From Escherichia coli (lineage in GTDB: Bacteria; Pseudomonadota; Gammaproteobacteria; Enterobacterales; Enterobacteriaceae): a DNA stretch of 64,000 bases. The notes below the pieces were generated by a model. That model ran no database searches. It worked only from the letters and a program-made list of their open reading frames with translations, and was not told the origin of the DNA. Positions 1 through 64,000 of the stretch are shown piece after piece. The stretch is from NCBI RefSeq assembly GCF_003334305.1, contig NZ_QOWS01000001.1. The stretch is one strand, 5' to 3'. The position numbers were made by a program, and so were the translations under genes. How positions within the stretch are numbered: position 1 is the stretch's first letter; each line of letters starts with the position of its first letter.

Positions 1-408
1 ACGGTGATTACCAACAGTCTCCCGGCTGCGTTTGCCCTTTCCGAAAATAAAGACATTACTCTGGTCGTCTGCGGTGGCACGGTCCGCCATAAAACGCGAT
101 CTATGCATGGATCTATTGCTGAACGTTCCCTGCAGGATATTAATGCCGATTTAATGTTTGTCGGTGCTGATGGTATTGATGCGGTTAATGGTATTACGAC
201 CTTTAATGAAGGTTATTCGATTAGCGGTGCGATGGTCACCGCCGCTAATAAAGTGATTGCCGTTCTCGATTCATCGAAATTTAACCGTCGCGGTTTTAAT
301 CAGGTACTGCCAATCGAAAAAATTGACATTATTATTACCGATGATGCTGTATCAGAGGTGGATAAACTGGCATTGCAGAAGACACGGGTAAAATTAATTA
401 CGGTGTAG
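1..408 (+). CDS. gatR: DeoR-family transcriptional repressor, C-terminal part (5' end outside window)
   Basis: Open frame runs from the window edge to a stop at 408; the translation (VVCGGTVRH…FVGADGID…ITTFNEGY…) looks like a DeoR-family sugar-phosphate-binding effector domain, and the position next to yegS fits gatR. Confidence 0.6.
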   Translation, partial: TVITNSLPAAFALSENKDITLVVCGGTVRHKTRSMHGSIAERSLQDINADLMFVGADGIDAVNGITTFNEGYSISGAMVTAANKVIAVLDSSKFNRRGFNQVLPIEKIDIIITDDAVSEVDKLALQKTRVKLITV

Positions 409-489
409 TATTGTTCTGTATGCCGGATAAGGTATTTACACCGCATCCGGCATTTCGGATTCTCCCTGGTTCAAGAGAGAATAGTTTGA

Positions 490-1389
490 TTAACGCAATA
501 ATGGACAATCTGGTGGTAATCGACAACGCAACGCCGCCGGAAGTATTTCAATATGAAAGTTTTGTCCGCTCAACGGTTCGCCATCAAGATTAAAAGTGAT
601 TTCGTGTGGGGCTTGTATATCAAACCACGACGAAGCGCCTTCGATAATATTCGGGTTATCTTCGTCAGATTTTAAGGTTGATACGAGAGCCGGAAGAATT
701 TCATCGCCGGTAAAAATGCGCAGTTGCAGCAAGCCATCGTTAATTAACGCGTTCGGACACAATTGCTGACCGCCACCGGCCTGACGCCCGTTACCAATAC
801 CAATGACCAGGGCGTCACCTTGCCAGTGAAAGTTTTCACCGCGGATTTCACAACGGTCCGGTTGCAGAGTATCCATGCGCATTAAGCCATGAATGATGTA
901 AGAGACGCCACCCAGCGCGGCTTTTAATTTTTCCGGCGTTTCTGTGGTAATACGCGTCCCAAATCCGCCTGTCGCCATATTAATAAAACAGGTTTGTTTG
1001 TTGACCTGCGCCATATCTATCGCAATGGCGTTACCGGCAATTGCCAGTTTCAGCGCCTTATCCAGTGCCTCAGGAATCCCTACACTGGTGGCAAAATCAT
1101 TGGCGGTTCCTAATGGCAAAATTCCCAGCGCGGGTATGTCATCCCCCTCACACTGAATCAACGCCGTAGAAACTTCATTAATGGTGCCATCGCCACCACC
1201 GGCAATCACCGTTGCGACGCCCAACTTCCGGGCCTCCTCTACATATCGTGCGGCATCGCCTTTCTCCCAGGTGACCCGCACATGGATCGTCATTCCTTCC
1301 TCACGCAACAGCATAATTGCTTCGCGCAAGGGTAGATTGTCAGTACTTTTGCCATTAAGAATCAGTAAGCTGGCGGGAAATTCTGCCAT
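490..1389 (-). CDS. yegS: lipid kinase YegS (DAG-kinase-like fold)
   Basis: 299-aa ORF; GGDGT motif and the NGKS…EEG…[15 protein letters not shown] pattern typical of YegS/diacylglycerol-kinase catalytic domains; length matches YegS. Confidence 0.85.
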
Positions 1390-1803
1390 GATCGTATGTG
1401 CCTTTATGATTGGTCTGTAGATAGTGTAGAGCAGAAAACAAAAGGTGGAGTCAGAACAGGATGAAAGTCGGAGGATAAAAAGTCAGTTCAAGTATGGAGG
1501 ATTCAGTGGTTACCACCAGGAGCTTGCAATGGGGACAGCGAATACTAACGGCTGCCACCGATAAATTTCAAAAAAGAGCATATGCCTAATATTCAACCAA
1601 ACAGTGGCATCTTAAATATACTATTCCAAATATATTAAAGCCCCCATGGAGTTACCCTGAAGGGCCTCAATGTCCGTAATTCCTACTTATGTAGGAAATG
1701 TTGTACAGAACATTTATTATAATCCTATTCAATTATAATAATCATGCCATTATTATATTTAAACACTAGAGAGTGTCGTTGGTATTTAATGGGGGAAGGT
1801 GAG

Positions 1804-2121
1804 ATGAAAAAGATAGCTGCTATATCATTAATTAGTATTTTTATTATGTCTGGTTGTGCTGTGCATAATGATGAGACAAGTATCGGTAAATTTGGTCTTG
1901 CATATAAAAGTAATATTCAGCGTAAACTCGATAACCAATACTACACCGAAGCCGAAGCTTCTTTAGCCAGGGGCAGAATATCTGGTGCAGAAAATATAGT
2001 AAAAAATGATGCAGCCCATTTCTGTGTTACTCAGGGCAAAAAAATGCAGATAGTTGACCTGAAGACAGAAGGTGCAGGATTACATGGCGTCGCTCGTCTG
2101 ACATTCAAATGTGGAGAGTGA
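1804..2121 (+). CDS. yegR: small lipoprotein YegR-like (105 aa)
   Basis: MKKIAAISLISIFIMSGC lipobox signal peptide; 105 aa from the internal Met of the listed 125-aa ORF; position between yegS and the prophage. Confidence 0.55.
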   Translation: MKKIAAISLISIFIMSGCAVHNDETSIGKFGLAYKSNIQRKLDNQYYTEAEASLARGRISGAENIVKNDAAHFCVTQGKKMQIVDLKTEGAGLHGVARLTFKCGE

Positions 2122-2279
2122 GAATATTTTTTGGTAAGCGTCAAACATGCGCGTTCTGGTTGTGCTTAGCCGGAACCTGTGCGAGCACGATGCCGTTACG
2201 TGAAAGGCATCGTGCTATGAAGGGAGATTCTATCGATGTGGTCAATGGAAGACGGTGACCAGGGATAGGGCTTATGCAT

Positions 2280-2306
2280 AAAAAATAAGCCCGTGTAAGG
2301 GAGATT
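2280..2306. repeat. attL core (27 bp, AAAAAATAAGCCCGTGTAAGGGAGATT)
   Basis: Exact direct repeat of 33122..33148, read directly from the sequence; lies immediately beside the integrase gene. Confidence 0.85.
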
Positions 2307-2385
2307 TAGGGTGTCACCAGTAGGGGCTTTCAACGGTACAATGCGGGTTTGAGCGGCATAAATTACCACTGAAAGCCCTTAAACG

Positions 2386-3399
2386 TTACTCTACTGTGGA
2401 CACTGTGTGGACACTCTCGGCCTCAGTACCACCTCTTAGCGGATTAAGAGAAATGGCGTCCTGAAGGTACTCTGGCGCAAAATGAGCGTAAACCATAGTT
2501 TGCTCAATCCGCGTGTGACCTAGTATCCGTTGTAGCGTGATAATACTTCCTCCATTAATCATGAAATGAGTGGCAAAGCTGTGCCTTAGTGCATGTGTGG
2601 CTTGCCCCATTGGCAAATCCGGTTTTATTGCTTTCATTGTTCGTCTGAAGCGAGGGTAATCAGCATCAGGGAATAAAAAACCTCGTTTGTTATCCGCGAT
2701 CATTTTGGCAACAGCCTCTGAGATCGGGACGGTGCGTGGTTTGTTTGTTTTCGTTTTAACAAACGTGACGCGGTTATGGATGATATTTTCTGCTTTCAAA
2801 CGAGCTGCTTCTCCCCAACGTGCTCCTGTACTCAGGCAAAGAATCGCAATCTTTTTATTGTCGCCGTCAAGTGCTGCAAGCAGTAAGGCAATTTCTTCCT
2901 GTGTTAGATAGCCTGTTTCTGGTTTTTCCTCCTTAAGCCTTTTTGTCCCTCTGATAGGGTGCTCACCAAAGAATAACTCCGCTTCAATCAGGGCTGTAAA
3001 CATGCCGCTAATACATGTTAAATCACGATTGATACTCGAAGGTTTAATACCCTGACTTCTTCGGGTGGCGCAGTACTGGCTGATAAGCGATTTCGTAATT
3101 TGAAATGCGCATGGGTCATTCGTTATTTTTGTGAAGATTTCAATTTTTCCAAGATTAGATTTCCCATGCTCTTCGTGTTTACCCTTTAAATCCCACCAGA
3201 TCTGTGTCAGCTCCGACAGACGTCGCTTGTCTGTTGGTTTTGATAGCCATTCTTTATTGTGGTGGTTGTACAACGTGTATTTCTCGAAAGCGACAGCTTC
3301 GCTTTTCTTATCAAACTTCCTACGGATGCGTTTTCCATTACGTCCAGTAGGGCGGATGTCCACTTCATATCGACCATCATCGAGTTTTTTGATTGCCAT
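2386..3399 (-). CDS. int: tyrosine integrase (P2 Int-like, 337 aa)
   Basis: 337 aa as in P2 Int; C-terminal HxxR…Y catalytic region (ATHALRHSFATHF…MVYAHF); adjacent to attL. Confidence 0.9.
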   Translation of the reverse strand: MAIKKLDDGRYEVDIRPTGRNGKRIRRKFDKKSEAVAFEKYTLYNHHNKEWLSKPTDKRRLSELTQIWWDLKGKHEEHGKSNLGKIEIFTKITNDPCAFQITKSLISQYCATRRSQGIKPSSINRDLTCISGMFTALIEAELFFGEHPIRGTKRLKEEKPETGYLTQEEIALLLAALDGDNKKIAILCLSTGARWGEAARLKAENIIHNRVTFVKTKTNKPRTVPISEAVAKMIADNKRGFLFPDADYPRFRRTMKAIKPDLPMGQATHALRHSFATHFMINGGSIITLQRILGHTRIEQTMVYAHFAPEYLQDAISLNPLRGGTEAESVHTVSTVE

Positions 3400-3514
3400 C
3401 AGAAAACCCTCCGAGTGGTGTGTTTTTTTGCGACTACTAATCGCTTTTTTCGTGGTGGCTGAAATTTAGCCACCAATAGTAGGCACTTGTGATGAATATA
3501 TTCACGATGAATTG

Positions 3515-3814
3515 TTAACCAGTCTTTTGACCGGAGTGGGGCGACGTTGTTTCGTTTTGCCCAAAGTGTGCGAGAGCGGGCGCAATTTGCCCGGACTCAG
3601 GAGCGATCTGATTGGTCATGAACCATAAAGTGTATTTGGTGAATTGTGGGGTCTGCAGGATGTTCATCATGACATCTGTTGGAGGTGTTGAACGACCACT
3701 TTCATAGTAACTCAGCGTGCCATACGGAACCCCTGTTAAATCAGCAAGTTGTTGTCTGCTCAAATACTCTGATTTTCGCATTAAGACTATCTTCTCGCTT
3801 ATCGTGTTTGACAT
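3515..3814 (-). CDS. C: immunity repressor C (99 aa)
   Basis: 99 aa with an N-terminal HTH (LSRQQLADLTGVPYGTLSYYE); divergent from cox, as in the P2 lysis-lysogeny switch. Confidence 0.8.
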   Translation of the reverse strand: MSNTISEKIVLMRKSEYLSRQQLADLTGVPYGTLSYYESGRSTPPTDVMMNILQTPQFTKYTLWFMTNQIAPESGQIAPALAHFGQNETTSPHSGQKTG

Positions 3815-3928
3815 GGTGTTTAGATCTCAATAGTATTTAGTTTAGATGTAGATTGTTTAGTGCTTGGATGTGGGCACTAAAAGGCATTATAAGACATTAA
3901 ACGCAATTCATGAGGGCTAGAGGACGAC

Positions 3929-4204
3929 ATGAGCAAGCAAGTAACACTCATGACTGATGCGATTCCTTATCAGGAGTTCGCAAAACTAATAGGAAAATCG
4001 ACAGGAGCGGTTCGTCGGATGATCGATAAAGGAAAGCTGCCTGTAATTGATATGACCGATCCACAATCAGCTTCAGGTCGTGCAGGTGAATATTGGGTAT
4101 ACCTTCCGGCATGGAATAACGGACTAAAACTGGCTTATGAAAGCCGCCCTAAAGAGATTCGTGACGGCTGGTTGATGTGGTTAGGTCTCGGTGAACCACG
4201 TTAA
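3929..4204 (+). CDS. cox: Cox excisionase / early repressor (91 aa)
   Basis: 91 aa, same size as P2 Cox; divergently transcribed from C, first gene of the early operon. Confidence 0.8.
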   Translation: MSKQVTLMTDAIPYQEFAKLIGKSTGAVRRMIDKGKLPVIDMTDPQSASGRAGEYWVYLPAWNNGLKLAYESRPKEIRDGWLMWLGLGEPR

Positions 4205-4385
4205 GGAGAACCGTATGAATGAGCCTCGTTGTATTGCTCAGTTACTGCGTAACGAAAGCCCCAGGGCGATTGACTTCACCATCACCCACGGTAAGGGGCG
4301 TAAGGGAATCATTATCCGCACCAAAAAACAGAGTCCGTTAAAAAAGGCTCTGACCTTTCTGAAAAGCCGGAGGGTATGGAAATGA
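4191..4385 (+). CDS. small early-operon hypothetical protein (P2 orf78 position)
   Basis: 64-aa ORF overlapping the cox stop and ending at the B start; support is positional only. Confidence 0.35.
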   Translation: MNHVKENRMNEPRCIAQLLRNESPRAIDFTITHGKGRKGIIIRTKKQSPLKKALTFLKSRRVWK

Positions 4386-4882
4386 CAGTGATGACGCTCA
4401 ATCTCGTTGAAAAACAGCCAGCAGCTATGCGCCGGATAATTGGTAAGCATCTTGCCGTTCCTCGCTGGCAGGATACATGTGATTATTATAATCAGATGAT
4501 GGAGCGCGAACGGTTAACGGTTTGCTTCCATGCTCAGTTAAAACAGCGTCACGCAACGATGTGTTTTGAAGAAATGAACGACGTCGAACGTGAACGACTG
4601 GTATGTGCAATTGATGAATTGCGTGGTGCATTCTCAAAACGCCGTCAGGTTGGCGCAAGTGAGTATGCATATATTAGTTTTTTAACAGTCAGTCAGCGTC
4701 GTACTTTATTTATGCATGCCGGATTGACTGAAAAAGAATTCAACCAGCCATACTGGCGAATTAATGAAGAGTCATGTTACTGGCGTGATGCTTTATTCCG
4801 TGCATTACGTGAATTATTCAGTCTGTTTGAGTATGCACCGACAATTCTGACGTCGGTAAAACCGGAGCAATATCTGCATTAA
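4376..4882 (+). CDS. B: replication protein B (helicase-loader-like)
   Basis: 168-aa ORF in the P2 gene B position and of the same size class (P2 B ~166 aa). Confidence 0.7.
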   Translation: MEMTVMTLNLVEKQPAAMRRIIGKHLAVPRWQDTCDYYNQMMERERLTVCFHAQLKQRHATMCFEEMNDVERERLVCAIDELRGAFSKRRQVGASEYAYISFLTVSQRRTLFMHAGLTEKEFNQPYWRINEESCYWRDALFRALRELFSLFEYAPTILTSVKPEQYLH

Positions 4883-4912
4883 GTAATTAACCAGAGTTTT
4901 TAACGCACTTAA

Positions 4913-5170
4913 TTGTGCGGGGCTTCTTTTTGCCTGGAGAAAGTTATGCATACAGTTTCTGAAAATCAGTGCGGTATATACGCATTACTGCTGCAACAGG
5001 CCAGAACCGAAGCACAGGCCGACGCTGCGACGCGCTTTTCTTCTCATCTTGATGCCATGATTCGCCACATCACAAAGGCGGAGTTATCCCGCGTGGAGAT
5101 AGTCGAGCTGCTCAGTCAGGAGTCGGAAAAATTTCACAATATCGGATTGTCTCGCGGGGAGGTGCTTTGA
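4913..5170 (+). CDS. early-operon hypothetical protein (P2 orf80 position)
   Basis: 85-aa ORF, translationally coupled to the next gene (overlapping stop/start). Confidence 0.45.
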
Positions 5171-5472
5171 TGTTCTGTTCTCGTGCAGTTGTATTACTGA
5201 ATAACGCCTTAAAAATCGCCGTTATGAAAAATGGCGATTTGTCTCTTATTCAACTTGGTCTTGATAAAGAAAAACGCGAAATAACTGAATCTGTTATCGC
5301 GATTTATCAGAGTGAATTAAACCTCCTGTCTGATGTGGTCAATTTACTTGTTAAACGCGCTGTATTTCACAAGCAAATTTCCTCCGTGGATGAACTGACG
5401 AAATTAACGACAGAAATCGCCAGCTATTGCGCTGATGAATTTAAAAAACTGAACGACAAAAGGAACTGGTAA
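5167..5472 (+). CDS. early-operon hypothetical protein (P2 orf81 position)
   Basis: 101-aa ORF; overlapping stop/start with neighbours on both sides. Confidence 0.5.
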
Positions 5473-5696
5473 TGCCGGACAACGTAGATTTTATTCAGGA
5501 ACAACAGGCTGAATTACTGGAGCGCCAGATTAACGCGGCAAGGGTAAAACATTGCGGTGCTTCTGCGCTGGTTTGCGAAGAGTGTGACGCGCCAATACCT
5601 GCTGCCCGTCGTGCGGCTTACCCGTCAGCCACGCGTTGTGTTTCCTGTCAGTCAGTCTTTGAAGCAAAAAACAAACATTACCGGAGAACGGCATGA
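5472..5696 (+). CDS. TraR/DksA-family C4 zinc-finger protein (P2 orf82 position)
   Basis: 74 aa with a CxxC-N17-CxxC arrangement (CEECDAP…RCVSCQ), the C4-type zinc finger of TraR/DksA-like proteins. Confidence 0.6.
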   Translation: MPDNVDFIQEQQAELLERQINAARVKHCGASALVCEECDAPIPAARRAAYPSATRCVSCQSVFEAKNKHYRRTA

Positions 5697-5968
5697 GTAT
5701 TCGTATTGAAATTGGCGAACGTTATGTCGTTACCAGTGACAGCTTTCAGTTTATTCTCCACGAGAAAAAGAGAGCGGAAAGCGGTAAAAACGCCGGTCAG
5801 GAATGGCTGGCGGTGGTTGGTTATTACCCGAAATTAAGCCAGCTCGTTTCAGGCCTGATGCATCACGATATTCTGACCGGAAGCGCAAAGTCTTTTGCTG
5901 ATTTAAACGTGCAGGTTGAGCAACTCAGCAAGCGTTGTTCAGAGGCTTTTGGCTCATATGGCCGTTAA
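5693..5968 (+). CDS. early-operon hypothetical protein (P2 orf83 position)
   Basis: 91-aa ORF overlapping the start of gene A. Confidence 0.45.
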   Translation: MSIRIEIGERYVVTSDSFQFILHEKKRAESGKNAGQEWLAVVGYYPKLSQLVSGLMHHDILTGSAKSFADLNVQVEQLSKRCSEAFGSYGR

Positions 5969-8243
5969 AGCCTCCGGGCGTTTTGTCCCTCCGTCAGCAT
6001 TTGCCGCAGGCACCGGTAAGATGTTTACCGGTGCTTATGCATGGAACGCGCCACGCGAGGCCGTCGGGCGCGAAAGACCCCTTACACGTGACGAGATGCG
6101 TCAGATGCAAGGTGTTTTATCCACGATTAACCGCCTGCCTTACTTTTTGCGCTCGCTGTTTACTTCACGCTATGACTACATCCGGCGCAATAAAAGCCCG
6201 GTGCACGGGTTTTATTTCCTCACATCCACTTTTCAGCGTCGTTTATGGCCGCGCATTGAGCGTGTGAATCAGCGCCATGAAATGAACACCGACGCGTCGT
6301 TGCTGTTTCTGGCAGAGCGTGACCACTATGCGCGCCTGCCGGGAATGAATGACAAGGAGCTGAAAAAGTTTGCCGCCCGTATCTCATCGCAGCTTTTCAT
6401 GATGTATGAGGAACTCAGCGATGCCTGGGTGGATGCACATGGCGAAAAAGAATCGCTGTTTACGGATGAGGCGCAGGCTCACCTCTATGGTCATGTTGCT
6501 GGCGCTGCACGTGCTTTCAATATTTCCCCGCTTTACTGGAAAAAATACCGTAAAGGACAGATGACCACGAGGCAGGCATATTCTGCCATTGCCCGTCTGT
6601 TTAACGATGAGTGGTGGACTCATCAGCTCAAAGGCCAGCGTATGCGCTGGCATGAGGCGTTACTGATTGCTGTCGGGGAGGTGAATAAAGACCGTTCTCC
6701 TTATGCCAGTAAACATGCCATTCGTGATGTGCGTGCACGCCGCCAGGCAAATCTGGAATTTCTTAAATCGTGTGACCTTGAAAACAGGGAAACCGGCGAG
6801 CGCATCGACCTTATCAGTAAGGTGATGGGCAGTATTTCTAATCCTGAAATTCGCCGGATGGAGCTGATGAACACCATTGCCGGTATTGAGCGTTACGCCG
6901 CCGCAGAGGGTGATGTGGGGATGTTTATCACGCTTACCGCGCCTTCAAAGTATCACCCGACACGTCAGGTCGGAAAAGGCGAAAGTAAAACCGTCCAGCT
7001 AAATCACGGCTGGAACGATGAGGCATTTAATCCAAAGGATGCGCAGCGTTATCTCTGCCATATCTGGAGCCTGATGCGCACGGCATTCAAAGATAATGAT
7101 TTACAGGTCTACGGTTTGCGTGTCGTCGAGCCACACCACGACGGAACGCCGCACTGGCATATGATGCTTTTTTGTAATCCACGCCAGCGTAACCAGATTA
7201 TCGAAATCATGCGTCGCTATGCGCTCAAAGAGGATGGCGACGAAAGAGGAGCCGCGCGAAACCGTTTTCAGGCAAAACACCTTAACCAGGGCGGTGCTGC
7301 GGGGTATATCGCGAAATACATCTCAAAAAACATCGATGGCTATGCACTGGATGGTCAGCTCGATAACGATACCGGCAGACCGCTGAAAGACACTGCTGCG
7401 GCTGTTACCGCATGGGCGTCAACGTGGCGCATCCCACAATTTAAAACGGTTGGTCTGCCGACAATGGGGGCTTACCGTGAACTACGCAAATTGCCTCGCG
7501 GCGTCAGCATTGCTGATGAGTTTGACGAGCGCGTCGAGGCTGCACGCGCCGCCGCAGACAGTGGTGATTTTGCGTTGTATATCAGCGCGCAGGGTGGGGC
7601 AAATGTCCCGCGCGATTGTCAGACTGTCAGGGTCGCCCGTAGTCCGTCGGATGAAGTTAACGAGTACGAGGAAGAAGTCGAGAGAGTGGTCGGCATTTAC
7701 GCGCCGCATCTCGGCGCGCGTCATATTCATATCACCAGAACGACGGACTGGCGCATTGTGCCGAAAGTTCCGGTCGTTGAGCCTCTGACTTTAAAAAGCG
7801 GCATCGCCGCGCCTCGGAGTCCTGTCAATAACTGTGGAAAGCTCACCGGTGGTGATACTTCGTTACCGGCTCCCACACCTTCTGAACACGCCGCAGCAGT
7901 GCTTAATCTGGTTGATGACGGTGTTATCGAATGGAATGACCCGGAGGTCGTGAGGGCGCTCAGGGGCGCATTAAAATACGGGCTGAGAACACCAAATCGT
8001 CAGCAGAGAAACGGAAGCCCGTTAAAACCACATGAAATTGCACCATCGGCCAGACTGACCCGGTCGGAAAGAATGCAAATTACCCGTATCCGCGTTGACC
8101 TTGCTCAGAACGGTATCAGGCCGCAGCGATGGGAGCTTGAGGCGCTGGCGCGTGGCGCGACCGTAAATTATGACGGGAAAAAATTCACGTATCCGGTCGC
8201 TGATGAGTGGCCGGGATTCTCAACAGTAATGGCGCGGATATAA
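5958..8243 (+). CDS. A: replication initiation endonuclease A (rolling-circle initiator)
   Basis: Listed ORF is 775 aa, roughly 760 aa from the internal Met; rolling-circle Rep-type motifs are visible (HWHMMLF HUH-like motif; GAAGYIAKYISK active-site tyrosine region). Exact start uncertain (5916 or 5958). Confidence 0.85.
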   Translation: MAVKASGRFVPPSAFAAGTGKMFTGAYAWNAPREAVGRERPLTRDEMRQMQGVLSTINRLPYFLRSLFTSRYDYIRRNKSPVHGFYFLTSTFQRRLWPRIERVNQRHEMNTDASLLFLAERDHYARLPGMNDKELKKFAARISSQLFMMYEELSDAWVDAHGEKESLFTDEAQAHLYGHVAGAARAFNISPLYWKKYRKGQMTTRQAYSAIARLFNDEWWTHQLKGQRMRWHEALLIAVGEVNKDRSPYASKHAIRDVRARRQANLEFLKSCDLENRETGERIDLISKVMGSISNPEIRRMELMNTIAGIERYAAAEGDVGMFITLTAPSKYHPTRQVGKGESKTVQLNHGWNDEAFNPKDAQRYLCHIWSLMRTAFKDNDLQVYGLRVVEPHHDGTPHWHMMLFCNPRQRNQIIEIMRRYALKEDGDERGAARNRFQAKHLNQGGAAGYIAKYISKNIDGYALDGQLDNDTGRPLKDTAAAVTAWASTWRIPQFKTVGLPTMGAYRELRKLPRGVSIADEFDERVEAARAAADSGDFALYISAQGGANVPRDCQTVRVARSPSDEVNEYEEEVERVVGIYAPHLGARHIHITRTTDWRIVPKVPVVEPLTLKSGIAAPRSPVNNCGKLTGGDTSLPAPTPSEHAAAVLNLVDDGVIEWNDPEVVRALRGALKYGLRTPNRQQRNGSPLKPHEIAPSARLTRSERMQITRIRVDLAQNGIRPQRWELEALARGATVNYDGKKFTYPVADEWPGFSTVMARI

Positions 8244-8599
8244 TGACAAAGATTCACAAAGTAAAGCTGCACGCAAGATATTTCAACCTTGTGCTGGAGG
8301 AAAAAGAAACGCACAGAATTTAGGGGGATAGCCGTTATCATGTGTATGAAGCACTTGAAATGTATCTGCATCACTTGGGAGTGTGTCAACGGGGAATTTC
8401 CATCTATGTGATTTTTTGAGAGCAATGCAGTGAAGATAAAGATACTTATTATAAATCAATGTGATAGATGGTGCCTCGCAAACGTAAATGATAGTTTTGA
8501 AGCTTCAGGGCTGATGTCGTTCATAAGACTATGTTTACGCTATCATTTATGATAAAAATAATTAATTTTTATCATAAAGATTCAACAGAGGATATGTTG

Positions 8600-10105
8600 A
8601 TGAATCAACTAAAATCAATGAATATCAATAAGTTACTTTTGGATGTTGATAACCCTCGTTTCCCGACGTCAGCAGAAAATCAGCGTGATGCTATTGCCAA
8701 GATGCTTGACTTGCAGTACGACCGCATTTATCGCTTGGCTAAAGATATTGCTTCGAAAGGTTTAGATCCGTCTGAAAACATATTAGTTTATCCTAGTGAA
8801 GAGGAATCTGGCTTTTTCGTCGTTGCTGAAGGTAATCGTCGAGTTACAGCCCTTAAACTTTTACACTCTCCTAGACTTGCACCAACAGAAAAAGCACGGA
8901 AAGCTTTTGAAAAACTTAAGATTACTCAGCTTAAAGATATTAATGTTATAGATAACTGCGTTCTTTTTGACGATGATGAATATGAGCATTGGGTCAATTT
9001 AAAGCATACTGGTCAAAATGCTGGAGTTGGAAGAGTTGAATGGACTGCAACAGAAAAAGCACGACATCTGGCTAGGATGGGTAAGCAGTCATTTGGTAAT
9101 CAAATACTTACATTTATAGAGTTCAATACTGATTTATATAAAGAGATAATTGCTAAAAAAAGACTTTTAAAAATCACAAACATCACGCGTCTTTTTGGTG
9201 ATTTAAAGGTGAGGGATTATTTTAATTTAAAAAGCATTAATGGAGTTCTATACTCATATCAGCCTTATGAACGTTTTTGTGCACAATTAAAAAATATTTT
9301 AGATGTAATGATTGAAGAGGATGATAAAGGTAAGGCTTGTTTTACTGTTAATAGGATTCGTAGCCAAGATGACAGGGTTACATTTATTATTGAACAAAAA
9401 ATAAAACCTTCAGAATCTCTTTTAGATAAGCCGTGGAGTTTATTAGAGCCTAAATCTTTTCTTACAGAGAAAAAACATGATTCTATTGACAAAAATGATG
9501 CATCTGTGAGTGTAAAGAAAGCAGGTCTTTCAGAAGGTGATGCCTTAAAGAATACAGGTGTGGATAAACAGGAAGATGATTATTCTAGACATGTAGGCAC
9601 AGAAGAGAGTAAATCTAAAGTTTCGGGTACGGAACAGAATAAAAACAAGGGAAAAACTCCTCCTAAAGTAGATCGTAATGTGTTGGTGCCATCTTATGTG
9701 AAATTTAATTTTAGAGGGCATAAGAAATGCTCTAGAATATTTAATGAGCTTAAGTCGCATCTGACATTTGATAACACCCCTAATGCTATCTCAATATTGT
9801 TGAGAATATTTATAGATCTCTCTGTAAGCACTTTTGTTGAAGAAAACAAGTTACAATTTAAGGAACCACATAGAACTCCAGGGCTTCATGATAAGGTTAA
9901 AATGTGTGCTAATTTCCTTCGGGAAAATAAAAAGATGACGGGGAGTCAATGTACGGCTGTAATAACTTTCTCGAGCCAAATAACTAAACATGATGGTTCA
10001 TTGCAGCAGTATGTACATAACCCACACTTAATTCCCTCAAAAGAGGCTGTCAACACTGAGTGGGATAACTTTGAGTTGTTATTAAGCCTTATTTGGAGTG
10101 AGTGA
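8600..10105 (+). CDS. ParB/Srx-fold N-terminal domain protein (~501 aa) with K/E-rich linker and uncharacterised C-terminal domain; cargo gene
   Basis: N-terminus INKLLLDVDNPRF followed by FVVAEGNRRVTALKLL, which match ParB N-domain box I and the GxRR arginine patch. Start chosen at MNQLK because AGAGGA lies 7 nt upstream. Visibly AT-rich with atypical codon usage; occupies the P2 tin/old slot. Confidence 0.7.
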   Translation: MNQLKSMNINKLLLDVDNPRFPTSAENQRDAIAKMLDLQYDRIYRLAKDIASKGLDPSENILVYPSEEESGFFVVAEGNRRVTALKLLHSPRLAPTEKARKAFEKLKITQLKDINVIDNCVLFDDDEYEHWVNLKHTGQNAGVGRVEWTATEKARHLARMGKQSFGNQILTFIEFNTDLYKEIIAKKRLLKITNITRLFGDLKVRDYFNLKSINGVLYSYQPYERFCAQLKNILDVMIEEDDKGKACFTVNRIRSQDDRVTFIIEQKIKPSESLLDKPWSLLEPKSFLTEKKHDSIDKNDASVSVKKAGLSEGDALKNTGVDKQEDDYSRHVGTEESKSKVSGTEQNKNKGKTPPKVDRNVLVPSYVKFNFRGHKKCSRIFNELKSHLTFDNTPNAISILLRIFIDLSVSTFVEENKLQFKEPHRTPGLHDKVKMCANFLRENKKMTGSQCTAVITFSSQITKHDGSLQQYVHNPHLIPSKEAVNTEWDNFELLLSLIWSE

Positions 10106-10174
10106 GATTTGTCTACATCTGGACATGGATGTCCAGAAACTGATAAACTACAAAATCAGGAATGAGAGGGATTT

Positions 10175-11059
10175 ATGAAATTTTATACTCCATTAAGATA
10201 CCCCGGCGGGAAAGGTAAGTTATCTTACTTTTTAAAAGATGTTATTGAAAAAAACTCGTTGAATGATGGAGCATATGCAGAACCTTACGCTGGTGGTGCA
10301 GGGGTGGCTTTAGAATTATTATTGGAAGAGTATGTCCGTAAAATCTATATAAATGATGCAGATTTTGCTGTTTATTCTTTTTGGTCATCTGTTGTTAGTG
10401 ATACTGATGAGCTTTGCCGACTTATTAGCCGAGCAAAGATAGATATGGATGAATGGTCTTTTCATCGCTATGTTATTTCGAATCCTTCTGAGTTTACTAA
10501 GCTTGAGGTTGGCTTTGCTGCGTTTTTCTTAAATAGAACAAATCGTTCAGGTATTCTCAAGGCGGGGGTTATAGGCGGGAAATCACAAAATGGAAAATGG
10601 AAAATGGATGTTCGCTTTAACAGGGCGGATTTAATTTCAAGAATTGAGAAGATAGCAAATTATAATCAAAGAATAGTAGTAACTAATCTGGATGCTTTGG
10701 ATTTTCTTGATGTCTTGAATTTTATGGATAATATGGGAAAGGTGGATAAAAATAAAATTCTTTTGTATTTGGATCCTCCTTACTATATTAAAGGGCAAGG
10801 GCTTTACAGGAATTTTTATGAGCATGATGATCATGTATTGGTTATGAAGAAACTCACAGAAATTAATTTCCCAAATTGGCTTGTTTCTTATGATAACGCT
10901 AAGGAAATTAAAGATATTTATAATGGATTTCCGCAAGTTGAGTATTCATTGCAATATACAGCGCATCTCAAAAAATCTGGAGAGGAAGTGATGATTTTTT
11001 CTCCTGAAATAATTATTCCTAATACCCTGAAAGGGGGCTCAATGCCAACTTGCGCCTGA
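10175..11059 (+). CDS. Dam-family (D12 class, alpha-type) N6-adenine DNA methyltransferase; cargo gene
   Basis: Motif I EPYAGGAGV (FxGxG AdoMet-binding) near the N-terminus and catalytic motif IV DPPY (YLDPPYY) about 160 aa later, the alpha-class order seen in Dam. AT-rich, 70 bp downstream of the ParB-like gene on the same strand. Confidence 0.8.
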   Translation: MKFYTPLRYPGGKGKLSYFLKDVIEKNSLNDGAYAEPYAGGAGVALELLLEEYVRKIYINDADFAVYSFWSSVVSDTDELCRLISRAKIDMDEWSFHRYVISNPSEFTKLEVGFAAFFLNRTNRSGILKAGVIGGKSQNGKWKMDVRFNRADLISRIEKIANYNQRIVVTNLDALDFLDVLNFMDNMGKVDKNKILLYLDPPYYIKGQGLYRNFYEHDDHVLVMKKLTEINFPNWLVSYDNAKEIKDIYNGFPQVEYSLQYTAHLKKSGEEVMIFSPEIIIPNTLKGGSMPTCA

Positions 11060-11207
11060 TTTTACTTATTTTTTGTCAGTAAGTAATTAGTTTGGTGCAT
11101 TTATTTGCATTCATTTTTAAATGCCAGTTCTGGTATCTAACATCAGTGCTGGCGCATTCTAACCATTACTGCTGCACTGCATTTAAAGCCCTGCATGAAG
11201 CGGGCGG

Positions 11208-11226
11208 GCGAGGCGGGGAAAGCACT
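11208..11226. other. cos cohesive-end site (GGCGAGGCGGGGAAAGCAC)
   Basis: 19-nt sequence matching my recollection of the P2 cohesive end, in the expected place between the A-side cargo and portal gene Q. Confidence 0.6.
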
Positions 11227-11393
11227 GCGCGCTGACGGTGGTGCTGATTGTATTTTTTCAGCGTCTCAGCGCGTCGTGACGGCGCTTAGTCTGCCCGTTG
11301 AGGCGTTGTGTGTCTGCGGGGTGTTTTGTGCGGTGGTGAGCGTGTGAGGGCGTGATGACTGGGTGTAAAAAAGCCGCCCGCAGGCGGCGATGT

Positions 11394-12428
11394 TCAGCCG
11401 TTGTCAGTGTCCAGTGAGTAGTTTTTAAAGCGGATGACCTCCTGACCGAGCCAGCCGTTTATCTCGCGGATCCTGTCCTGTAACGGGATAAGCTCATTGC
11501 GGACAAAGACCTTTGCCACTTTCTCAATATCACCCAGCGACCCGACGTTCTCCGGCTTGCCCCCCATCAACTGAAAGGGGATGCGGTGCGCGTCCAGCAG
11601 GTCAGTGGCGCTGGCTTTTTTGATATTAAAAAAATCGTCCTTCGTCGCTACTTCACTGAGGGGGATAATTTTAATGCCGTCAGCTTTCCCCTGTGGCGCA
11701 TAGAGAAACAGATTTTTAAAGTTGTTGCGGCCTTTCGACTTAACCATGTTTTCGCGAAGCATTTCGATATCGTTGCGATCCTGCACGGCATCGGTGACGT
11801 ACATGATGTATCCGGCATGGGCGCCATTTTCGTAATACTTGCGGCGGAACAGCGTGGCCGACTCATTCAGCCAGGCAGAGTTAAGGGCGCTGAGATATTC
11901 CGGCAGGCCGTACAGCTCCTGATTAATATCCGGCTCCAGCAGGTGAAACACGGAGCCGGGCGCGAAAGGTGTCGGCTCATGGAAGGACGGCACCCACCAG
12001 TAAACATCCTCTTCCACGCCACGGCGGGTATATTTTGCCGGTGAGGTTTCCAGTCTGATGACCTTACCGGTGGTGCTGTAACGCTTTTCCAGAAACGCAT
12101 TACCGAACACCAGAAAATCCAGCACAAAGCGGCTGAAATCCTGCTGGGAAAGCCACGGATGCGGAATAAACGTTGAAGCCAGAATATTGCGTTTAACGTA
12201 AATCGGCGAGCTGTGATGCACGGCAGCACGCAGGCTTTTTGCCAGACCGGTAAAGCTGACCGGCGGCTCATACCATCTGCCGTTACTGATGCACTCGACG
12301 TAATCCAGAATGTCACGGCGGTCGAGTACCGGCACCGGCTCGCCAAAGGTGAATGCCTCCATTTTCGGGGCGCTGGCGGTCATTGTTTTTGCCGCAGGTT
12401 GCGGTGTTTTCCCTTTTTTCTTGCTCAT
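11394..12428 (-). CDS. Q: portal protein Q (344 aa)
   Basis: Exactly the P2 Q length; first late gene beside cos, on the opposite strand to the P O N M operon, as in P2. Confidence 0.9.
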   Translation of the reverse strand: MSKKKGKTPQPAAKTMTASAPKMEAFTFGEPVPVLDRRDILDYVECISNGRWYEPPVSFTGLAKSLRAAVHHSSPIYVKRNILASTFIPHPWLSQQDFSRFVLDFLVFGNAFLEKRYSTTGKVIRLETSPAKYTRRGVEEDVYWWVPSFHEPTPFAPGSVFHLLEPDINQELYGLPEYLSALNSAWLNESATLFRRKYYENGAHAGYIMYVTDAVQDRNDIEMLRENMVKSKGRNNFKNLFLYAPQGKADGIKIIPLSEVATKDDFFNIKKASATDLLDAHRIPFQLMGGKPENVGSLGDIEKVAKVFVRNELIPLQDRIREINGWLGQEVIRFKNYSLDTDNG

Positions 12429-14200
12429 CAGTAAAACTCCAGAATGGTGGATGTCAGCGGGGTGCTGATACCGGCGGTGAGTGGCTCATTTAACAGGGCG
12501 TGCATGGTCGCCCAGGCGAGGTCGGCGTGGCTGGCTTCCTCGCTGCGGCTGGCCTCATAGGTGGCGCTGCGCCCGCTGCTGGTCATGGTCTTGCGGATAG
12601 CCATAAACGAGCTGGTGATGTCGGTGGCGCTGACGTCGTATTCCAGGCAGCCACGGCGGATAACGTCTTTTGCCTTGAGCACCATTGCGGTTTTCATTTC
12701 CGGTGTGTAGCGGATATCGCGCGCGGCGGGATAGAACGAGCGCACGAGCTGGAACACGCCGACACCGAGGCCGGTGGCATCAATACCGATGTATTCGACG
12801 TTGTATTTTTCGGTGAGTTTGCGGATGGATTCCGCCTGAGTGGCAAAGTCCATGCCTTTCCACTGGTGACGCTCAAGTATTCTGAATTTGCCACCGGCCA
12901 CCACCGGCGGTGCCAGTACCACGCATCCGGCGCTGTCGCCACGGTGTGACGGGTCGTAACCAATCCATACCGGACGGGAGCCGAACGGATTCGCGGCAAA
13001 CGGCGCATAGTCTTCCCATTCTTCCAGCGTGTCGACCATGCAGCGTTGCAGCTCCTCGAACGGGAACACCGACGCCTTGTCGTCAACAAATTCACACATG
13101 AACAGGTTTTTAAAATCGTCGGCGCTGTTTTCACGTTTGAGCTGCTCAATGTCGAACAGCGTGCAGCCGCCTTTCAGGGCGTCCTCAATGGTGACAATCT
13201 GCCGCCACTGGCCGTCCGCACAGAGAAGACCTCCGGCAAGGGCGTTATGACTGACGTCGATTTCCACACGTTCGGCGGCGCTGGCGCGTCCCCGGTTGAA
13301 CAGTTCACCCGACCAGAACGGGTAGGCGTCGTGCGCCAGCGTGGACGGGGTGGAGAAATAGGTCGAGCGCAGGTGACTCTGTGAGGCCATACCTGATGCC
13401 ACCTTACGCAGTACCTGAAAATTCGGGATCCAGAAAATCTCGTCGACGTACAGGTCGCCGTTATGGCTCTGCGCGGTGTTGGAGTTGGTGCCGAGAAAAA
13501 TCAGTTTTGCGCCGTTATTGCCCAGGACAATCGGGTCACCGGTCAGGTCAACGTCAACCAGCCGGGCAAAGGCGATGATGTATTCGCGGAACACATACGC
13601 CTGCGTTTTACTGGCCGACAGAAAAATCTGGTTATGACCGGTTTTCAGGGCGCGCAGCAGCGCCTCGCGGGAAAAATAAAACGTCGCGCCAATCTGGCGG
13701 GATTTCAGGATATCGCGGATGCGGTGCTCAAGCCCGGCGCGATACCAGTGCAACTGATATTCGAAAGACTGCTCAAAGAAAATCTGCTCCAGCTTTTCGA
13801 TAGCCTCGTCGCTGAAAAAATTCTTTTTCGGTTTGCGCCGCCCGCCTTTGTTGCGGTTAGCGATGTTCGGATTAAGGTCTGCCTCGTTGCCGGTCTGGTT
13901 GTAGCGGTTTACCCGTGCCAGTCGTTCAATCTGGCGTCCGAGCAGGTCAATTTCCTTGAAGTCACCGCCGGTTTTCTGCGGTTTTATGATGAGCTGGGTC
14001 AGCCGCGCTTCCAGACTCATTTCGACACGGCTGATGGGGGCAACGCTGTCCCAGCCGTCGCGCTGTTTCCAGCTCTGCACCGTCGGGCGTTTCATCTGCA
14101 ACATGGCGGCAATCTGCGGCACGGAAAATCCCTGCCAGTACAGCAGCGCCGCCTGACGACGCGGGTCGTGTAAAAGAGTGGTGTCTGTGGTGATGGTCAT
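12428..14200 (-). CDS. P: terminase large subunit P (ATPase/nuclease)
   Basis: ~590 aa from the internal Met (MTITTDTT…); position and size match P2 P; overlaps the Q start. Confidence 0.88.
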   Translation of the reverse strand: MTITTDTTLLHDPRRQAALLYWQGFSVPQIAAMLQMKRPTVQSWKQRDGWDSVAPISRVEMSLEARLTQLIIKPQKTGGDFKEIDLLGRQIERLARVNRYNQTGNEADLNPNIANRNKGGRRKPKKNFFSDEAIEKLEQIFFEQSFEYQLHWYRAGLEHRIRDILKSRQIGATFYFSREALLRALKTGHNQIFLSASKTQAYVFREYIIAFARLVDVDLTGDPIVLGNNGAKLIFLGTNSNTAQSHNGDLYVDEIFWIPNFQVLRKVASGMASQSHLRSTYFSTPSTLAHDAYPFWSGELFNRGRASAAERVEIDVSHNALAGGLLCADGQWRQIVTIEDALKGGCTLFDIEQLKRENSADDFKNLFMCEFVDDKASVFPFEELQRCMVDTLEEWEDYAPFAANPFGSRPVWIGYDPSHRGDSAGCVVLAPPVVAGGKFRILERHQWKGMDFATQAESIRKLTEKYNVEYIGIDATGLGVGVFQLVRSFYPAARDIRYTPEMKTAMVLKAKDVIRRGCLEYDVSATDITSSFMAIRKTMTSSGRSATYEASRSEEASHADLAWATMHALLNEPLTAGISTPLTSTILEFY

Positions 14201-14373
14201 GAATACCTCGCCGTGATGAATACACGGCAAGGCTACTGAGTCGCGCCCCGCGATTCGCTAAGGTGCTGTTGTGTCAGTGATAAGCCATCCGGGACTGATG
14301 GCGGAGGATGCGCATCGTCGGGAAACTGATGCCGACATGTGACTCCTCTAATCACTATTCAGGACTCCTGACA

Positions 14374-15228
14374 ATGGCAAAAAAAGTCTCAAAATTCTTT
14401 CGTATCGGCGTTGAGGGTGACACCTGTGACGGGCGTGTCATCAGTGCGCAGGATATTCAGGAAATGGCCGAAACCTTTGACCCGCGAGTCTATGGTTGCC
14501 GCATTAACCTGGAACATCTGCGCGGCGTCCTGCCTGACGGTATTTTTAAGCGTTATGGCGATGTGGCCGAACTGAAGGCCGAAAAGATTGACGATGATTC
14601 GGCGCTGAAAGGCAAATGGGCGCTGTTTGCGAAAATCACCCCGACCGATGACCTTATCGCGATGAACAAGGCCGCGCAGAAGGTCTATACCTCAATGGAA
14701 ATTCAGCCGAACTTTGCCAATACCGGCAAATGTTATCTGGTGGGTCTGGCCGTCACCGATGACCCGGCAAGCCTCGGCACGGAATACCTGGAATTCTGCC
14801 GCACGGCAAAACACAACCCCCTGAACCGCTTCAAATTAAGCCCTGAAAACCTGATTTCAGTGGCAACGCCTGTTGAGCTGGAATTTGAAGACCTGCCTGA
14901 AACCGTGTTCACCGCCCTGACCGAAAAGGTGAAATCCATTTTTGGCCGCAAACAGGCCAGCGATGACGCCCGTCTGAATGATGTGCATGAAGCGGTGACC
15001 GCTGTTGCTGAACATGTGCAGGAAAAACTGAGTGCCACTGAGCAGCGCCTCGCTGAGATGGAAACCGCTTTTTCCGCACTTAAGCAGGAGGTGACTGACA
15101 GGGCGGATGAAACCAGCCAGGCATTCACCCGCCTGAAAAACAGTCTCGACCACACCGAAAGTCTGACCCAGCAGCGCCGCAGCAAGGCCACCGGAGGTGG
15201 CGGTGACGCCCTGATGACGAACTGCTGA
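14374..15228 (+). CDS. O: capsid scaffolding protein O (284 aa)
   Basis: 284 aa from the MAKKVSKFF start; divergent from P; coiled-coil-rich C-terminus. Confidence 0.85.
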   Translation: MAKKVSKFFRIGVEGDTCDGRVISAQDIQEMAETFDPRVYGCRINLEHLRGVLPDGIFKRYGDVAELKAEKIDDDSALKGKWALFAKITPTDDLIAMNKAAQKVYTSMEIQPNFANTGKCYLVGLAVTDDPASLGTEYLEFCRTAKHNPLNRFKLSPENLISVATPVELEFEDLPETVFTALTEKVKSIFGRKQASDDARLNDVHEAVTAVAEHVQEKLSATEQRLAEMETAFSALKQEVTDRADETSQAFTRLKNSLDHTESLTQQRRSKATGGGGDALMTNC

Positions 15229-15286
15229 CCGGCGTCAGTCAGTCCGGGAAAACCTTCACGATTAACCCTTAATTTCAGGAAAAACT

Positions 15287-16360
15287 ATGCGCCAGGAAAC
15301 CCGTTTTAAATTTAATGCCTACCTGTCCCGTGTTGCCGAACTGAACGGCATCGACGCCGGTGATGTGTCGAAAAAATTCACCGTTGAACCGTCGGTCACC
15401 CAGACCCTGATGAACACCATGCAGGAGTCCTCTGACTTTCTGACCCGCATCAATATTGTGCCGGTCAGCGAAATGAAAGGGGAAAAAATTGGTATCGGTG
15501 TCACCGGCCCCATTGCCAGCACCACCGACACCGCAGGTGGCACCGAGCGTCAGCCGAAGGACTTCTCGAAGCTGGCGTCCAACAAGTACGAATGCGACCA
15601 GGTTAACTTCGATTTTTATATCCGCTACAAAACGCTGGACCTGTGGGCGCGTTATCAGGATTTCCAGCTCCGTATCCGTAACGCCATTATCAAACGCCAG
15701 TCCCTTGATTTCATCATGGCCGGTTTTAACGGCGTGAAGCGTGCCGAAACCTCTGACCGCAGCAGCAATCCGATGCTGCAGGATGTGGCGGTCGGCTGGT
15801 TGCAGAAATACCGCAATGAAGCCCCGGCGCGTGTGATGAGCAAGGTCACTGACGAGGAAGGCCGCACCACCTCTGAGGTTATCCGCGTGGGCAAGGGCGG
15901 TGATTATGCCAGCCTTGACGCACTGGTGATGGATGCGACCAACAACCTGATTGAGCCGTGGTATCAGGAAGACCCTGACCTTGTGGTGATTGTGGGACGT
16001 CAGTTACTGGCGGACAAGTATTTCCCCATCGTTAACAAGGAGCAGGACAACAGCGAAATGCTGGCCGCTGACGTCATCATCAGCCAGAAACGCATCGGTA
16101 ACCTGCCAGCGGTACGCGTCCCGTACTTCCCGGCGGATGCGATGCTCATCACGAAGCTGGAAAACCTGTCCATCTACTACATGGATGACAGCCATCGCCG
16201 CGTGATTGAGGAAAACCCGAAACTCGACCGCGTGGAGAACTACGAGTCAATGAACATTGATTACGTGGTGGAGGACTACGCCGCCGGTTGTCTGGTGGAA
16301 AAAATTAAAGTCGGTGATTTCTCCACACCGGCTAAAGCGACCGCAGAGCCGGGAGCGTAA
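15287..16360 (+). CDS. N: major capsid protein N (357 aa)
   Basis: 357 aa, identical in length to P2 N; follows the scaffold gene. Confidence 0.9.
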   Translation: MRQETRFKFNAYLSRVAELNGIDAGDVSKKFTVEPSVTQTLMNTMQESSDFLTRINIVPVSEMKGEKIGIGVTGPIASTTDTAGGTERQPKDFSKLASNKYECDQVNFDFYIRYKTLDLWARYQDFQLRIRNAIIKRQSLDFIMAGFNGVKRAETSDRSSNPMLQDVAVGWLQKYRNEAPARVMSKVTDEEGRTTSEVIRVGKGGDYASLDALVMDATNNLIEPWYQEDPDLVVIVGRQLLADKYFPIVNKEQDNSEMLAADVIISQKRIGNLPAVRVPYFPADAMLITKLENLSIYYMDDSHRRVIEENPKLDRVENYESMNIDYVVEDYAAGCLVEKIKVGDFSTPAKATAEPGA

Positions 16361-16363
16361 CCG

Positions 16364-17107
16364 ATGACGAGTCCCGCACAGCGCCACATGATGCGGGTCT
16401 CGGCAGCGATGACCGCGCAGCGGGAAGCCGCCCCGCTGCGACATGCAACTGTCTATGAGCAGATGCTGGTCAAGCTGGCCGCAGACCAGCGCACACTGAA
16501 AGCGATTTATTCAAAAGAGCTGAAGGCCGCGAAAAAACGCGAACTGCTGCCGTTCTGGTTGCCGTGGGTGAACGGCGTGCTGGAGCAGGGCAAAGGTGCA
16601 CAGGATGACATTCTGATGACAGTCATGCTGTGGCGTCTGGATACCGGCGATATTGCCGGTGCGCTGGAGATTGCCCGTTATGCCCTGAAATACGGTCTGA
16701 CCATGCCGGGTAAACACCGCCGCACCCCGCCGTACATGTTCACCGAGGAGGTGGCGCTTGCGGCCATGCGCGCTCACGCTGCCGGTGAGTCTGTGGATCC
16801 CCGCCTGCTGACGGACACCCTTGAACTGACCGCCACGGCTGACATGCCTGATGAAGTGCGCGCAAAGCTGCACAAAATCACCGGTCTGTTTCTGCGTGAC
16901 GCTGGTGATGCCGCAGGGGCGCTGGCACACCTGCAAAGTGCGACACAGCTCGACTGTCAGGCCGGCGTCAAAAAAGAGATTGAACGACTGGAGCGGGAGC
17001 TGAAACCGAAGCCGGAGCCGCAGCCCAAAGCGGCCACCCGCGCCCCGCGTAAGACCCGGAGCGTGACACCGGCAAAACGTGGACGCCCGAAAAAGAAAGC
17101 CAGTTAA
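16364..17107 (+). CDS. M: terminase small subunit M (247 aa)
   Basis: 247 aa as in P2 M; basic K/R-rich C-terminal tail. Confidence 0.85.
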   Translation: MTSPAQRHMMRVSAAMTAQREAAPLRHATVYEQMLVKLAADQRTLKAIYSKELKAAKKRELLPFWLPWVNGVLEQGKGAQDDILMTVMLWRLDTGDIAGALEIARYALKYGLTMPGKHRRTPPYMFTEEVALAAMRAHAAGESVDPRLLTDTLELTATADMPDEVRAKLHKITGLFLRDAGDAAGALAHLQSATQLDCQAGVKKEIERLERELKPKPEPQPKAATRAPRKTRSVTPAKRGRPKKKAS

Positions 17108-17206
17108 CAACCGAATGCGCCCCGCGCCAGGGCGGCACGCCGGTCAGTGTGGGTGAATCACCTGACACTGTTCCGGCGTCCACCGCCCGACTTTTCTGAG
17201 GTAGTC

Positions 17207-17716
17207 ATGATGACGCTGATTATTCCGCGAAAGGAGGCTCCCGTGTCCGGTGAGGGTACGGTGGTCATCCCGCAACCGGCAGGCGACGAGCCGGTGATTA
17301 AAAACACGTTCTTTTTTCCCGATATCGACCCGAAGCGCGTCCGGGAACGTATGCGCCTTGAGCAGACCGTCGCCCCCGCCCGTCTGCGTGAGGCCATCAA
17401 GTCAGGCATGGCGGAGACGAATGCGGAGCTGTACGAGTACCGCGAACAGAAAATTGCCGCCGGTTTTACGCGTCTGGCTGACGTCCCGGCAGACGATATC
17501 GACGGTGAAAGCATCAAGGTTTTTTACTACGAGCGCGCCGTGTGTGCGATGGCGACCGCGTCGCTTTATGAGCGTTATCGCGGCGTGGATGCCAGTGCGA
17601 AAGGCGACAAGAAGGCCGACAGCATTGACAGCACCATTGATGAACTGTGGCGGGATATGCGCTGGGCGGTGGCGCGTATCCAGGACAAGCCGCGCTGCAT
17701 CGTGAGTCAAATCTGA
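17207..17716 (+). CDS. L: head completion protein L (169 aa)
   Basis: 169 aa from the MMTLIIP start; position after M. Confidence 0.8.
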   Translation: MMTLIIPRKEAPVSGEGTVVIPQPAGDEPVIKNTFFFPDIDPKRVRERMRLEQTVAPARLREAIKSGMAETNAELYEYREQKIAAGFTRLADVPADDIDGESIKVFYYERAVCAMATASLYERYRGVDASAKGDKKADSIDSTIDELWRDMRWAVARIQDKPRCIVSQI

Positions 17717-17919
17717 TGAAGACCTTTGCGCTACAGGGCGACACGCTCGACGCCATTTGTGTCCGGTATTACGGGCGCACTGAGGGCGTGGTTGAGACTG
17801 TGCTCGCCGCAAATCCGGGACTGGCTGAACTGGGGGCGATGCTGCCACACGGCACCGCCGTCGAACTGCCCGACGTTCAGACCGCGCCCGTGGCTGAAAC
17901 TGTCAATCTGTGGGAGTAA
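17716..17919 (+). CDS. X: tail protein X (67 aa)
   Basis: 67-aa product MKTFALQGDTLDAICVRYYG…; the start overlaps the L stop. Confidence 0.8.
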   Translation: MKTFALQGDTLDAICVRYYGRTEGVVETVLAANPGLAELGAMLPHGTAVELPDVQTAPVAETVNLWE

Positions 17920-17922
17920 CGC

Positions 17923-18204
17923 ATGACAGCAGAAGAAAAAAGCGTCCTGTCGCTTTTCATGATTGGGGTGCTGATTGTTGTCGGCAAGGTGCTTGCCGGT
18001 GGTGAACCCATCACCCCGCGTCTGTTTATCGGGCGCATGTTGCTCGGTGGTTTTGTCTCGATGGTTGCCGGTGTTGTTCTGGTGCAGTTTCCTGACCTGT
18101 CACTGCCTGCGGTGTGCGGCATCGGCTCCATGCTGGGTATCGCCGGTTATCAGGTGATTGAGATTGCCATTCAGCGCCGCTTTAAGGGCAGGGGGAAACC
18201 GTAA
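17923..18204 (+). CDS. Y: holin Y (93 aa)
   Basis: 93 aa with two or three hydrophobic helices and a charged C-terminus; directly precedes the endolysin. Confidence 0.85.
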   Translation: MTAEEKSVLSLFMIGVLIVVGKVLAGGEPITPRLFIGRMLLGGFVSMVAGVVLVQFPDLSLPAVCGIGSMLGIAGYQVIEIAIQRRFKGRGKP

Positions 18205-18701
18205 TGCCGGTAATTAACACGCATCAGAATATCGCCGCCTTTCTCGACATGCTGGCGGTATCCGAAGGGACGGCGAATCATCCGCTGACGAAAAACCGTG
18301 GCTATGACGTGATAGTCACCGGACTGGACGGGAAGCCGGAAATTTTCACCGACTACAGTGACCACCCGTTCGCGCATGGCCGACCGGCGAAGGTGTTTAA
18401 CCGTCGCGGTGAAAAATCCACGGCCTCCGGTCGCTATCAGCAGCTTTACCTGTTCTGGCCGCATTACCGCAAACAGCTTGCCCTGCCGGATTTCAGTCCG
18501 CTGTCACAGGACAGACTTGCCATTCAGTTGATCCGCGAACGCGGTGCACTGGATGACATCCGGGCGGGACGCATTGAGCGCGCCATTTCACGCTGTCGCA
18601 ATATCTGGGCGTCCCTGCCGGGTGCCGGTTACGGTCAGCGTGAGCATTCACTGGAAAAACTGGTCACCGTCTGGCGTACCGCTGGCGGCGTACCGGCTTA
18701 A
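18204..18701 (+). CDS. K: endolysin K (lysozyme-like, 165 aa)
   Basis: 165 aa as in P2 K; sits in the lysis cassette between holin and lysA/lysB. Confidence 0.85.
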   Translation: MPVINTHQNIAAFLDMLAVSEGTANHPLTKNRGYDVIVTGLDGKPEIFTDYSDHPFAHGRPAKVFNRRGEKSTASGRYQQLYLFWPHYRKQLALPDFSPLSQDRLAIQLIRERGALDDIRAGRIERAISRCRNIWASLPGAGYGQREHSLEKLVTVWRTAGGVPA

Positions 18702-18715
18702 ACGGAGTAAACACC

Positions 18716-19141
18716 ATGAAGAAATTATCCCTTTCACTGATGCTGAACGTGTCGCTGGCGCTGATGCTGGCACTGTCCCTGATTTACCCGCAGAGCGGGG
18801 CCGTCAATTTTGTCGCTGCCTGGGCGATTCTGGCGACGGCTATCTGTGTGGTTGCCGGTGGTGTCGGCGTGTATGCCACTGAGTATGTACTGGAACGCTA
18901 CGGGCGGGAGCTGCCGCCGGAATCGCTGGCCGTGAAGATTGTCACGTCGCTGTTTTTGCAGCCGGTGCCGTGGTGCAGACGGGCGGCGGCTCTGGTAGTG
19001 ATGGTGGCGACGTTTATCTCGCTGGTCGCTGCCGGGTGGATTTTTACTGCGCTGATTTACCTCGTGGCGTCGGTGTTTTTCCGGCTGATACGTAAAGCCT
19101 GTCGTCAGCGTCTTGAGGGGCGGGAATTATGTCAAAGCTGA
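18716..19141 (+). CDS. lysA: LysA membrane protein (141 aa)
   Basis: 141 aa, multi-TM hydrophobic protein in the P2 lysA position. Confidence 0.75.
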   Translation: MKKLSLSLMLNVSLALMLALSLIYPQSGAVNFVAAWAILATAICVVAGGVGVYATEYVLERYGRELPPESLAVKIVTSLFLQPVPWCRRAAALVVMVATFISLVAAGWIFTALIYLVASVFFRLIRKACRQRLEGRELCQS

Positions 19142-19554
19142 TGATTGTGCTGGTCGTGTTGTTATCGCTGGCGGTGGCGGGGCTGTTTCTGGCGAAGCAA
19201 GAAAACGCCAGCCTGCGCGCCTCGCTGGACAGGGCGAACAACGTCGCCAGCGGGCAGCAGTCGACCATCACCATGCTGAAAAATCAGCTTCATGTTGCCA
19301 TCACCAGGGCAGACAAAAACGAGCTGGCGCAGGTTGCACTGCGTCAGGAACTGGAAAACGCCGCGAAGCGTGAAGCACAGCGCGAGAAAACCATCACGAG
19401 GTTACTCAATGAAAACGAAGATTTTCGCCGCTGGTACGGCGCTGACCTGCCTGATGCTGTGCGCCGGTTGCACCAGCGTCCGGCCTGCACCGACGCCAGT
19501 GATTGTCGCCAACGCCTGCCCGAAAGTGAGTCTTTGCCCGATGCCGGGCAGTGA
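19129..19554 (+). CDS. lysB: LysB, Rz-like inner-membrane spanin (141 aa)
   Basis: N-terminal TM helix followed by a coiled-coil periplasmic domain; 141 aa as in P2. Confidence 0.8.
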   Translation: MSKLMIVLVVLLSLAVAGLFLAKQENASLRASLDRANNVASGQQSTITMLKNQLHVAITRADKNELAQVALRQELENAAKREAQREKTITRLLNENEDFRRWYGADLPDAVRRLHQRPACTDASDCRQRLPESESLPDAGQ

Positions 19555-19699
19555 CCCGCAGACGAACGGCGATTTAAGTGCTGATATCCGGCAGCTTGAG
19601 AACGCGTTGGCACGCTGTGCCAGCCAGGTAAAAATGATTAAACACTGTCAGGACGAAAACGATGCTCAAACCCGACAGCCTGCGCAGGGCGCTGACTGA
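19409..19699 (+). CDS. lysC: LysC, Rz1-like outer-membrane lipoprotein spanin (96 aa), nested in the +1 frame of lysB
   Basis: Internal start MKTKIFAAGTALTCLMLCAGC with a lipobox; 96 aa; embedded in and extending beyond lysB, the usual Rz/Rz1 arrangement. Confidence 0.75.
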   Translation: MKTKIFAAGTALTCLMLCAGCTSVRPAPTPVIVANACPKVSLCPMPGSDPQTNGDLSADIRQLENALARCASQVKMIKHCQDENDAQTRQPAQGAD

Positions 19700-20129
19700 T
19701 GCCGTCACGGTGCTGAAAACTAACCCCGATATGCTGCGGATATTCGTGGATAACGGGAGTATTGCCTCCACGCTGGCGGCGTCGTTGTCATTCGAAAAGC
19801 GTTACACGCTCAATGTCATTGTGACCGACTTTACCGGTGATTTTGACCTGCTCATCGTGCCGGTACTGGCGTGGCTGCGGGAAAATCAGCCCGACATCAT
19901 GACCACCGACGAAGGCCAGAAAAAGGGCTTCACGTTTTATGCAGACATCAACAATGACAGCAGCTTTGATGTCAGCATCAGCCTGATGCTGACCGAGCGC
20001 ACGCTGGTCAGTGAGGTCGACGGCGCACTGCATGTGAAGAATATCCCGGAACCCCCGCCGCCGAAGCCGGTCACCCGCCCGATGGAGCTTTATATCAATG
20101 GCGAACTGGTGAGTAAGTGGGATGAATGA
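19662..20129 (+). CDS. R: tail completion protein R (155 aa)
   Basis: 155 aa, matching P2 R in length and position. Confidence 0.85.
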   Translation: MLKPDSLRRALTDAVTVLKTNPDMLRIFVDNGSIASTLAASLSFEKRYTLNVIVTDFTGDFDLLIVPVLAWLRENQPDIMTTDEGQKKGFTFYADINNDSSFDVSISLMLTERTLVSEVDGALHVKNIPEPPPPKPVTRPMELYINGELVSKWDE

Positions 20130-28623: not shown

Positions 28624-31063
28624 CAATGTAAAATTACAGGTATTGCTCAGGGCTGTTGACCAGGCATCCCGCCCGTTTAAATCCATCCGTACAGCGAGCA
28701 AGTCGCTGTCGGGGGATATCCGGGACACACAAAAATCACTGCGCGAGCTGAACGGTCACGCATCCCGTATTGAGGGATTTCGCAAGACCAGCGCACAGCT
28801 CGCCGTGACTGGTCATGCACTTGAGAAGGCACGGCTGGAAGCCGAAGCCCTTGCCACACAGTTTAAAAATACCGAACGTCCGACCCGTGCTCAGGCGAAA
28901 GTGCTGGAATCCGCAAAGCGAGCGGCGGAGGACTTACAGGCGAAATATAACCGCCTGACGGATTCCGTTAAACGCCAGCAGCGGGAGCTGGCCGCTGTGG
29001 GAATTAATACCCGCAATCTTGCACATGATGAGCAGGGACTGAAAAACCGTATCAGTGAAACCACCGCACAGCTTAACCGGCAGCGTGACGCGCTGGCGCG
29101 TGTCAGTGCGCAACAGGCAAAACTTAATGCAGTAAAACAGCGTTATCAGGCCGGAAAGGAACTGGCCGGAAATATGGCCTCAGTGGGCGCTGCCGGTGTG
29201 GGGATTGCTGCTGCGGGAACGATGGCCGGAGTTAAGTTGCTGATGCCCGGTTATGAGTTTGCGCAGAAAAACTCAGAATTGCAGGCCGTGCTCGGTGTGG
29301 CAAAAGACTCCGCCGAAATGACCGCACTCCGCAAACAGGCGCGCCAGCTCGGCGACAACACCGCCGCCTCAGCGGATGATGCGGCTGGTGCGCAGATTAT
29401 CATTGCGAAAGCGGGTGGAGATGCTGCGGCTATTCAGGCGGCAACGCCGGTCACGCTGAATATGGCGCTGGCGAACCGCCGCACGATGGAAGAAAACGCC
29501 GCCCTGCTGATGGGGATGAAATCCGCCTTTCAGCTTTCAAACGATAAGGTCGCTCATATCGGGGATGTTCTCTCCATGACGATGAACAAAACCGCCGCCG
29601 ATTTTGACGGTATGAGCGATGCGCTGACCTATGCTGCACCTGTGGCAAAAAATGCCGGTGTCAGCATTGAAGAAACCGCCGCAATGGTCGGAGCGCTGCA
29701 TGATGCAAAAATCACAGGCTCAATGGCGGGGACGGGAAGCCGTGCCGTATTAAGCCGCCTGCAGGCACCGACGGGAAAAGCATGGGATGCACTCAAAGAG
29801 CTTGGAGTGAAAACCTCAGACAGCAAGGGAAACACCCGGCCAATATTTACCATTCTGAAAGAAATGCAGGCCAGTTTTGAGAAAAACCGGCTCGGTACTG
29901 CCCAGCAGGCTGAATACATGAAAACTATTTTCGGGGAGGAGGCCTGCTCAGCCGCTGCCGTGCTGATGACTGCCGCCTCAACCGGAAAGCTGGACAAACT
30001 GACCGCTGCGTTTAAAGCCTCAGACGGGAAGACCGCCGAGCTGGTAAATATCATGCAGGACAACCTAGGCGGTGACTTTAAAGCGTTTCAGTCCGCTTAT
30101 GAGGCGGTGGGGACTGACCTGTTTGACCAGCAGGAAGGCGCGCTGCGTAAGCTCACGCAGACGGCCACAAAGTATGTGTTAAAACTCGACGGCTGGATAC
30201 AGAAAAACAAATCACTGGCGTCAACCATCGGCATCATTGCCGGCGGTGCACTGGCGCTTACTGGCATCATCGGTGCCATTGGCCTCGTAGCCTGGCCGGT
30301 TATCACCGGCATCAATGCCATCATCGCGGCAGCAGGCGCAATGGGGGCAGTCTTCACGACGGTTGGCAGTGCTGTTATGACCGCCATCGGGGCTATTAGC
30401 TGGCCGGTTGTGGCCGTGGTGGCTGCCATTGTCGCCGGTGCGTTGCTTATCCGTAAATACTGGGAGCCTGTCAGCGCATTCTTTGGTGGTGTGGTTGAAG
30501 GGCTGAAAGCGGCATTTGCGCCGGTGGGGGAACTGTTCACGCCACTGAAGCCGGTGTTTGACTGGCTGGGTGAAAAGTTACAGGCCGCGTGGCAGTGGTT
30601 TAAAAACCTGATTGCCCCGGTCAAAGCCACCCAGGACACCCTGAACCGTTGCCGTGACACGGGCGTCATGTTCGGGCAGGCACTGGCTGACGCGCTGATG
30701 CTGCCGCTTAATGCGTTCAACAAACTGCGCAGTGGTATTGACTGGGTACTGGAAAAACTCGGTGTTATCAACAAAGAGTCAGACACACTTGACCAGACCG
30801 CCGCCAGAACTCAAGCCGCCACGTATGGCAGCGGTGGTTATATTCCGGCGACCAGCTCTTATGCAGGCTATCAGGCTTATCAGCCGGTCACGGCACCGGC
30901 TGGCCGCTCTTATGTAGACCAGAGTAAAAACGAATATCACATCAGCCTGACGGGTGGTACTGCGCCGGGGACACAGCTTGACCGCCAGTTACAGGATGCG
31001 CTCGAAAAATACGAGCGGGATAAACGTGCGCGCGCCCGTGCCAGCATGATGCATGACAGTTAA
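28616..31063 (+). CDS. T: tail tape measure protein T (815 aa)
   Basis: 815 aa as in P2 T; long alpha-helical and A/G-rich hydrophobic segments typical of tape-measure proteins. Confidence 0.9.
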   Translation: MSNNVKLQVLLRAVDQASRPFKSIRTASKSLSGDIRDTQKSLRELNGHASRIEGFRKTSAQLAVTGHALEKARLEAEALATQFKNTERPTRAQAKVLESAKRAAEDLQAKYNRLTDSVKRQQRELAAVGINTRNLAHDEQGLKNRISETTAQLNRQRDALARVSAQQAKLNAVKQRYQAGKELAGNMASVGAAGVGIAAAGTMAGVKLLMPGYEFAQKNSELQAVLGVAKDSAEMTALRKQARQLGDNTAASADDAAGAQIIIAKAGGDAAAIQAATPVTLNMALANRRTMEENAALLMGMKSAFQLSNDKVAHIGDVLSMTMNKTAADFDGMSDALTYAAPVAKNAGVSIEETAAMVGALHDAKITGSMAGTGSRAVLSRLQAPTGKAWDALKELGVKTSDSKGNTRPIFTILKEMQASFEKNRLGTAQQAEYMKTIFGEEACSAAAVLMTAASTGKLDKLTAAFKASDGKTAELVNIMQDNLGGDFKAFQSAYEAVGTDLFDQQEGALRKLTQTATKYVLKLDGWIQKNKSLASTIGIIAGGALALTGIIGAIGLVAWPVITGINAIIAAAGAMGAVFTTVGSAVMTAIGAISWPVVAVVAAIVAGALLIRKYWEPVSAFFGGVVEGLKAAFAPVGELFTPLKPVFDWLGEKLQAAWQWFKNLIAPVKATQDTLNRCRDTGVMFGQALADALMLPLNAFNKLRSGIDWVLEKLGVINKESDTLDQTAARTQAATYGSGGYIPATSSYAGYQAYQPVTAPAGRSYVDQSKNEYHISLTGGTAPGTQLDRQLQDALEKYERDKRARARASMMHDS

Positions 31064-31077
31064 GGAGGTGACGAAAA

Positions 31078-31557
31078 ATGATGCTCGCGTTAGGTATGTT
31101 TGTTTTTATGCGCCAGACACTGCCACACCAGACCATGCAGCGTGAATCGGATTATCGCTGGCCGTCAAATTCCCGTATCGGTAAACGGGATGCCTACCAG
31201 TTTCTCGGTGTGGGTGAGGAAAACATCACGCTGGCCGGTGTGCTTTATCCCGAACTGACCGGCGGAAAGCTGACGATGACCACGCTCAGGCTGATGGCAG
31301 ATGAAGGTCGGGCGTGGCCGTTGCTGGATGGCACCGGCATGATTTACGGCATGTATGTCATCAGCAGGGTGAGTGAAACAGGGAGTATTTTCTTTGCAGA
31401 CGGCACACCCCGAAAAATTGATTTTACGCTGTCGCTCACCCGCGTTGACGAATCACTGGCCGCGCTTTATGGCGATATCGGTAAACAGGCGGAATCGCTC
31501 ATCGGTAAGGCTGGCAGTATGGCGACTAAATTCACAGGTATGACGGGGGCGGGATAA
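31078..31557 (+). CDS. U: tail protein U (159 aa)
   Basis: 159 aa as in P2 U. Confidence 0.88.
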   Translation: MMLALGMFVFMRQTLPHQTMQRESDYRWPSNSRIGKRDAYQFLGVGEENITLAGVLYPELTGGKLTMTTLRLMADEGRAWPLLDGTGMIYGMYVISRVSETGSIFFADGTPRKIDFTLSLTRVDESLAALYGDIGKQAESLIGKAGSMATKFTGMTGAG

Positions 31558-32720
31558 TGCTGGATGCGCTGACATTTGATGCAGGCAGTACGCTGACGCC
31601 GGATTACATGCTGATGCTCGACAGCAGGGATATTACCGGCAATATCAGCGACCGTCTGATGAGCATGACTCTGACGGATAACCGGGGCTTTGAAGCTGAC
31701 CAGCTTGATATTGAACTGAACGATGCCGACGGGCAGGTCGGGCTGCCGGTTCGTGGCGCTGTCCTGACGGTGTATATCGGCTGGAAAGGTTTTGCCCTGG
31801 TATGCAAAGGGAAATTTACCGTTGATGAGGTTGAACACCGGGGCGCACCGGATGTGGTCACCATCCGCGCCCGGAGTGCAGATTTTCGCGGGACGCTCAA
31901 TTCCCGCCGTGAAGGCTCCTGGCATGACACCACGCTCGGTGCGATTGTTAAGGCGATAGCCACCCGTAACAGGCTGGAAGCCAGTGTCGCTCCGTCACTG
32001 GCCGGAATAAAAATTCCACACATCGACCAGTCGCAGGAGTCTGATGCGAAATTCCTGACCCGTCTTGCAGAACGCAACGGCGGTGAGGTGTCGGTAAAAA
32101 TGGGAAAACTGTTGTTTCTCAAAGCGGGGCAGGGAGTGACGGCCAGCGGTAAAAAAATCCCGCAGGTCACCATAACCCGCAGCGACGGCGACCGCCATCA
32201 TTTTGCGATTGCTGACCGTGGAGCCTACACCGGTGTAACGGCAAAATGGCTACACACTAAAGACCCGAAGCCGCAAAAGCAGAAGGTAAAACTGAAACGC
32301 AAAAAGAAAGAGAAACACCTGCGCGCACTGGAGCACCCGAAAGCGAAACCGGTCAGGCAGAAGAAAGCGCCTAAAGTACCGGAAGCGCGTGAAGGTGAAT
32401 ACATGGCCGGTGAGGCTGACAACGTTTTCGCCCTGACCACGGTATATGCCACGAAAGCGCAGGCCATGCGCGCCGCTCAGGCGAAGTGGGATAAACTGCA
32501 ACGGGGCGTTGCGGAGTTCTCTATCAGCCTGGCTACCGGTCGGGCAGATATTTACACGGAAACACCGGTCAAAGTGTCTGGCTTTAAGCGCGTCATAGAC
32601 GAGCAGGACTGGACAATCACTAAGGTGACACATTTTCTGAATAATAGCGGCTTCACGACGTCCTTAGAGCTTGAGGTCAGGCTTTCTGATGTGGAGTACG
32701 AAACAGAAGATGATGAGTGA
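31557..32720 (+). CDS. D: tail protein D (387 aa)
   Basis: 387 aa as in P2 D; last late structural gene before ogr. Confidence 0.88.
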   Translation: MLDALTFDAGSTLTPDYMLMLDSRDITGNISDRLMSMTLTDNRGFEADQLDIELNDADGQVGLPVRGAVLTVYIGWKGFALVCKGKFTVDEVEHRGAPDVVTIRARSADFRGTLNSRREGSWHDTTLGAIVKAIATRNRLEASVAPSLAGIKIPHIDQSQESDAKFLTRLAERNGGEVSVKMGKLLFLKAGQGVTASGKKIPQVTITRSDGDRHHFAIADRGAYTGVTAKWLHTKDPKPQKQKVKLKRKKKEKHLRALEHPKAKPVRQKKAPKVPEAREGEYMAGEADNVFALTTVYATKAQAMRAAQAKWDKLQRGVAEFSISLATGRADIYTETPVKVSGFKRVIDEQDWTITKVTHFLNNSGFTTSLELEVRLSDVEYETEDDE

Positions 32721-32804
32721 TGTTTTTGTTTTATCTGTTTGTTTTGTAAGGATAAATTAACTAAAATGGCACCATCAACAAAACCGGAAGAGGTGCTCGC
32801 GATG

Positions 32805-33020
32805 TTTCATTGTCCTTTATGCCAGCATGCCGCACATGCGCGTACAAGTCGCTATATCACTGACACGACAAAAGAGCGTTATCATCAGTGCCAGAACGTG
32901 AATTGCAGCGCCACGTTCATCACTTATGAGTCGGTACAGCGATACATCGTGAAGCCGGGAGAAGTCCACGCCGTAAGGCCGCACCCGTTGCCATCAGGGC
33001 AGCAAATTATGTGGATGTAA
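32805..33020 (+). CDS. ogr: late gene transcriptional activator Ogr (72 aa, zinc finger)
   Basis: MFHCPLCQHAAHARTSRYITDTTKERYHQCQNVNCSATF… with a CxxC…CxxxxC zinc finger; 72 aa from the internal Met of the listed ORF. Confidence 0.9.
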   Translation, partial: FHCPLCQHAAHARTSRYITDTTKERYHQCQNVNCSATFITYESVQRYIVKPGEVHAVRPHPLPSGQQIMWM

Positions 33021-33030
33021 TTACAAACAG

Positions 33031-33057
33031 AAAGCCCCTCAGTCGAGGGGCTTTTTT
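33031..33057 (+). terminator. rho-independent terminator after ogr
   Basis: GC-rich hairpin GCCCCTC-AGTC-GAGGGGC followed by TTTTTT. Confidence 0.75.
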
Positions 33058-33121
33058 GTCGATGTGGTCAATGTGTGGACGTGACCAGAAATAAATCCTT
33101 TTATTTCAATTTATTGTACGT

Positions 33122-33148
33122 AAAAAATAAGCCCGTGTAAGGGAGATT
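33122..33148. repeat. attR core (27 bp), coincident with the 3' end of cyaR
   Basis: Exact direct repeat of 2280..2306. Confidence 0.85.
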
Positions 33149-33208
33149 ACACAGGCTAAGGAGGTGGTTCCTGGTACAGCTAGCATTTTATGGGTTATGT
33201 TTTTCAGC
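33122..33208 (-). ncRNA. cyaR: CyaR (RyeE) Hfq-dependent sRNA, 87 nt
   Basis: The reverse complement reads GCTGAAAAACATAACCCATAAAATGCTAGCTGTACCAGGAACCACCTCCTTAGCCTGTGTAATCTCCCTTACACGGGCTTATTTTTT, which matches the CyaR sequence as I recall it, including the terminator hairpin and U-tail; lies between ogr and yegQ. Confidence 0.8.
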
Positions 33209-33292
33209 GAAACGGATGATAACCTTAATAAATGCAGCTGTATGTGATCGGTTTCTAAGAATTTTCCATCCGGGAAAAATAATCGAAATTAA

Positions 33293-34654
33293 TCACTTAC
33301 CGTGGGGATTACGCGTGGTTTCCCCGGAGAAATTACGCATCAGCAGCGCGTAATTGAGCTCAAGATCCTGCGGGACCGGGAGCCACACAGTATAACCATC
33401 GCCTGGTGCTATCGGCATAGCTTCGCCTTTGGCGTTTTCCATGTGCTCAAGGGTAAAATTAATGTTGCCTTGCGGCGTCATCAGCTCAAGGCTGTCGCCA
33501 ACGGAGAATTTATTTTTCACCGCTACCGCCGCGAGGTCCCCCTTGCGCTCACCGGTAAACTCACCAACAAACTGCTGGCGGTCAGAAACTGAATAACCGT
33601 ATTCGTAGTTCTGATAATCGTCGTGAGTATGACGACGCAGGAAACCTTCGGTATAGCCACGATGCGCTAGACCTTCCAGAGTTTCCAGCAGGCTGGTATC
33701 GAACGGTTTTCCCGCAGCGGCGTCATCGATAGCTTTGCGGTAAACCTGTGCGGTGCGTGCACAATAGTAGAAAGATTTGGTACGACCTTCGATTTTCAGC
33801 GAATGCACGCCCATTTTGGTCAGGCGTTCTACATGGGCGATGGCGCGCAGATCTTTCGAGTTCATGATGTAAGTGCCGTGCTCATCTTCAAACGCGGTCA
33901 TATACTCGCCCGGACGCTGGGCCTCTTCGATCATAAACACTTTGTCGGTTGGTGCGCCGATACCCAGCGTCGGCTCAACATTTTGCACCGGAATCGGCTC
34001 GTACTTGTGTACGATGTTGCCAACATCATCTTCTTTCCCTTCCTGGACGTTGTACTCCCAGCGGCAGGCGTTGGTGCAGGTGCCCTGGTTCGGGTCGCGC
34101 TTGTTGATATAGCCAGAGAGCAGGCAGCGACCGGAGTAGGCCATGCACAGCGCGCCGTGAACGAAGATCTCGATCTCCATATCCGGCACCTGATTGCGGA
34201 TCTCTTCAATCTCTTCCAGCGACAGCTCGCGAGAGAGGATCACGCGGGTCAGGCCCATTTGCTGCCAGAATTTCACCGTCGCCCAGTTCACGGCGTTAGC
34301 CTGCACCGAAAGGTGGATCGGCATTTCAGGGAAGTGCTCACGCACCAGCATAATCAGCCCTGGATCGGACATAATCAGCGCATCCGGCCCCATTTCCACC
34401 ACCGGTTTCAGGTCACGGATAAAGGTTTTCAGCTTGGCGTTGTGCGGTGCAATGTTGACCACGACATAAAACTTTTTCCCCAGCGCGTGGGCTTCATTGA
34501 TGCCGAGCTGAAGATTTTCGTGGTTGAATTCGTTGTTGCGCACACGCAGGGAATAACGCGGCTGGCCCGCATAAACAGCATCTGCGCCATAAGCGAAAGC
34601 GTAACGCATATTTTTCAGCGTTCCCGCCGGGGAAAGGAGTTCCGGTTTAAACAT
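33293..34654 (-). CDS. yegQ: U32-family peptidase-like protein YegQ (453 aa)
   Basis: 453 aa; cysteine-rich central region (CxxxC…C) typical of U32 peptidase/RlhA-like proteins; conserved neighbour of cyaR. Confidence 0.85.
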   Translation of the reverse strand: MFKPELLSPAGTLKNMRYAFAYGADAVYAGQPRYSLRVRNNEFNHENLQLGINEAHALGKKFYVVVNIAPHNAKLKTFIRDLKPVVEMGPDALIMSDPGLIMLVREHFPEMPIHLSVQANAVNWATVKFWQQMGLTRVILSRELSLEEIEEIRNQVPDMEIEIFVHGALCMAYSGRCLLSGYINKRDPNQGTCTNACRWEYNVQEGKEDDVGNIVHKYEPIPVQNVEPTLGIGAPTDKVFMIEEAQRPGEYMTAFEDEHGTYIMNSKDLRAIAHVERLTKMGVHSLKIEGRTKSFYYCARTAQVYRKAIDDAAAGKPFDTSLLETLEGLAHRGYTEGFLRRHTHDDYQNYEYGYSVSDRQQFVGEFTGERKGDLAAVAVKNKFSVGDSLELMTPQGNINFTLEHMENAKGEAMPIAPGDGYTVWLPVPQDLELNYALLMRNFSGETTRNPHGK

Positions 34655-34756
34655 AATTCTCTCGTTCTGATGACAGGTCAGATCCGCTTCACCTGATGAA
34701 GCGGTTAGGGGAGTGCCCCCACTTTAAGGGCGGGCATTGTAGCGCAATCGGCGGGT

Positions 34757-35053
34757 TTAGCTCCAGTGTAAATGTCTGGTGGCGTCCTGGTTTTGGTTAA
34801 GGATACGAATGACGATAATTTCCCCTGGTGATTGCAGGAAATAAATGACGTGGCGTTCAAAAGGAAGAACAAAAATACCTTCGCCTAATTCAGGTCTGGG
34901 CGTACCTATATTATTGTTACTCAGAATCTGGAGAACGTCTGAAAGATGTTCCACATATCTGTCGGCTTGTGGTTCGCCGAAATGGTGATAGCTGTAATAC
35001 CAGATGCCTTCTAAATCCTCATTGGCTTTTGGCATGAGTTTAATAATACGCAC
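34757..35053 (-). CDS. ParE/RelE-superfamily toxin (type II TA)
   Basis: 98-aa basic protein immediately downstream of, and abutting, an RHH antitoxin-like gene; same size class as ParE toxins. Confidence 0.6.
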   Translation of the reverse strand: MRIIKLMPKANEDLEGIWYYSYHHFGEPQADRYVEHLSDVLQILSNNNIGTPRPELGEGIFVLPFERHVIYFLQSPGEIIVIRILNQNQDATRHLHWS

Positions 35054-35054
35054 A

Positions 35055-35306
35055 TTATTTCCTTATCCCTGCTTTCACCTTCCGTAAGAACGCGTCCTTT
35101 TCCCACGGCTGAGCTTCACCACTACTCAACCCTTCTGCGAGCATGTCACGTAACGCTTGCAGGCGAGACTCTGCTTGCTTTTCTCGAAGTAATCGCAGTG
35201 ACTCACGGATCACTTCGCTTTGGGTGCGATAGTCGCCGGATTCAATTAAGGACTCGATAAATTCACGCAACTCATCGCCGAGATCAACCGTCATCGTTCT
35301 GGCCAT
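35055..35306 (-). CDS. ParD-like ribbon-helix-helix antitoxin (83 aa)
   Basis: MARTMTVDLGDELREFIESLIESGDYRTQSEVIRESLRLLRE is a classic RHH/ParD (COG3609-like) N-terminus; its stop abuts the toxin start. Confidence 0.65.
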   Translation of the reverse strand: MARTMTVDLGDELREFIESLIESGDYRTQSEVIRESLRLLREKQAESRLQALRDMLAEGLSSGEAQPWEKDAFLRKVKAGIRK

Positions 35307-35559
35307 TTTACGCCCGCCTGTAAGTAAAAATCTTACATCAGTGTATGTCATAAACCGGATAGCGTCACGAAAGTATTAGAAGATATTTTGGCACATGAAC
35401 ATGTTCAGGAGGATAAGTATGGGATGGTAAACAAAGAAAGCACAACGAGTGCTCGTCAGTGCCCACTATTTTAATGGCGGCGGTTACTCTTAATTATTAA
35501 TAACTAAGCGTTATTTGGATATAAAGCCGGACGCCAACAACCCACGCCCGGCATCGTAA

Positions 35560-35892
35560 TTACGTATTGTCTTTCACCGTCTGGCTTGTGCCATTGGCTT
35601 TAACGGAGGCAATTCCGGTTTCACGAGATTGCGCGGTGGCGTACATCTGGCTGGAGCCGATAATTTGATGATTAGCGGCTTTCAGATTGAAATAGAATTT
35701 GCCGTTACTTGCCGTTTTTTTCTCATAGCGTTCTTCTTGCGGGCTGTTGCTACGCACCGACGCGATGCCCTTTTCCGCAGAGGCTTTTGAGGTATACAGC
35801 TCGCTGGTGAGGATAGTCTCACCATTGCCCGCTTTTAGCACAAACCGGAACTGATTATCACTGCTCTTACTGAGTTCAAACCAACCAGCCAT
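35560..35892 (-). CDS. yegP: UPF0339-family protein YegP (110 aa)
   Basis: Tandem-duplicated YegP-type motif (GWFEL…FRFVLKAGNGE and KFYFNLKAANHQ); 110 aa from the MAGWFEL start. Confidence 0.8.
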   Translation of the reverse strand: MAGWFELSKSSDNQFRFVLKAGNGETILTSELYTSKASAEKGIASVRSNSPQEERYEKKTASNGKFYFNLKAANHQIIGSSQMYATAQSRETGIASVKANGTSQTVKDNT

Positions 35893-36082
35893 AATGACTC
35901 CTTGATTGAAATTGTGTATCGAAAACAGCATCTAAAGGTGCTGTTTACCGATTAAAGTATGAGCGATTTTCTGATGCCTGCCAGGGCGGAGAGATAATGT
36001 CAGTTTGCTGACCATGCGTGGGATAATGTTGCCGGATCGGGTCTGAACGCCATCTCCGGCTAACAAAATAATGTCGCTAAAA

Positions 36083-36805
36083 CTAAACGATGCGGCAGGC
36101 GTCGGCTTCCCAGCGGTAACCGACGCCGTAAACGGCGCGGATAAATGACTGTTCGGCGTCGAGAGATTCCAGCTTGCGGCGCAGGTTTTTAATGTGGCTG
36201 TCAATGGTGCGGTCGGTTACTACGCGGTAGTCGTCATAAAGATGATTGAGCAATTGCTCTCGGGAGAACACTTTTCCTGGTTCATGAGAGAGCGTTTTCA
36301 GCAGACGAAATTCCGCAGGCGTCAGGTCAAGCATTTTACCGCGCCATGAAGCCTGAAAACGACCTTCGTCGATAATCAACGGGCTTTCAGCATCCTGTTG
36401 CTGCAACTCGCGCTGCGGTTTGCAACGGCGCAAAATGGTTTTGACGCGCGCTACCACTTCCCGTGGGCTGTACGGCTTACAGATATAATCATCTGCGCCA
36501 ATCTCCAGCCCCAGCAGGCGATCGATCTCTTCGATTTTTGCCGTCACCATCACGATCGGAATGTCAGAAAAACGACGAATTTCCCGGCACAGCGTCAAGC
36601 CATCGGTGCCAGGGAGCATCAGATCCAACAGGATCAGATCCGGTGGTGTCTGGCGCACATACGGCAGTACCTGATCGCCGTGGCTGATAAGCGTCGGCGC
36701 ATAGCTCGCAGCACGCAGATAATCAATGAGCAACTGCCCCAGCTTCGGTTCATCTTCCACGATCAAAATACGCGGTGTGTTTTCGTCGATTGGTAACTCG
36801 GTCAT
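36083..36805 (-). CDS. baeR: envelope-stress response regulator BaeR (OmpR family)
   Basis: 240 aa; receiver domain (ILIVEDEP…[11 protein letters not shown]) plus a winged-helix C-terminal domain; overlaps the baeS stop. Confidence 0.9.
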
Positions 36806-38205
36806 ACTTCTCTCTGTAAATCCCGTTCCAGCGGTAACTCTACTGTAATGCTTACCCCGCCAAAAGGCGAATGGGCAGCAATAATGCGACCATTATGTGC
36901 TTCAACAATGTTCAGGCAAATCGCCAGCCCCAGCCCGGAACCGCCGCTGGCACGGTTGCGGGAACCTTCGGTGCGATAAAAACGTTCAAACAATTTTTGT
37001 AGCTGATCGTCACTGACACCTGGCGCACTGTCGGCAAAGGTCAGGCGCACCGTTTTGTCGCGCTGCCCGGCAGAGATTTGCAGGCTGCCGCCGCTGTCAG
37101 TGTAGCGCAGGCTGTTTTCCAGTAAGTTATTGAATAACTGCATTAAACGGTCGCGATCGCCAAATACGGTAATACTGTCTGGCAGGGAAAATTGCAGTTT
37201 CAGGCCACGACTGGCGAATCGTTCGCGAAATGCGCCGCCCGCCACTTCCAGCAGTGGGATCAAATCTACCGGTGCTTTTTGATAGGCGAGAGCGCCTTCA
37301 TCAGACATCGACAACTGATGGAGATCGTCAACCAGTTTGGTCAGTGTACCGACCTCCGCCTGTAAAGACGCCACCGTCTCCGGCGTGAATTTACGCACGC
37401 CATCCTGAATGGCTTCCAGTTCACCGCGCAGCACCGCTAATGGCGTACGCAGTTCGTGAGAAATATCGGCCATAAAATCGCGCCGCATTTGCTGGTTTTT
37501 CTCCAGTGTGTTGGCAAGCTGGTTGAAGTCTTGCGCCAGTTTGCCCAGTTCATCTTCACTGGTGGGCGTTACGCGGGTAGTGAAATCGCCCGCCGCCAGT
37601 TTGTGCGTGCCATCGACAAGTCGTTTTACCGGTGCCAGTAAACCGCGCGCCAGCAGAAAGGTGGCGAGCGCCGCGAGTAACGTTGCCAGAGCGACAATCA
37701 ACCAGCTGGTTTGCCGCTGTTGTTTATCGAAATTGATATCAGTATTGCGCGTTAACCGCTCAACGGGGGAGGCGATCACCGCGCCAACTTCCGCACCGTT
37801 GACCAGAATGGGTCGCCGTGTACCGTCAGGTGGAATCGGCGCTCGCGGACCAACCAGCACTTTGTTGTTTTGATCAACCACCCAGAACTGGGTACGCCAG
37901 CCGTGCGGTGGCATACCCGGGCCGGGTTTATCTTCCGAATTATCGTGTTCAAATGAACGCAGGATCTGAAAGACAAAGCGATCATTGTTGCGCAGGAAGC
38001 GCCAGTTGCCATGCTGCGCATACTGCTCGCCAAGCGCATCACTTAACAGTTGTAATCGCTGTTCATTACCATGCTTGATGTAATCAATAAAGCCACGCTC
38101 AAAACTGATACGCACCGCCCAGTGCATACTGATCAGCAAGACAATGCAGGTGGCGAAAATCGCCAGAAACAGTTTGCCGGTAATACCAGGTCGCCAGAAC
38201 TTCAT
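36802..38205 (-). CDS. baeS: sensor histidine kinase BaeS
   Basis: 467 aa; two TM segments, HAMP, H-box ([12 protein letters not shown]) and ATPase G-boxes. Confidence 0.9.
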
Positions 38206-39617
38206 TGCGCGCTCCTTTTTCGCCGCGAAATAGCTACATTTTGATGCGTATCGTTCGGCACTCTGGCAAAGATGAACGCCGGAAGGGCGATGATCAACGC
38301 CATGCTAAGCCAGGTGTACATAAAGACGGTTTGTGTGGTGCCGCTGTCGACGCTGACATGCTGTGAACCAAAAAGTCCCAGCAACAGCCCGGCGATAGTG
38401 ACGCCGATACTCATCGACAATTGCATAATCATCGACAGCAGGCTGTTGCCGCTGCTCGCCAGATTGTCCGGGAGATCTTTCAGCGTCAGGGTGTTCATGG
38501 AGGAGAAACGCGTCGAGTTGACCATCCCTTGTAAAAACAGGACGAACGGCAAAACGTAGTACCAGCCCAGCAGGGCGGTAGTCATAAACAACAGGGTGAC
38601 CAGCGACAGACCCAGCGTGGTCGCTACCAGTACCCGACGATAACCAAAGCGATTCACCACCTGTACCACAATTCGCTTCATTCCCATGCTGCCAAGCACC
38701 ATCGGGATCATCATTAGTCCGGCATGAAACGGCGAGAAACCGAGGCCAATTTGCAGGAAAACCGGTGTCATAAAGGGCAACATGCCACTGCCAATACGTC
38801 CGGCAAAGCTCCCCGCCAGGCCCAGCGAAAAGGTACGAGTACGGAACAGTTTCAGACTGAACAGGGCACGGTTGTTATTTCTGGCGTGCAGCAGATAAAG
38901 CACCAGTGCCACCACGCCAACTGCGACCAGGCCTGCAATCGTCAGCGGCGATAAACCTGTACCTTTACTGCCGTCCAGCGCCAGGGTTAATACCGCCATG
39001 CCAACCGCCAGCAATAAAAATCCGGAGAGATCAAAGCGCCGCGTCTGCATGGTGTAGTTCGGCATTAACAGCAATGTGGCGATCGCACCGATAATCCCCA
39101 CCGGAATGTTGATCAAAAAGATCCAGTGCCACGACGCGTACTCCACCAGCAGACCGCCGAGCGCCGGACCGAGCAGCGGACCGACCTGACCGGGTAACGT
39201 GACAAAGGTCATCGCCGCCATATATTGCTCGCGCGGTACGATTTTCATCACCGTCAATCTGCCGACCGGCACCATCATCGCGCCGCCAACGCCCTGTAAC
39301 GCGCGTGCCAGCAACAGTTCGTTCAGCGTCCCGGAAAGCGCGCAAAACAGTGAACCGAGAGTAAACAGCACGATGGCGGTAAAGAAAATATTGCGCACGC
39401 CGACTTTGTCCGCCAGCCAGCCGCTGGCGGGCAGCATCACCGCCACGGTCAGCACATAAGAGACAATGACCATGTGCATATGCAACGGACTTTCCCCGAG
39501 GCTTTGCGCCATTGAGGGAAGGGCGGTGTTTACGATGGTGGTGTCCAGCGACTGCATAAAGAAGCCGAAAGCCACAATCCACAATTGCCAACGGGTGCTG
39601 TCGGGAAGATCTGTCAT
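38202..39617 (-). CDS. mdtD: MFS transporter MdtD (471 aa)
   Basis: 471-aa polytopic MFS protein, fourth gene of the mdtABCD operon. Confidence 0.9.
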
Positions 39618-51646: not shown

Positions 51647-52999
51647 TTAACGAAACACCACTTCCGCCCAGCGTGCCAGCCCGGCGGTGACGGAGCCAAA
51701 GTCATCGCCGCCTGCAATCGGAATTCCCGGCAACTGTTCTGCCAGCGCTTTTTTAATCAGCGGCGAACGGGCGCTACCGCCGGTCAGGTAGATAACGTCC
51801 GGTTTTTCCTGGGCGTTATCCAGGGCCAGTTGCACCTGTTCCAGAATCCGCGCCAGTGGCTGGCTGAGGGCGCTTTCCAGCCCTTGCTGGCTAATCAGCG
51901 TAGCCAGTTCATCGCTGATAAACGGCAGTGAGGCGCGGGTTTCCGCTACGCTTGAAAGAGCAATTTTGCACTCTTCTGCGCTACGCACCAGGCGATAGCT
52001 TAAACGCTGACGCCAGACTTTCTGTAGCAGGGCCACTTTTTCCGGTTCGCGGGCATCGCGTACCAGATCGTTAAGCAGACGACCGTTGGCACTACTGTAG
52101 AAATCACTCTGCGCAGGTACGTCGTTGATGGCAACCGCATTCCACCACGGCAGAATCGGCAGGGCGATGCCTTTTTCGGTTTCGCCACCCATGCCCAGTA
52201 ACGGCATCAGGTTTTTAAACGCCAGTGCGATGTCCAGATCGTTACCGCCAATACGGCAACCACTGTGACCCAGCAGGCTGGCTTCACGATCGAGACGCGA
52301 ACGCCACTGCGGCCCCATCAGCAGCAATGAACAGTCAGTCGTACCACCGCCGATATCCACCACCAGCACCCGTTTTTCTTCCTGCAAGGTGGCTTCGTAA
52401 TCCAGCCCAGCCGCGACCGGCTCGTACTGGAATACCACGTCCCTGAATCCGGCACGCTTCGCCGCGCGTTCCAGAATCCCTTGCGCCTGGGCGTTTGCTT
52501 CATCGCCGCCCAGCCCCTGGAAGTTGATCGGGCGACCAATCACCGCCTGAGTAATCGCTTCTGGCAGCTGCGCCTGCGCCTGCTGGCGAATGTGCAACAT
52601 CATTGCGCAGACCAGATCCTCAAACAGCGCTACCTGCTGCGGTTTTAAGCCGCTGGCACCGAGGAACGATTTTGGTGATTTCACAAACCACACTTCTTCT
52701 GGATCATCAATGTACTGTGCCAGTGAGGAAAGACCGAACTGCACGCTTTTCGCCGTAACATCGATATCTTCTTCGCGGTTATAACGAATCGCCCGACGTA
52801 ACAGCGCCTGCGTTTCATCGTCGTCTGCCGGAACATCATGATGGCGGTACAGCCATTCGCTTACCGATTCACGCGTTGGCGCGCAAAGCATTGAAGGCAG
52901 CAGCGTGCTGTCGTTTTCCATTTTCAGTAATTGCGGTTTACCGTCACGCATGACCGCCACTGAACAGTTTGCTGTACCGTAATCAAAACCAATAAACAC
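51647..52999 (-). CDS. yegD: Hsp70/actin-fold chaperone-like protein YegD (450 aa)
   Basis: N-terminal FIGFDYGTANCSVAV (DnaK-type phosphate-1 motif) and VVDIGGGTTDCS (phosphate-2); 450 aa. Confidence 0.88.
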   Translation of the reverse strand: MFIGFDYGTANCSVAVMRDGKPQLLKMENDSTLLPSMLCAPTRESVSEWLYRHHDVPADDDETQALLRRAIRYNREEDIDVTAKSVQFGLSSLAQYIDDPEEVWFVKSPKSFLGASGLKPQQVALFEDLVCAMMLHIRQQAQAQLPEAITQAVIGRPINFQGLGGDEANAQAQGILERAAKRAGFRDVVFQYEPVAAGLDYEATLQEEKRVLVVDIGGGTTDCSLLLMGPQWRSRLDREASLLGHSGCRIGGNDLDIALAFKNLMPLLGMGGETEKGIALPILPWWNAVAINDVPAQSDFYSSANGRLLNDLVRDAREPEKVALLQKVWRQRLSYRLVRSAEECKIALSSVAETRASLPFISDELATLISQQGLESALSQPLARILEQVQLALDNAQEKPDVIYLTGGSARSPLIKKALAEQLPGIPIAGGDDFGSVTAGLARWAEVVFR

Positions 53000-53132
53000 G
53001 AATTAATCCCCATGCCGGTGAAGAAGGGGCGTGACTTTAGCGAAATGTTGCTGTCGCGACAACCGGAATATGAAAGCAAAGCGTAGCGTCTGAATAACGT
53101 TTATGCTGAAAGCGGATGAATAAGGAGATGCG

Positions 53133-53990
53133 ATGTATACCCTGAACTGGCAGCCGCCGTATGACTGGTCGTGGATGTTGGGATTTCTCGCCGCCCGTGC
53201 AGTGAGTGGTGTGGAAACGGTCGCGGACAGTTATTATGCCCGTAGTCTGGCGGTGGGCGAATATCGCGGCGTGGTGACTGCTATTCCGGATATAGCCCGC
53301 CATACTCTGCACATAAATTTAAGTGCAGGTTTAGAACCCGTTGCCGCTGAGTGTCTGGCGAAAATGAGCCGCCTGTTTGATCTGCAATGTAACCCGCAGA
53401 TTGTTAACGGTGCGTTGGGCAAGTTAGGCGCGGCGCGGCCCGGATTGCGTTTACCCGGCTGTATTGATGCTTTTGAGCAGGGTGTGCGGGCGATTTTAGG
53501 CCAACTGGTGAGCGTGGCGATGGCGGCAAAATTGACTGCCAAAGTTGTACAGCTTTATGGCGAACGGCTGGATGATTTTCCGGAGTATATCTGCTTCCCC
53601 ACGCCTCAGCGGCTGGCAGCAGCCGACCCGCAGGCATTAAAAGCGTTAGGCATGCCGTTGAAACGGGCAGAGGCACTGATTCATCTGGCAAATGCGGCGC
53701 TGGAGGGCAGCTTACCAATGACAATTCCGGGCGATGTGGAGCAGGCGATGAAAACGCTGCAAACTTTTCCGGGTATCGGGCGCTGGACGGCGAATTATTT
53801 CGCTTTGCGTGGCTGGCAGGCGAAAGATGTTTTTCTGCCGGATGATTATCTGATTAAACAGCGATTTCCGGGGATGACACCGGCACAAATCCGCCGTTAT
53901 GCCGAGCGCTGGAAGCCCTGGCGTTCTTATGCGCTGTTGCATATCTGGTATACGGAAGGCTGGCAACCAGACGGAACGGACGAATTGTAG
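53133..53990 (+). CDS. alkA: 3-methyladenine DNA glycosylase II AlkA
   Basis: Translation MYTLNWQPPYDWSWMLGFLAARAV… matches AlkA as I recall it; HhH-GPD motif (FPGIGRWTANYFALRG). Confidence 0.92.
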   Translation: MYTLNWQPPYDWSWMLGFLAARAVSGVETVADSYYARSLAVGEYRGVVTAIPDIARHTLHINLSAGLEPVAAECLAKMSRLFDLQCNPQIVNGALGKLGAARPGLRLPGCIDAFEQGVRAILGQLVSVAMAAKLTAKVVQLYGERLDDFPEYICFPTPQRLAAADPQALKALGMPLKRAEALIHLANAALEGSLPMTIPGDVEQAMKTLQTFPGIGRWTANYFALRGWQAKDVFLPDDYLIKQRFPGMTPAQIRRYAERWKPWRSYALLHIWYTEGWQPDGTDEL

Positions 53991-54028
53991 GCCTGATGCG
54001 TCGCATCAGGCAATGGGCAAACGCTCCC

Positions 54029-57000
54029 TCAGTTAATCGCGAAATAACTGCTATTCACCAGCAAATCCAGCGGTTGGGCATCGGCAATCACATCACCATA
54101 AATCAGATCGACGCCGATGCCAGAAAGCGTATCCATCACTAAGGGTAAAACGACTGGCCCGGCGATGGTTTTCATCCCGAGTCGCTGAGCGTGCCCCTGA
54201 ATAATCGTAATCAGCATCTCATCCATCAAATTACCCTGCACGTTGGCGCATAACTCACCATCAAGTAGCAGGTAATCTGCCATATTCGCTTTCAGCGAGT
54301 TGAAGATTTGCAGATCGCGGCCCACCTGGCTGAGCACTATCCGACATCCCGCCAGCCGCAGTTTTTGCACGCTTTCTGCGTGATCTAAAATCGCGTCTGC
54401 CGGAATAATCAGATGTAATAACCGTGGTGGTAGAGGGCTATTTTCCAGCTGCTCAAGCAGATCATTCACCAGCGTGGCGCTACTCAAACCGGCAACGGAA
54501 AGGGGGAGGGCGATGCTTATGCCTTTACTGGCAACCGCTTTTGCGGCCAGCTGGAAAAATTCGTGGAATACCCGTCGGTCAAGAGCATGGCTAAGTGCCG
54601 GATCGCTGAAGCTACGACGAAATTTTTGTTCATCAATAATCTCGCCTTCGCAACTCCAGAGTTTAAGCGAAATCAGCCACAAATTACGCGCTTCTGGGAT
54701 CCGCGGCGAAGCGACACCGTGGGCCATCATCATCAACTGATTCTCTTTAATCATCCGCCACTGTTCATCAAGCGACATCGCCGCCCGTTCGCTATGTGCG
54801 GCAGCTTGCTGTGGTTCGTAAACCGTCACCCGGCCCCGTCCACCATTTTTGGAGGCATAACAGGCGATATCAGCCTGCGACATCACTTCTGCCGCCTGAT
54901 GATTGTTGTCATCAATCAAGGTAATCCCGGCACTGGCACCTACCCGATGCACACGGCCTTCCCATATAAAGTGATAGTCATTCACGGCACTGATAATGCG
55001 TGTAGCGATAAAACGCGCGCTTTCAACATTACAGTCTGGTAGCAGCAGACCAAATTCATCCCCACCGAGTCGCGCCAGCACGTCGCTGGAACGCAGCATA
55101 CTCAGCATCAACGACGCCAGTTCGCGCAGCAAAGCGTCGCCCGCCGCATGCCCGGCGCTGTCATTCACCGCTTTAAAGCGATCAAGATCGATAAACACCA
55201 GGGCATGTCGCTGATGTGTACTGTTTACCGTTTGCAGCAGCATACGCAGTTGCTTCTCAAAACTGGCGCGATTGGCGAGATGCGTCAGTGCATCATGGGA
55301 GGCGCTGTAGCTCAGCTGGCGCAGCATTTTGCGTGATTCGGTAACGTCCTGAATCACCAGAACCGAACCAATATTGCTGCCGTCCAGAGTACTTAACGGC
55401 GTAATACTGTAATGCACGTCGTAGCTGCCGCCGCTCCGGCAGTGCAACACCACATCTTGTTCAATCGCGGAACGTGAGGTGTCGGCACTGTAAATGTTCT
55501 CCATCAGGGGACCATTGTCGCCAAAGGTAATATGCAACACCGTCAGGAGCGGAACACCTAATGCTTCTTCCTGCGTCCAGCCGCTCATCTTCTCCGCCAC
55601 TGGATTCATAAAGGTAATTTTCATTGCCATATCAATACAGACCACGGCTTCGCCGATGGAGTCCAGCGTTATGTGCAGGCGCTCTTTTTCCTGAAACAAT
55701 GCCTCGTTAAGCTGTTTAACCTCAGTCATATCCATATTAATGCCGAGCAGGCGTTCGACTTCGCCTTCTTTATTCAGTACCCGGTTGGCGAGGGCGCGGA
55801 TATGGCGAATACCGTCTTTTACGGTAATGCGAAATTCCAGTTTAAAGGGCGAGCGTGATTGCAACGAATCACGAATCACTTTTTCGGCATGCTGGCGATC
55901 TTCCGGCAGCACGCACTCGTACCACACCTGCCAGTTCGGTTTGATATGTGGAGGAATTTCATACAGCTCGAACATCCGCTTATCCCAGCTAAAAATATTC
56001 GGCTTCAGCTCCCACTCCCAGATGCCAATCCCGCCCGCTTCGTTAGCCAGCGTGATGCGCTCCATCAGTTGCTGATTCACCTGTTCGGTGCGTTTTAGCT
56101 CGTTAATGTCTTCAATCTGAGCGATAAAATAGAGCGGCGTGCCATCCGTGTGGCGCACCAGTGAGACGGCAAGCAACGCCCAGACAACATCGCCATTACG
56201 GTTGTAGTAGCGTTTTTCCATTGAATAGGTGTTTATTTCACCGCTTATCAGCTTTTCAACCTGTTGGAGATCTTTATTGAGATCCTCCGGCCAGGTCAGT
56301 TGCTGAAAGGTGAGTCCGCGCAGCTCTTCCTGACTGTACCCGAGAAACTGGCAGAGCGCTTTGTTGGTTTGCAGCCATTGTCCCTCGGTGCCCACTAACG
56401 CCATACCGATAGCGGAATATTCCATGGCGTTCCGAAAACGGGTTTCGCTTTCGGAAATGTGTTTGCGTTCCGCACGAAAGGCATACATCACCATCGTCAT
56501 GATGTTGGCGGGCAGCAGGATCAGCAAAAACGGTAGCCACGGCATATGGCTCATCAGGTATGTACGCGGCGTAGCAAGCAGGGAGGGATCCGCGGCCATC
56601 ATCAGCGACACCATCATCACCGTGGTAAGGAAGATCAAAAAGGCTTCCATTCGTGGCAGGCGCACGGCGCTCCACATCAACAGCACAATAATGAAAGTAA
56701 AAGGCCACGGCAGATACAGCATCGAAAGCCAGCTTAACGTCAGTGTGATGGCTAACGTGAGCAGCGACTCAAAAAGCAACCGTGGGTTGCGATGGCGCAG
56801 CAGATAGTGTGGTTTAAATAACAATCCCAGCGGCACCAGTGCCAGAGCGCCGATGGATTCTGACAGTACCCATATCAAAAATGCCCTGAGAGGATCGTCT
56901 CCGGGCGTCAGCAGGACAACCAGAACACCCCCTAGCAGAGGCGGAACAATGGCGCTGCCGAATGCCAGACGCAGCCAGTCAGCCAGATTTTGCAAGGGGT

Positions 57001-57346
57001 TATACCACGGCAGCAATTTACGTAGCAGCACTGCCCCGACCACGGCTTCAACAATATTGATGGTCGTCCAGGTCATGTTCAGCGAGCTGGTGGAAAAAAG
57101 CAGGATGGATGCGGCGATATTTCCCAGCGAGCAGCTCAGCGCAATTCCCGGCCACATGCGCCCGGCATGGCGATAAAACGCCACCATCATGATGGACGTC
57201 GGGAACCACAGTGGGGCGAGTTGGGTGCCAAACTGCGAAAGCTCAAGCGAGAAAAGGGTAAAGATAAACGAGACTAAACCTAAACTGACCAGGTGAAGCA
57301 GCGGGTGGGGCAGGGCAATTAATACATGCTGTGATTGTTTGCTCAT
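54029..57346 (-). CDS. dgcE: membrane diguanylate cyclase DgcE (YegE): MASE1–PAS–GGDEF–degenerate EAL (1105 aa)
   Basis: 1105 aa; hydrophobic N-terminal sensor domain, PAS repeats, GGDEF motif (ARLGGDEFGLLL) and a C-terminal EAL-like domain. Confidence 0.9.
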   Translation of the reverse strand: MSKQSQHVLIALPHPLLHLVSLGLVSFIFTLFSLELSQFGTQLAPLWFPTSIMMVAFYRHAGRMWPGIALSCSLGNIAASILLFSTSSLNMTWTTINIVEAVVGAVLLRKLLPWYNPLQNLADWLRLAFGSAIVPPLLGGVLVVLLTPGDDPLRAFLIWVLSESIGALALVPLGLLFKPHYLLRHRNPRLLFESLLTLAITLTLSWLSMLYLPWPFTFIIVLLMWSAVRLPRMEAFLIFLTTVMMVSLMMAADPSLLATPRTYLMSHMPWLPFLLILLPANIMTMVMYAFRAERKHISESETRFRNAMEYSAIGMALVGTEGQWLQTNKALCQFLGYSQEELRGLTFQQLTWPEDLNKDLQQVEKLISGEINTYSMEKRYYNRNGDVVWALLAVSLVRHTDGTPLYFIAQIEDINELKRTEQVNQQLMERITLANEAGGIGIWEWELKPNIFSWDKRMFELYEIPPHIKPNWQVWYECVLPEDRQHAEKVIRDSLQSRSPFKLEFRITVKDGIRHIRALANRVLNKEGEVERLLGINMDMTEVKQLNEALFQEKERLHITLDSIGEAVVCIDMAMKITFMNPVAEKMSGWTQEEALGVPLLTVLHITFGDNGPLMENIYSADTSRSAIEQDVVLHCRSGGSYDVHYSITPLSTLDGSNIGSVLVIQDVTESRKMLRQLSYSASHDALTHLANRASFEKQLRMLLQTVNSTHQRHALVFIDLDRFKAVNDSAGHAAGDALLRELASLMLSMLRSSDVLARLGGDEFGLLLPDCNVESARFIATRIISAVNDYHFIWEGRVHRVGASAGITLIDDNNHQAAEVMSQADIACYASKNGGRGRVTVYEPQQAAAHSERAAMSLDEQWRMIKENQLMMMAHGVASPRIPEARNLWLISLKLWSCEGEIIDEQKFRRSFSDPALSHALDRRVFHEFFQLAAKAVASKGISIALPLSVAGLSSATLVNDLLEQLENSPLPPRLLHLIIPADAILDHAESVQKLRLAGCRIVLSQVGRDLQIFNSLKANMADYLLLDGELCANVQGNLMDEMLITIIQGHAQRLGMKTIAGPVVLPLVMDTLSGIGVDLIYGDVIADAQPLDLLVNSSYFAIN

Positions 57347-57663
57347 TACCGCTTTATCCGCAAGACCAGGTCGCCAGTATTCGTTTCTGTGTTTATGCTA
57401 GTACAAAAGTTTTACATTTTATATGCGAATTGCTCATAAAGTGACGTAAAGGCGGATAATTTGCGCAACTGCGTATAACATTTTTTACCTTACATAAAAC
57501 TGATCAACGTAATTTGCCACCGGGAATTCTTTGTCAACAATTAACTCTGAGCGCGCGGCAACGCTATTCGACTGGTATCAGACGGATGAAATCCCTATAA
57601 TTGCCGCGTTTGGCGCTTCGTCGCCCCCTTCCTAACATCCAGGTTAATCAGGTCGCTAAATAT

Positions 57664-58305
57664 ATGACTGATCAGTCTCATCAGTGCGTCATTATCGGTA
57701 TCGCTGGCGCATCGGCTTCCGGCAAGAGTCTTATTGCCAGTACCCTTTATCGTGAATTACGTGAGCAAGTCGGTGATGAACACATCGGCGTAATTCCCGA
57801 AGACTGCTATTACAAAGATCAAAGCCATCTGTCGATGGAAGAACGCGTTAAGACCAACTACGACCATCCCAGCGCGATGGATCACAGCCTGTTGCTTGAG
57901 CATTTACAAGCGTTGAAACGCGGCTCGGCAATTGACCTGCCGGTTTACAGCTATGTTGAACATACGCGTATGAAAGAAACGGTGACGGTTGAGCCGAAGA
58001 AGGTCATCATTCTCGAAGGCATTTTGTTGCTGACGGATGCGCGTTTGCGTGACGAACTTAACTTCTCCATTTTCGTTGATACCCCGCTGGATATCTGCCT
58101 GATGCGCCGCATCAAGCGTGACGTTAACGAGCGTGGGCGTTCAATGGATTCCGTGATGGCGCAATATCAAAAAACCGTGCGCCCGATGTTCCTGCAATTC
58201 ATTGAGCCTTCTAAACAATATGCGGACATTATCGTGCCGCGCGGCGGGAAAAACCGCATCGCGATCGATATATTGAAAGCGAAAATAAGTCAGTTCTTTG
58301 AATAA
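57664..58305 (+). CDS. udk: uridine/cytidine kinase Udk (213 aa)
   Basis: P-loop [13 protein letters not shown]; 213 aa from the [12 protein letters not shown] start (the listed ORF has an upstream extension). Confidence 0.92.
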
Positions 58306-58396
58306 GCTTGATAAATTGTGTACCGTTCAGTGATAACCTGGTATGCCCTTGACGTAATTGGCGTTAAGGGAGTGATGCGCGAAAGGAGAAAGTGCC

Positions 58397-58978
58397 ATGC
58401 GTCTGTGTGACCGAGATATTGAAGCCTGGCTTGATGAAGGCCGTTTGTCGATCAACCCACGTCCGCCAGTGGAGCGTATTAACGGCGCGACGGTGGATGT
58501 ACGCCTGGGCAATAAATTTCGTACCTTCCGTGGTCACACGGCAGCGTTTATCGATCTGAGCGGTCCCAAAGATGAAGTGAGCGCTGCGCTTGACCGCGTG
58601 ATGAGCGATGAGATCGTTCTCGACGAGGGCGAGGCGTTCTATCTTCACCCAGGAGAGCTGGCGCTGGCGGTGACGCTGGAGTCGGTGACGCTGCCAGCCG
58701 ATCTGGTGGGCTGGCTGGACGGGCGTTCCTCTTTGGCGCGTCTGGGGCTGATGGTGCACGTCACCGCGCACCGTATCGATCCGGGCTGGTCTGGTTGCAT
58801 TGTGCTGGAGTTCTACAACTCCGGTAAGCTGCCGCTGGCGCTGCGTCCGGGCATGTTAATTGGTGCGCTGAGCTTTGAGCCGCTTTCCGGCCCGGCGGCG
58901 CGACCTTACAACCGCCGTGAAGATGCGAAATATCGCAACCAGCAGGGCGCGGTAGCCAGCCGAATCGATAAAGACTAA
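58397..58978 (+). CDS. dcd: dCTP deaminase Dcd (193 aa)
   Basis: [17 protein letters not shown]… start; 193 aa; dUTPase-like fold family. Confidence 0.92.
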
Positions 58979-58999
58979 TTCAGGCCCATTGAGGATACC

Positions 59000-60853
59000 A
59001 TGAGACGATTTCTGACGACGCTGATGATACTCCTGGTCGTGCTGGTGGCCGGGTTATCTGCGTTAGTGTTGCTGGTGAATCCGAATGATTTCCGCGACTA
59101 TATGGTCAAGCAAGTTGCTGCACGTAGCGGTTATCAATTGCAGCTCGACGGGCCACTGCGTTGGCACGTCTGGCCGCAGCTTAGTATCCTCTCCGGGCGA
59201 ATGTCTCTCACCGCCCAGGGCGCGAGCCAGCCACTGGTTCGCGCCGACAACATGCGTCTGGACGTGGCGCTTTTACCACTACTGAGTCATCAACTGAGCG
59301 TTAAGCAGGTGATGCTAAAAGGGGCAGTGATCCAACTGACGCCGCAGACGGAAGCGGTGCGCAGTGAAGACGCTCCGGTTGCACCACGCGACAATACCTT
59401 GCCGGATCTGTCAGACGATCGCGGATGGTCGTTTGATATATCCAGTCTTAAGGTGGCGGACAGCGTTCTGGTGTTCCAGCATGAAGATGACGAGCAGATG
59501 ACAATCCGCAATATCCGCCTGCAAATGGAACAAGATCCCCAACATCGTGGCTCATTTGAGTTCTTCGGGCGGGTTAATCGCGATCAGCGCGATCTCACGA
59601 TATCCCTTAACGGTACGGTAGATGCTTCTGATTATCCGGATGATTTAACGGCGGCTATTGAACAAATTAACTGGCAGTTGCAGGGTGCCGATTTACCAAA
59701 ACAAGGTATTCAGGGGCAAGGGAGTTTCCAGGCCCAGTGGCAGGAGTCACATAAACGCCTTTCATTTAACCAAATTAGTTTGACCGCCAATGACAGTACG
59801 CTGAGCGGGCAAGCACAGGTCACGCTGACAGAGAAACCGGAATGGCAGCTGAGACTGCAATTCCCGCAACTGAATCTTGACAACCTCATCCCGCTTAATG
59901 AAACAGCGAATGGTGAAAACGGTGCCGCGCAGCAGGGGCAGAGCCAATCAACGTTGCCGCGCCCGGTCATTTCTTCGCGTATTGATGAACCGGCATATCA
60001 GGGGCTGCAAGGCTTTACGGCTGATATTTTGTTGCAGGCCAGTAACGTGCGCTGGCGCGGAATGAATTTTACAGATGTTGCCACGCAAATGACCAACAAG
60101 TCGGGTTTGCTGGAAATTACTCAACTGCAGGGCAAGCTTAACGGTGGACAGGTTTCACTGCCGGGCACGCTGGACGCGACATCAATAAATCCGCGGATAA
60201 ACTTCCAGCCACGGCTGGAAAACGTTGAGATTGGTACCATTCTGAAGGCGTTTAACTATCCGATTTCGTTGACCGGAAAAATGTCACTGGCTGGTGATTT
60301 CTCCGGTGCTGACATAGATGCCGACGCATTCCGCCACAACTGGCAAGGACAGGCACATGTCGAAATGACCGACACGCGCATGGAAGGGATGAACTTCCAG
60401 CAGATGATTCAGCAAGCGGTAGAACGTAATGGTGGTGATGTGAAGGCCGCTGAAAACTTCGATAACGTGACGCGGCTTGACCGCTTTACCACCGATTTGA
60501 CGTTGAAGGATGGCGTCGTGACGTTAAACGACATGCAAGGTCAATCGCCTGTGCTGGCGCTGACAGGGGAAGGCATGTTGAATCTGGCAGATCAAACCTG
60601 CGACACCCAGTTTGATATTCGGGTCGTGGGTGGCTGGAACGGGGAAAGTAAACTGATTGATTTCCTCAAAGAAACGCCAGTACCGCTGCGGGTTTATGGC
60701 AACTGGCAGCAACTCAATTACAGTCTGCAAGTGGATCAGTTACTGCGCAAACATCTACAGGACGAAGCGAAACGTCGTCTGAATGACTGGGCCGAGCGGA
60801 ATAAAGATTCCCGCAATGGCAAAGATGTGAAGAAGTTGCTGGAGAAGATGTAG
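59000..60853 (+). CDS. asmA: AsmA, outer-membrane assembly protein (617 aa)
   Basis: 617 aa; N-terminal TM anchor followed by a long periplasmic AsmA-like domain. Confidence 0.9.
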   Translation: MRRFLTTLMILLVVLVAGLSALVLLVNPNDFRDYMVKQVAARSGYQLQLDGPLRWHVWPQLSILSGRMSLTAQGASQPLVRADNMRLDVALLPLLSHQLSVKQVMLKGAVIQLTPQTEAVRSEDAPVAPRDNTLPDLSDDRGWSFDISSLKVADSVLVFQHEDDEQMTIRNIRLQMEQDPQHRGSFEFFGRVNRDQRDLTISLNGTVDASDYPDDLTAAIEQINWQLQGADLPKQGIQGQGSFQAQWQESHKRLSFNQISLTANDSTLSGQAQVTLTEKPEWQLRLQFPQLNLDNLIPLNETANGENGAAQQGQSQSTLPRPVISSRIDEPAYQGLQGFTADILLQASNVRWRGMNFTDVATQMTNKSGLLEITQLQGKLNGGQVSLPGTLDATSINPRINFQPRLENVEIGTILKAFNYPISLTGKMSLAGDFSGADIDADAFRHNWQGQAHVEMTDTRMEGMNFQQMIQQAVERNGGDVKAAENFDNVTRLDRFTTDLTLKDGVVTLNDMQGQSPVLALTGEGMLNLADQTCDTQFDIRVVGGWNGESKLIDFLKETPVPLRVYGNWQQLNYSLQVDQLLRKHLQDEAKRRLNDWAERNKDSRNGKDVKKLLEKM

Positions 60854-61128
60854 GTTACCAGGTGACCTGTCCTGTAGGCCTGATAAGACGCGTAAAGCGT
60901 CGCATCAGGCGTTCGCGGCGGCACTATTATATTCTGAATATGTAAGATCGAAGGCTGTTCCGTTCACACTTGATGTTCCTCGCTACTATGGAACGCTCAA
61001 GCCGGTGAACGTGCCAGGGTGGCTCAATCGCTATCACCCTGGCAACCCGGGCTCCCGGCGGTAAATCGCCGCTGGCGCGGTTCCCTCATCTTATTCCTTT
61101 CGGCTATCGGGTAAAATGACCGATACCA

Positions 61129-62712
61129 TCACACCTCGTACTCCATCTCGCCATCCTTACGCAGCGGTATAATCTGCACCTTCTGCACGCGATGGCTTTC
61201 TACCTGCAACGTTTTAAGCAAATAATCCCCCACCTGAACTTCTTCGCCAGGTTTTGGAATACGCTGCAAATACTCCATCAACAGCCCGGCAATGGTGTGA
61301 TATTCACGTTTTTCATCCAGCGGCAGCGGCACATATTGCACCAGATCTTCCAGCGGCATATGACCATTCGCCGTCCAGGAACCGTCCGCATTCTTCTGAA
61401 TATCATGGCGGGCGTCGATCTCTTCCACTTCGTTCGGTAAGTTACCGGCAATGGTTTCAGTGACGTCACTTAATGTCACAATCCCTTCCACCGAGCCAAA
61501 CTCATCCACCACAAAAGCAAAGTGTGTGCGGGCATTACGGAACTGCTCCAGGGCAGGTAACAACGGCAAGGTTTCCGGGAACACCAGTGGCTGGCGAATC
61601 AACACCCGCAGGTTGAGCGGTTCGCCACGCAGTGACTGTTGTAGCAGGTCGATAACGTGAACAACACCGAGCAAATCTTCTGCGTCATCACCGTCGGTAA
61701 CCACCAGCCGCGTATGCTGATTTCGCTCCAGCAACTGGCGGATTTCTTCTTCCGGCGCGTTGAGATCGATATGCTCAATATCGTGGCGCGACGTCATAAT
61801 GCTGCTGACGGTACGCTGGTTAAGATTAAGTACCCGCTCAATCATCCGCCGTTCCTGCGGATTAAAGATCTGCTGGTTACCATGATCCACCAGCATGGAC
61901 GCGGTTTCGGCGTCCAGTTCCGCATCTTCTTTTTGCCCGCTAAGCAGGCGCATTACCGCTTCGGTAGTCCGCTGGCGCAGCGTCTGGTTAGCGGAAAGAA
62001 AACGTCGCCGGTTAAAGATAGCCAACTGATTGAGCGCCTCGATCATCACCGAGAAGCCAATGGCGGCGTACAGGTAGCCTTTCGGAATGACGAAGCCGAA
62101 ACCTTCTGCCACCAGGCTAAAGCCAATCATCAACAGGAAGCTTAAGCAGAGAATAACGATGGTCGGGTGACTGTTAACAAATTGCGTTAACGGCTTGCTG
62201 GCCATCAGCATTAGGCTGATAGCGATAACGACGGCGGCCATCATGACCAGTAAATGGTCGACCATCCCGACGGCGGTAATCACCGAGTCGAGTGAGAAGA
62301 TGGCGTCCAGCACCACAATTTGCGTCACCACGCCCCAGAACTTCGCACCTTTGCGTTGTGTGGGATTATTGCTGTCTTTCCCTTCCAGCCGTTCGTTCAG
62401 CTCCATCGTGGCTTTGAACAACAGGAAGAAACCACCAAACAGCATGATTAAGTCGCGGGCGCTAAAGGTAAACGAGCGGAAGCTGAACAGCGGTTGAGTC
62501 AGGGTGACCAGCCAGGAGATTGACGCCAGCAGTAACAGGCGCATTAACATCGCCAGCAGCAGCCCGGTAACCCGTGCGCGGTCGCGCTGCTTCGGCGGTA
62601 GTTTTTCGGCGAGGATGGCAATAAAGACCAGGTTATCAATGCCGAGGACCAGTTCGATCACAATCAGCGTGATTAACCCGGCCCAGATAGACGGATCGGC
62701 AATCCATTCCAT
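61129..62712 (-). CDS. yegH: TerC-family/CBS-domain inner membrane protein YegH (527 aa)
   Basis: N-terminal polytopic TerC-like domain, C-terminal CBS pair plus CorC/transporter-associated domain; 527 aa from the MEWIADPS start. Confidence 0.85.
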
Positions 62713-63180
62713 AGTAAGTACAAAACCTATTCGTTGTATGACAAATGTCACAATTCGATCATGGATAAATCGGGGCAAAAATGCAATGTTGCAGCACTAT
62801 TTATCTCATATTATTTGAGGGTAATAACCTCACATTATCCCTGAATTAAAAGGGGTAATAATAAAACATTATTTAAGAAATATCGCATGTGGAGACGCAA
62901 TATTAAATATTGTCAACCTAAAGAAACTCCTAAAAACCATATTGAATGACACTTAATATAATTCTTAAAAATAGCCAATTGCCGAATTGTTACCTTGCCT
63001 GCTATTCCGTTAGCTGTAACACTTCCTCCTGCATTATTGGAGAGCCAATATTCAATTACCATAATGTCACCTTATATTCGGAAGTTAATTTCCGTAATAA
63101 CCCTTTCTCATCAACGATTGTATGCAGAGAGGGTTTGAAAAATTAAGCTAAATCAGTGTATTGGTAGCTAAAAAGCCAGG

Positions 63181-63192
63181 GGCGGTAGCGTG
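63181..63192 (+). promoter_or_regulatory. ops (operon polarity suppressor) element GGCGGTAGCGTG in the wza leader (RfaH recruitment / JUMPstart)
   Basis: Exact GGCGGTAG ops core about 180 nt upstream of the wza start codon, in the long untranslated leader. Confidence 0.65.
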
Positions 63193-63370
63193 TCTGGATG
63201 CCTGAAAGACCAGTCTGAATTATTCTGTCAATAGCCTGCGGATGAAATCAATTTTTTTAGGACTGATGCCAGTTAAATTTTTATTCAATTAACTGCAAGG
63301 TAAATGTGCATGGCGACATTGCTATTAATAGTGCACAGGATAATTACTCTGCCAAAGTGATAAATAAACA

Positions 63371-64000: not shown

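Follow-up and report, generated by a model that had tools for sequence, protein, structure and literature searches.

We wanted to investigate what lies on the host side of attL where a P2-type prophage has entered the 3' end of the sRNA gene cyaR in Escherichia coli. By the window we mean the whole analysed stretch of 64,000 nucleotides (assembly GCF_003334305.1, contig NZ_QOWS01000001.1). Judged from its sequence, the segment 2122-2385 contains the attL junction of a complete P2-type prophage (2280-33148). The original prediction suggested that the host side of this junction resembles phage DNA, being left from an earlier P2-family occupant of the same site that had been deleted down to about 150 bp. 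P2 prophage integration at cyaR is textbook knowledge and already documented. We take the attachment site in the 3' end of cyaR to be locI, the preferred P2 site in E. coli. The gene, also known as ryeE, has been named as a P2 target (PMC3603311, citing Wassarman 2001). In its table of insertion sites, the E. coli W genome paper (PMC3032704) gives "cyaR RNA" as the site of Wphi2 in strain W and places ogr-D' of K-12 and P2*B of strain B at the same site; as far as that paper's scoring of strains goes, the Crooks strain has no element there. A description of an older remnant beside this site was not found in the searchable literature, in a search that ran without the key P2 att papers.

We analyzed the resident element. 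The 27-bp core AAAAAATAAGCCCGTGTAAGGGAGATT was found in two exact copies on the + strand, at 2280-2306 and at 33122-33148, and in shuffled sequence none are expected even with 3 mismatches permitted. The core at 2280-2306 is identical to the annotated attP core of P2 (NC_001895). Joining 32790-33148 to 2307-2700 gave a reconstructed attP with 100% identity to P2 24024-24776 over 753 nt, including the ends of int and ogr and the Int, IHF and Cox sites annotated in P2. The insert (2307-33121) was compared with NC_001895 by BLAST and gave three collinear blocks of 97.4-99.3% identity (P2 1-12623, 17522-24382 and 24355-30396), of which the last corresponds to window 2279-8321 at 99.3% identity. 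Collinearity was broken only at 8322-11206 and 23831-26293, two cargo hotspots in which the P2 sequence is replaced.

The coordinates of the sites in the prophage arms were transferred from the P2 record at 100% identity. On the left, all on the + strand, are the P' arm (2307-2420), its Cox sites (2323-2396) and its Int arm-type repeats (2394-2420). A complete int gene for the P2 integrase of 337 aa (2386-3399, minus strand) adjoins attL. On the right, ogr (32802-33020, + strand), the gene of the late-gene activator, is complete, is the last gene before attR, and agrees with Ogr in translation and with the P2 annotation. It is followed on the + strand by the P arm (33059-33123) with the Int arm-type footprint (33059-33086; 24293-24320 in the P2 record) and the IHF site (33090-33123). 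By every feature that sequence can test, the resident element is an ordinary lysogen of the P2 type in cyaR: it has core repeats at both ends, one of them inside the target gene, and int, ogr and the arm sites are placed as in bacteriophage P2 (Peduovirus P2), with which its genome is collinear at 97-99% identity. It differs from P2 in having a PD-Lambda-5 gene pair at the tin/old position and a replaced, shorter tail-fibre and Z/fun region.

The first of the replaced segments, 8322-11206, is at the position of the P2 orf91/tin/old cargo hotspot, and a predicted two-gene PD-Lambda-5 anti-phage system was found there on the + strand: protein A (8531-10105; PDLC03998, E = 5.9e-168) and protein B (10175-11059; PDLC04018, E = 2.6e-121), the latter a Dam-like methyltransferase. 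The second, 23831-26293, contains a tail-fibre gene (24008-25687) with repeat-rich and Gly-rich C-terminal parts, and a 144-aa ORF (25663-26097), different from that of P2, at the tail-fibre assembly position. The prophage is ~2.7 kb shorter than P2, and absence of the P2 Z/fun gene accounts for much of the difference.

The right core copy lies within an intact cyaR. The Rfam model RF00112 (CyaR_RyeE) matched over its full length at 33125-33210 on the minus strand (100.7 bits, gathering score 47), and identity with K-12 cyaR (b4438) set the bounds of the gene at 33122-33208, minus strand. With these bounds, the right core is the last 27 nt of cyaR. It supplies the terminator loop, the 3' stem arm and the U-tract, and therefore the CyaR sRNA is unchanged by the integration. 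The 11-bp terminator stem was present in the fold of the cyaR RNA, and no such hairpin was formed by the left core copy with the phage DNA downstream of it (z = +0.28). A partial second copy of cyaR in the attL flank was ruled out, as a permissive Rfam scan of 1700-2500 gave no CyaR fragment. Recombination by P2 Int would have taken place between the 27-bp core of attP and the same 27 bp at the cyaR 3' end, duplicating the core. The original prediction had described these two exact core copies, the right one as the terminator end of cyaR, and a prophage between them whose integration rebuilds the sRNA 3' end, and this was borne out, with the prophage of the P2 type and cyaR intact; the proviso added to it, that the core might lie outside the CyaR 3' end, does not apply to a core that forms the end of the gene.

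We then compared the host flank with the phage arm. The 15-nt block TCGATGTGGTCAATG at 2233-2247 is identical to 33058-33072 (15/15), and the 8-nt block GTGACCAG at 2255-2262 to 33080-33087 (8/8); the spacing between the blocks is 7 nt in both host flank and phage arm. The resemblance had been noticed in the original prediction, with ranges correct within 2 nt. A match like the 15-mer by itself was reached in 1 of 5000 dinucleotide shuffles. In gapped local alignment, 2122-2279 scored 22 against the P2 P arm (shuffle mean 8.1, reached by 0 of 2000 shuffles, z = 10.5). The matching fossil P arm (2233-2262, + strand) corresponds to the P2 Int arm-type footprint. Its first repeat, TGTGGTCA, is retained and fits the P2-type Int arm consensus tgTGGaCa (PMC3448106), and the second is decayed to GGAAGACG. 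What remains of the IHF-site region of this arm (2263-2279, + strand) is 16 bp shorter than in P2. When the E. coli flank was aligned with the P arms of P2 and of P2-like prophages at the cyaR site in Citrobacter, Buttiauxella and Enterobacter, it could be aligned with them column by column except for this 16-bp gap.

Other genomes hold the same flank in different states. Escherichia sp. MOD1-EC7003 has the same upstream host sequence running through a full-length arm into the core (z = 13), E. coli MRSN346647 retains 12 of the 16 bases deleted in the IHF region, and a different version in the Escherichia lineage L031 has a full IHF-like region and has lost the arm repeat. These versions point to a stub that has been decaying by small deletions. 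On the strength of the alignments, the stub on the host side is a true relic of the P arm of a P2-family attP, left by an earlier occupant of the same site, as the original prediction had proposed. A second AAGGGAGATT at 2221-2230 was considered as another decayed core and rejected; the segment is polymorphic, being AAGGAGGATT in K-12, Nissle and 536. In the local alignment 2221-2230 is opposite the 3' arm and T-tract of the P2 ogr terminator, which at most hints that the fossil may reach into a decayed terminator.

A relic of this kind might still be kept for a present function. An Int arm-type site 18 bp from attB could favour locI or alter excision at attL, or the stub could be a 3' regulatory element of yegR. 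Comparison of seven Escherichia sequences showed no variation in the first arm repeat and its surroundings, while neighbouring positions vary. However, seven sequences give little power, and the lineage L031 has lost the repeat. The IHF region that a working arm needs is truncated and polymorphic for indels. Moreover, in a published description (PMC3448106) attB has the same sequence as the attP core, and the arm-binding sites belong to attP. In 1625 genomes identity over the flank 2100-2306 is as low as 90-95%, so that constraint on the whole region is not strong. We consider retention for a function rather unlikely.

If the stub is a decayed attP arm, the other end of the occupant may be sought between cyaR and its ancestral left neighbour. 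This neighbour is yegS, a 299-aa ORF for a lipid kinase (490-1389, minus strand) that is annotated in K-12 and other E. coli. Next to it is the ancestral yegS-cyaR spacer, the original B arm of attB (1390-1476), which is collinear up to 1470 with the genome labelled E. coli E69 and with E. albertii; in both, an att core comes directly after the spacer. In the window the spacer is followed on the + strand by a fossil attL core, AAAAAGTCAGTTCAAGTATGGAGGATT (1477-1503, identical to the live core at 18 of 27 positions), and by a stub of a fossil P' arm of ~30 nt, CAGTGGTTACCACCAGGAGCTTGCAATGG (1504-1533), which aligns with TAGGGTGTCACCAGTAGGGGCTTTCAACGG in the P' arm of P2. The alignment of 1477-1533 with the P2 core and P' arm begins at core base 1 (score 19, 0/2000 shuffles, z = 8.4). 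MOD1-EC7003 has a better preserved fossil attL (core 21/27, score 27, z = 14.2). Past these 57 nt, similarity to the P' arm was no better than in shuffles. The ends are arranged as expected of an integrated element, with host arm, core and P' arm on the left and P arm, core and host arm on the right.

E69 shows the empty site. Its homology to the window ends at 1470 and resumes at 2280, and between these points it has only left-flank bases of its own and the core, so that the host arms are joined at a single core and yegS starts ~100 bp from the cyaR core. The fossil attL begins where homology to this genome stops. As its yegS is only 87.7% identical to that of the window, a divergence about as large as for E. 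albertii, E69 is not E. coli proper. Among the matches listed there were 120 cyaR-bearing loci of Enterobacterales species representatives, a set without E. fergusonii and Salmonella, for which reason the insertion is dated only by a rough bracket. In 44 of these 120, yegS starts less than 200 bp from the cyaR core, and in 24 more it starts within 700 bp; on these counts, yegS adjoining cyaR is the ancestral arrangement among the matches listed. The original prediction allowed that the left-flank similarity could simply be part of ancestral attB. This is correct in so far as the stub belongs to the attB region of today (5373 of 5426 E. coli genomes), but it is absent from the deeper ancestral attB, in which yegS is beside cyaR.

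The ancestral arrangement also bears on the direction of descent. Similarity alone gives no direction, and the host flank could be the original from which P2-type phages took their P arm, for instance by imprecise excision; the 23-nt block CTATCGATGTGGTCAATGGAAGA does not vary among the seven Escherichia sequences. Against this, the phage stretch is an Int footprint with two tgTGGaCa repeats, and such repeats occur on the P' arm too, whereas the host copy has one intact repeat and a truncated IHF region. Most Enterobacterales among the matches listed have no such sequence beside cyaR and have yegS there instead. Capture by a phage would also leave the decayed core and P' arm at the far side unexplained. 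Therefore we hold the reversed direction to be very unlikely and keep to descent of the host copy from a phage arm.

In E. albertii NBRC 107761, which serves as an independent check on the left junction, homology to the window likewise ends at 1470. It is followed by a well-preserved core, a P' arm, ~3.4 kb of other sequence, a P arm and the core at cyaR. This remnant resembles the fossil of the window in that the yegS spacer is interrupted at the same base on the left, with core and P' arm after it, and in having P arm and core at cyaR. It differs in its length of ~3.4 kb, in its well-preserved attL with a P' arm nearly identical to that of P2, and in having no yegR; on these differences we regard it as a separate, younger event. 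It extends over ~3494-6890 of the E. albertii locus (L013, oriented as the window), and its P arm is diverged and its interior has transposase-like sequence.

We assessed how widely the fossil is distributed. The flank 2100-2306 (207 bp, which start at the end of yegR and include the core) was present, at a coverage of at least 80%, in 5373 of 5426 complete E. coli genomes, and the fossil attL was present in 5375 of the 5426. A composite empty site (1900-2306 joined to 33149-33550) occurs without interruption and at 100% identity in, for example, the strains E2865 and NCTC86, and in 4562 genomes its two halves are at most about 900 bp apart. In K-12 the same stub is followed by a core cut off after GCCCGTGTA, by yegZ (D') and ogrK, and then by a fresh P arm leading to the complete core at cyaR. 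The yegZ and ogrK genes of K-12 thus lie rightward of the stub, which is older than the K-12 remnant and independent of it.

The K-12 remnant is the cryptic prophage PR-X (yegZ, which is a D' fragment, ogrK and attR). PR-X and the fossil are both of the P2 family and shrunk by internal deletion, both have a core at each side, and in both the attR core is the end of cyaR. In PR-X, however, P2 genes can still be recognised, the P arm is nearly intact, and the element is limited to some strains, whereas in the fossil no phage gene is recognisable and the attL core is decayed (18/27). The fossil is fixed in E. coli, and in K-12 it is situated on the left side of PR-X. As no P2 gene fragments such as D' and ogr are found between its cores, the fossil is not a remnant of the PR-X type. 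The original prediction had contrasted its flank with K-12, said to retain ogrK and yegZ. K-12 does have these genes here, but this is not an alternative state, as the stub is in K-12 as well.

The stub could otherwise be a recent remnant in this strain of a previous P2 lysogen, like PR-X and deleted further to about 150 bp. It does come from a P2-family P arm, and K-12 demonstrates that P2 prophages at this site undergo internal deletion. Nevertheless, the stub is present in nearly all E. coli, including otherwise empty sites 100% identical to the window flanks, it precedes the truncated core and yegZ/ogrK of K-12, and a lineage about 7% diverged also has it (MOD1-EC7003 is ~93% identical to the window in trhP). 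It is also heavily decayed, with the second arm repeat lost and 16 bp deleted. A strain-level origin is highly improbable, and the size of about 150 bp has to be corrected: the remnant is about 0.8 kb and includes the decayed attL at 1477-1533 and yegR. Chance resemblance of intergenic sequence to the P2 P arm, for which the shortness of the blocks (15 and 8 nt) might speak and which the original prediction had named as its possible undoing, can be dismissed as next to impossible, given that none of the 2000 dinucleotide shuffles reached the score (z = 10.5), that the match in the sister lineage runs through the IHF region to the core (z = 13), and that a matching decayed attL is at the other end.

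We consider it very probable that the resident prophage adjoins, at its attL, an old P2-family fossil of ~0.8 kb (1477-2306) that is fixed in E. coli. The core at 2280-2306 (+ strand) would then serve both the resident prophage, as its attL, and the fossil, as its attR. In the alignments it is only the ~57 nt at the left and ~47 nt at the right that mark the fossil as P2-family.

The interior of the fossil is of a different character. In 1470-2279 no P2 similarity was found beyond the arms and core described above, and a distant-mode blastn search of 1534-2232 against a collection of 50,697 phage records gave no phage similarity except for two records that contain host flank. G+C is 33-39% across 1500-2100, compared with about 50% in yegS. 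The interior carries yegR (1804-2121, + strand; ORF and K-12 annotation), a small lipoprotein gene of low G+C. Just upstream of the fossil P arm there is a perfect 11-bp hairpin without T-tract (2184-2216, + strand; fold of 2170-2240, -25.5 kcal/mol, z = -2.7), at which a consensus scan called no terminator. The YegR family (PF27694) is hardly found outside Escherichia/Shigella; distant homologues are located in an Enterobacter genome, in a region rich in IS elements, and in a metagenome, where the chromosomal context is unrelated. In MOD1-EC7003, yegR is mostly missing and one piece of it is inverted. A yegR knockout had no phenotype in the conditions tested (PMC3708739). The low G+C, the narrow and patchy spread of YegR and the loss of most of yegR in MOD1-EC7003 fit an interior of foreign, dispensable DNA. 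These data do not prove the ancient phage to be the source of yegR, and the gene could have been inserted after the phage had decayed instead of having been carried by it.

A tblastn search with YegR against the phage records matched only those containing host flank. The two records with host flank, yegR and fossil arm were ON470606.1 (32004-32983) and AY639599.1 (1-321). The PHROG family phrog_21109 also matches YegR; this probably reflects errors in prophage boundaries, and the match was left out of the evidence. Boundaries of prophages at the cyaR site appear to be drawn too wide in public data.

A 170-bp AT-rich segment directly after the yegR stop was found in B2-type strains, namely Nissle 1917 (427-596 of locus L003) and 536, and in MOD1-EC7003. 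It is absent from the window and from K-12 and constitutes an indel polymorphism inside the fossil. As a candidate for an att-derived segment it was rejected, being unrelated to att sequences.

From these relationships, junction positions and distributions we infer the following order of events. A P2-family element with the same core would have integrated between yegS and cyaR in an E69-like background, before E. coli split from the lineages of MOD1-EC7003 and SCPM-O-B-8794. Nearly the whole element would then have been deleted, leaving ~0.8 kb, which would consist of the attL core with ~30 nt of P' arm (1477-1533), AT-rich DNA with yegR, ~47 nt of P arm (2233-2279) and the attR core (2280-2306). 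The attR core may have stayed perfect because it is the cyaR terminator and under selection, and the attL core may have drifted to 18/27 because it had no function. Having been preserved, the attR core would have remained a live attB. Later P2-type phages would have landed there again, giving PR-X (ogrK/yegZ) in K-12 and the full prophage of the window. This account takes both ends of the fossil to stem from a single event; they could be from different ones, as later integrations with internal deletions would overwrite the P arm beside the core. E69 could also have lost the island by excision, which would imply an att-bounded element even so.

As a tentative extension of this history, which we regard as possible but not probable, the preferred P2 site would itself be the attR of an ancient P2-family prophage, a self-renewing landing pad kept by the terminator, with the conserved orphan gene yegR as its last surviving cargo and an arm repeat 18 bp from attB that could still bias integration or excision. 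If this is true, the landing pad gathers nested remnants, first the fossil, then PR-X in K-12 and then full prophages.

The result is a modest one and would not surprise a specialist, but it corrects the notion of an "empty" site. The P2 attachment region regarded as "empty" and used as the E. coli reference is not in its original state and includes a fixed remnant of ~0.8 kb with yegR. The fossil bears on the annotation of yegR, and programs that call prophage boundaries can wrongly assign the fossil arm to the resident prophage; YegR is already contained in some phage records and in a PHROG family. The locus also illustrates cleanly how an attachment site may be kept alive by selection on an RNA terminator while the other junction decays.

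Further features were observed at this locus elsewhere and in the rest of the window. A 9688-bp contig of a MAG labelled Collinsella sp. has an E. coli-type cyaR beside a K-12-like ogr and P arm. Over the cyaR end its identity to the window is 98%, and it probably belongs to Escherichia and was misbinned into an actinobacterial MAG. Three tandem copies of SIB RNA (Sib antitoxin) were found at 47329-48134 on the minus strand (138-150 bits each). K-12 has two SIB copies, sibA and sibB, at the corresponding locus. At the right edge of the window, a JUMPstart element (RF01707, 57.3 bits) at 63154-63192 on the + strand probably marks the start of a polysaccharide gene cluster.

Follow-up and report, generated by a model that had tools for sequence, protein, structure and literature searches.

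At 5472..5696 on the + strand of the window (the whole 64,000-nt stretch of Escherichia coli DNA that was analysed, from contig NZ_QOWS01000001.1), the ORF list has an ATG-initiated reading frame of 74 codons followed by TGA. This frame is orf82 of bacteriophage P2, and it sits in the early operon of a P2 prophage. The prophage is ~30.9 kb in length, bounded by attL and attR beside yegR/yegS. Its left flank is E. coli yegS/yegR, and the host flank was found in 5425/5426 complete E. coli genomes. The prophage landmarks and early genes are:

2280..2307, + strand: attL, with the exact 28-bp P2 attP core (sequence comparison)
3515..3814, - strand: immunity repressor C (ORF list; identical to P2 C, 25591-25890)
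3808..3836, + strand: early promoter Pe, TTGACA-17-TAGTAT (promoter scan; the P2 Pe has its -35 at 25884-25889 and its -10 at 25907-25912)
3929..4882, + strand: cox (3929-4204), orf78 (4215-4385) and B (4382-4882) (ORFs, P2 annotation, identical DNA)
4904..4931, + strand: putative rho-independent terminator between B and orf80 (hairpin 4904-4919; P2 putative terminator 26980-27007)
4946-5170, + strand: orf80, DUF2732 (ORF list, P2 annotation)
5167..5472, + strand: orf81 (ORF list, P2 annotation)
5472..5696, + strand: orf82 coding sequence (ORF list; 100% DNA and protein identity to P2 27548-27772; PF01258, TIGR02419, PHROG 54)
5693-5968, + strand: orf83 (ORF list, P2 annotation)
5958-8243, + strand: replication endonuclease gene A (ORF list, P2 annotation)
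33122..33149, + strand: attR, the P2 att core with one mismatch (sequence comparison)

In a megablast search of the phage collection, 5167-5968 was 100% identical to P2 (AF063097 / NC_001895) 27243-28044, the window-to-P2 offset being 22076; the P2 features under this match are orf80, orf81, orf82, orf83 and A. The Orf82 protein is likewise 100% identical to P2 Orf82 (NP_046793.1) by tblastn, and direct base comparison gave zero mismatches to P2 across 3400-6656, a segment that covers C, Pe/Pc, cox, orf78, B and orf80-83. Protein, DNA, operon and position are thus those of P2 orf82, within an early region that has no difference of any kind; the prophage departs from the P2 type strain only elsewhere, within gene A and a little past it (6657-8320) and in the cargo after A. 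RefSeq names the P2 gene 'DksA-like zinc-finger protein', with a putative C4-type zinc finger domain, while PGAP labels near-identical E. coli chromosomal copies either 'TraR/DksA family transcriptional regulator' or 'TraR/DksA C4-type zinc finger protein'. The 225-base orf82 occurs in 1603/5426 complete E. coli genomes (~30%). The gene is therefore identical to one already known, annotated in RefSeq and biochemically characterised.

The remainder of the window contains several features that are separate from the early operon. At 6657-8320 there are 49 mismatches to P2, mostly past 7886 (the 3' portion of A and a little further), until homology is lost; judged from the bases, this onset looks like a recombination junction next to a variable cargo hotspot. 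After gene A (8244-11393), in place of the orf91/tin/old cargo of P2, the prophage has a PD-Lambda-5 anti-phage system of two genes, identified by profile matches:

8531..10105, + strand: 524-aa protein, PADLOC PD-Lambda-5_A (5.9e-168)
10175..11059, + strand: 294-aa protein, PD-Lambda-5_B (2.6e-121), type II Dam-like methyltransferase

By megablast, no record in the phage collection carries this insert, and only its cos-proximal end matches. Between the tail genes S and V, 20646..21431 lies on the opposite strand (-) and encodes a 261-aa protein that corresponds to P2 Orf30, which is nonessential (PHROG 2407, 3.6e-148; no PADLOC match). The adjoining 128-aa ORF at 21431..21817 (-) overlaps the start region of gene V and had no family match; it is probably not a gene. 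To the right of the prophage lies 39618..45818 (-), where a pair of large ORFs (1025 and 1040 aa) has ORFs of 464-471 aa on either side. By its place beside yegR on the K-12 map, this segment with its neighbours would be the mdtABCD/baeSR region.

The first-pass annotation had placed a TraR/DksA-type zinc-finger protein at the P2 orf82 position of a prophage early operon. Both parts of this placement were correct, with the refinement that the ORF is P2 orf82 itself. It lies 3' of Pe (3808-3836), in an operon with the order cox-orf78-B-orf80-orf81-orf82-orf83-A, as in the P2 annotation, so that orf82 is found between the replication genes B and A. Since C shuts Pe, no expression of orf82 is expected in the lysogen, and the gene should be turned on by infection or derepression. 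Transcripts reaching it must read through the putative terminator between B and orf80, and the presence of that terminator 5' of orf80 means that expression may be low.

A role in the lysogen, i.e. lysogenic conversion through continuous adjustment of host transcription from the prophage, is very improbable. An effect on the host would matter if the gene were expressed, given that ~30% of complete E. coli genomes carry it, and there is a promoter-like site inside gene B (4465-4492) that could in principle serve this purpose. However, the scan for an internal promoter that could drive orf82 in the lysogen gave 6 promoter-like sites where 6.1 were expected from shuffled sequences, so the site in B carries no weight. 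The Pe operon is switched off by the immunity repressor, and overexpression of Orf82 is reported to halt cell growth (Liu, Saha and Haggård-Ljungquist 1993, as cited in PMC9239242), which argues against constitutive expression.

Within and around the reading frame, the following elements can be recognized:

5460..5474, + strand: Shine-Dalgarno-like AAGGA (5460-5464), 7 nt 5' of the orf82 ATG (read from sequence)
5478..5495, + strand: codons of the N-terminal segment D3-N-V-D6-F-I8, of which D3 and D6 align with TraR D3 and D6 (read from sequence)
5574..5648, + strand: C4 zinc-finger globular domain, C35-x2-C38-x17-C56-x2-C59 (sequence; Pfam match to residues 34-64)
5607-5612, + strand: codons of R46 and R47, counterparts of TraR R48 and R49 (sequence alignment)
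5693..5696, + strand: ATGA overlap of the orf83 start (5693-5695) with the orf82 stop (5694-5696), as in the P2 annotation

At the 5' end, the orf81 stop codon (TAA, 5470-5472) and the orf82 start codon (ATG, 5472-5474) overlap as TAATG. These overlaps indicate that orf82 is probably translationally coupled to both orf81 and orf83. The two flanking genes raise a separate point of annotation. PGAP calls Orf81 and Orf83 both 'DUF5405 family protein', as if they were paralogues, but BLASTP gave no alignment between them and they fall into different PHROGs (265 and 154), so the shared name looks doubtful as far as sequence comparison goes. The two PHROGs are both labelled 'replication initiation protein'.

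Read from the DNA, the four finger cysteines of Orf82 are encoded at 5574-5576 (C35), 5583-5585 (C38), 5637-5639 (C56) and 5646-5648 (C59), giving CEEC, 17 residues and CVSC (CxxC-N17-CxxC). A fifth cysteine, C28, lies outside the finger and is not conserved among homologues. Three independent profile libraries place the protein in the TraR/DksA family. Pfam zf-dskA_traR (PF01258) matches residues 34-64 with an E-value of 4.6e-11. The NCBIfam model TIGR02419, 'phage/conjugal plasmid C-4 type zinc finger protein, TraR family', is matched over profile positions 1-64 of 64 with 78.3 bits against a curated cut-off of 59.7 (E 4.7e-22), and PHROG 54, 'DksA-like zinc-finger protein', is matched over the full length of Orf82 (E 1.5e-32). 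Among relatives with solved structures, the best sequence matches were TraR in complex with E. coli RNA polymerase (RNAP) (5w1s_M, 8.9e-10; 6n57_M, 1.6e-09), followed by YbiI (2kgo, 1.4e-07).

The more specific equivalog models did not accept Orf82. The scores with the DksA equivalogs were 20.0 bits for TIGR02420 (cut-off 115.5), 27.7 for NF033459 (cut-off 105) and 15.1 for NF008045 (cut-off 289), and the coiled coil of DksA has no room in 74 aa. With the F TraR equivalog NF010268 (43.2 bits, cut-off 108) the protein rates as a family member and not as an F TraR orthologue, and with the YbiI equivalog NF008243 (47.1 bits, cut-off 96) it is not a YbiI equivalog. With all of these scores under the curated cut-offs, Orf82 fits the broader TraR subfamily only.

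Pairwise alignment with F TraR gave 39% identity over the full length. The F TraR query in this alignment was confirmed by the PDB alignment from residue 14 onward, and its first 13 residues are assumed. Residues conserved between the two proteins are D3, D6, the four cysteines, P41-I42-P43, R46-R47 (TraR R48/R49) and K68-H69-Y70. D3, the four cysteines and the arginine pair are also invariant in a 13-sequence alignment of homologues down to 39-55% identity, and D6 too is conserved among homologues. The N-terminal motif of Orf82 is DxxDxI, with D3 and D6 present but without the A8 of DxxDxA; in a 17-sequence alignment, position 8 is I, E or A among homologues.

An AlphaFold2 model of Orf82 was of moderate confidence (mean pLDDT 74.5, pTM 0.40), with helices at 3-25, 44-49 and 57-72. 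The confidence was only moderate because the structure alignment was shallow (13 sequences), which in turn reflects the word-indexed protein search, where mostly near-identical E. coli and Salmonella copies and one Serratia group were retrieved. As modelled, the protein would have the TraR layout, i.e. an N-terminal helix, a zinc knuckle domain and a C-terminal helix, with no coiled coil. The model contains no zinc, and the cysteine spacing given above was read from the sequence. In a Foldseek search against the PDB, the top match was TraR 6n57_M (E 2.9e-4, probability 1.00, TM 0.50), at an rmsd of ~13 Å that is high because the long helices are oriented differently in the free-standing model; TraR 5w1s_M, YbiI, chlamydial Dks and DksA followed in this order. 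Every detail of the first-pass description of a 74-aa ORF with CEEC-N17-CVSC agrees with the ORF list and the DNA, and its assignment to the TraR/DksA family holds on profiles, on the sequence match to solved TraR and on fold. The HMM search that it proposed is the Pfam match given above, and the cysteine spacing is compatible with a C4 finger.

The activity of the protein is known from published work. Gopalkrishnan et al. 2022 (mBio 13:e00952-22, PMC9239242) tested P2 Orf82 directly as one of five TraR homologues, and the authors also noted the location of its gene in the Pe operon. IPTG-induced Orf82 restored the growth of an E. coli dksA null mutant on minimal medium, and in competition for RNAP, purified Orf82 halved the binding of labelled DksA at 0.65-1 µM, similar to TraR (PMC9239242). 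The displacement of labelled DksA implies that both proteins use one binding site. Without ppGpp, the IC50 on rrnB P1 was 250 nM for Orf82 and ~50 nM for TraR and phage lambda Orf73, while transcription from thrABC and argI rose ~2-4 fold with Orf82, as with the other homologues except lambda Orf73 (PMC9239242). The authors put the lower potency down partly to the missing A8 of DxxDxA, as a possible cause (PMC9239242). DksA-site RNAP binding, rrnB P1 inhibition, thrABC/argI activation and dksA complementation have thus all been demonstrated for a protein identical to the one encoded in the window (PMC9239242). The first-pass annotation had suggested that a prophage-encoded protein of this type could bind the RNAP secondary channel and modulate host transcription, and had proposed assaying rRNA promoter activity. 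The competition with DksA for RNAP, the inhibition of rrnB P1, the activation of amino-acid promoters and the dksA complementation bear out both suggestions, and the rRNA promoter assay had already been published with a positive result for the purified protein (PMC9239242), a publication that the annotation missed.

These results leave next to no chance that Orf82 is a generic zinc-ribbon protein without action on RNAP. It is true that a C4 finger by itself does not predict DksA-like function (PMC9239242), and that the DxxDxA motif is imperfect in Orf82. However, Orf82 has D3, D6, the arginine pair and the C-terminal helix, and the published RNAP competition and transcription assays on this exact protein refute such a reading (PMC9239242).

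We conclude that orf82 of this P2 prophage very probably encodes a TraR-type, RNAP-binding regulator that acts independently of ppGpp and is likely to divert resources to the phage. Made only after infection or derepression, along with the replication genes B and A, Orf82 would bind RNAP without binding DNA. The exact contacts we infer by analogy with TraR-RNAP structures, where the N-terminal DxxDxA-type motif of TraR reaches the active-site region and R48/R49 touch the secondary-channel rim helices and beta' Si3 (PMC9239242). By this homology, the N-terminal helix of Orf82 would enter the secondary channel and bring D3 and D6 close to the active site. R46/R47, in the C4 zinc domain at the channel entrance, would contact the rim helices and beta' Si3, while the C-terminal helix would touch the beta lobe and beta Si1. 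The bound protein, with ppGpp absent, would then inhibit kinetically unstable promoters, e.g. rrnB P1, and activate promoters of amino-acid biosynthesis. The likely purpose, on the analogy of lambda Orf73, would be to withdraw RNAP and resources from ribosome synthesis in favour of phage production, and a benefit to P2 yield would be expected on the same analogy. Since Orf82 lacks A8 and is ~5-fold less potent than TraR on rrnB P1, its main target may lie elsewhere than at rRNA promoters. In the literature searched, we found no phenotype of a P2 orf82 mutant (e.g. burst size or lysogeny frequency), and only the in vitro and plasmid study links Orf82 with TraR (PMC9239242).

Comparison with known relatives helps to place Orf82 in the family. 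It shares with F-plasmid TraR (PDB 5W1S, 6N57) the length class (73 aa for TraR, 74 aa for Orf82), CxxC-N17-CxxC, D3/D6, the arginine pair and the succession of helix, zinc domain and helix, and both are secondary-channel binders independent of ppGpp. The two differ at position 8, where Orf82 has I8 for A8, and in potency, Orf82 being ~5-fold weaker on rrnB P1 at similar RNAP binding; moreover, the TraR gene belongs to a conjugative transfer operon, whereas orf82 is in a phage early operon. Lambda Orf73 is likewise a phage TraR homologue of early lytic expression, which inhibits rrnB P1 and rpsT P2 via the D3/D6 motif. In contrast to Orf82, which activates thrABC and argI ~2-4 fold, Orf73 gives little or no activation of thrABC, argI and rpoH P3, and effects on host growth and burst size have been shown for Orf73 only. 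With E. coli DksA, Orf82 has in common the site on RNAP and the direction of its promoter effects, and it can substitute for DksA on minimal medium. However, DksA, a protein of 151 aa with a coiled coil, is fully active only with ppGpp, whereas Orf82 is half as long and acts alone, at lower concentrations than DksA (PMC9239242). Orf82 therefore works like DksA plus ppGpp, yet it is no DksA. E. coli YbiI (PDB 2KGO) is of the same zinc-finger family (E 1.4e-07) and was the third-best fold match, but it is chromosomal and has 88 aa (108 aa in the deposited PDB chain).

Relatives were also found in other genera of the Peduoviridae. Salmonella phage BIS20 (Eganvirus, 186-like) and Klebsiella phage ST15-OXA48phi14.1 (Gegavirus) encode TraR-family proteins with 49% and 47% identity to Orf82, respectively, from genes directly 5' of replication gene A, as in P2. 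In both phages a small upstream gene overlaps the start of the TraR-family gene (2768-3222 of the BIS20 segment and 2768-3228 of the ST15-OXA48phi14.1 segment that were compared). This upstream gene is DUF2732 (Orf80-like) in the Klebsiella phage and is annotated 'hypothetical protein' in BIS20; in P2, the DUF2732 gene and orf82 are separated by orf81. On gene order, the conserved pairing of DUF2732 and TraR genes could hint at a functional link.

A case in which such a link has been reported is Vibrio phage VP882, whose TraR (gp61) has 36% identity to Orf82 and is encoded in a repressor-controlled early operon, where its gene overlaps the upstream neighbour. According to a July 2026 preprint (bioRxiv 10.64898/2026.07.27.740977), VP882 TraR acts in a complex with QisA (gp60), which is encoded by that overlapping upstream gene, and QtiQ inhibits TraR; growth arrest is much stronger with TraR and QisA together. 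By analogy, Orf82 might act in a complex with a small protein encoded by a neighbouring gene (Orf80/DUF2732, Orf81 or Orf83) and be only partly active by itself. Stop and start codons overlap across P2 orf81/orf82/orf83, BIS20 and the Gegavirus have a small gene (DUF2732, Orf80-like) directly 5' of the TraR gene and overlapping it, and Orf82 by itself is weaker than TraR. We consider this quite unlikely nonetheless. Such codon overlaps are normal in compact phage operons, and Orf82 alone matches TraR in RNAP binding and complements the dksA null. BLASTP of QisA against P2 Orf81 and Orf83 returned E-values of 7 or more, i.e. no detectable similarity and no sequence support for a QisA-like partner, and no such protein was detected beside orf82. 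No partner or inhibitor has been reported for Orf82, unlike QisA and QtiQ of VP882.

Another possible reading is that the main job of Orf82 is the support of phage DNA replication and not the reprogramming of host promoters. Binding to RNAP would then cut transcription-replication conflicts, or alter transcription near the ori inside gene A, and so help the gpA/gpB-dependent rolling-circle replication encoded by the neighbouring genes. The gene is placed amid replication genes and directly 5' of the endonuclease gene in P2, Eganvirus BIS20 and the Gegavirus, PHROGs give both Orf81 and Orf83 a name from replication initiation, and DksA has been reported to promote DNA replication (bioRxiv 10.64898/2026.07.27.740977). 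However, the PHROG names are putative annotations, and the measured activities of Orf82 concern transcription initiation at host promoters. RNAP secondary-channel binding would still be required as well, so that the purpose changes and not the mechanism. We regard a primary role in replication as rather unlikely. It is a decidedly speculative extension of both ideas, drawn from the VP882 analogy, that Orf82 in a complex with Orf80, Orf81 or Orf83 might coordinate host transcription with gpA-dependent replication and would not be a simple rRNA shut-off factor. The DUF2732-TraR-gpA gene order conserved among Peduoviridae genera would be compatible with this.

The preferred reading is still that of a TraR-type regulator acting on host promoters. 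orf82 is among the commonest prophage genes of E. coli, and its occurrence at this locus carries little weight beyond correct annotation: it should be recorded as the gene for an experimentally characterised, ppGpp-independent mimic of DksA/ppGpp.

What the first reader, a model, noticed from the sequence alone, without database searches (positions are those of the whole stretch)
8244..11100. AT-rich two-gene cargo (ParB/Srx-fold protein + Dam-family adenine methyltransferase) in the P2 tin/old slot: candidate undescribed defence or epigenetic system
The interval between replication gene A and cos is where P2 carries tin and old, and where P2-like phages are known to swap anti-phage cargo. Here it holds two co-oriented genes, 70 bp apart, both visibly AT-rich against the GC-balanced prophage backbone. 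The first has a clear ParB N-domain signature (…LLLDVDNPRF… then FVVAEGNRRVTALKLL), a K/E-rich disordered linker and a ~120-aa C-terminal domain I cannot place. The second is an alpha-class Dam-like methyltransferase (EPYAGGAGV … YLDPPYY). I do not recognise a ParB-domain effector paired with a separate Dam-like methylase as a named defence system. One reading is a restriction-modification-like pair, with the methylase marking self and the ParB-fold protein as nuclease or DNA sensor. Alternatives are an anti-restriction methylase with a partner, or an epigenetic module controlling prophage behaviour.
Basis: partly seen in the sequence, partly recalled or inferred. Interest (0 to 1): 0.85.

Follow-up and report, generated by a model that had tools for sequence, protein, structure and literature searches.

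The report
PD-λ-5 phage defence system, prototype copy
The two AT-rich genes are real, but they are the already published and experimentally validated anti-phage system PD-λ-5 (Vassallo et al. 2022), apparently the copy it was first cloned from, so the locus is known even though its mechanism is still unsolved.

Summary
Two co-oriented genes lie 69 bp apart: A at 8600-10105 (501 aa) and B at 10175-11059 (294 aa). GC is 31-37% against 50-60% in the flanks. They sit in a P2-like prophage between replication gene A and cos (11207-11225).

The claim that the pair is undescribed fails. PADLOC models place them full length in PD-Lambda-5_A (E 6e-168) and PD-Lambda-5_B (E 3e-121). The exact B sequence carries accession RCQ13838.1, the gene Vassallo et al. 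2022 list for PD-λ-5 from E. coli ECOR7 (orangutan). The DNA is 100% identical to E. coli A7 (orangutan). That paper describes the pair as "ParB/HEPN, methyltransferase". It protected against 9 of 10 phages and had to be cloned in a Δmrr host.

New here:
- A is almost never found without B, in 71 of 72 evaluable loci across Bacteria and Archaea.
- B-type methylases pair about equally often with an OLD-like ATPase instead of A.

Most likely mechanism (inferred, about 0.45): B methylates self DNA, and the ParB-like sensor of A fires its HEPN effector on unmethylated DNA.

Novelty: already known. Interest is low.

The parts
8243..8324 (+). Remnant (26 codons) of the P2 orf91 / DUF3850 gene. It marks the left edge of the swapped cargo.
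   Evidence: RefSeq annotates it as a frameshifted, incomplete DUF3850 pseudogene at the same place in E. coli A7. Intact orf91/DUF3850 follows gpA in phages L-413C and Wphi. Sequence read.
8325..8599 (+). AT-rich non-coding leader of the cargo. It holds a promoter-like site TTTACG-17-AATAAT at 8534-8562 and the RBS AGAGGA.
   Evidence: Promoter-like sites are not enriched over shuffles (13 found against 10 +/- 3.5), so this is weak evidence. The fragment Vassallo et al. cloned, with the native promoter, starts 272 bp upstream of gene A, roughly window 8328.
8600..10105 (+). PD-λ-5 gene A (501 aa), a ParB/Srx-HEPN fusion protein. Residues 1-125 (8600-8974) form the ParB/Srx domain, with invariant EGNRR at 8828-8842. 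Residues 126-291 (8975-9472) form a helical middle domain with the KHTGxNxG motif. Residues 292-351 (9473-9652) are a disordered K/E/D-rich linker. Residues 352-501 (9653-10102) form the HEPN-fold domain, with invariant R402 and H473 (10016-10018).
10118..10137 (.). Inverted repeat TCTGGACAT-GG-ATGTCCAGA in the A-B spacer. It overlaps a promoter-like site, TGGACA-18-TAAACT with a TG extension, at 10120-10149.
   Evidence: The core GACATGGATGTC is kept in relatives L082 and L083, and approximately in L002, which share 68-88% protein identity. Its function is unknown; it may act as an operator or hairpin tuning B expression.
10175..11059 (+). PD-λ-5 gene B (294 aa), a D12-class (Dam-family, alpha-type) N6-adenine DNA methyltransferase. 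The AdoMet motif AGGAGV is at 10289-10306 and the catalytic DPPY at 10772-10783.
   Evidence: PADLOC PDLC04018 PD-Lambda-5_B, E 2.6e-121. Pfam PF02086, E 5.7e-16. The exact sequence carries accession RCQ13838.1, which Vassallo et al. list as the second PD-λ-5 gene of ECOR7. D200, P201, P202, Y203, G40 and G41 are invariant in 14 homologues from distant phyla.
11060..11206 (.). AT-rich tail of the cargo, up to cos.
   Evidence: No convincing intrinsic terminator was found on the + strand.
11207..11225 (+). P2-type cos site GGCGAGGCGGGGAAAGCAC, the right boundary of the hotspot.
   Evidence: Single exact match in the window, none in 100 shuffles. It aligns with the end of the linear L-413C genome record. 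That this string is the P2 cohesive end is recalled from memory.

Best explanation
Identity (near certain): this is the two-gene anti-phage system PD-λ-5 of Vassallo et al. 2022. It sits in defence hotspot 1 (the tin/old slot) of a P2-like prophage and is essentially the prototype copy from E. coli ECOR7.

Mechanism (inferred, about 0.45):
1. Gene B is an active Dam-family N6-adenine methyltransferase that marks the host chromosome at an as yet unknown motif.
2. Gene A is the effector. Its N-terminal ParB/Srx-like domain (invariant EGNRR box) and helical middle domain act as a nucleotide-dependent DNA sensor or clamp. This would resemble ParB/KorB/Noc CTPases or the DUF262 NTPases of GmrSD, BrxU and SspE.
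3. When this sensor meets DNA lacking B's methyl mark (incoming phage DNA), it switches on the C-terminal HEPN-fold domain across the flexible linker. The HEPN domain then cleaves RNA, and the ParB fold may also nick DNA. Phage development stops, possibly at the cost of the cell.
4. Self DNA is spared because it is methylated.

In short, the pair works like a restriction-modification system whose restriction half is a ParB-HEPN fusion rather than a classical restriction endonuclease.
For: Identity:
- Full-length PADLOC hits to PD-Lambda-5_A and _B.
- The exact B sequence carries accession RCQ13838.1, the accession given for PD-λ-5 from ECOR7.
- The published gene span is 2461 bp; here it is 2460 bp.
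- The 2857-bp region is 100% identical to E. coli A7 from orangutan faeces, USA. ECOR7 is also from an orangutan, USA.
- The genomic context is the same in every copy examined: Phage_GPA, 501-aa gene, 294-aa gene, portal.

[quoted passage not shown] Protection was stronger against T-even phages than against λvir or T7. Adsorption was unaffected. The host had to be MG1655 with the mrr region deleted. Mrr restricts certain N6-methyladenine DNA (established knowledge), so this implies B methylates the chromosome in vivo.

Mechanism:
- All D12 catalytic and AdoMet motifs of B are invariant.
- A combines a ParB/Srx fold with a HEPN fold.
- G78, N79, R80 and R81 are conserved in 99 of 99 sequences, H473 in 95 of 95 aligned, and R402 in 96 of 97.
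- Seeding on A, a B-type methylase lies immediately downstream on the same strand in 71 of 72 evaluable loci, from Proteobacteria to Micrarchaeota. The genes often overlap by a few bases.
- Seeding on B, 29 of 68 loci carry A and 28 of 68 carry an OLD-like ABC-ATPase instead. Remnants of A beside an intact B occur, for example L115.
- This asymmetry, where the effector depends on the methylase but not the reverse, together with the interchangeable nuclease-type partners, is the pattern expected of a self-marking methylase with toxic restriction modules.
- ParB-HEPN fusions, and HEPN genes in operons with a ParB nuclease and a DNA methylase, were predicted to be R-M-linked in 2013 (PMC3710099).
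Against: - No biochemical or genetic dissection of PD-λ-5 was found. No solved structure was detectable by sequence.
- The HEPN domain lacks the canonical Rx4-6H arginine. Position -5 from H473 is F, L or M, so RNase activity is not assured.
- Nothing here shows that A reads methylation status, that A is toxic without B, or what B's target motif is.
- B scores below the curated Dam cut-off (46.8 against 114.85 bits), so its site is probably not GATC.
- Whether protection is abortive or direct could not be read from the text available; that information is in a figure.
- One locus (L031) has an apparently intact A next to only a 68-aa remnant of B, although another D12-like methylase lies 1.2 kb upstream.
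Confidence: 0.85

Rival explanations
1. Modification-licensed model, like SspABCD-SspE. A is inactive on its own and needs B-methylated host DNA as a platform or activator. It binds m6A sites on self DNA, which stimulates its NTPase and arms it against phage nucleic acid. Under this model A is not toxic without B; it simply does not work.
Against: The best structural matches are ParB, KorB and Noc rather than DUF262 proteins. Decayed A beside intact B, with almost no converse cases, fits a toxic A better. The same methylase family pairs with OLD-like ATPase/Toprim proteins, which look like classical restriction-type partners.
Confidence: 0.25
2. Abortive-infection or toxin-antitoxin-like model. 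A is triggered by a phage protein or by general infection stress, not by DNA methylation status. B acts as a neutraliser or regulator of A, or does a separate job such as protecting the prophage or host from other restriction systems.
For: HEPN domains are typical Abi/TA effectors (PMC3710099). The discoverers use the word 'Abi'. Protection against glucosyl-hmC T-even phages shows that a classical sequence-specific DNA cut is not required.
Against: Protection against 9 of 10 unrelated phages argues against a specific protein trigger. B keeps every catalytic residue across Bacteria and Archaea and is active in vivo, given the need for a Δmrr host. A non-catalytic antitoxin role would not demand this.
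Confidence: 0.15
3. Ordinary housekeeping pair: a ParB/KorB-type partition or regulatory protein plus an orphan Dam-like methylase controlling prophage epigenetics, with no defence role.
For: Fold similarity of the first ~290 residues to ParB, KorB and Noc. A palindrome in the A-B spacer could be an operator.
Against: A published defence phenotype exists for the identical genes. No ParA partner is present. Scores are far below the partition-family cut-offs: RepB 14.2 against 201.5 bits, and parB_part 13-16 against 58 bits in homologues. A has no Pfam hit and carries a C-terminal HEPN domain. The pair occurs on islands and prophages across phyla, not on replicons needing partition.
Confidence: 0.02

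Closest known systems
PD-λ-5 (Vassallo et al. 2022, Nat Microbiol; PADLOC and DefenseFinder 'PD-Lambda-5')
   Same: Everything tested matches: both protein families at full length, gene order and spacing, the P2 hotspot location, an exact accession match for B, and 100% DNA identity to an orangutan E. coli strain like the source strain ECOR7.
   Different: Nothing detectable. The window differs from the A7 assembly only by a 1-bp homopolymer indel in the portal gene and a few SNPs elsewhere in the prophage and flanks.
Type II/III restriction-modification systems
   Same: A catalytically intact DNA methyltransferase is tightly coupled to an effector gene. The effector depends on the methylase in genomes. 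The pair is mobile, AT-rich cargo.
   Different: A has no PD-(D/E)xK, HNH, GIY-YIG or PLD nuclease fold. It has a ParB/Srx domain plus a HEPN domain. Site-specific cleavage and host-controlled modification have not been shown.
GmrSD / BrxU / SspE (DUF262 ParB-superfamily NTPase fused to a C-terminal nuclease)
   Same: The architecture follows the same logic: an N-terminal ParB/Srx-superfamily domain with a [D/E]G-x-x-R box, followed by a C-terminal nuclease-type effector. Function is tied to DNA modification status.
Computationally predicted R-M-linked ParB/HEPN combinations (Anantharaman et al. [quoted passage not shown] Also PD-T4-2 (DUF262 protein plus HEPN protein).
   Same: The same domain vocabulary (ParB-superfamily domain, HEPN, DNA methylase) in defence contexts.
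   Different: Family-level equivalence to those HEPN clades was not tested. Here the HEPN lacks the conserved arginine. PD-T4-2 has no methylase.
EcoprrI-PrrC (type I R-M with a latent HEPN anticodon nuclease)
   Same: An R-M module is coupled to a HEPN 'second line' Abi effector. This is presumably what the discoverers mean by 'RM+Abi'.
   Different: PrrC is a separate ABC-ATPase-HEPN protein guarded by a complete type I enzyme. PD-λ-5 has only two genes and no REase.
ParB / KorB / Noc CTP-dependent DNA clamps
   Same: The fold of the N-terminal ~290 residues, and an Arg-Arg box at the equivalent position (GERR against GNRR).
   Different: There is no ParA partner and no detectable family-level sequence membership. 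The glutamate of the GERR box is replaced by an invariant asparagine. A HEPN domain takes the place of the C-terminal dimerisation domain.

Membership tests
PD-λ-5 defence system | A-type protein matching a PD-Lambda-5_A profile over its full length | tested here: met
   PDLC03998, E 5.9e-168, model positions 1-465 of 466.
PD-λ-5 defence system | B-type D12 methyltransferase matching a PD-Lambda-5_B profile | tested here: met
   PDLC04018, E 2.6e-121, positions 1-280 of 291. Pfam PF02086.
PD-λ-5 defence system | The two genes adjacent and co-oriented, A then B | tested here: met
   69-bp gap, both on the + strand. The same arrangement occurs in 71 A-seeded loci.
PD-λ-5 defence system | Sequence identity to the published prototype (ECOR7; RCQ13837.1 and RCQ13838.1) | tested here: met
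   The exact B sequence carries RCQ13838.1 (table). For A, identity is inferred from the gene span, the 501-aa length and 100% DNA identity to orangutan strain A7. The accession RCQ13837.1 itself was not displayed.
PD-λ-5 defence system | Confers phage resistance when cloned | not testable with these tools
   Reported for this sequence in PMC9519451: 9 of 10 phages affected, Δmrr host.
Type II restriction-modification system | Methyltransferase with intact AdoMet-binding and catalytic motifs | tested here: met
   AGGAGV and DPPY are present and invariant in homologues.
Type II restriction-modification system | Partner with a recognised restriction-endonuclease fold (PD-(D/E)xK, HNH, GIY-YIG, PLD) | tested here: not met
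   A has no Pfam hit. Fold searches give only ParB/Srx and HEPN.
Type II restriction-modification system | Host-controlled modification and site-specific cleavage of unmethylated DNA | not testable with these tools
   Needs phage passage experiments, methylome mapping and in-vitro assays.
ParB partition protein / KorB-type regulator | Scores above the curated family cut-offs | tested here: not met
   RepB TIGR03454: 14.2 bits against a cut-off of 201.5. parB_part TIGR00180: 13-16 bits against 58 in homologues. No Pfam ParBc hit.
ParB partition protein / KorB-type regulator | Adjacent ParA-type ATPase or partner, on a replicon needing partition | tested here: not met
   The neighbours are gpA, the methylase, cos and the portal gene, inside an integrated prophage.
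ParB/Srx superfamily (fold level) | ParB/Srx fold with a conserved Gly-x-Arg-Arg nucleotide-binding box | tested here: met
HEPN ribonucleases | HEPN four-helix fold | tested here: met
HEPN ribonucleases | Canonical R-x4-6-H catalytic motif | tested here: not met
   H473 is invariant (95 of 95). Positions -4 to -7 from it never hold a conserved Arg; the motif reads [F/L][N/H/Q]x[Y/F][V/I]H[N/S]. An invariant R402 sits on another helix. The 2013 HEPN survey lists families with 'conserved H but lacks R'.
HEPN ribonucleases | RNA cleavage activity | not testable with these tools
   Needs biochemistry.
GmrSD / SspE / BrxU (DUF262-DUF1524) | DUF262 NTPase domain with a DGQQR box | tested here: inconclusive
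GmrSD / SspE / BrxU (DUF262-DUF1524) | C-terminal DUF1524 His-Me finger nuclease | tested here: not met
   The C-terminal domain is HEPN-like.
Dam (GATC) orthologues | Score above the curated TIGR00571 cut-off | tested here: not met
   46.8 bits against 114.85. The only PDB relative is 7m6b at E 2e-12. B belongs to the D12 class but its target motif is unknown.

The most novel reading that the evidence does not exclude
Two linked readings remain open.

(1) PD-λ-5 may be a restriction-modification-like system whose restriction step is not DNA cleavage by a restriction endonuclease. Instead, a ParB-type nucleotide-dependent DNA sensor would read the absence of m6A and fire a non-canonical, arginine-less HEPN nuclease.

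(2) Its methylase may define a wider modular family. The same self-marking enzyme is paired with the ParB-HEPN protein, with an OLD-like ABC-ATPase/Toprim protein, or with both. The methylase plus OLD-like ATPase pair sits in the same P2 slot in other prophages and in 15 complete E. coli genomes. It gets only superfamily-level PADLOC hits and could be an unnamed sister defence system.
Probability: 0.3. Interest if true: 0.55.

Novelty: already known. Interest (0 to 1): 0.15.

Why it matters
As a discovery it does not matter. The locus is the published PD-λ-5 system, very likely the exact copy from which it was cloned, and annotation pipelines already recognise it.

Its remaining value is mechanistic. 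PD-λ-5 protects broadly (9 of 10 phages, including T-even phages that evade most R-M systems), yet nobody has shown how a ParB-fold/HEPN protein and a Dam-like methylase achieve this.

Three observations made here give concrete handles for that work:
- The HEPN fold has an invariant His but no catalytic Arg.
- A depends on B almost absolutely across Bacteria and Archaea.
- B is swapped between ParB-HEPN and OLD-like ATPase partners.

Tried and rejected
- A single-sequence AlphaFold run of A was useless (pLDDT 34). The alignment-based model was used instead.
- Pfam on A gave no hit even at E 10. NCBIfam gave only noise-level ParB/RepB hits.
- A PDB search by sequence with the family profile found nothing real.
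- I looked for a universally conserved third gene around 75 A-B loci and found none. The flanks hold only integrases or recombinases and, in 10 loci, an OLD-like ATPase.
- No deposited GenBank phage genome carries the cargo at ≥85% nucleotide identity; only the gpA/orf91 and cos/portal flanks match.
- Literature searches for a mechanistic study of PD-λ-5, or of ParB+HEPN+methylase systems, found only surveys and the original paper. Rousset et al. 2022 does not mention it in the text.
- I could not recover from the text whether PD-λ-5 was scored as Abi or direct immunity, because that is shown in a figure.
- The long ORF start at 8531 was rejected in favour of 8600.
- The partition/KorB reading was rejected (see rivals).
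- I did not try to infer B's recognition motif from sequence statistics, because I judged that unreliable.
Full report
1. THE OBSERVATION

The window holds two + strand ORFs in the stated interval: 8531-10105 and 10175-11059.

The first ORF most likely starts at ATG 8600, giving 501 aa. That codon follows the AGAGGA Shine-Dalgarno sequence by 7 nt. All homologues begin at the equivalent MNQ/MNx position. RefSeq and other gene callers give 501 aa. The 501-aa sequence is on record in public collections, whereas the version starting six bases earlier, at ATG 8594, is not.

The second gene encodes 294 aa, and the gap between the two genes is 69 bp.

GC content falls to 0.31-0.37 between 8250 and 11000. 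It is 0.50-0.60 in the upstream replication gene and the downstream packaging genes.

The genomic context is a P2-like (Peduovirus-type) prophage:
- It runs from the integrase (about 2386-3399) to ogr (about 32933-33151).
- It is inserted between yegR and yegQ.
- The cargo lies between the Phage_GPA replication endonuclease (5916-8243) and the P2-type cos sequence, which occurs once at 11207-11225.
- That cos position coincides with the physical end of the linear L-413C phage genome record.
- The portal gene follows on the minus strand.

2. WHAT IT IS

PADLOC profile HMMs identify both proteins over their full length:
- Protein A matches PD-Lambda-5_A (PDLC03998, E 5.9e-168).
- Protein B matches PD-Lambda-5_B (PDLC04018, E 2.6e-121).

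PD-λ-5 is one of 21 systems recovered by functional selection from E. coli fosmid libraries by Vassallo et al. (Nat Microbiol 2022, PMC9519451). Their supplementary tables describe it as "ParB/HEPN, methyltransferase". They give the source as strain ECOR7, contig QOWS01000001, proteins RCQ13837.1 and RCQ13838.1, with genes at 264599-267059.

The link to the prototype rests on four results:
- An exact-sequence look-up shows that the window's protein B is the sequence carrying accession RCQ13838.1.
- The gene span in the window (8600-11059, 2460 bp) matches the published span.
- The 2857-bp region is 100.0% identical to E. coli strain A7, isolated from orangutan faeces in the USA.
- ECOR7 is listed as coming from an orangutan in the USA.

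The window is thus the prototype PD-λ-5 locus or an indistinguishable copy. Against the A7 assembly it differs by a single homopolymer base in the portal gene and a few SNPs further along.

[quoted passage not shown] The text read here does not say which four, so PD-λ-5's slot is taken from the sequence itself.

In complete E. coli genomes the locus is rare: 34 of 5426, always chromosomal and single copy. No deposited phage genome carries it. GenBank Peduoviruses match only the flanks and carry other cargo in the slot, such as Fic/VbhT, DUF4209 or an intact orf91/DUF3850.

3. WHAT IS KNOWN EXPERIMENTALLY (from the paper, not tested here)

- The pair was cloned with its native promoter on a low-copy plasmid.
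- Protection was stronger against T-even phages than against λvir or T7.
- It did not affect adsorption.
- It had to be studied in MG1655 deleted for the mrr region.
- Their HHpred support was strong for ParBc (96% probability) but weak for HEPN (DUF4145 at 36%, RiboL-PSP HEPN at 8%).
- I found no later mechanistic or structural study. Later papers only count the system in surveys. The PDB holds no detectable relative of A by sequence.

4. ANATOMY OF PROTEIN A (new analysis)

I built an alignment of 45 homologues sharing 28-78% identity with A. It gave an AlphaFold model with mean pLDDT 82. The model has two well-defined halves joined by a disordered K/E/D/S-rich linker, residues 292-351.

Conservation across 99 family members from many phyla:
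- G78, N79, R80 and R81 are invariant (the EGNRR box, equivalent to GERR in ParB and DGQQR in DUF262).
- H136 and W148, within a KHTGxNxG motif, are nearly invariant.
- In the HEPN domain, E383, R402 and H473 are essentially invariant.
- The canonical HEPN R-x4-6-H arginine is absent. The motif reads [F/L][N/H/Q]x[Y/F][V/I]H[N/S].

So the HEPN fold is well supported, but RNase activity is not guaranteed. The 2013 HEPN census already lists families with "conserved H but lacks R". It also lists ParB-HEPN fusions and HEPN genes in operons with ParB nucleases and DNA methylases.

A is not an ordinary partition or KorB-type protein:
- It has no Pfam hit.
- It scores 14 bits against a 201-bit RepB cut-off.
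- Homologues score 13-16 bits against the 58-bit ParB cut-off.
- No ParA partner is nearby.

5. PROTEIN B

B is a D12-class (Dam-family) N6-adenine methyltransferase (PF02086). The AdoMet motif lies N-terminal (AGGAGV, residues 39-44) and DPPY lies at residues 200-203, which is the alpha-class order.

These motifs and about 50 other positions are invariant in homologues from Proteobacteria, Firmicutes, Bacteroidota, Actinobacteria, Chloroflexi, Bdellovibrio and Archaea.

B scores below the curated Dam cut-off. Its only PDB relative by sequence is 7m6b at E 2e-12. It is therefore not a GATC Dam orthologue, and its target site is unknown.

6. CO-OCCURRENCE

Seeding on A. I scanned one genome per species (GTDB-based collection) with the A alignment and kept 80 loci from Bacteria and Archaea.
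- In 71 loci a close B homologue (phmmer E 1e-68 to 1e-146) lies immediately downstream on the same strand. The genes are often 4 bp apart or overlapping.
- The remaining loci are mostly contig ends or decayed copies.
- The single evaluable exception is L031. It keeps a 68-aa remnant of B and has another D12-like methylase 1.2 kb upstream.
- No third gene is universal. The flanks are rich in integrases and recombinases.

Seeding on B. I scanned IMG/VR viral contigs with the B alignment. Of 68 loci with a strong B-type methylase:
- 29 carry A.
- 28 carry an OLD-like ABC-ATPase of ~510-600 aa, with a probable Toprim domain, instead of A.
- 11 are other arrangements or contig edges, some with a remnant of A or a divergent ParB-like neighbour.

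Ten of the A-seeded loci carry all three genes.

So A depends on B, but B does not depend on A. B behaves as a shared module with interchangeable nuclease-type partners.

7. HOW IT MOST LIKELY WORKS

Shown or strongly implied:
- B is an active adenine methylase in vivo. Its catalytic motifs are intact, and cloning needed a Δmrr host. Mrr attacks certain m6A-modified DNA (established knowledge).
- The pair is sufficient for broad defence (literature).

Inferred:
- B's methylation marks self DNA.
- A's ParB-like module acts as a nucleotide-dependent DNA sensor or clamp and distinguishes unmarked DNA.
- A then activates the HEPN effector through the flexible linker, causing RNA cleavage and translational shut-off. 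The ParB fold may add nicking.

Three lines of evidence support this inference:
- The near-absolute dependence of A on B.
- The asymmetric decay pattern, with remnants of A beside intact B but essentially never the reverse.
- The exchange of A for OLD-like nucleases beside the same methylase.

Strong protection against T-even phages fits an effector that does not need to cut glucosyl-hmC DNA at specific sites. I put this mechanism at about 0.45.

Rivals:
- An SspE-like model in which methylated self DNA licenses A (about 0.25).
- A trigger-based Abi/TA model in which methylation status is not what A senses (about 0.15).
- A housekeeping ParB plus orphan Dam reading, which is effectively refuted.

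The experiments that separate these are listed under next steps. The quickest are toxicity of A without B, a catalytically dead B, and a host-controlled-modification passage test.

8. COMPARISON WITH WHAT IS KNOWN, AND VERDICT

Membership in PD-λ-5 is met on every feature I could test. The phenotype is from the literature.

The pair is RM-like in logic but fails the defining test of a recognisable restriction-endonuclease fold. It resembles GmrSD, BrxU and SspE in architecture (a ParB-superfamily NTPase-like domain plus a C-terminal nuclease domain) but lacks DUF1524. It has a HEPN fold but not the canonical motif.

Novelty: already known. Interest: low (0.15). What remains of interest is the unsolved mechanism and the side observation of a methylase plus OLD-like ATPase sister arrangement.

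Noticed in passing
L090-L092 (e.g. L092 3983-4828 methylase, 4846-6543 ATPase); L086-L105 and others; E. coli EC130 NZ_CP182198.1 1941782-1944482: Methylases of the PD-λ-5 B family are paired about as often with an OLD-like ABC-ATPase of ~510-600 aa (probable Toprim domain) as with the ParB-HEPN protein: 28 against 29 of 68 viral loci. In L092 the pair occupies the same P2 slot: gpA, methylase, ATPase, portal. It occurs in 15 of 5426 complete E. coli genomes, annotated only as 'AAA family ATPase | DNA adenine methylase'. Strain PCP07014 carries both this pair and PD-λ-5. The ATPase gets only superfamily-level PADLOC hits (HEC-04, PtuA, AriA, GajA, NsnB at E 1e-13 to 1e-22), so this may be an unnamed RM-like system.
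   Followed up: partly
L002, L005, L006, L009, L014, L019, L030, L037, L077, L078: A three-gene variant exists: ParB-HEPN, methylase and the OLD-like ATPase directly adjacent, in 10 of 71 A-seeded loci from Enterobacterales, Pseudomonas, Clostridia, Bacteroidota and Saccharibacteria. It may be the fuller 'RM+Abi' form of which the window's pair is the compact version.
   Followed up: partly
window 10118-10137: There is a perfect 9+9 inverted repeat, TCTGGACAT-GG-ATGTCCAGA, in the 69-bp spacer between the two genes. It overlaps a promoter-like TGGACA-18-TAAACT site. Its core GACATGGATGTC is conserved in relatives with 68-88% protein identity. It could be an operator or hairpin setting the effector-to-methylase ratio. 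Its function is unknown.
   Followed up: partly
window 8243-8324: A 26-codon remnant of the P2 orf91/DUF3850 (ASCH-like) gene lies immediately after gpA. RefSeq annotates it as a pseudogene in strain A7. It is a scar showing that the PD-λ-5 cargo replaced earlier content of the slot.
   Followed up: yes
window 20646-21431 (minus strand): A second AT-rich insert (GC about 0.47) lies between the tail genes S and V. It is a 261-aa predicted membrane protein on the opposite strand. It matches phrog_2407 (unknown function, E 4e-148) and has no PADLOC hit. It is probably another P2 moron of unknown role.
   Followed up: partly
window 11565 region (portal gene 11394-12428): The window has an intact 344-aa portal ORF. 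The otherwise identical E. coli A7 assembly has one C fewer in a homopolymer run and is annotated 'frameshifted'. This is probably an assembly error in A7, or the window comes from a sister assembly.
   Followed up: yes
window ~34888-35482 and ~47475-48191: Just outside the prophage, between yegQ and yegP, there is a ParD/ParE type II toxin-antitoxin pair. Further on, next to mdtA, there are three Ibs type I toxin genes. Coordinates are mapped from the A7 annotation.
   Followed up: no
L031 5956-7497 and 7304-7507: This is the one evaluable locus (Actinocorallia) where an apparently intact A homologue sits next to only a 68-aa remnant of the B methylase. A different 477-aa D12-like methylase lies 1.2 kb upstream and may substitute for B. 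This locus is a possible natural test of whether A needs B.
   Followed up: partly

Follow-up and report, generated by a model that had tools for sequence, protein, structure and literature searches.

The spacer between yegP and yegQ (trhP) is filled by two small reverse-strand genes, parD and parE, in the E. coli DNA analysed here, which comprises 64 kb and is referred to as the window. [quoted passage not shown] The pair is a standard chromosomal ParD/ParE system, real but ordinary. RefSeq already annotates it as type II TA, with a ParD family antitoxin (WP_001307279.1) and a RelE/ParE family toxin (WP_001220181.1). As a discovery it matters little. The locus is made up as follows.

33293-34654, reverse strand: yegQ/trhP open reading frame; the spacer, from 34655 onward, abuts its start.
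34746-35525, reverse strand: variable segment of 780 bp, from pairwise alignment with K-12 BW25113, which has 21 bp instead.
34757-35053, reverse strand: parE, 98 aa, GTG start, assigned by PF05016, PDB sequence matches and predicted fold.
35055-35306, reverse strand: parD, 83 aa, ribbon-helix-helix protein (MARTMTVDLG...IRK), assigned by family profiles and an alignment with PrpA.
35055-35351, reverse strand: longer open reading frame enclosing parD, from the list of open reading frames; MARTMTVDLG starts at 35306.
Beginning at 35560, reverse strand: stop codon of yegP, at the far end of the spacer.

The sequence-only reading had proposed a TA pair at 34655-35560 that is missing from K-12. 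Both parts of this proposal were confirmed: two reverse-strand open reading frames with strong family matches lie in the spacer, which is 905 bp long in the window, compared with 146 bp in K-12 BW25113, where the pair is missing. The GC content of the 780-bp segment is 44%, versus 52% for the whole window. According to the list of open reading frames, the parD stop and the parE start lie a single base apart, and the AAGGA Shine-Dalgarno sequence of parE sits within the 3' end of parD.

The antitoxin belongs to the ParD family, with an N-terminal ribbon-helix-helix domain and a C-terminal toxin-binding region, as judged from its sequence. It scores 88.4 bits against TIGR02606, above the curated cut-off of 46.2, and matches ParD_antitoxin (PF03693) over residues 1-78 (4.7e-19) and RHH_1 over residues 6-42 (E = 0.0034). 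The alignment with PrpA (7ycs_D; 1.9e-27, residues 2-78) spans both domains, and the same holds for the alignments with VcParD2, CcParD1 and MtParD1. The RefSeq protein of 98 aa, starting at 35351, is over-extended by 15 codons. In E. whittamii and in O55:H7 DEC5E, an insertion of 1 nt shifts the upstream ATG out of frame and leaves the 83-aa reading frame intact, and gene callers report 83 aa for the Pseudocitrobacter parD. This is in good agreement with the start at MARTMTV that had been chosen from the sequence alone. The correction matters from a practical point of view, because the overlong RefSeq start gives rise to false calls of "frameshifted" pseudogenes.

The toxin matches ParE_toxin (PF05016) with E = 2e-13; the alignment runs across residues 4-90 and takes in positions 1-88 of the 89 in the model. 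PF05016 also takes in RelE-type mRNases, and its RelE subcluster includes E. coli K-12 RelE (PMC11980606). The family thus mixes toxin kinds, and the Pfam match is necessary for a ParE assignment, not sufficient. On this match, which does not discriminate, the protein could as well be a RelE-type ribosome-dependent mRNase instead of a gyrase poison, a reading that we regard as extremely improbable in view of the remaining comparisons. All PDB sequence matches of the toxin are of the ParE type (PrpT with 2.3e-12, MtParE1, CcParE1, VcParE2 and MoParE3), and among solved structures it aligns over its full length with ParE toxins only. The AlphaFold2 model (pLDDT 94.9; helices 8-25 and 27-46, strands 60-65, 68-74 and 78-86) has the ParE topology of an alpha-hairpin and a three-stranded sheet. 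In a Foldseek search against the PDB, ranks 1-23 are all ParE-type toxins (TM 0.56-0.88); the first RelE-type match follows at rank 24 (TM 0.57), and RelE, YoeB and YafQ stand below the ParE chains with TM 0.5-0.65. ParE structures fit the model with TM 0.74-0.88, better than any structure of those three. BLASTP with E. coli RelE gave no alignment, and the partner antitoxin is of the ParD family and not RelB. By sequence, profile and predicted fold, the toxin groups with ParE proteins and not with RelE-type mRNases. The order described beforehand, with a ribbon-helix-helix antitoxin ahead of a ParE toxin of 98 aa, is borne out by TIGR02606, PF03693 and PF05016.

Toxicity and a gyrase target are predicted for this ParE, and ParE toxicity is not readable from sequence. 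Inhibition of gyrase was shown for VcParE2 and MtParE1 (PMC3001019, PMC10899793), and the ParE of pYV induces the SOS response and a ciprofloxacin-like phenotype (PMC10203498). P. aeruginosa ParE1 is described as non-toxic. For E. coli, a statistical association between ParDE-family modules and evolving quinolone resistance has been reported (PMC10575684); the yegP–yegQ locus may be among these modules. Literature searches on the RefSeq accessions and on ParE with yegP returned nothing relevant and no experimental study of the pair.

The regulatory sites and other elements considered in and around the spacer are listed below.

33125-33210: cyaR, from the Rfam search.
34736-34741, reverse strand: TACAAT, likely -10 element of the yegQ/trhP promoter, from comparison with K-12; 15 nt past the parE stop.
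35319-35337: inverted repeat TGTAAG-N7-CTTACA, candidate ParD operator, 12 nt before parD begins.
35340-35368, reverse strand: candidate sigma-70 promoter, GTGACG (35368-35363), 17 nt, TACACT (35345-35340).
35397-35406: GAACATGTTC, a palindrome of 10 bp without mismatches, upstream of the -35 hexamer.
35438-35454, reverse strand: terminator-like hairpin with T-run, from the terminator scan; part of the 780-bp segment and upstream of the promoter candidate.

TGTAAG-N7-CTTACA is nearly invariant in seven loci (E. coli, E. whittamii, Pseudocitrobacter, three plasmids or plasmid-like contigs, and a Yersinia prophage) while the flanking sequence diverges. It occurs once in the window, where 0.10 matches are expected by chance. 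The hexamer positions of the promoter candidate are likewise conserved in alignments of relatives (TGGAC/GTGAC ... TAnACT). A consensus promoter scan reported no reverse-strand promoter. The parD candidate is absent from its output because 8 of 12 matching positions fall below the threshold of 9 of 12, and its assignment is based on conservation instead. A conserved palindrome next to a promoter-like site upstream of parD fits autoregulation by ParD. The palindrome GAACATGTTC was also considered as operator; it is conserved in Escherichia only and missing from Pseudocitrobacter and the plasmid relatives, and TGTAAG-N7-CTTACA is preferred. The terminator-like hairpin is also kept in E. whittamii and may insulate parDE against read-through from yegP.

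On the other side of the module, the terminator scan found no terminator-like site between parE and yegQ, and the leader between the two genes folds no better than shuffled sequences (z = -1.0). In an Rfam search of 32700-36100, CyaR was the only match, and the spacer itself gave none. The TACAAT sequence is likely the -10 element of the yegQ/trhP promoter, to judge from its position and the K-12 alignment, and the allele boundary splits this putative promoter between the -10 and the -35 position. The position of parDE directly upstream of, and co-oriented with, trhP, which encodes a tRNA U34 hydroxylase, is common to Escherichia and Pseudocitrobacter. Given the conserved position, the lack of a terminator between parE and trhP, and the boundary inside the trhP promoter, trhP could become coupled to the autoregulation. 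A benefit to the host, making the module more than a selfish passenger, might then lie in linking trhP and tRNA wobble modification to stress via ParD/ParE autoregulation, or else in ParD acting as a plasmid anti-addiction factor; we consider this improbable.

Implementing these observations, the ParDE operon would work as follows. The promoter GTGACG-17-TACACT would drive parD and then parE, and the 1-nt gap together with the Shine-Dalgarno sequence inside parD suggests translational coupling of the two genes. As in solved ParD-ParE complexes, ParD is expected to dimerise via its N-terminal ribbon-helix-helix domain and to repress the operon by binding as a dimer to TGTAAG-N7-CTTACA at the promoter, while its C-terminal half would wrap and neutralise ParE. 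If ParD is depleted, e.g., by Lon/Clp proteolysis or by gene loss, free ParE would be expected to poison DNA gyrase, which would lead to DNA damage, SOS induction, and finally growth arrest or death. At the level of the species, it behaves like an old accessory locus that maintains itself: purifying selection keeps it in roughly a third of E. coli, and the others have apparently had it deleted or replaced.

One chromosomal copy of the pair is found at this site in 1844 of 5426 complete E. coli genomes, mostly with 100% identity. With 34%, it ranks among the more frequent chromosomal TA loci of the species that K-12 lacks. All 60 sampled carrier genomes have the pair intact with both genes annotated. 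The arrangement is syntenic at yegP–yegQ in E. whittamii and Pseudocitrobacter, and Escherichia sp. E1V33 carries a half-deleted remnant, from which parD is gone together with the 5' half of parE. In 298 E. coli genomes, an island of 5.2 kb nested inside the parDE segment takes the place of the parDE core, such that the spacer is a polymorphic site with three states, i.e., empty, parDE, or the 5.2-kb island. The synteny, the E1V33 remnant and the nested island together indicate that several of the "absent" states are losses or replacements. This distribution speaks against the initial description of the pair as strain-specific and inserted, in the sense of a recent gain: the arrangement is shared with E. 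whittamii and Pseudocitrobacter, and it is old. The nested spacer states provide a clear example of the decay and replacement of a TA module.

Relative to E. whittamii, both genes are under purifying selection (parD dN/dS 0.02, parE dN/dS 0.10). The value for parE bears on the idea that the module is attenuated or domesticated, such that ParE has little or no toxicity, as described for P. aeruginosa ParE1, and that inertia or a role as a small transcription-factor unit is the main reason for the pair's persistence. Some observations point in this direction. Trp25 of VcParE2 is key to its toxicity, and among the substitutions tried, Tyr alone gave full toxicity and Phe reduced it (10.1101/2025.07.24.666505). 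Phe25 of the toxin described here aligns with this Trp25, as read from the alignment. Moreover, parE of the divergent E. coli allele L005 shows five non-synonymous versus two synonymous changes (dN/dS ~0.64), which could mean that the toxin is less constrained in part of the lineages, seven changes being small numbers. Truncated toxin variants are present in public data, and the pair was lost from several lineages with no obvious consequence. Against attenuation stand the low dN/dS of parE, the intact state of the pair in all sampled carriers, and the E1V33 remnant, since a joint loss of this kind is the expected route if an intact parE without parD is lethal. We judge attenuation to be unlikely.

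The sequence-only reading had further connected the pair with a prophage and cyaR hotspot and mentioned a role in phage defence or prophage stabilisation. The gene yegQ together with cyaR separates parDE from the P2-like prophage. Strain E2865 has the identical pair and zero prophage genes annotated between yegR and yegQ, while strain Z142-7 has the prophage end and lacks the pair, so that the link to the hotspot and a function as stabiliser of the adjacent prophage lose their basis. For phage defence by abortive infection, it can be said that TA modules are generally capable of defence, that a Yersinia prophage relative with 61% identity adjoins lysis genes, and that the toxin has matches in two families of phage proteins with no known function. 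A search of both proteins against PADLOC-DB v2 gave no family at E ≤ 0.1, which leaves the proposed defence role unsupported, and one partial match only was found among 50,697 phage records. Defence or prophage stabilisation appears very improbable.

The closest solved relative of the pair is PrpT/PrpA from a plasmid of Pseudoalteromonas rubra (7YCS, 7YCU, 7YCV; PMC9731233). PrpA aligns with ParD over nearly its full length and is ~60% identical, as counted from the alignment. PrpT is only ~32-37% identical to the toxin and superimposes on its model with TM 0.88 and an rmsd of 1.1 Å. The architecture expected to be shared is a ribbon-helix-helix ParD dimer with a ParE monomer on either side. 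PrpTA is plasmid-borne, and PrpA was proposed to control plasmid replication, whereas the pair described here is chromosomal and has no replicon nearby. No gyrase assay of PrpT is reported in PMC9731233.

Outside the chromosomal clade, the closest relatives are ParDE modules of IncFIB-type plasmids from Salmonella, Klebsiella and Citrobacter (e.g., pRM11065-1, L008), a subgroup on which no experimental paper was found in the literature. Their ParD is 88% and their ParE 67% identical to the pair, and they share its operator palindrome and the layout of its promoter. On the plasmids, the two genes have an overlap of 14 nt and ParD is 88 aa long, versus the 1-nt gap and 83 aa here. Such a relationship might allow the chromosomal ParD to neutralise related ParE toxins encoded beside IncFIB-type replication genes, and the plasmids could then be lost without post-segregational killing. 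In the Salmonella plasmid homologue, the 88% identity of ParD includes the C-terminal toxin-binding half. The modules on the plasmid-like contigs L016 and L017 adjoin genes for a Rep3_N replication initiator and a tyrosine recombinase, the classic position for plasmid maintenance. The copy on the E. coli IncF plasmid L007 is frameshifted, has lost parD and lies beside IS1, and seven more E. coli plasmid matches are equally fragmented. Work on ParDE of Mesorhizobium reportedly found that a few residues are enough to change ParD-ParE specificity, which argues against such cross-neutralisation. Altogether, anti-addiction seems unlikely to us. If it were true, ParD would shape which plasmids E. 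coli lineages can lose.

Among chromosomal systems, V. cholerae ParD2/ParE2, M. tuberculosis ParDE1 and Caulobacter ParDE1 (7R5A, 8C24, 3KXE) share the fold of the toxin (TM 0.83-0.84) at a low identity of 26-31%, the key Trp of VcParE2 being Phe here. Complex stoichiometries vary among these systems and therefore give no prediction for the assembly of the pair. ParDE-I (YacAB) of IncI/IncF plasmids (PMC6614396) and RK2 ParDE are likewise E. coli-associated TA systems of the ParE family, and SOS induction and plasmid stabilisation were shown for those plasmids. ParDE-I is described as having a COG3905 antitoxin and a toxin ~15% identical to CcParE1 and is, by this description, not the close plasmid homologue. 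RK2 ParE was not among the PDB or close sequence matches of the toxin.

Several possible traces of the history of the spacer were considered and discarded. Local alignments of the 21-bp junction of K-12 with the 3' end of parE score no better than shuffled controls (658 of 2000 and 192 of 2000 shuffles reached the score), which removes a parE vestige as a sign of loss; K-12 may have lost the pair or never had it. The imperfect direct repeats that flank the segment, AGTGCCCCCACTTTAAGGGCGG near yegQ and AGTGCCCACTATTTTAATGGCGG near yegP, form a nominally unusual match in E. coli (6 of 3000 shuffles). The match is absent in E. whittamii (1377 of 3000 shuffles) and was not relied on as a sign of att-like sites or target duplication. 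O55:H7 has the pair and O157:H7 does not, which might suggest a dated loss. Their flanking genes differ by ~1.4%, pointing to recombinational replacement of the region, and the comparison thus provides no clean deletion test. Finally, the dS of parDE relative to E. whittamii (0.17-0.23) lies below that of the flanking genes (0.39-1.05), a difference that may come from small-sample noise or from a later exchange between the two species.

The spacer between yegP and yegQ (trhP) carries two abutting reverse-strand genes, which the sequence-only reading had described as an RHH antitoxin gene followed by one for a 98-aa ParE/RelE-like toxin.

33293-34654, reverse strand: yegQ/trhP open reading frame
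34655-35560: yegP–yegQ spacer, from the yegQ/trhP start to the yegP stop codon, which begins at 35560
34757-35053, reverse strand: parE open reading frame, 98 aa, GTG start
ending at 35055, reverse strand: parD, antitoxin-like open reading frame

The genes were correctly named. ParD matches ParD_antitoxin PF03693 (4.7e-19) and NCBIfam TIGR02606 (88.4 bits, curated cut-off 46.2), ParE matches ParE_toxin PF05016 (2e-13), and ParD aligns with PrpA (1.9e-27), VcParD2, CcParD1 and MtParD1 across the ribbon-helix-helix domain and the C-terminal half. Since sequence matches and comparison of the predicted fold agree, the family membership of both proteins is supported. The parE GTG lies one base past the parD stop codon, and its AAGGA Shine-Dalgarno sequence is inside the 3' end of parD. 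The pair is a real, ordinary ParD/ParE module, already annotated in RefSeq, and as such of low interest.

PF05016 covers RelE-type mRNases as well as ParE-type toxins (PMC11980606), and the question of type was therefore tested directly. A phmmer search of the toxin against all PDB chains returned ParE-type proteins only, namely PrpT (2.3e-12), M. tuberculosis ParE1, Caulobacter ParE1, V. cholerae ParE2 and Mesorhizobium ParE3. From 1966 representatives at E ≤ 0.001, 91 diverse homologues were chosen and aligned as input to AlphaFold2. The resulting model (mean pLDDT 94.9) predicts a short strand, two long helices (residues 8-25 and 27-46) and then three strands. In a Foldseek search of this model against the PDB, the first 23 chains were all ParE-type (TM 0.56-0.88), with PrpT on top (TM 0.88, rmsd 1.1 Å), while RelE, YoeB and YafQ ranked below them at TM of about 0.5-0.65. 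BLASTP against E. coli RelE gave no alignment.

RefSeq gives ParD as a 98-aa protein (MTYTDV...) starting at 35351, 15 codons (35307-35351) earlier than the 83-aa form. The E. whittamii and E. coli O55:H7 DEC5E alleles have a 1-nt insertion directly ahead of the second ATG, so that the upstream ATG is no longer in frame, while the 83-aa MARTMTV reading frame is unbroken in both; the equivalent positions are 3051-3096 in comparison locus L019 and upstream of 3748 in the E. whittamii locus (L009). PGAP lists the DEC5E gene as a 'frameshifted' pseudogene, although its 83-aa frame is whole. The Pseudocitrobacter gene was called at 83 aa, and the Pfam and PrpA alignments start at residue 1-2 of this shorter form. 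The MARTMTV start proposed earlier is right: translation starts at 35306, and the RefSeq/PGAP start is 15 codons too early. The ATG at 35351 falls within the probable promoter.

The region upstream of parD was aligned from seven sources: the window, E. whittamii, Pseudocitrobacter, a Salmonella plasmid, two plasmid-like contigs and a Yersinia prophage. Here, we observe an almost invariant TGTAAGATTTnnnCTTACA within diverged neighbouring sequence, preceded at 2-3 nt by a TAnACT hexamer and, about 17 nt further upstream, by a TGGAC/GTGAC motif.

35454-35438: terminator-like hairpin upstream of the parD promoter
35368-35363: GTGACG, -35-like, upstream of parD, conserved in the alignment
35345-35340: TACACT, -10-like, upstream of parD, conserved in the alignment
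35337-35319: inverted repeat, candidate ParD operator, upstream of parD, conserved in the alignment
34741-34736: TACAAT, probable yegQ -10, starting 15 nt past the parE stop codon

The inverted repeat occurs once in the 64-kb window, with 0.10 matches expected by chance. Together with the hexamers it forms the layout expected for a ParD operator that would overlap the promoter and transcription start. A consensus promoter scan did not call the parD promoter, because it scores 8/12 against a threshold of 9, and its putative assignment rests on conservation. A terminator scan of the spacer found none between parE and yegQ.

We consider it quite likely that this is a conventional type II module. 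ParD would repress the operon at the palindrome and neutralise ParE, and ParE free of ParD would poison gyrase. The gyrase step is proposed from homology to VcParE2 and MtParE1 (PMC3001019, PMC10899793) and from phenotypes reported for further ParE toxins of enterobacteria (PMC10203498, PMC6614396). ParE toxicity is variable, and P. aeruginosa ParE1 was reported as non-toxic. In our alignment the residue matching VcParE2 Trp25 is Phe, an exchange that weakens VcParE2 (10.1101/2025.07.24.666505). We found no paper on this specific pair; at the level of the family, ParDE modules are among the gene groups statistically associated with quinolone-resistance evolution in E. coli (PMC10575684).

The pair had been taken as absent from K-12, probably strain-specific, and inserted, which implies a recent gain. 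The first point holds: the K-12 spacer measures 146 bp and lacks parDE, with 21 bp in place of the 780 bp (34746-35525) of the window between near-identical flanks (yegQ 1 difference in 1362 bp, yegP end 2 in 367 bp). The other two do not. The parDE coding region is present in 1844 of 5426 complete E. coli genomes, as one chromosomal copy in every case, with identity of at least 99% in 1554 carriers; each of the 60 carrier records sampled has annotations for both genes. A third allele, found in 298 of the 5426 genomes, the type strain ATCC 11775 among them, holds an island of 5.2 kb and 40% GC.

L006 (E. coli A0 34/86) 1437-6670: 5.2-kb island, replacing the equivalent of window 34776-35463

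Its gene products are a PcfJ-domain, a DUF1266 and a DUF4034 protein, plus one hypothetical protein; the only PADLOC match is weak (the DUF4034 protein to PDC-S32, E = 4.8e-4). The island allele retains both ends of the parDE segment, 34746-34775 with the parE stop and 35464-35525, and thus arose in a parDE-bearing ancestor. The K-12 21 bp resembles the parE 3' end no better than chance, and an imperfect direct repeat flanking the segment is unusual in E. coli only. As a side observation, NZ_CP026085.1 ('DH5alpha', 4.83 Mb) carries parDE at 100% identity (1792645-1793194), unlike the genuine K-12 derivatives BW25113 and DH5alpha CP045741; its label is probably wrong.

Outside E. coli, E. whittamii has the order baeR-yegP-parD-parE-yegQ, with ParE 95-96% identical (tblastn and global alignment) and dN/dS of 0.02 for parD and 0.10 for parE. 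The dS between the two species is lower for parDE (34757-35306; 0.17-0.23) than for yegQ (0.39), baeR (0.52) and yegP (1.05), which hints that the module was exchanged once the two species had diverged, or that the sample is small enough for noise. Escherichia sp. E1V33 (L011 1357-1700) keeps a decayed remnant, the yegP-side end and the parE 3' half (codons ~56-98, 85% identical); parD, the promoter and the parE 5' half are deleted, parD and the parE 5' half having been lost together. Pseudocitrobacter, assigned via exact BaeR and TrhP proteins, shows baeR-parD-parE-trhP (L012, L013 3628-4398), with ParE 80% and ParD 92% identical and core genes 82-86% at the nucleotide level. yegP is missing there; the linkage of the module to trhP therefore spans genera, whereas that to yegP does not. 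Because of the E. coli distribution and these three loci, we regard parDE as an old presence/absence polymorphism with recurrent loss or replacement. A ParE relative in another chromosomal context, in Pluralibacter gergoviae (L010 4001-4290; 69% identical over residues 1-97), is interrupted, leaving 43 aa from the start codon, and is probably a pseudogene.

A link to the adjoining prophage and a role in phage defence had also been suggested.

31557-32720: gpD-like late control protein, P2-like prophage end
32739-33020: Ogr-like zinc-finger activator, P2-like prophage end
33125-33210, reverse strand: CyaR sRNA gene, 100.7 bits

The prophage end adjoins CyaR, and both lie on the far side of yegQ from parDE. 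Strain E2865 has the identical pair with no prophage gene annotated between yegR and yegQ, and Z142-7 has prophage genes and an empty spacer, which speaks against the link. The defence role found no backing either: a PADLOC model search with both proteins gave no match, and phage records gave a single partial one. At the prophage-end site, K-12 has only a gpD fragment and ogrK.

The next relatives (ParE 61-69% identical) are carried by large Salmonella, Klebsiella and Citrobacter plasmids; in two plasmid-like contigs (L016, L017) the module neighbours genes for a Rep3_N replication initiator and for a tyrosine recombinase, and one relative is in a Yersinia prophage. Salmonella plasmid pRM11065-1 has a ParD 88% and a ParE 67% identical to the chromosomal pair, and shares its operator. 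On the E. coli IncFIA/FIB/FIC plasmid p89_MLI108-3 (L007 2301-2589) the ParE homologue is split over three frames and parD is lost next to IS1; seven other E. coli plasmid matches show the same fragmented pattern. With such close plasmid relatives and broken E. coli plasmid copies, it is conceivable that chromosomal parDE may act in anti-addiction. Copies that are intact are found on Salmonella and Klebsiella plasmids.

Follow-up and report, generated by a model that had tools for sequence, protein, structure and literature searches.

The region described here lies at the end of the window, by which we mean the whole stretch of 64,000 nucleotides of E. coli DNA, and consists of the intergenic interval between yegH and wza, which are divergently oriented. 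The original prediction had drawn this interval as about 590 bp long, starting at 62779, an edge which derives from the choice of the longest ORF for yegH, with a TTG start at 62778. The RefSeq annotation of strain 503025, where the region is 100% identical, and that of K-12 place instead the yegH ATG at 62712 and the start of wza at 63371, so that the interval is to be redrawn as 62713-63370, that is 658 bp, the length also found in K-12 and CFT073; by tblastn, homology to the YegH proteins of other genera sets in with the first residue of the shorter protein. The AT-rich character attributed to the interval is evident, GC being 0.29-0.40 over 62700-63400 versus 0.50-0.58 in the flanking genes. 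Equally borne out is the location of the start of the cps cluster at the window edge: RefSeq has wza at 63371, and in CFT073 the full cluster lies downstream, wza-wzb-wzc-wcaA...wcaM following contiguously, directly after an identical leader, a long operon devoted to envelope components. The features identified within the interval and at its borders are collected in Table 1.

Table 1. Features of the yegH-wza interval. Conserved blocks are stretches with at least 85% column identity to the window in the 14-sequence alignment.
Feature	Position	Strand	Remarks
yegH start codon ATG	62710..62712	-	Actual left boundary of the interval; RefSeq (100% identical region; K-12)
Conserved block, yegH side	62755-62789
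Candidate RcsAB box TAAGAAATATCGCA	62874..62887	+	Best core match; pattern T..AG.....TC..A
Promoter-upstream block ATTGTCAA...ACTCCTAAAAA	62909..62936	+	85-88% column identity, 14 sequences, vs 61% for the interval
Conserved blocks	62909-62916 and 62926-62936
Conserved block CTTAATATAATTCTTAAAAAT	62952..62972	+	88-94% identity across genera; fixed spacing to neighbouring blocks
Conserved block	62991-63021
Candidate sigma-70 promoter	62995..63023	+	-35 TTGCCT 62995-63000, 17-nt spacer, extended -10 TGTAACACT 63015-63023
JUMPstart element, 39 nt	63154..63192	+	Rfam RF01707, 57.3 bits vs gathering score 35
Conserved block, JUMPstart	63156-63196
ops element GGCGGTAGCGTG	63181..63192	+	Non-template strand for wza; expected RNA polymerase pause T11 (63191)
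Conserved leader block AATTATTCTGTCAATAG	63218..63234	+	88% identity across genera; wza leaders only
T-run and AGGA (63259-63262), then putative mini-ORF	63252..63292	+	ATG 63266 to TAA 63292, MPVKFLFN
Conserved block	63252-63279
Conserved block	63290-63297
Near-invariant block before the wza start	63333..63370	+	No Shine-Dalgarno; 94% mean column identity
Conserved block	63333-63373
wza, 5' part	63371..64000	+	First colanic-acid cluster gene; window ends within wza; RefSeq

In the RefSeq sequence of CFT073 (locus L003, 23192-24776) wza is marked as frameshifted and wzb contains an internal stop. Since a resequencing table lists single-base insertions at both genes relative to the reference (PMC9765446), these may be errors of the reference sequence.

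The ops motif of the original prediction was found, as GGCGGTAGCGTG, at the predicted place and on the plus strand, where it constitutes the 3' end of a complete JUMPstart element. The match to the Rfam model is full-length (model positions 1-38 of 38), with E-values of 4e-12 in a local search and 1.6e-10 over the whole window, which makes the site a member of the JUMPstart family and bears out its description as the RfaH-recruiting ops part of a canonical JUMPstart leader. Since ops and wza share the same strand, the motif lies on the non-template strand, and the distance between the 5' G of ops and the A of the wza ATG is 190 nt. In vitro, bases C3-G8 of ops (C3, G4, G5, T6, A7, G8) are needed for RfaH recruitment and G12 for the pause at U11 (PMC5995543); matched to the ops definition GGCGGTAGnnTG, the window's 12-mer carries all recruitment bases as well as the pause base.

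Over all of the window, JUMPstart is one of five Rfam matches that exceed the gathering score, and a scan of the interval identified no further family at E-values up to 1. Elsewhere in the window, three tandem Sib antitoxin RNAs lie on the minus strand at 47329-48134 (RF00113, 138-150 bits), and the small RNA CyaR (RyeE) at 33125-33210, also on the minus strand (RF00112, 100.7 bits). Between yegL and mdtA, three Ibs toxins are annotated in strain 503025 and two in CFT073; K-12 has two as well.

Of 5426 complete genomes of E. coli, 4829 carry the region, with rare exceptions as a single chromosomal copy, and the query is covered to at least 80% in 4819 of them. In the K-12 wza leader, the comparison suggested along with the original prediction, the sequence from JUMPstart to the ATG is identical, and the 11 substitutions found over the 658 bp all fall upstream of 63148. 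The same is true of the 13 substitutions in the CFT073 interval, where 63151-63373 is identical to the window; in the two strains together, changes are confined to 62823-63147. Relative to CFT073, 13 differences are found in the upstream 438 nt, 21 in 630 positions of wza and 41 in 1584 of yegH, and none within 63151-63370. Such an absence of differences over 220 nt is about 6-7 below expectation and, since the flanks are evenly diverged, points to purifying selection on the stretch from JUMPstart to the ATG.

Comparison with a divergent E. coli strain, SCPM-O-B-8794 (L117 hereafter), shows a sharper transition: divergence is 10-19% up to 63149, while a single difference (63159, within JUMPstart) is found in the remaining 220 nt to the wza ATG. 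Divergence thus falls to about zero exactly at JUMPstart, at about 63149-63159, a pattern suggestive of a recombination junction lying at the element or next to it. Selection was accordingly discarded as the sole cause of the missing downstream divergence in this strain: since third positions differ by 20% in yegH and by 2.9% in wza, a mosaic boundary would contribute as well. The CFT073 comparison, evenly diverged on both sides, still supports constraint.

The search was extended to representative genomes by using the pattern CCANGGGCGGTAGCGTG, which is matched by at least 120 stretches. Among the matches listed, 13 other loci feature a divergent yegH, JUMPstart and then wza directly: the one of L117 and twelve from other genera, namely Citrobacter, Enterobacter, Lelliottia, Superficieibacter, Siccibacter, Pseudocitrobacter, Mangrovibacter, Kluyvera and relatives, this layout being found in at least ten other enterobacterial genera. 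In the 13 listed loci the wza ATG lies 193-204 nt past the start of the pattern, versus 195 in the window. As the loci were picked by a pattern containing ops, conservation of ops itself among them is circular, and information is to be drawn only from where ops lies and from the blocks on either side. Alignment of the 14 sequences, window included, with column identity measured against the window, gave a mean of 61% over the whole interval, from which the blocks listed in Table 1 emerge.

Upstream of JUMPstart, the block at 62991-63021 may be read as a sigma-70 promoter, with a start near 63030. Both hexamer regions are conserved among the aligned genera, the spacer being constant in length and variable in sequence, and the candidate promoter ends at 63023, upstream of ops. 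A consensus promoter scan of the interval did not report this site; the only one it proposed, at 63038-63065, was rejected, as it represents fewer sites than found in shuffled sequences and falls in a stretch which is not conserved. A TATAAT hexamer at 62957-62962 could serve as an alternative -10, with a start near 62969. From either candidate start, ops would be located 150-210 nt into the transcript. No site was found by a terminator scan, and a full-text literature search yielded no coordinates for a mapped wza start or RcsAB site. The primary paper on the wza transcription start is said to be that of Stout, from 1996.

Candidate activator sites were looked for by using the RcsAB-box consensus, which is reportedly TaAGaatatTCctA according to Wehland and Bernhard (2000). 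The pattern on which the candidate box of Table 1 is based corresponds to what we take to be the most conserved core positions of this consensus. No more than about half of the genera have retained the box, and with 7 matches versus 4.4 expected the window shows no enrichment of the core pattern. A second box-like sequence, TAATATAATTCTTA (62954-62967), features a T instead of a G at position 4 and is conserved in all genera; it is contained, together with the TATAAT hexamer, in the block at 62952-62972, which would be either an activator site or a -10 element.

The conserved promoter blocks are overlain by a 49-aa ORF on the minus strand (62913-63062), to which automatic annotation has given the name "hypothetical protein" (WP_162829205.1) in the RefSeq records of many E. 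coli genomes, though not in that of K-12. It was rejected as a gene, and is most likely a spurious call, because it is broken by stops in L117 and in every locus compared from other genera. Two more conserved elements lie towards yegH, a palindrome, TGACAAATGTCA, at 62739-62750, and a block, GATCATGGATAAA...AAAATGCAATG, at 62757-62788; on the minus strand the latter resembles a candidate yegH promoter (-35 TTGCAT, 17-nt spacer, -10 CATGAT).

RfaH loads only on RNA polymerase transcribing through ops. In a CFT073 delta-hns delta-stpA background, Hustmyer et al. 2022 (PMC9765446) classify the wza ops as "NT strand, UTR, RfaH signal: Y"; they report an RfaH ChIP signal at the CFT073 site, wza being preceded by a sigma-70 peak, and their ops coordinate is that of the JUMPstart match in the CFT073 locus. 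Given the requirement for a transcribing polymerase, these signals, obtained on a sequence identical to that of the window, imply that the site is transcribed and, together with the phylogenetic footprint, make it probable that ops lies within the wza leader. The outcome named as fatal to the original prediction, namely that the motif matches by chance and falls outside the transcribed leader, is hence contradicted by the RfaH signal and the upstream sigma-70 peak of CFT073. In wild-type CFT073 H-NS is found over the wza promoter region and the locus is silent in rich medium, with neither RNA polymerase nor RfaH signal, so that the authors regard it as a cryptic RfaH target (PMC9765446). Secondary statements in two further publications have colanic-acid expression use JUMPstart and RfaH (PMC9976346; PMC3101779).

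We are therefore confident that the site is the known ops/JUMPstart of the leader of the colanic-acid (wza-wcaM, "cps") operon, real, conserved and ordinary. The colanic-acid cluster has its regulatory start here, where the window ends, and the identity of the site as part of a leader explains why a long AT-rich interval is non-coding. The original prediction had labelled it expected biology: this holds, as the system is a known one, with the qualification that the basis is published work and not mapping in this strain. Nothing new on RfaH or JUMPstart is to be learned from the site.

The sequence of events would start with the firing of a promoter silenced by H-NS and activated by Rcs, which would precede ops by roughly 150-210 nt, presumably in the present strain as well. 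RNA polymerase would enter the leader and pause at U11 of ops (63191), where RfaH would recognise the non-template GGCGGTAGCGTG, which the transcription bubble exposes in the form of a small hairpin. RfaH would then stay with the polymerase, excluding NusG, and would lower pausing, Rho-dependent termination and H-NS roadblocks over the roughly 20 kb of the wza-wcaM operon. It probably also helps to recruit the ribosome to wza, a gene devoid of a Shine-Dalgarno sequence: the best anti-Shine-Dalgarno duplex reaches -1.6 kcal/mol, versus an average of -2.6 for random 20-mers of the window. This fits the reported RfaH targets, since RfaH-assisted ribosome recruitment has been described at targets lacking a Shine-Dalgarno sequence (PMC5995543).

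Three other explanations deserve to be weighed. The 12-mer might be a chance match, functionless and outside any transcript. The ops consensus, GGCGGTAGNNTG, is matched once on the two strands of the 64 kb, 0.10 matches being expected, and at least one match is produced by 10 of 100 shuffles of the window, a number rising to 27 when one mismatch is allowed; the 12-mer by itself is thus only mildly improbable, and 34 ops matches located within CFT073 genes bind no RfaH (PMC9765446). Its inclusion in a full 39-nt JUMPstart at the E-value given above, its invariance in E. coli (K-12, CFT073) while neighbouring sequence varies, its conserved distance to wza in many genera and its occupancy by RfaH in CFT073 make coincidence, however, extremely improbable. 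A genuine ops might, on the other hand, be a marginal relic, with colanic-acid output set at the promoter by RcsAB activation and H-NS silencing. The silence of the wild-type CFT073 locus in rich medium, and its being called cryptic, would agree with such a view, but JUMPstart and the following 178 nt are strongly constrained, both in E. coli and across genera, which argues for continued use of ops, and colanic acid is called RfaH-regulated in the secondary literature cited above. We consider this possibility unlikely.

JUMPstart might also act chiefly as an RNA element, by way of a hairpin or a larger fold of the leader, rather than through recognition of non-template DNA. The 5-bp stem of the Rfam model does fit the window (UUGGU...GCCAG, 63161-63179), the RfaH mechanism assigns no role to the 5' half of JUMPstart, and RNAalifold, run on the 14 leaders, pairs the near-invariant block preceding the ATG with both the ops transcript and the 63218-63234 block, the long-range helices proposed being ops with 63346-63353 and 63221-63230 with 63335-63344. 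The consensus energy is -12.3 kcal/mol and no pair is compensatory, the covariation score not exceeding that of shuffled alignments; a 10-bp helix with G-U pairs allowed is moreover expected about once by chance, by our own estimate, in 180 AU-rich nucleotides. The two helices were consequently rejected as indications of a structured leader RNA. Folding of 63154-63400 gave a minimum free energy no better than that of shuffled sequences (z = +0.88), and biochemical work in the literature assigns recognition to the non-template DNA (PMC5995543), all of which makes a primary role of the RNA very unlikely.

With ops and JUMPstart taken as the conventional RfaH-loading site, the only part of the locus which could lead somewhere is the constrained leader further downstream, which is more conserved than the ops mechanism alone would require. 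The blocks following ops are found only in wza leaders and not at other JUMPstart loci. They include a putative mini-ORF of 8 codons, located 74 nt past ops, the ATG of which is kept in 13 of the 14 aligned leaders, Siccibacter having ATT. A frame of 7-8 codons is maintained in 12 leaders, 11 of which end it at TAA; conservation of the nucleotides is limited to the first three codons, and later ones vary freely. Pairing of the mini-ORF with the anti-Shine-Dalgarno sequence is weak (-3.9 kcal/mol), and its translation is possible. Among the aligned genera, identity over the 41 nt at 63333-63373, which include the wza ATG, amounts to 94%.

The stretch of 178 nt that separates ops from the ATG might be more than a spacer, and form a conserved module specific to colanic-acid leaders, a tentative suggestion which we hold to be rather doubtful. 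Its parts could be the T-run with AGGA, the 8-codon mini-ORF and the 38 nt, lacking a Shine-Dalgarno sequence, which precede the ATG. Were this true, the RfaH-bound polymerase would gain a first ribosome at the mini-ORF, the leader would be shielded from Rho and translation would be handed over to wza; alternatively, the blocks would bind a regulator. No description of such a module was retrieved by a literature search.

Among known systems, the closest is the orthologous wza leader of K-12 and CFT073, which shares with the window the 658-bp interval and the 190-nt distance from ops to wza, and differs only by the 11 and 13 upstream substitutions described above. In the ams/cps-type clusters of Erwinia, Pantoea, Serratia, Brenneria and Tatumella, JUMPstart similarly adjoins a divergent yegH homologue and shares its own strand with a homologue of wza located further downstream. 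In these clusters, however, wza is found 0.5-2.3 kb past ops, whereas in the window it directly follows the leader, and the blocks at 63218-63370 are absent.

The same non-template 12-nt ops is found in the leaders of the O-antigen (galF-wzx/rfb), waaQ (rfaQ), hlyC and kps operons, which, like that of wza, are long and encode surface or secreted components; in the CFT073 galF-wzx region, a 60-bit JUMPstart carries an ops 12-mer identical to that of the window. These leaders lack the blocks which follow ops in the wza leader, and in the kps and wzx ones the first gene is closer to ops, at 40-71 nt. Their operons are also transcribed in wild-type cells, while transcription of wza depends on activation by Rcs or on H-NS being lost (PMC9765446). 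More distant parallels are the NusG paralogues and the N and Q proteins of phage lambda, which, like RfaH, are loaded close to the promoter and travel with the polymerase through a long operon; RfaH reads a hairpin of non-template DNA at a pause (PMC5995543), unlike the factors acting through RNA nut or promoter-bound qut sites.
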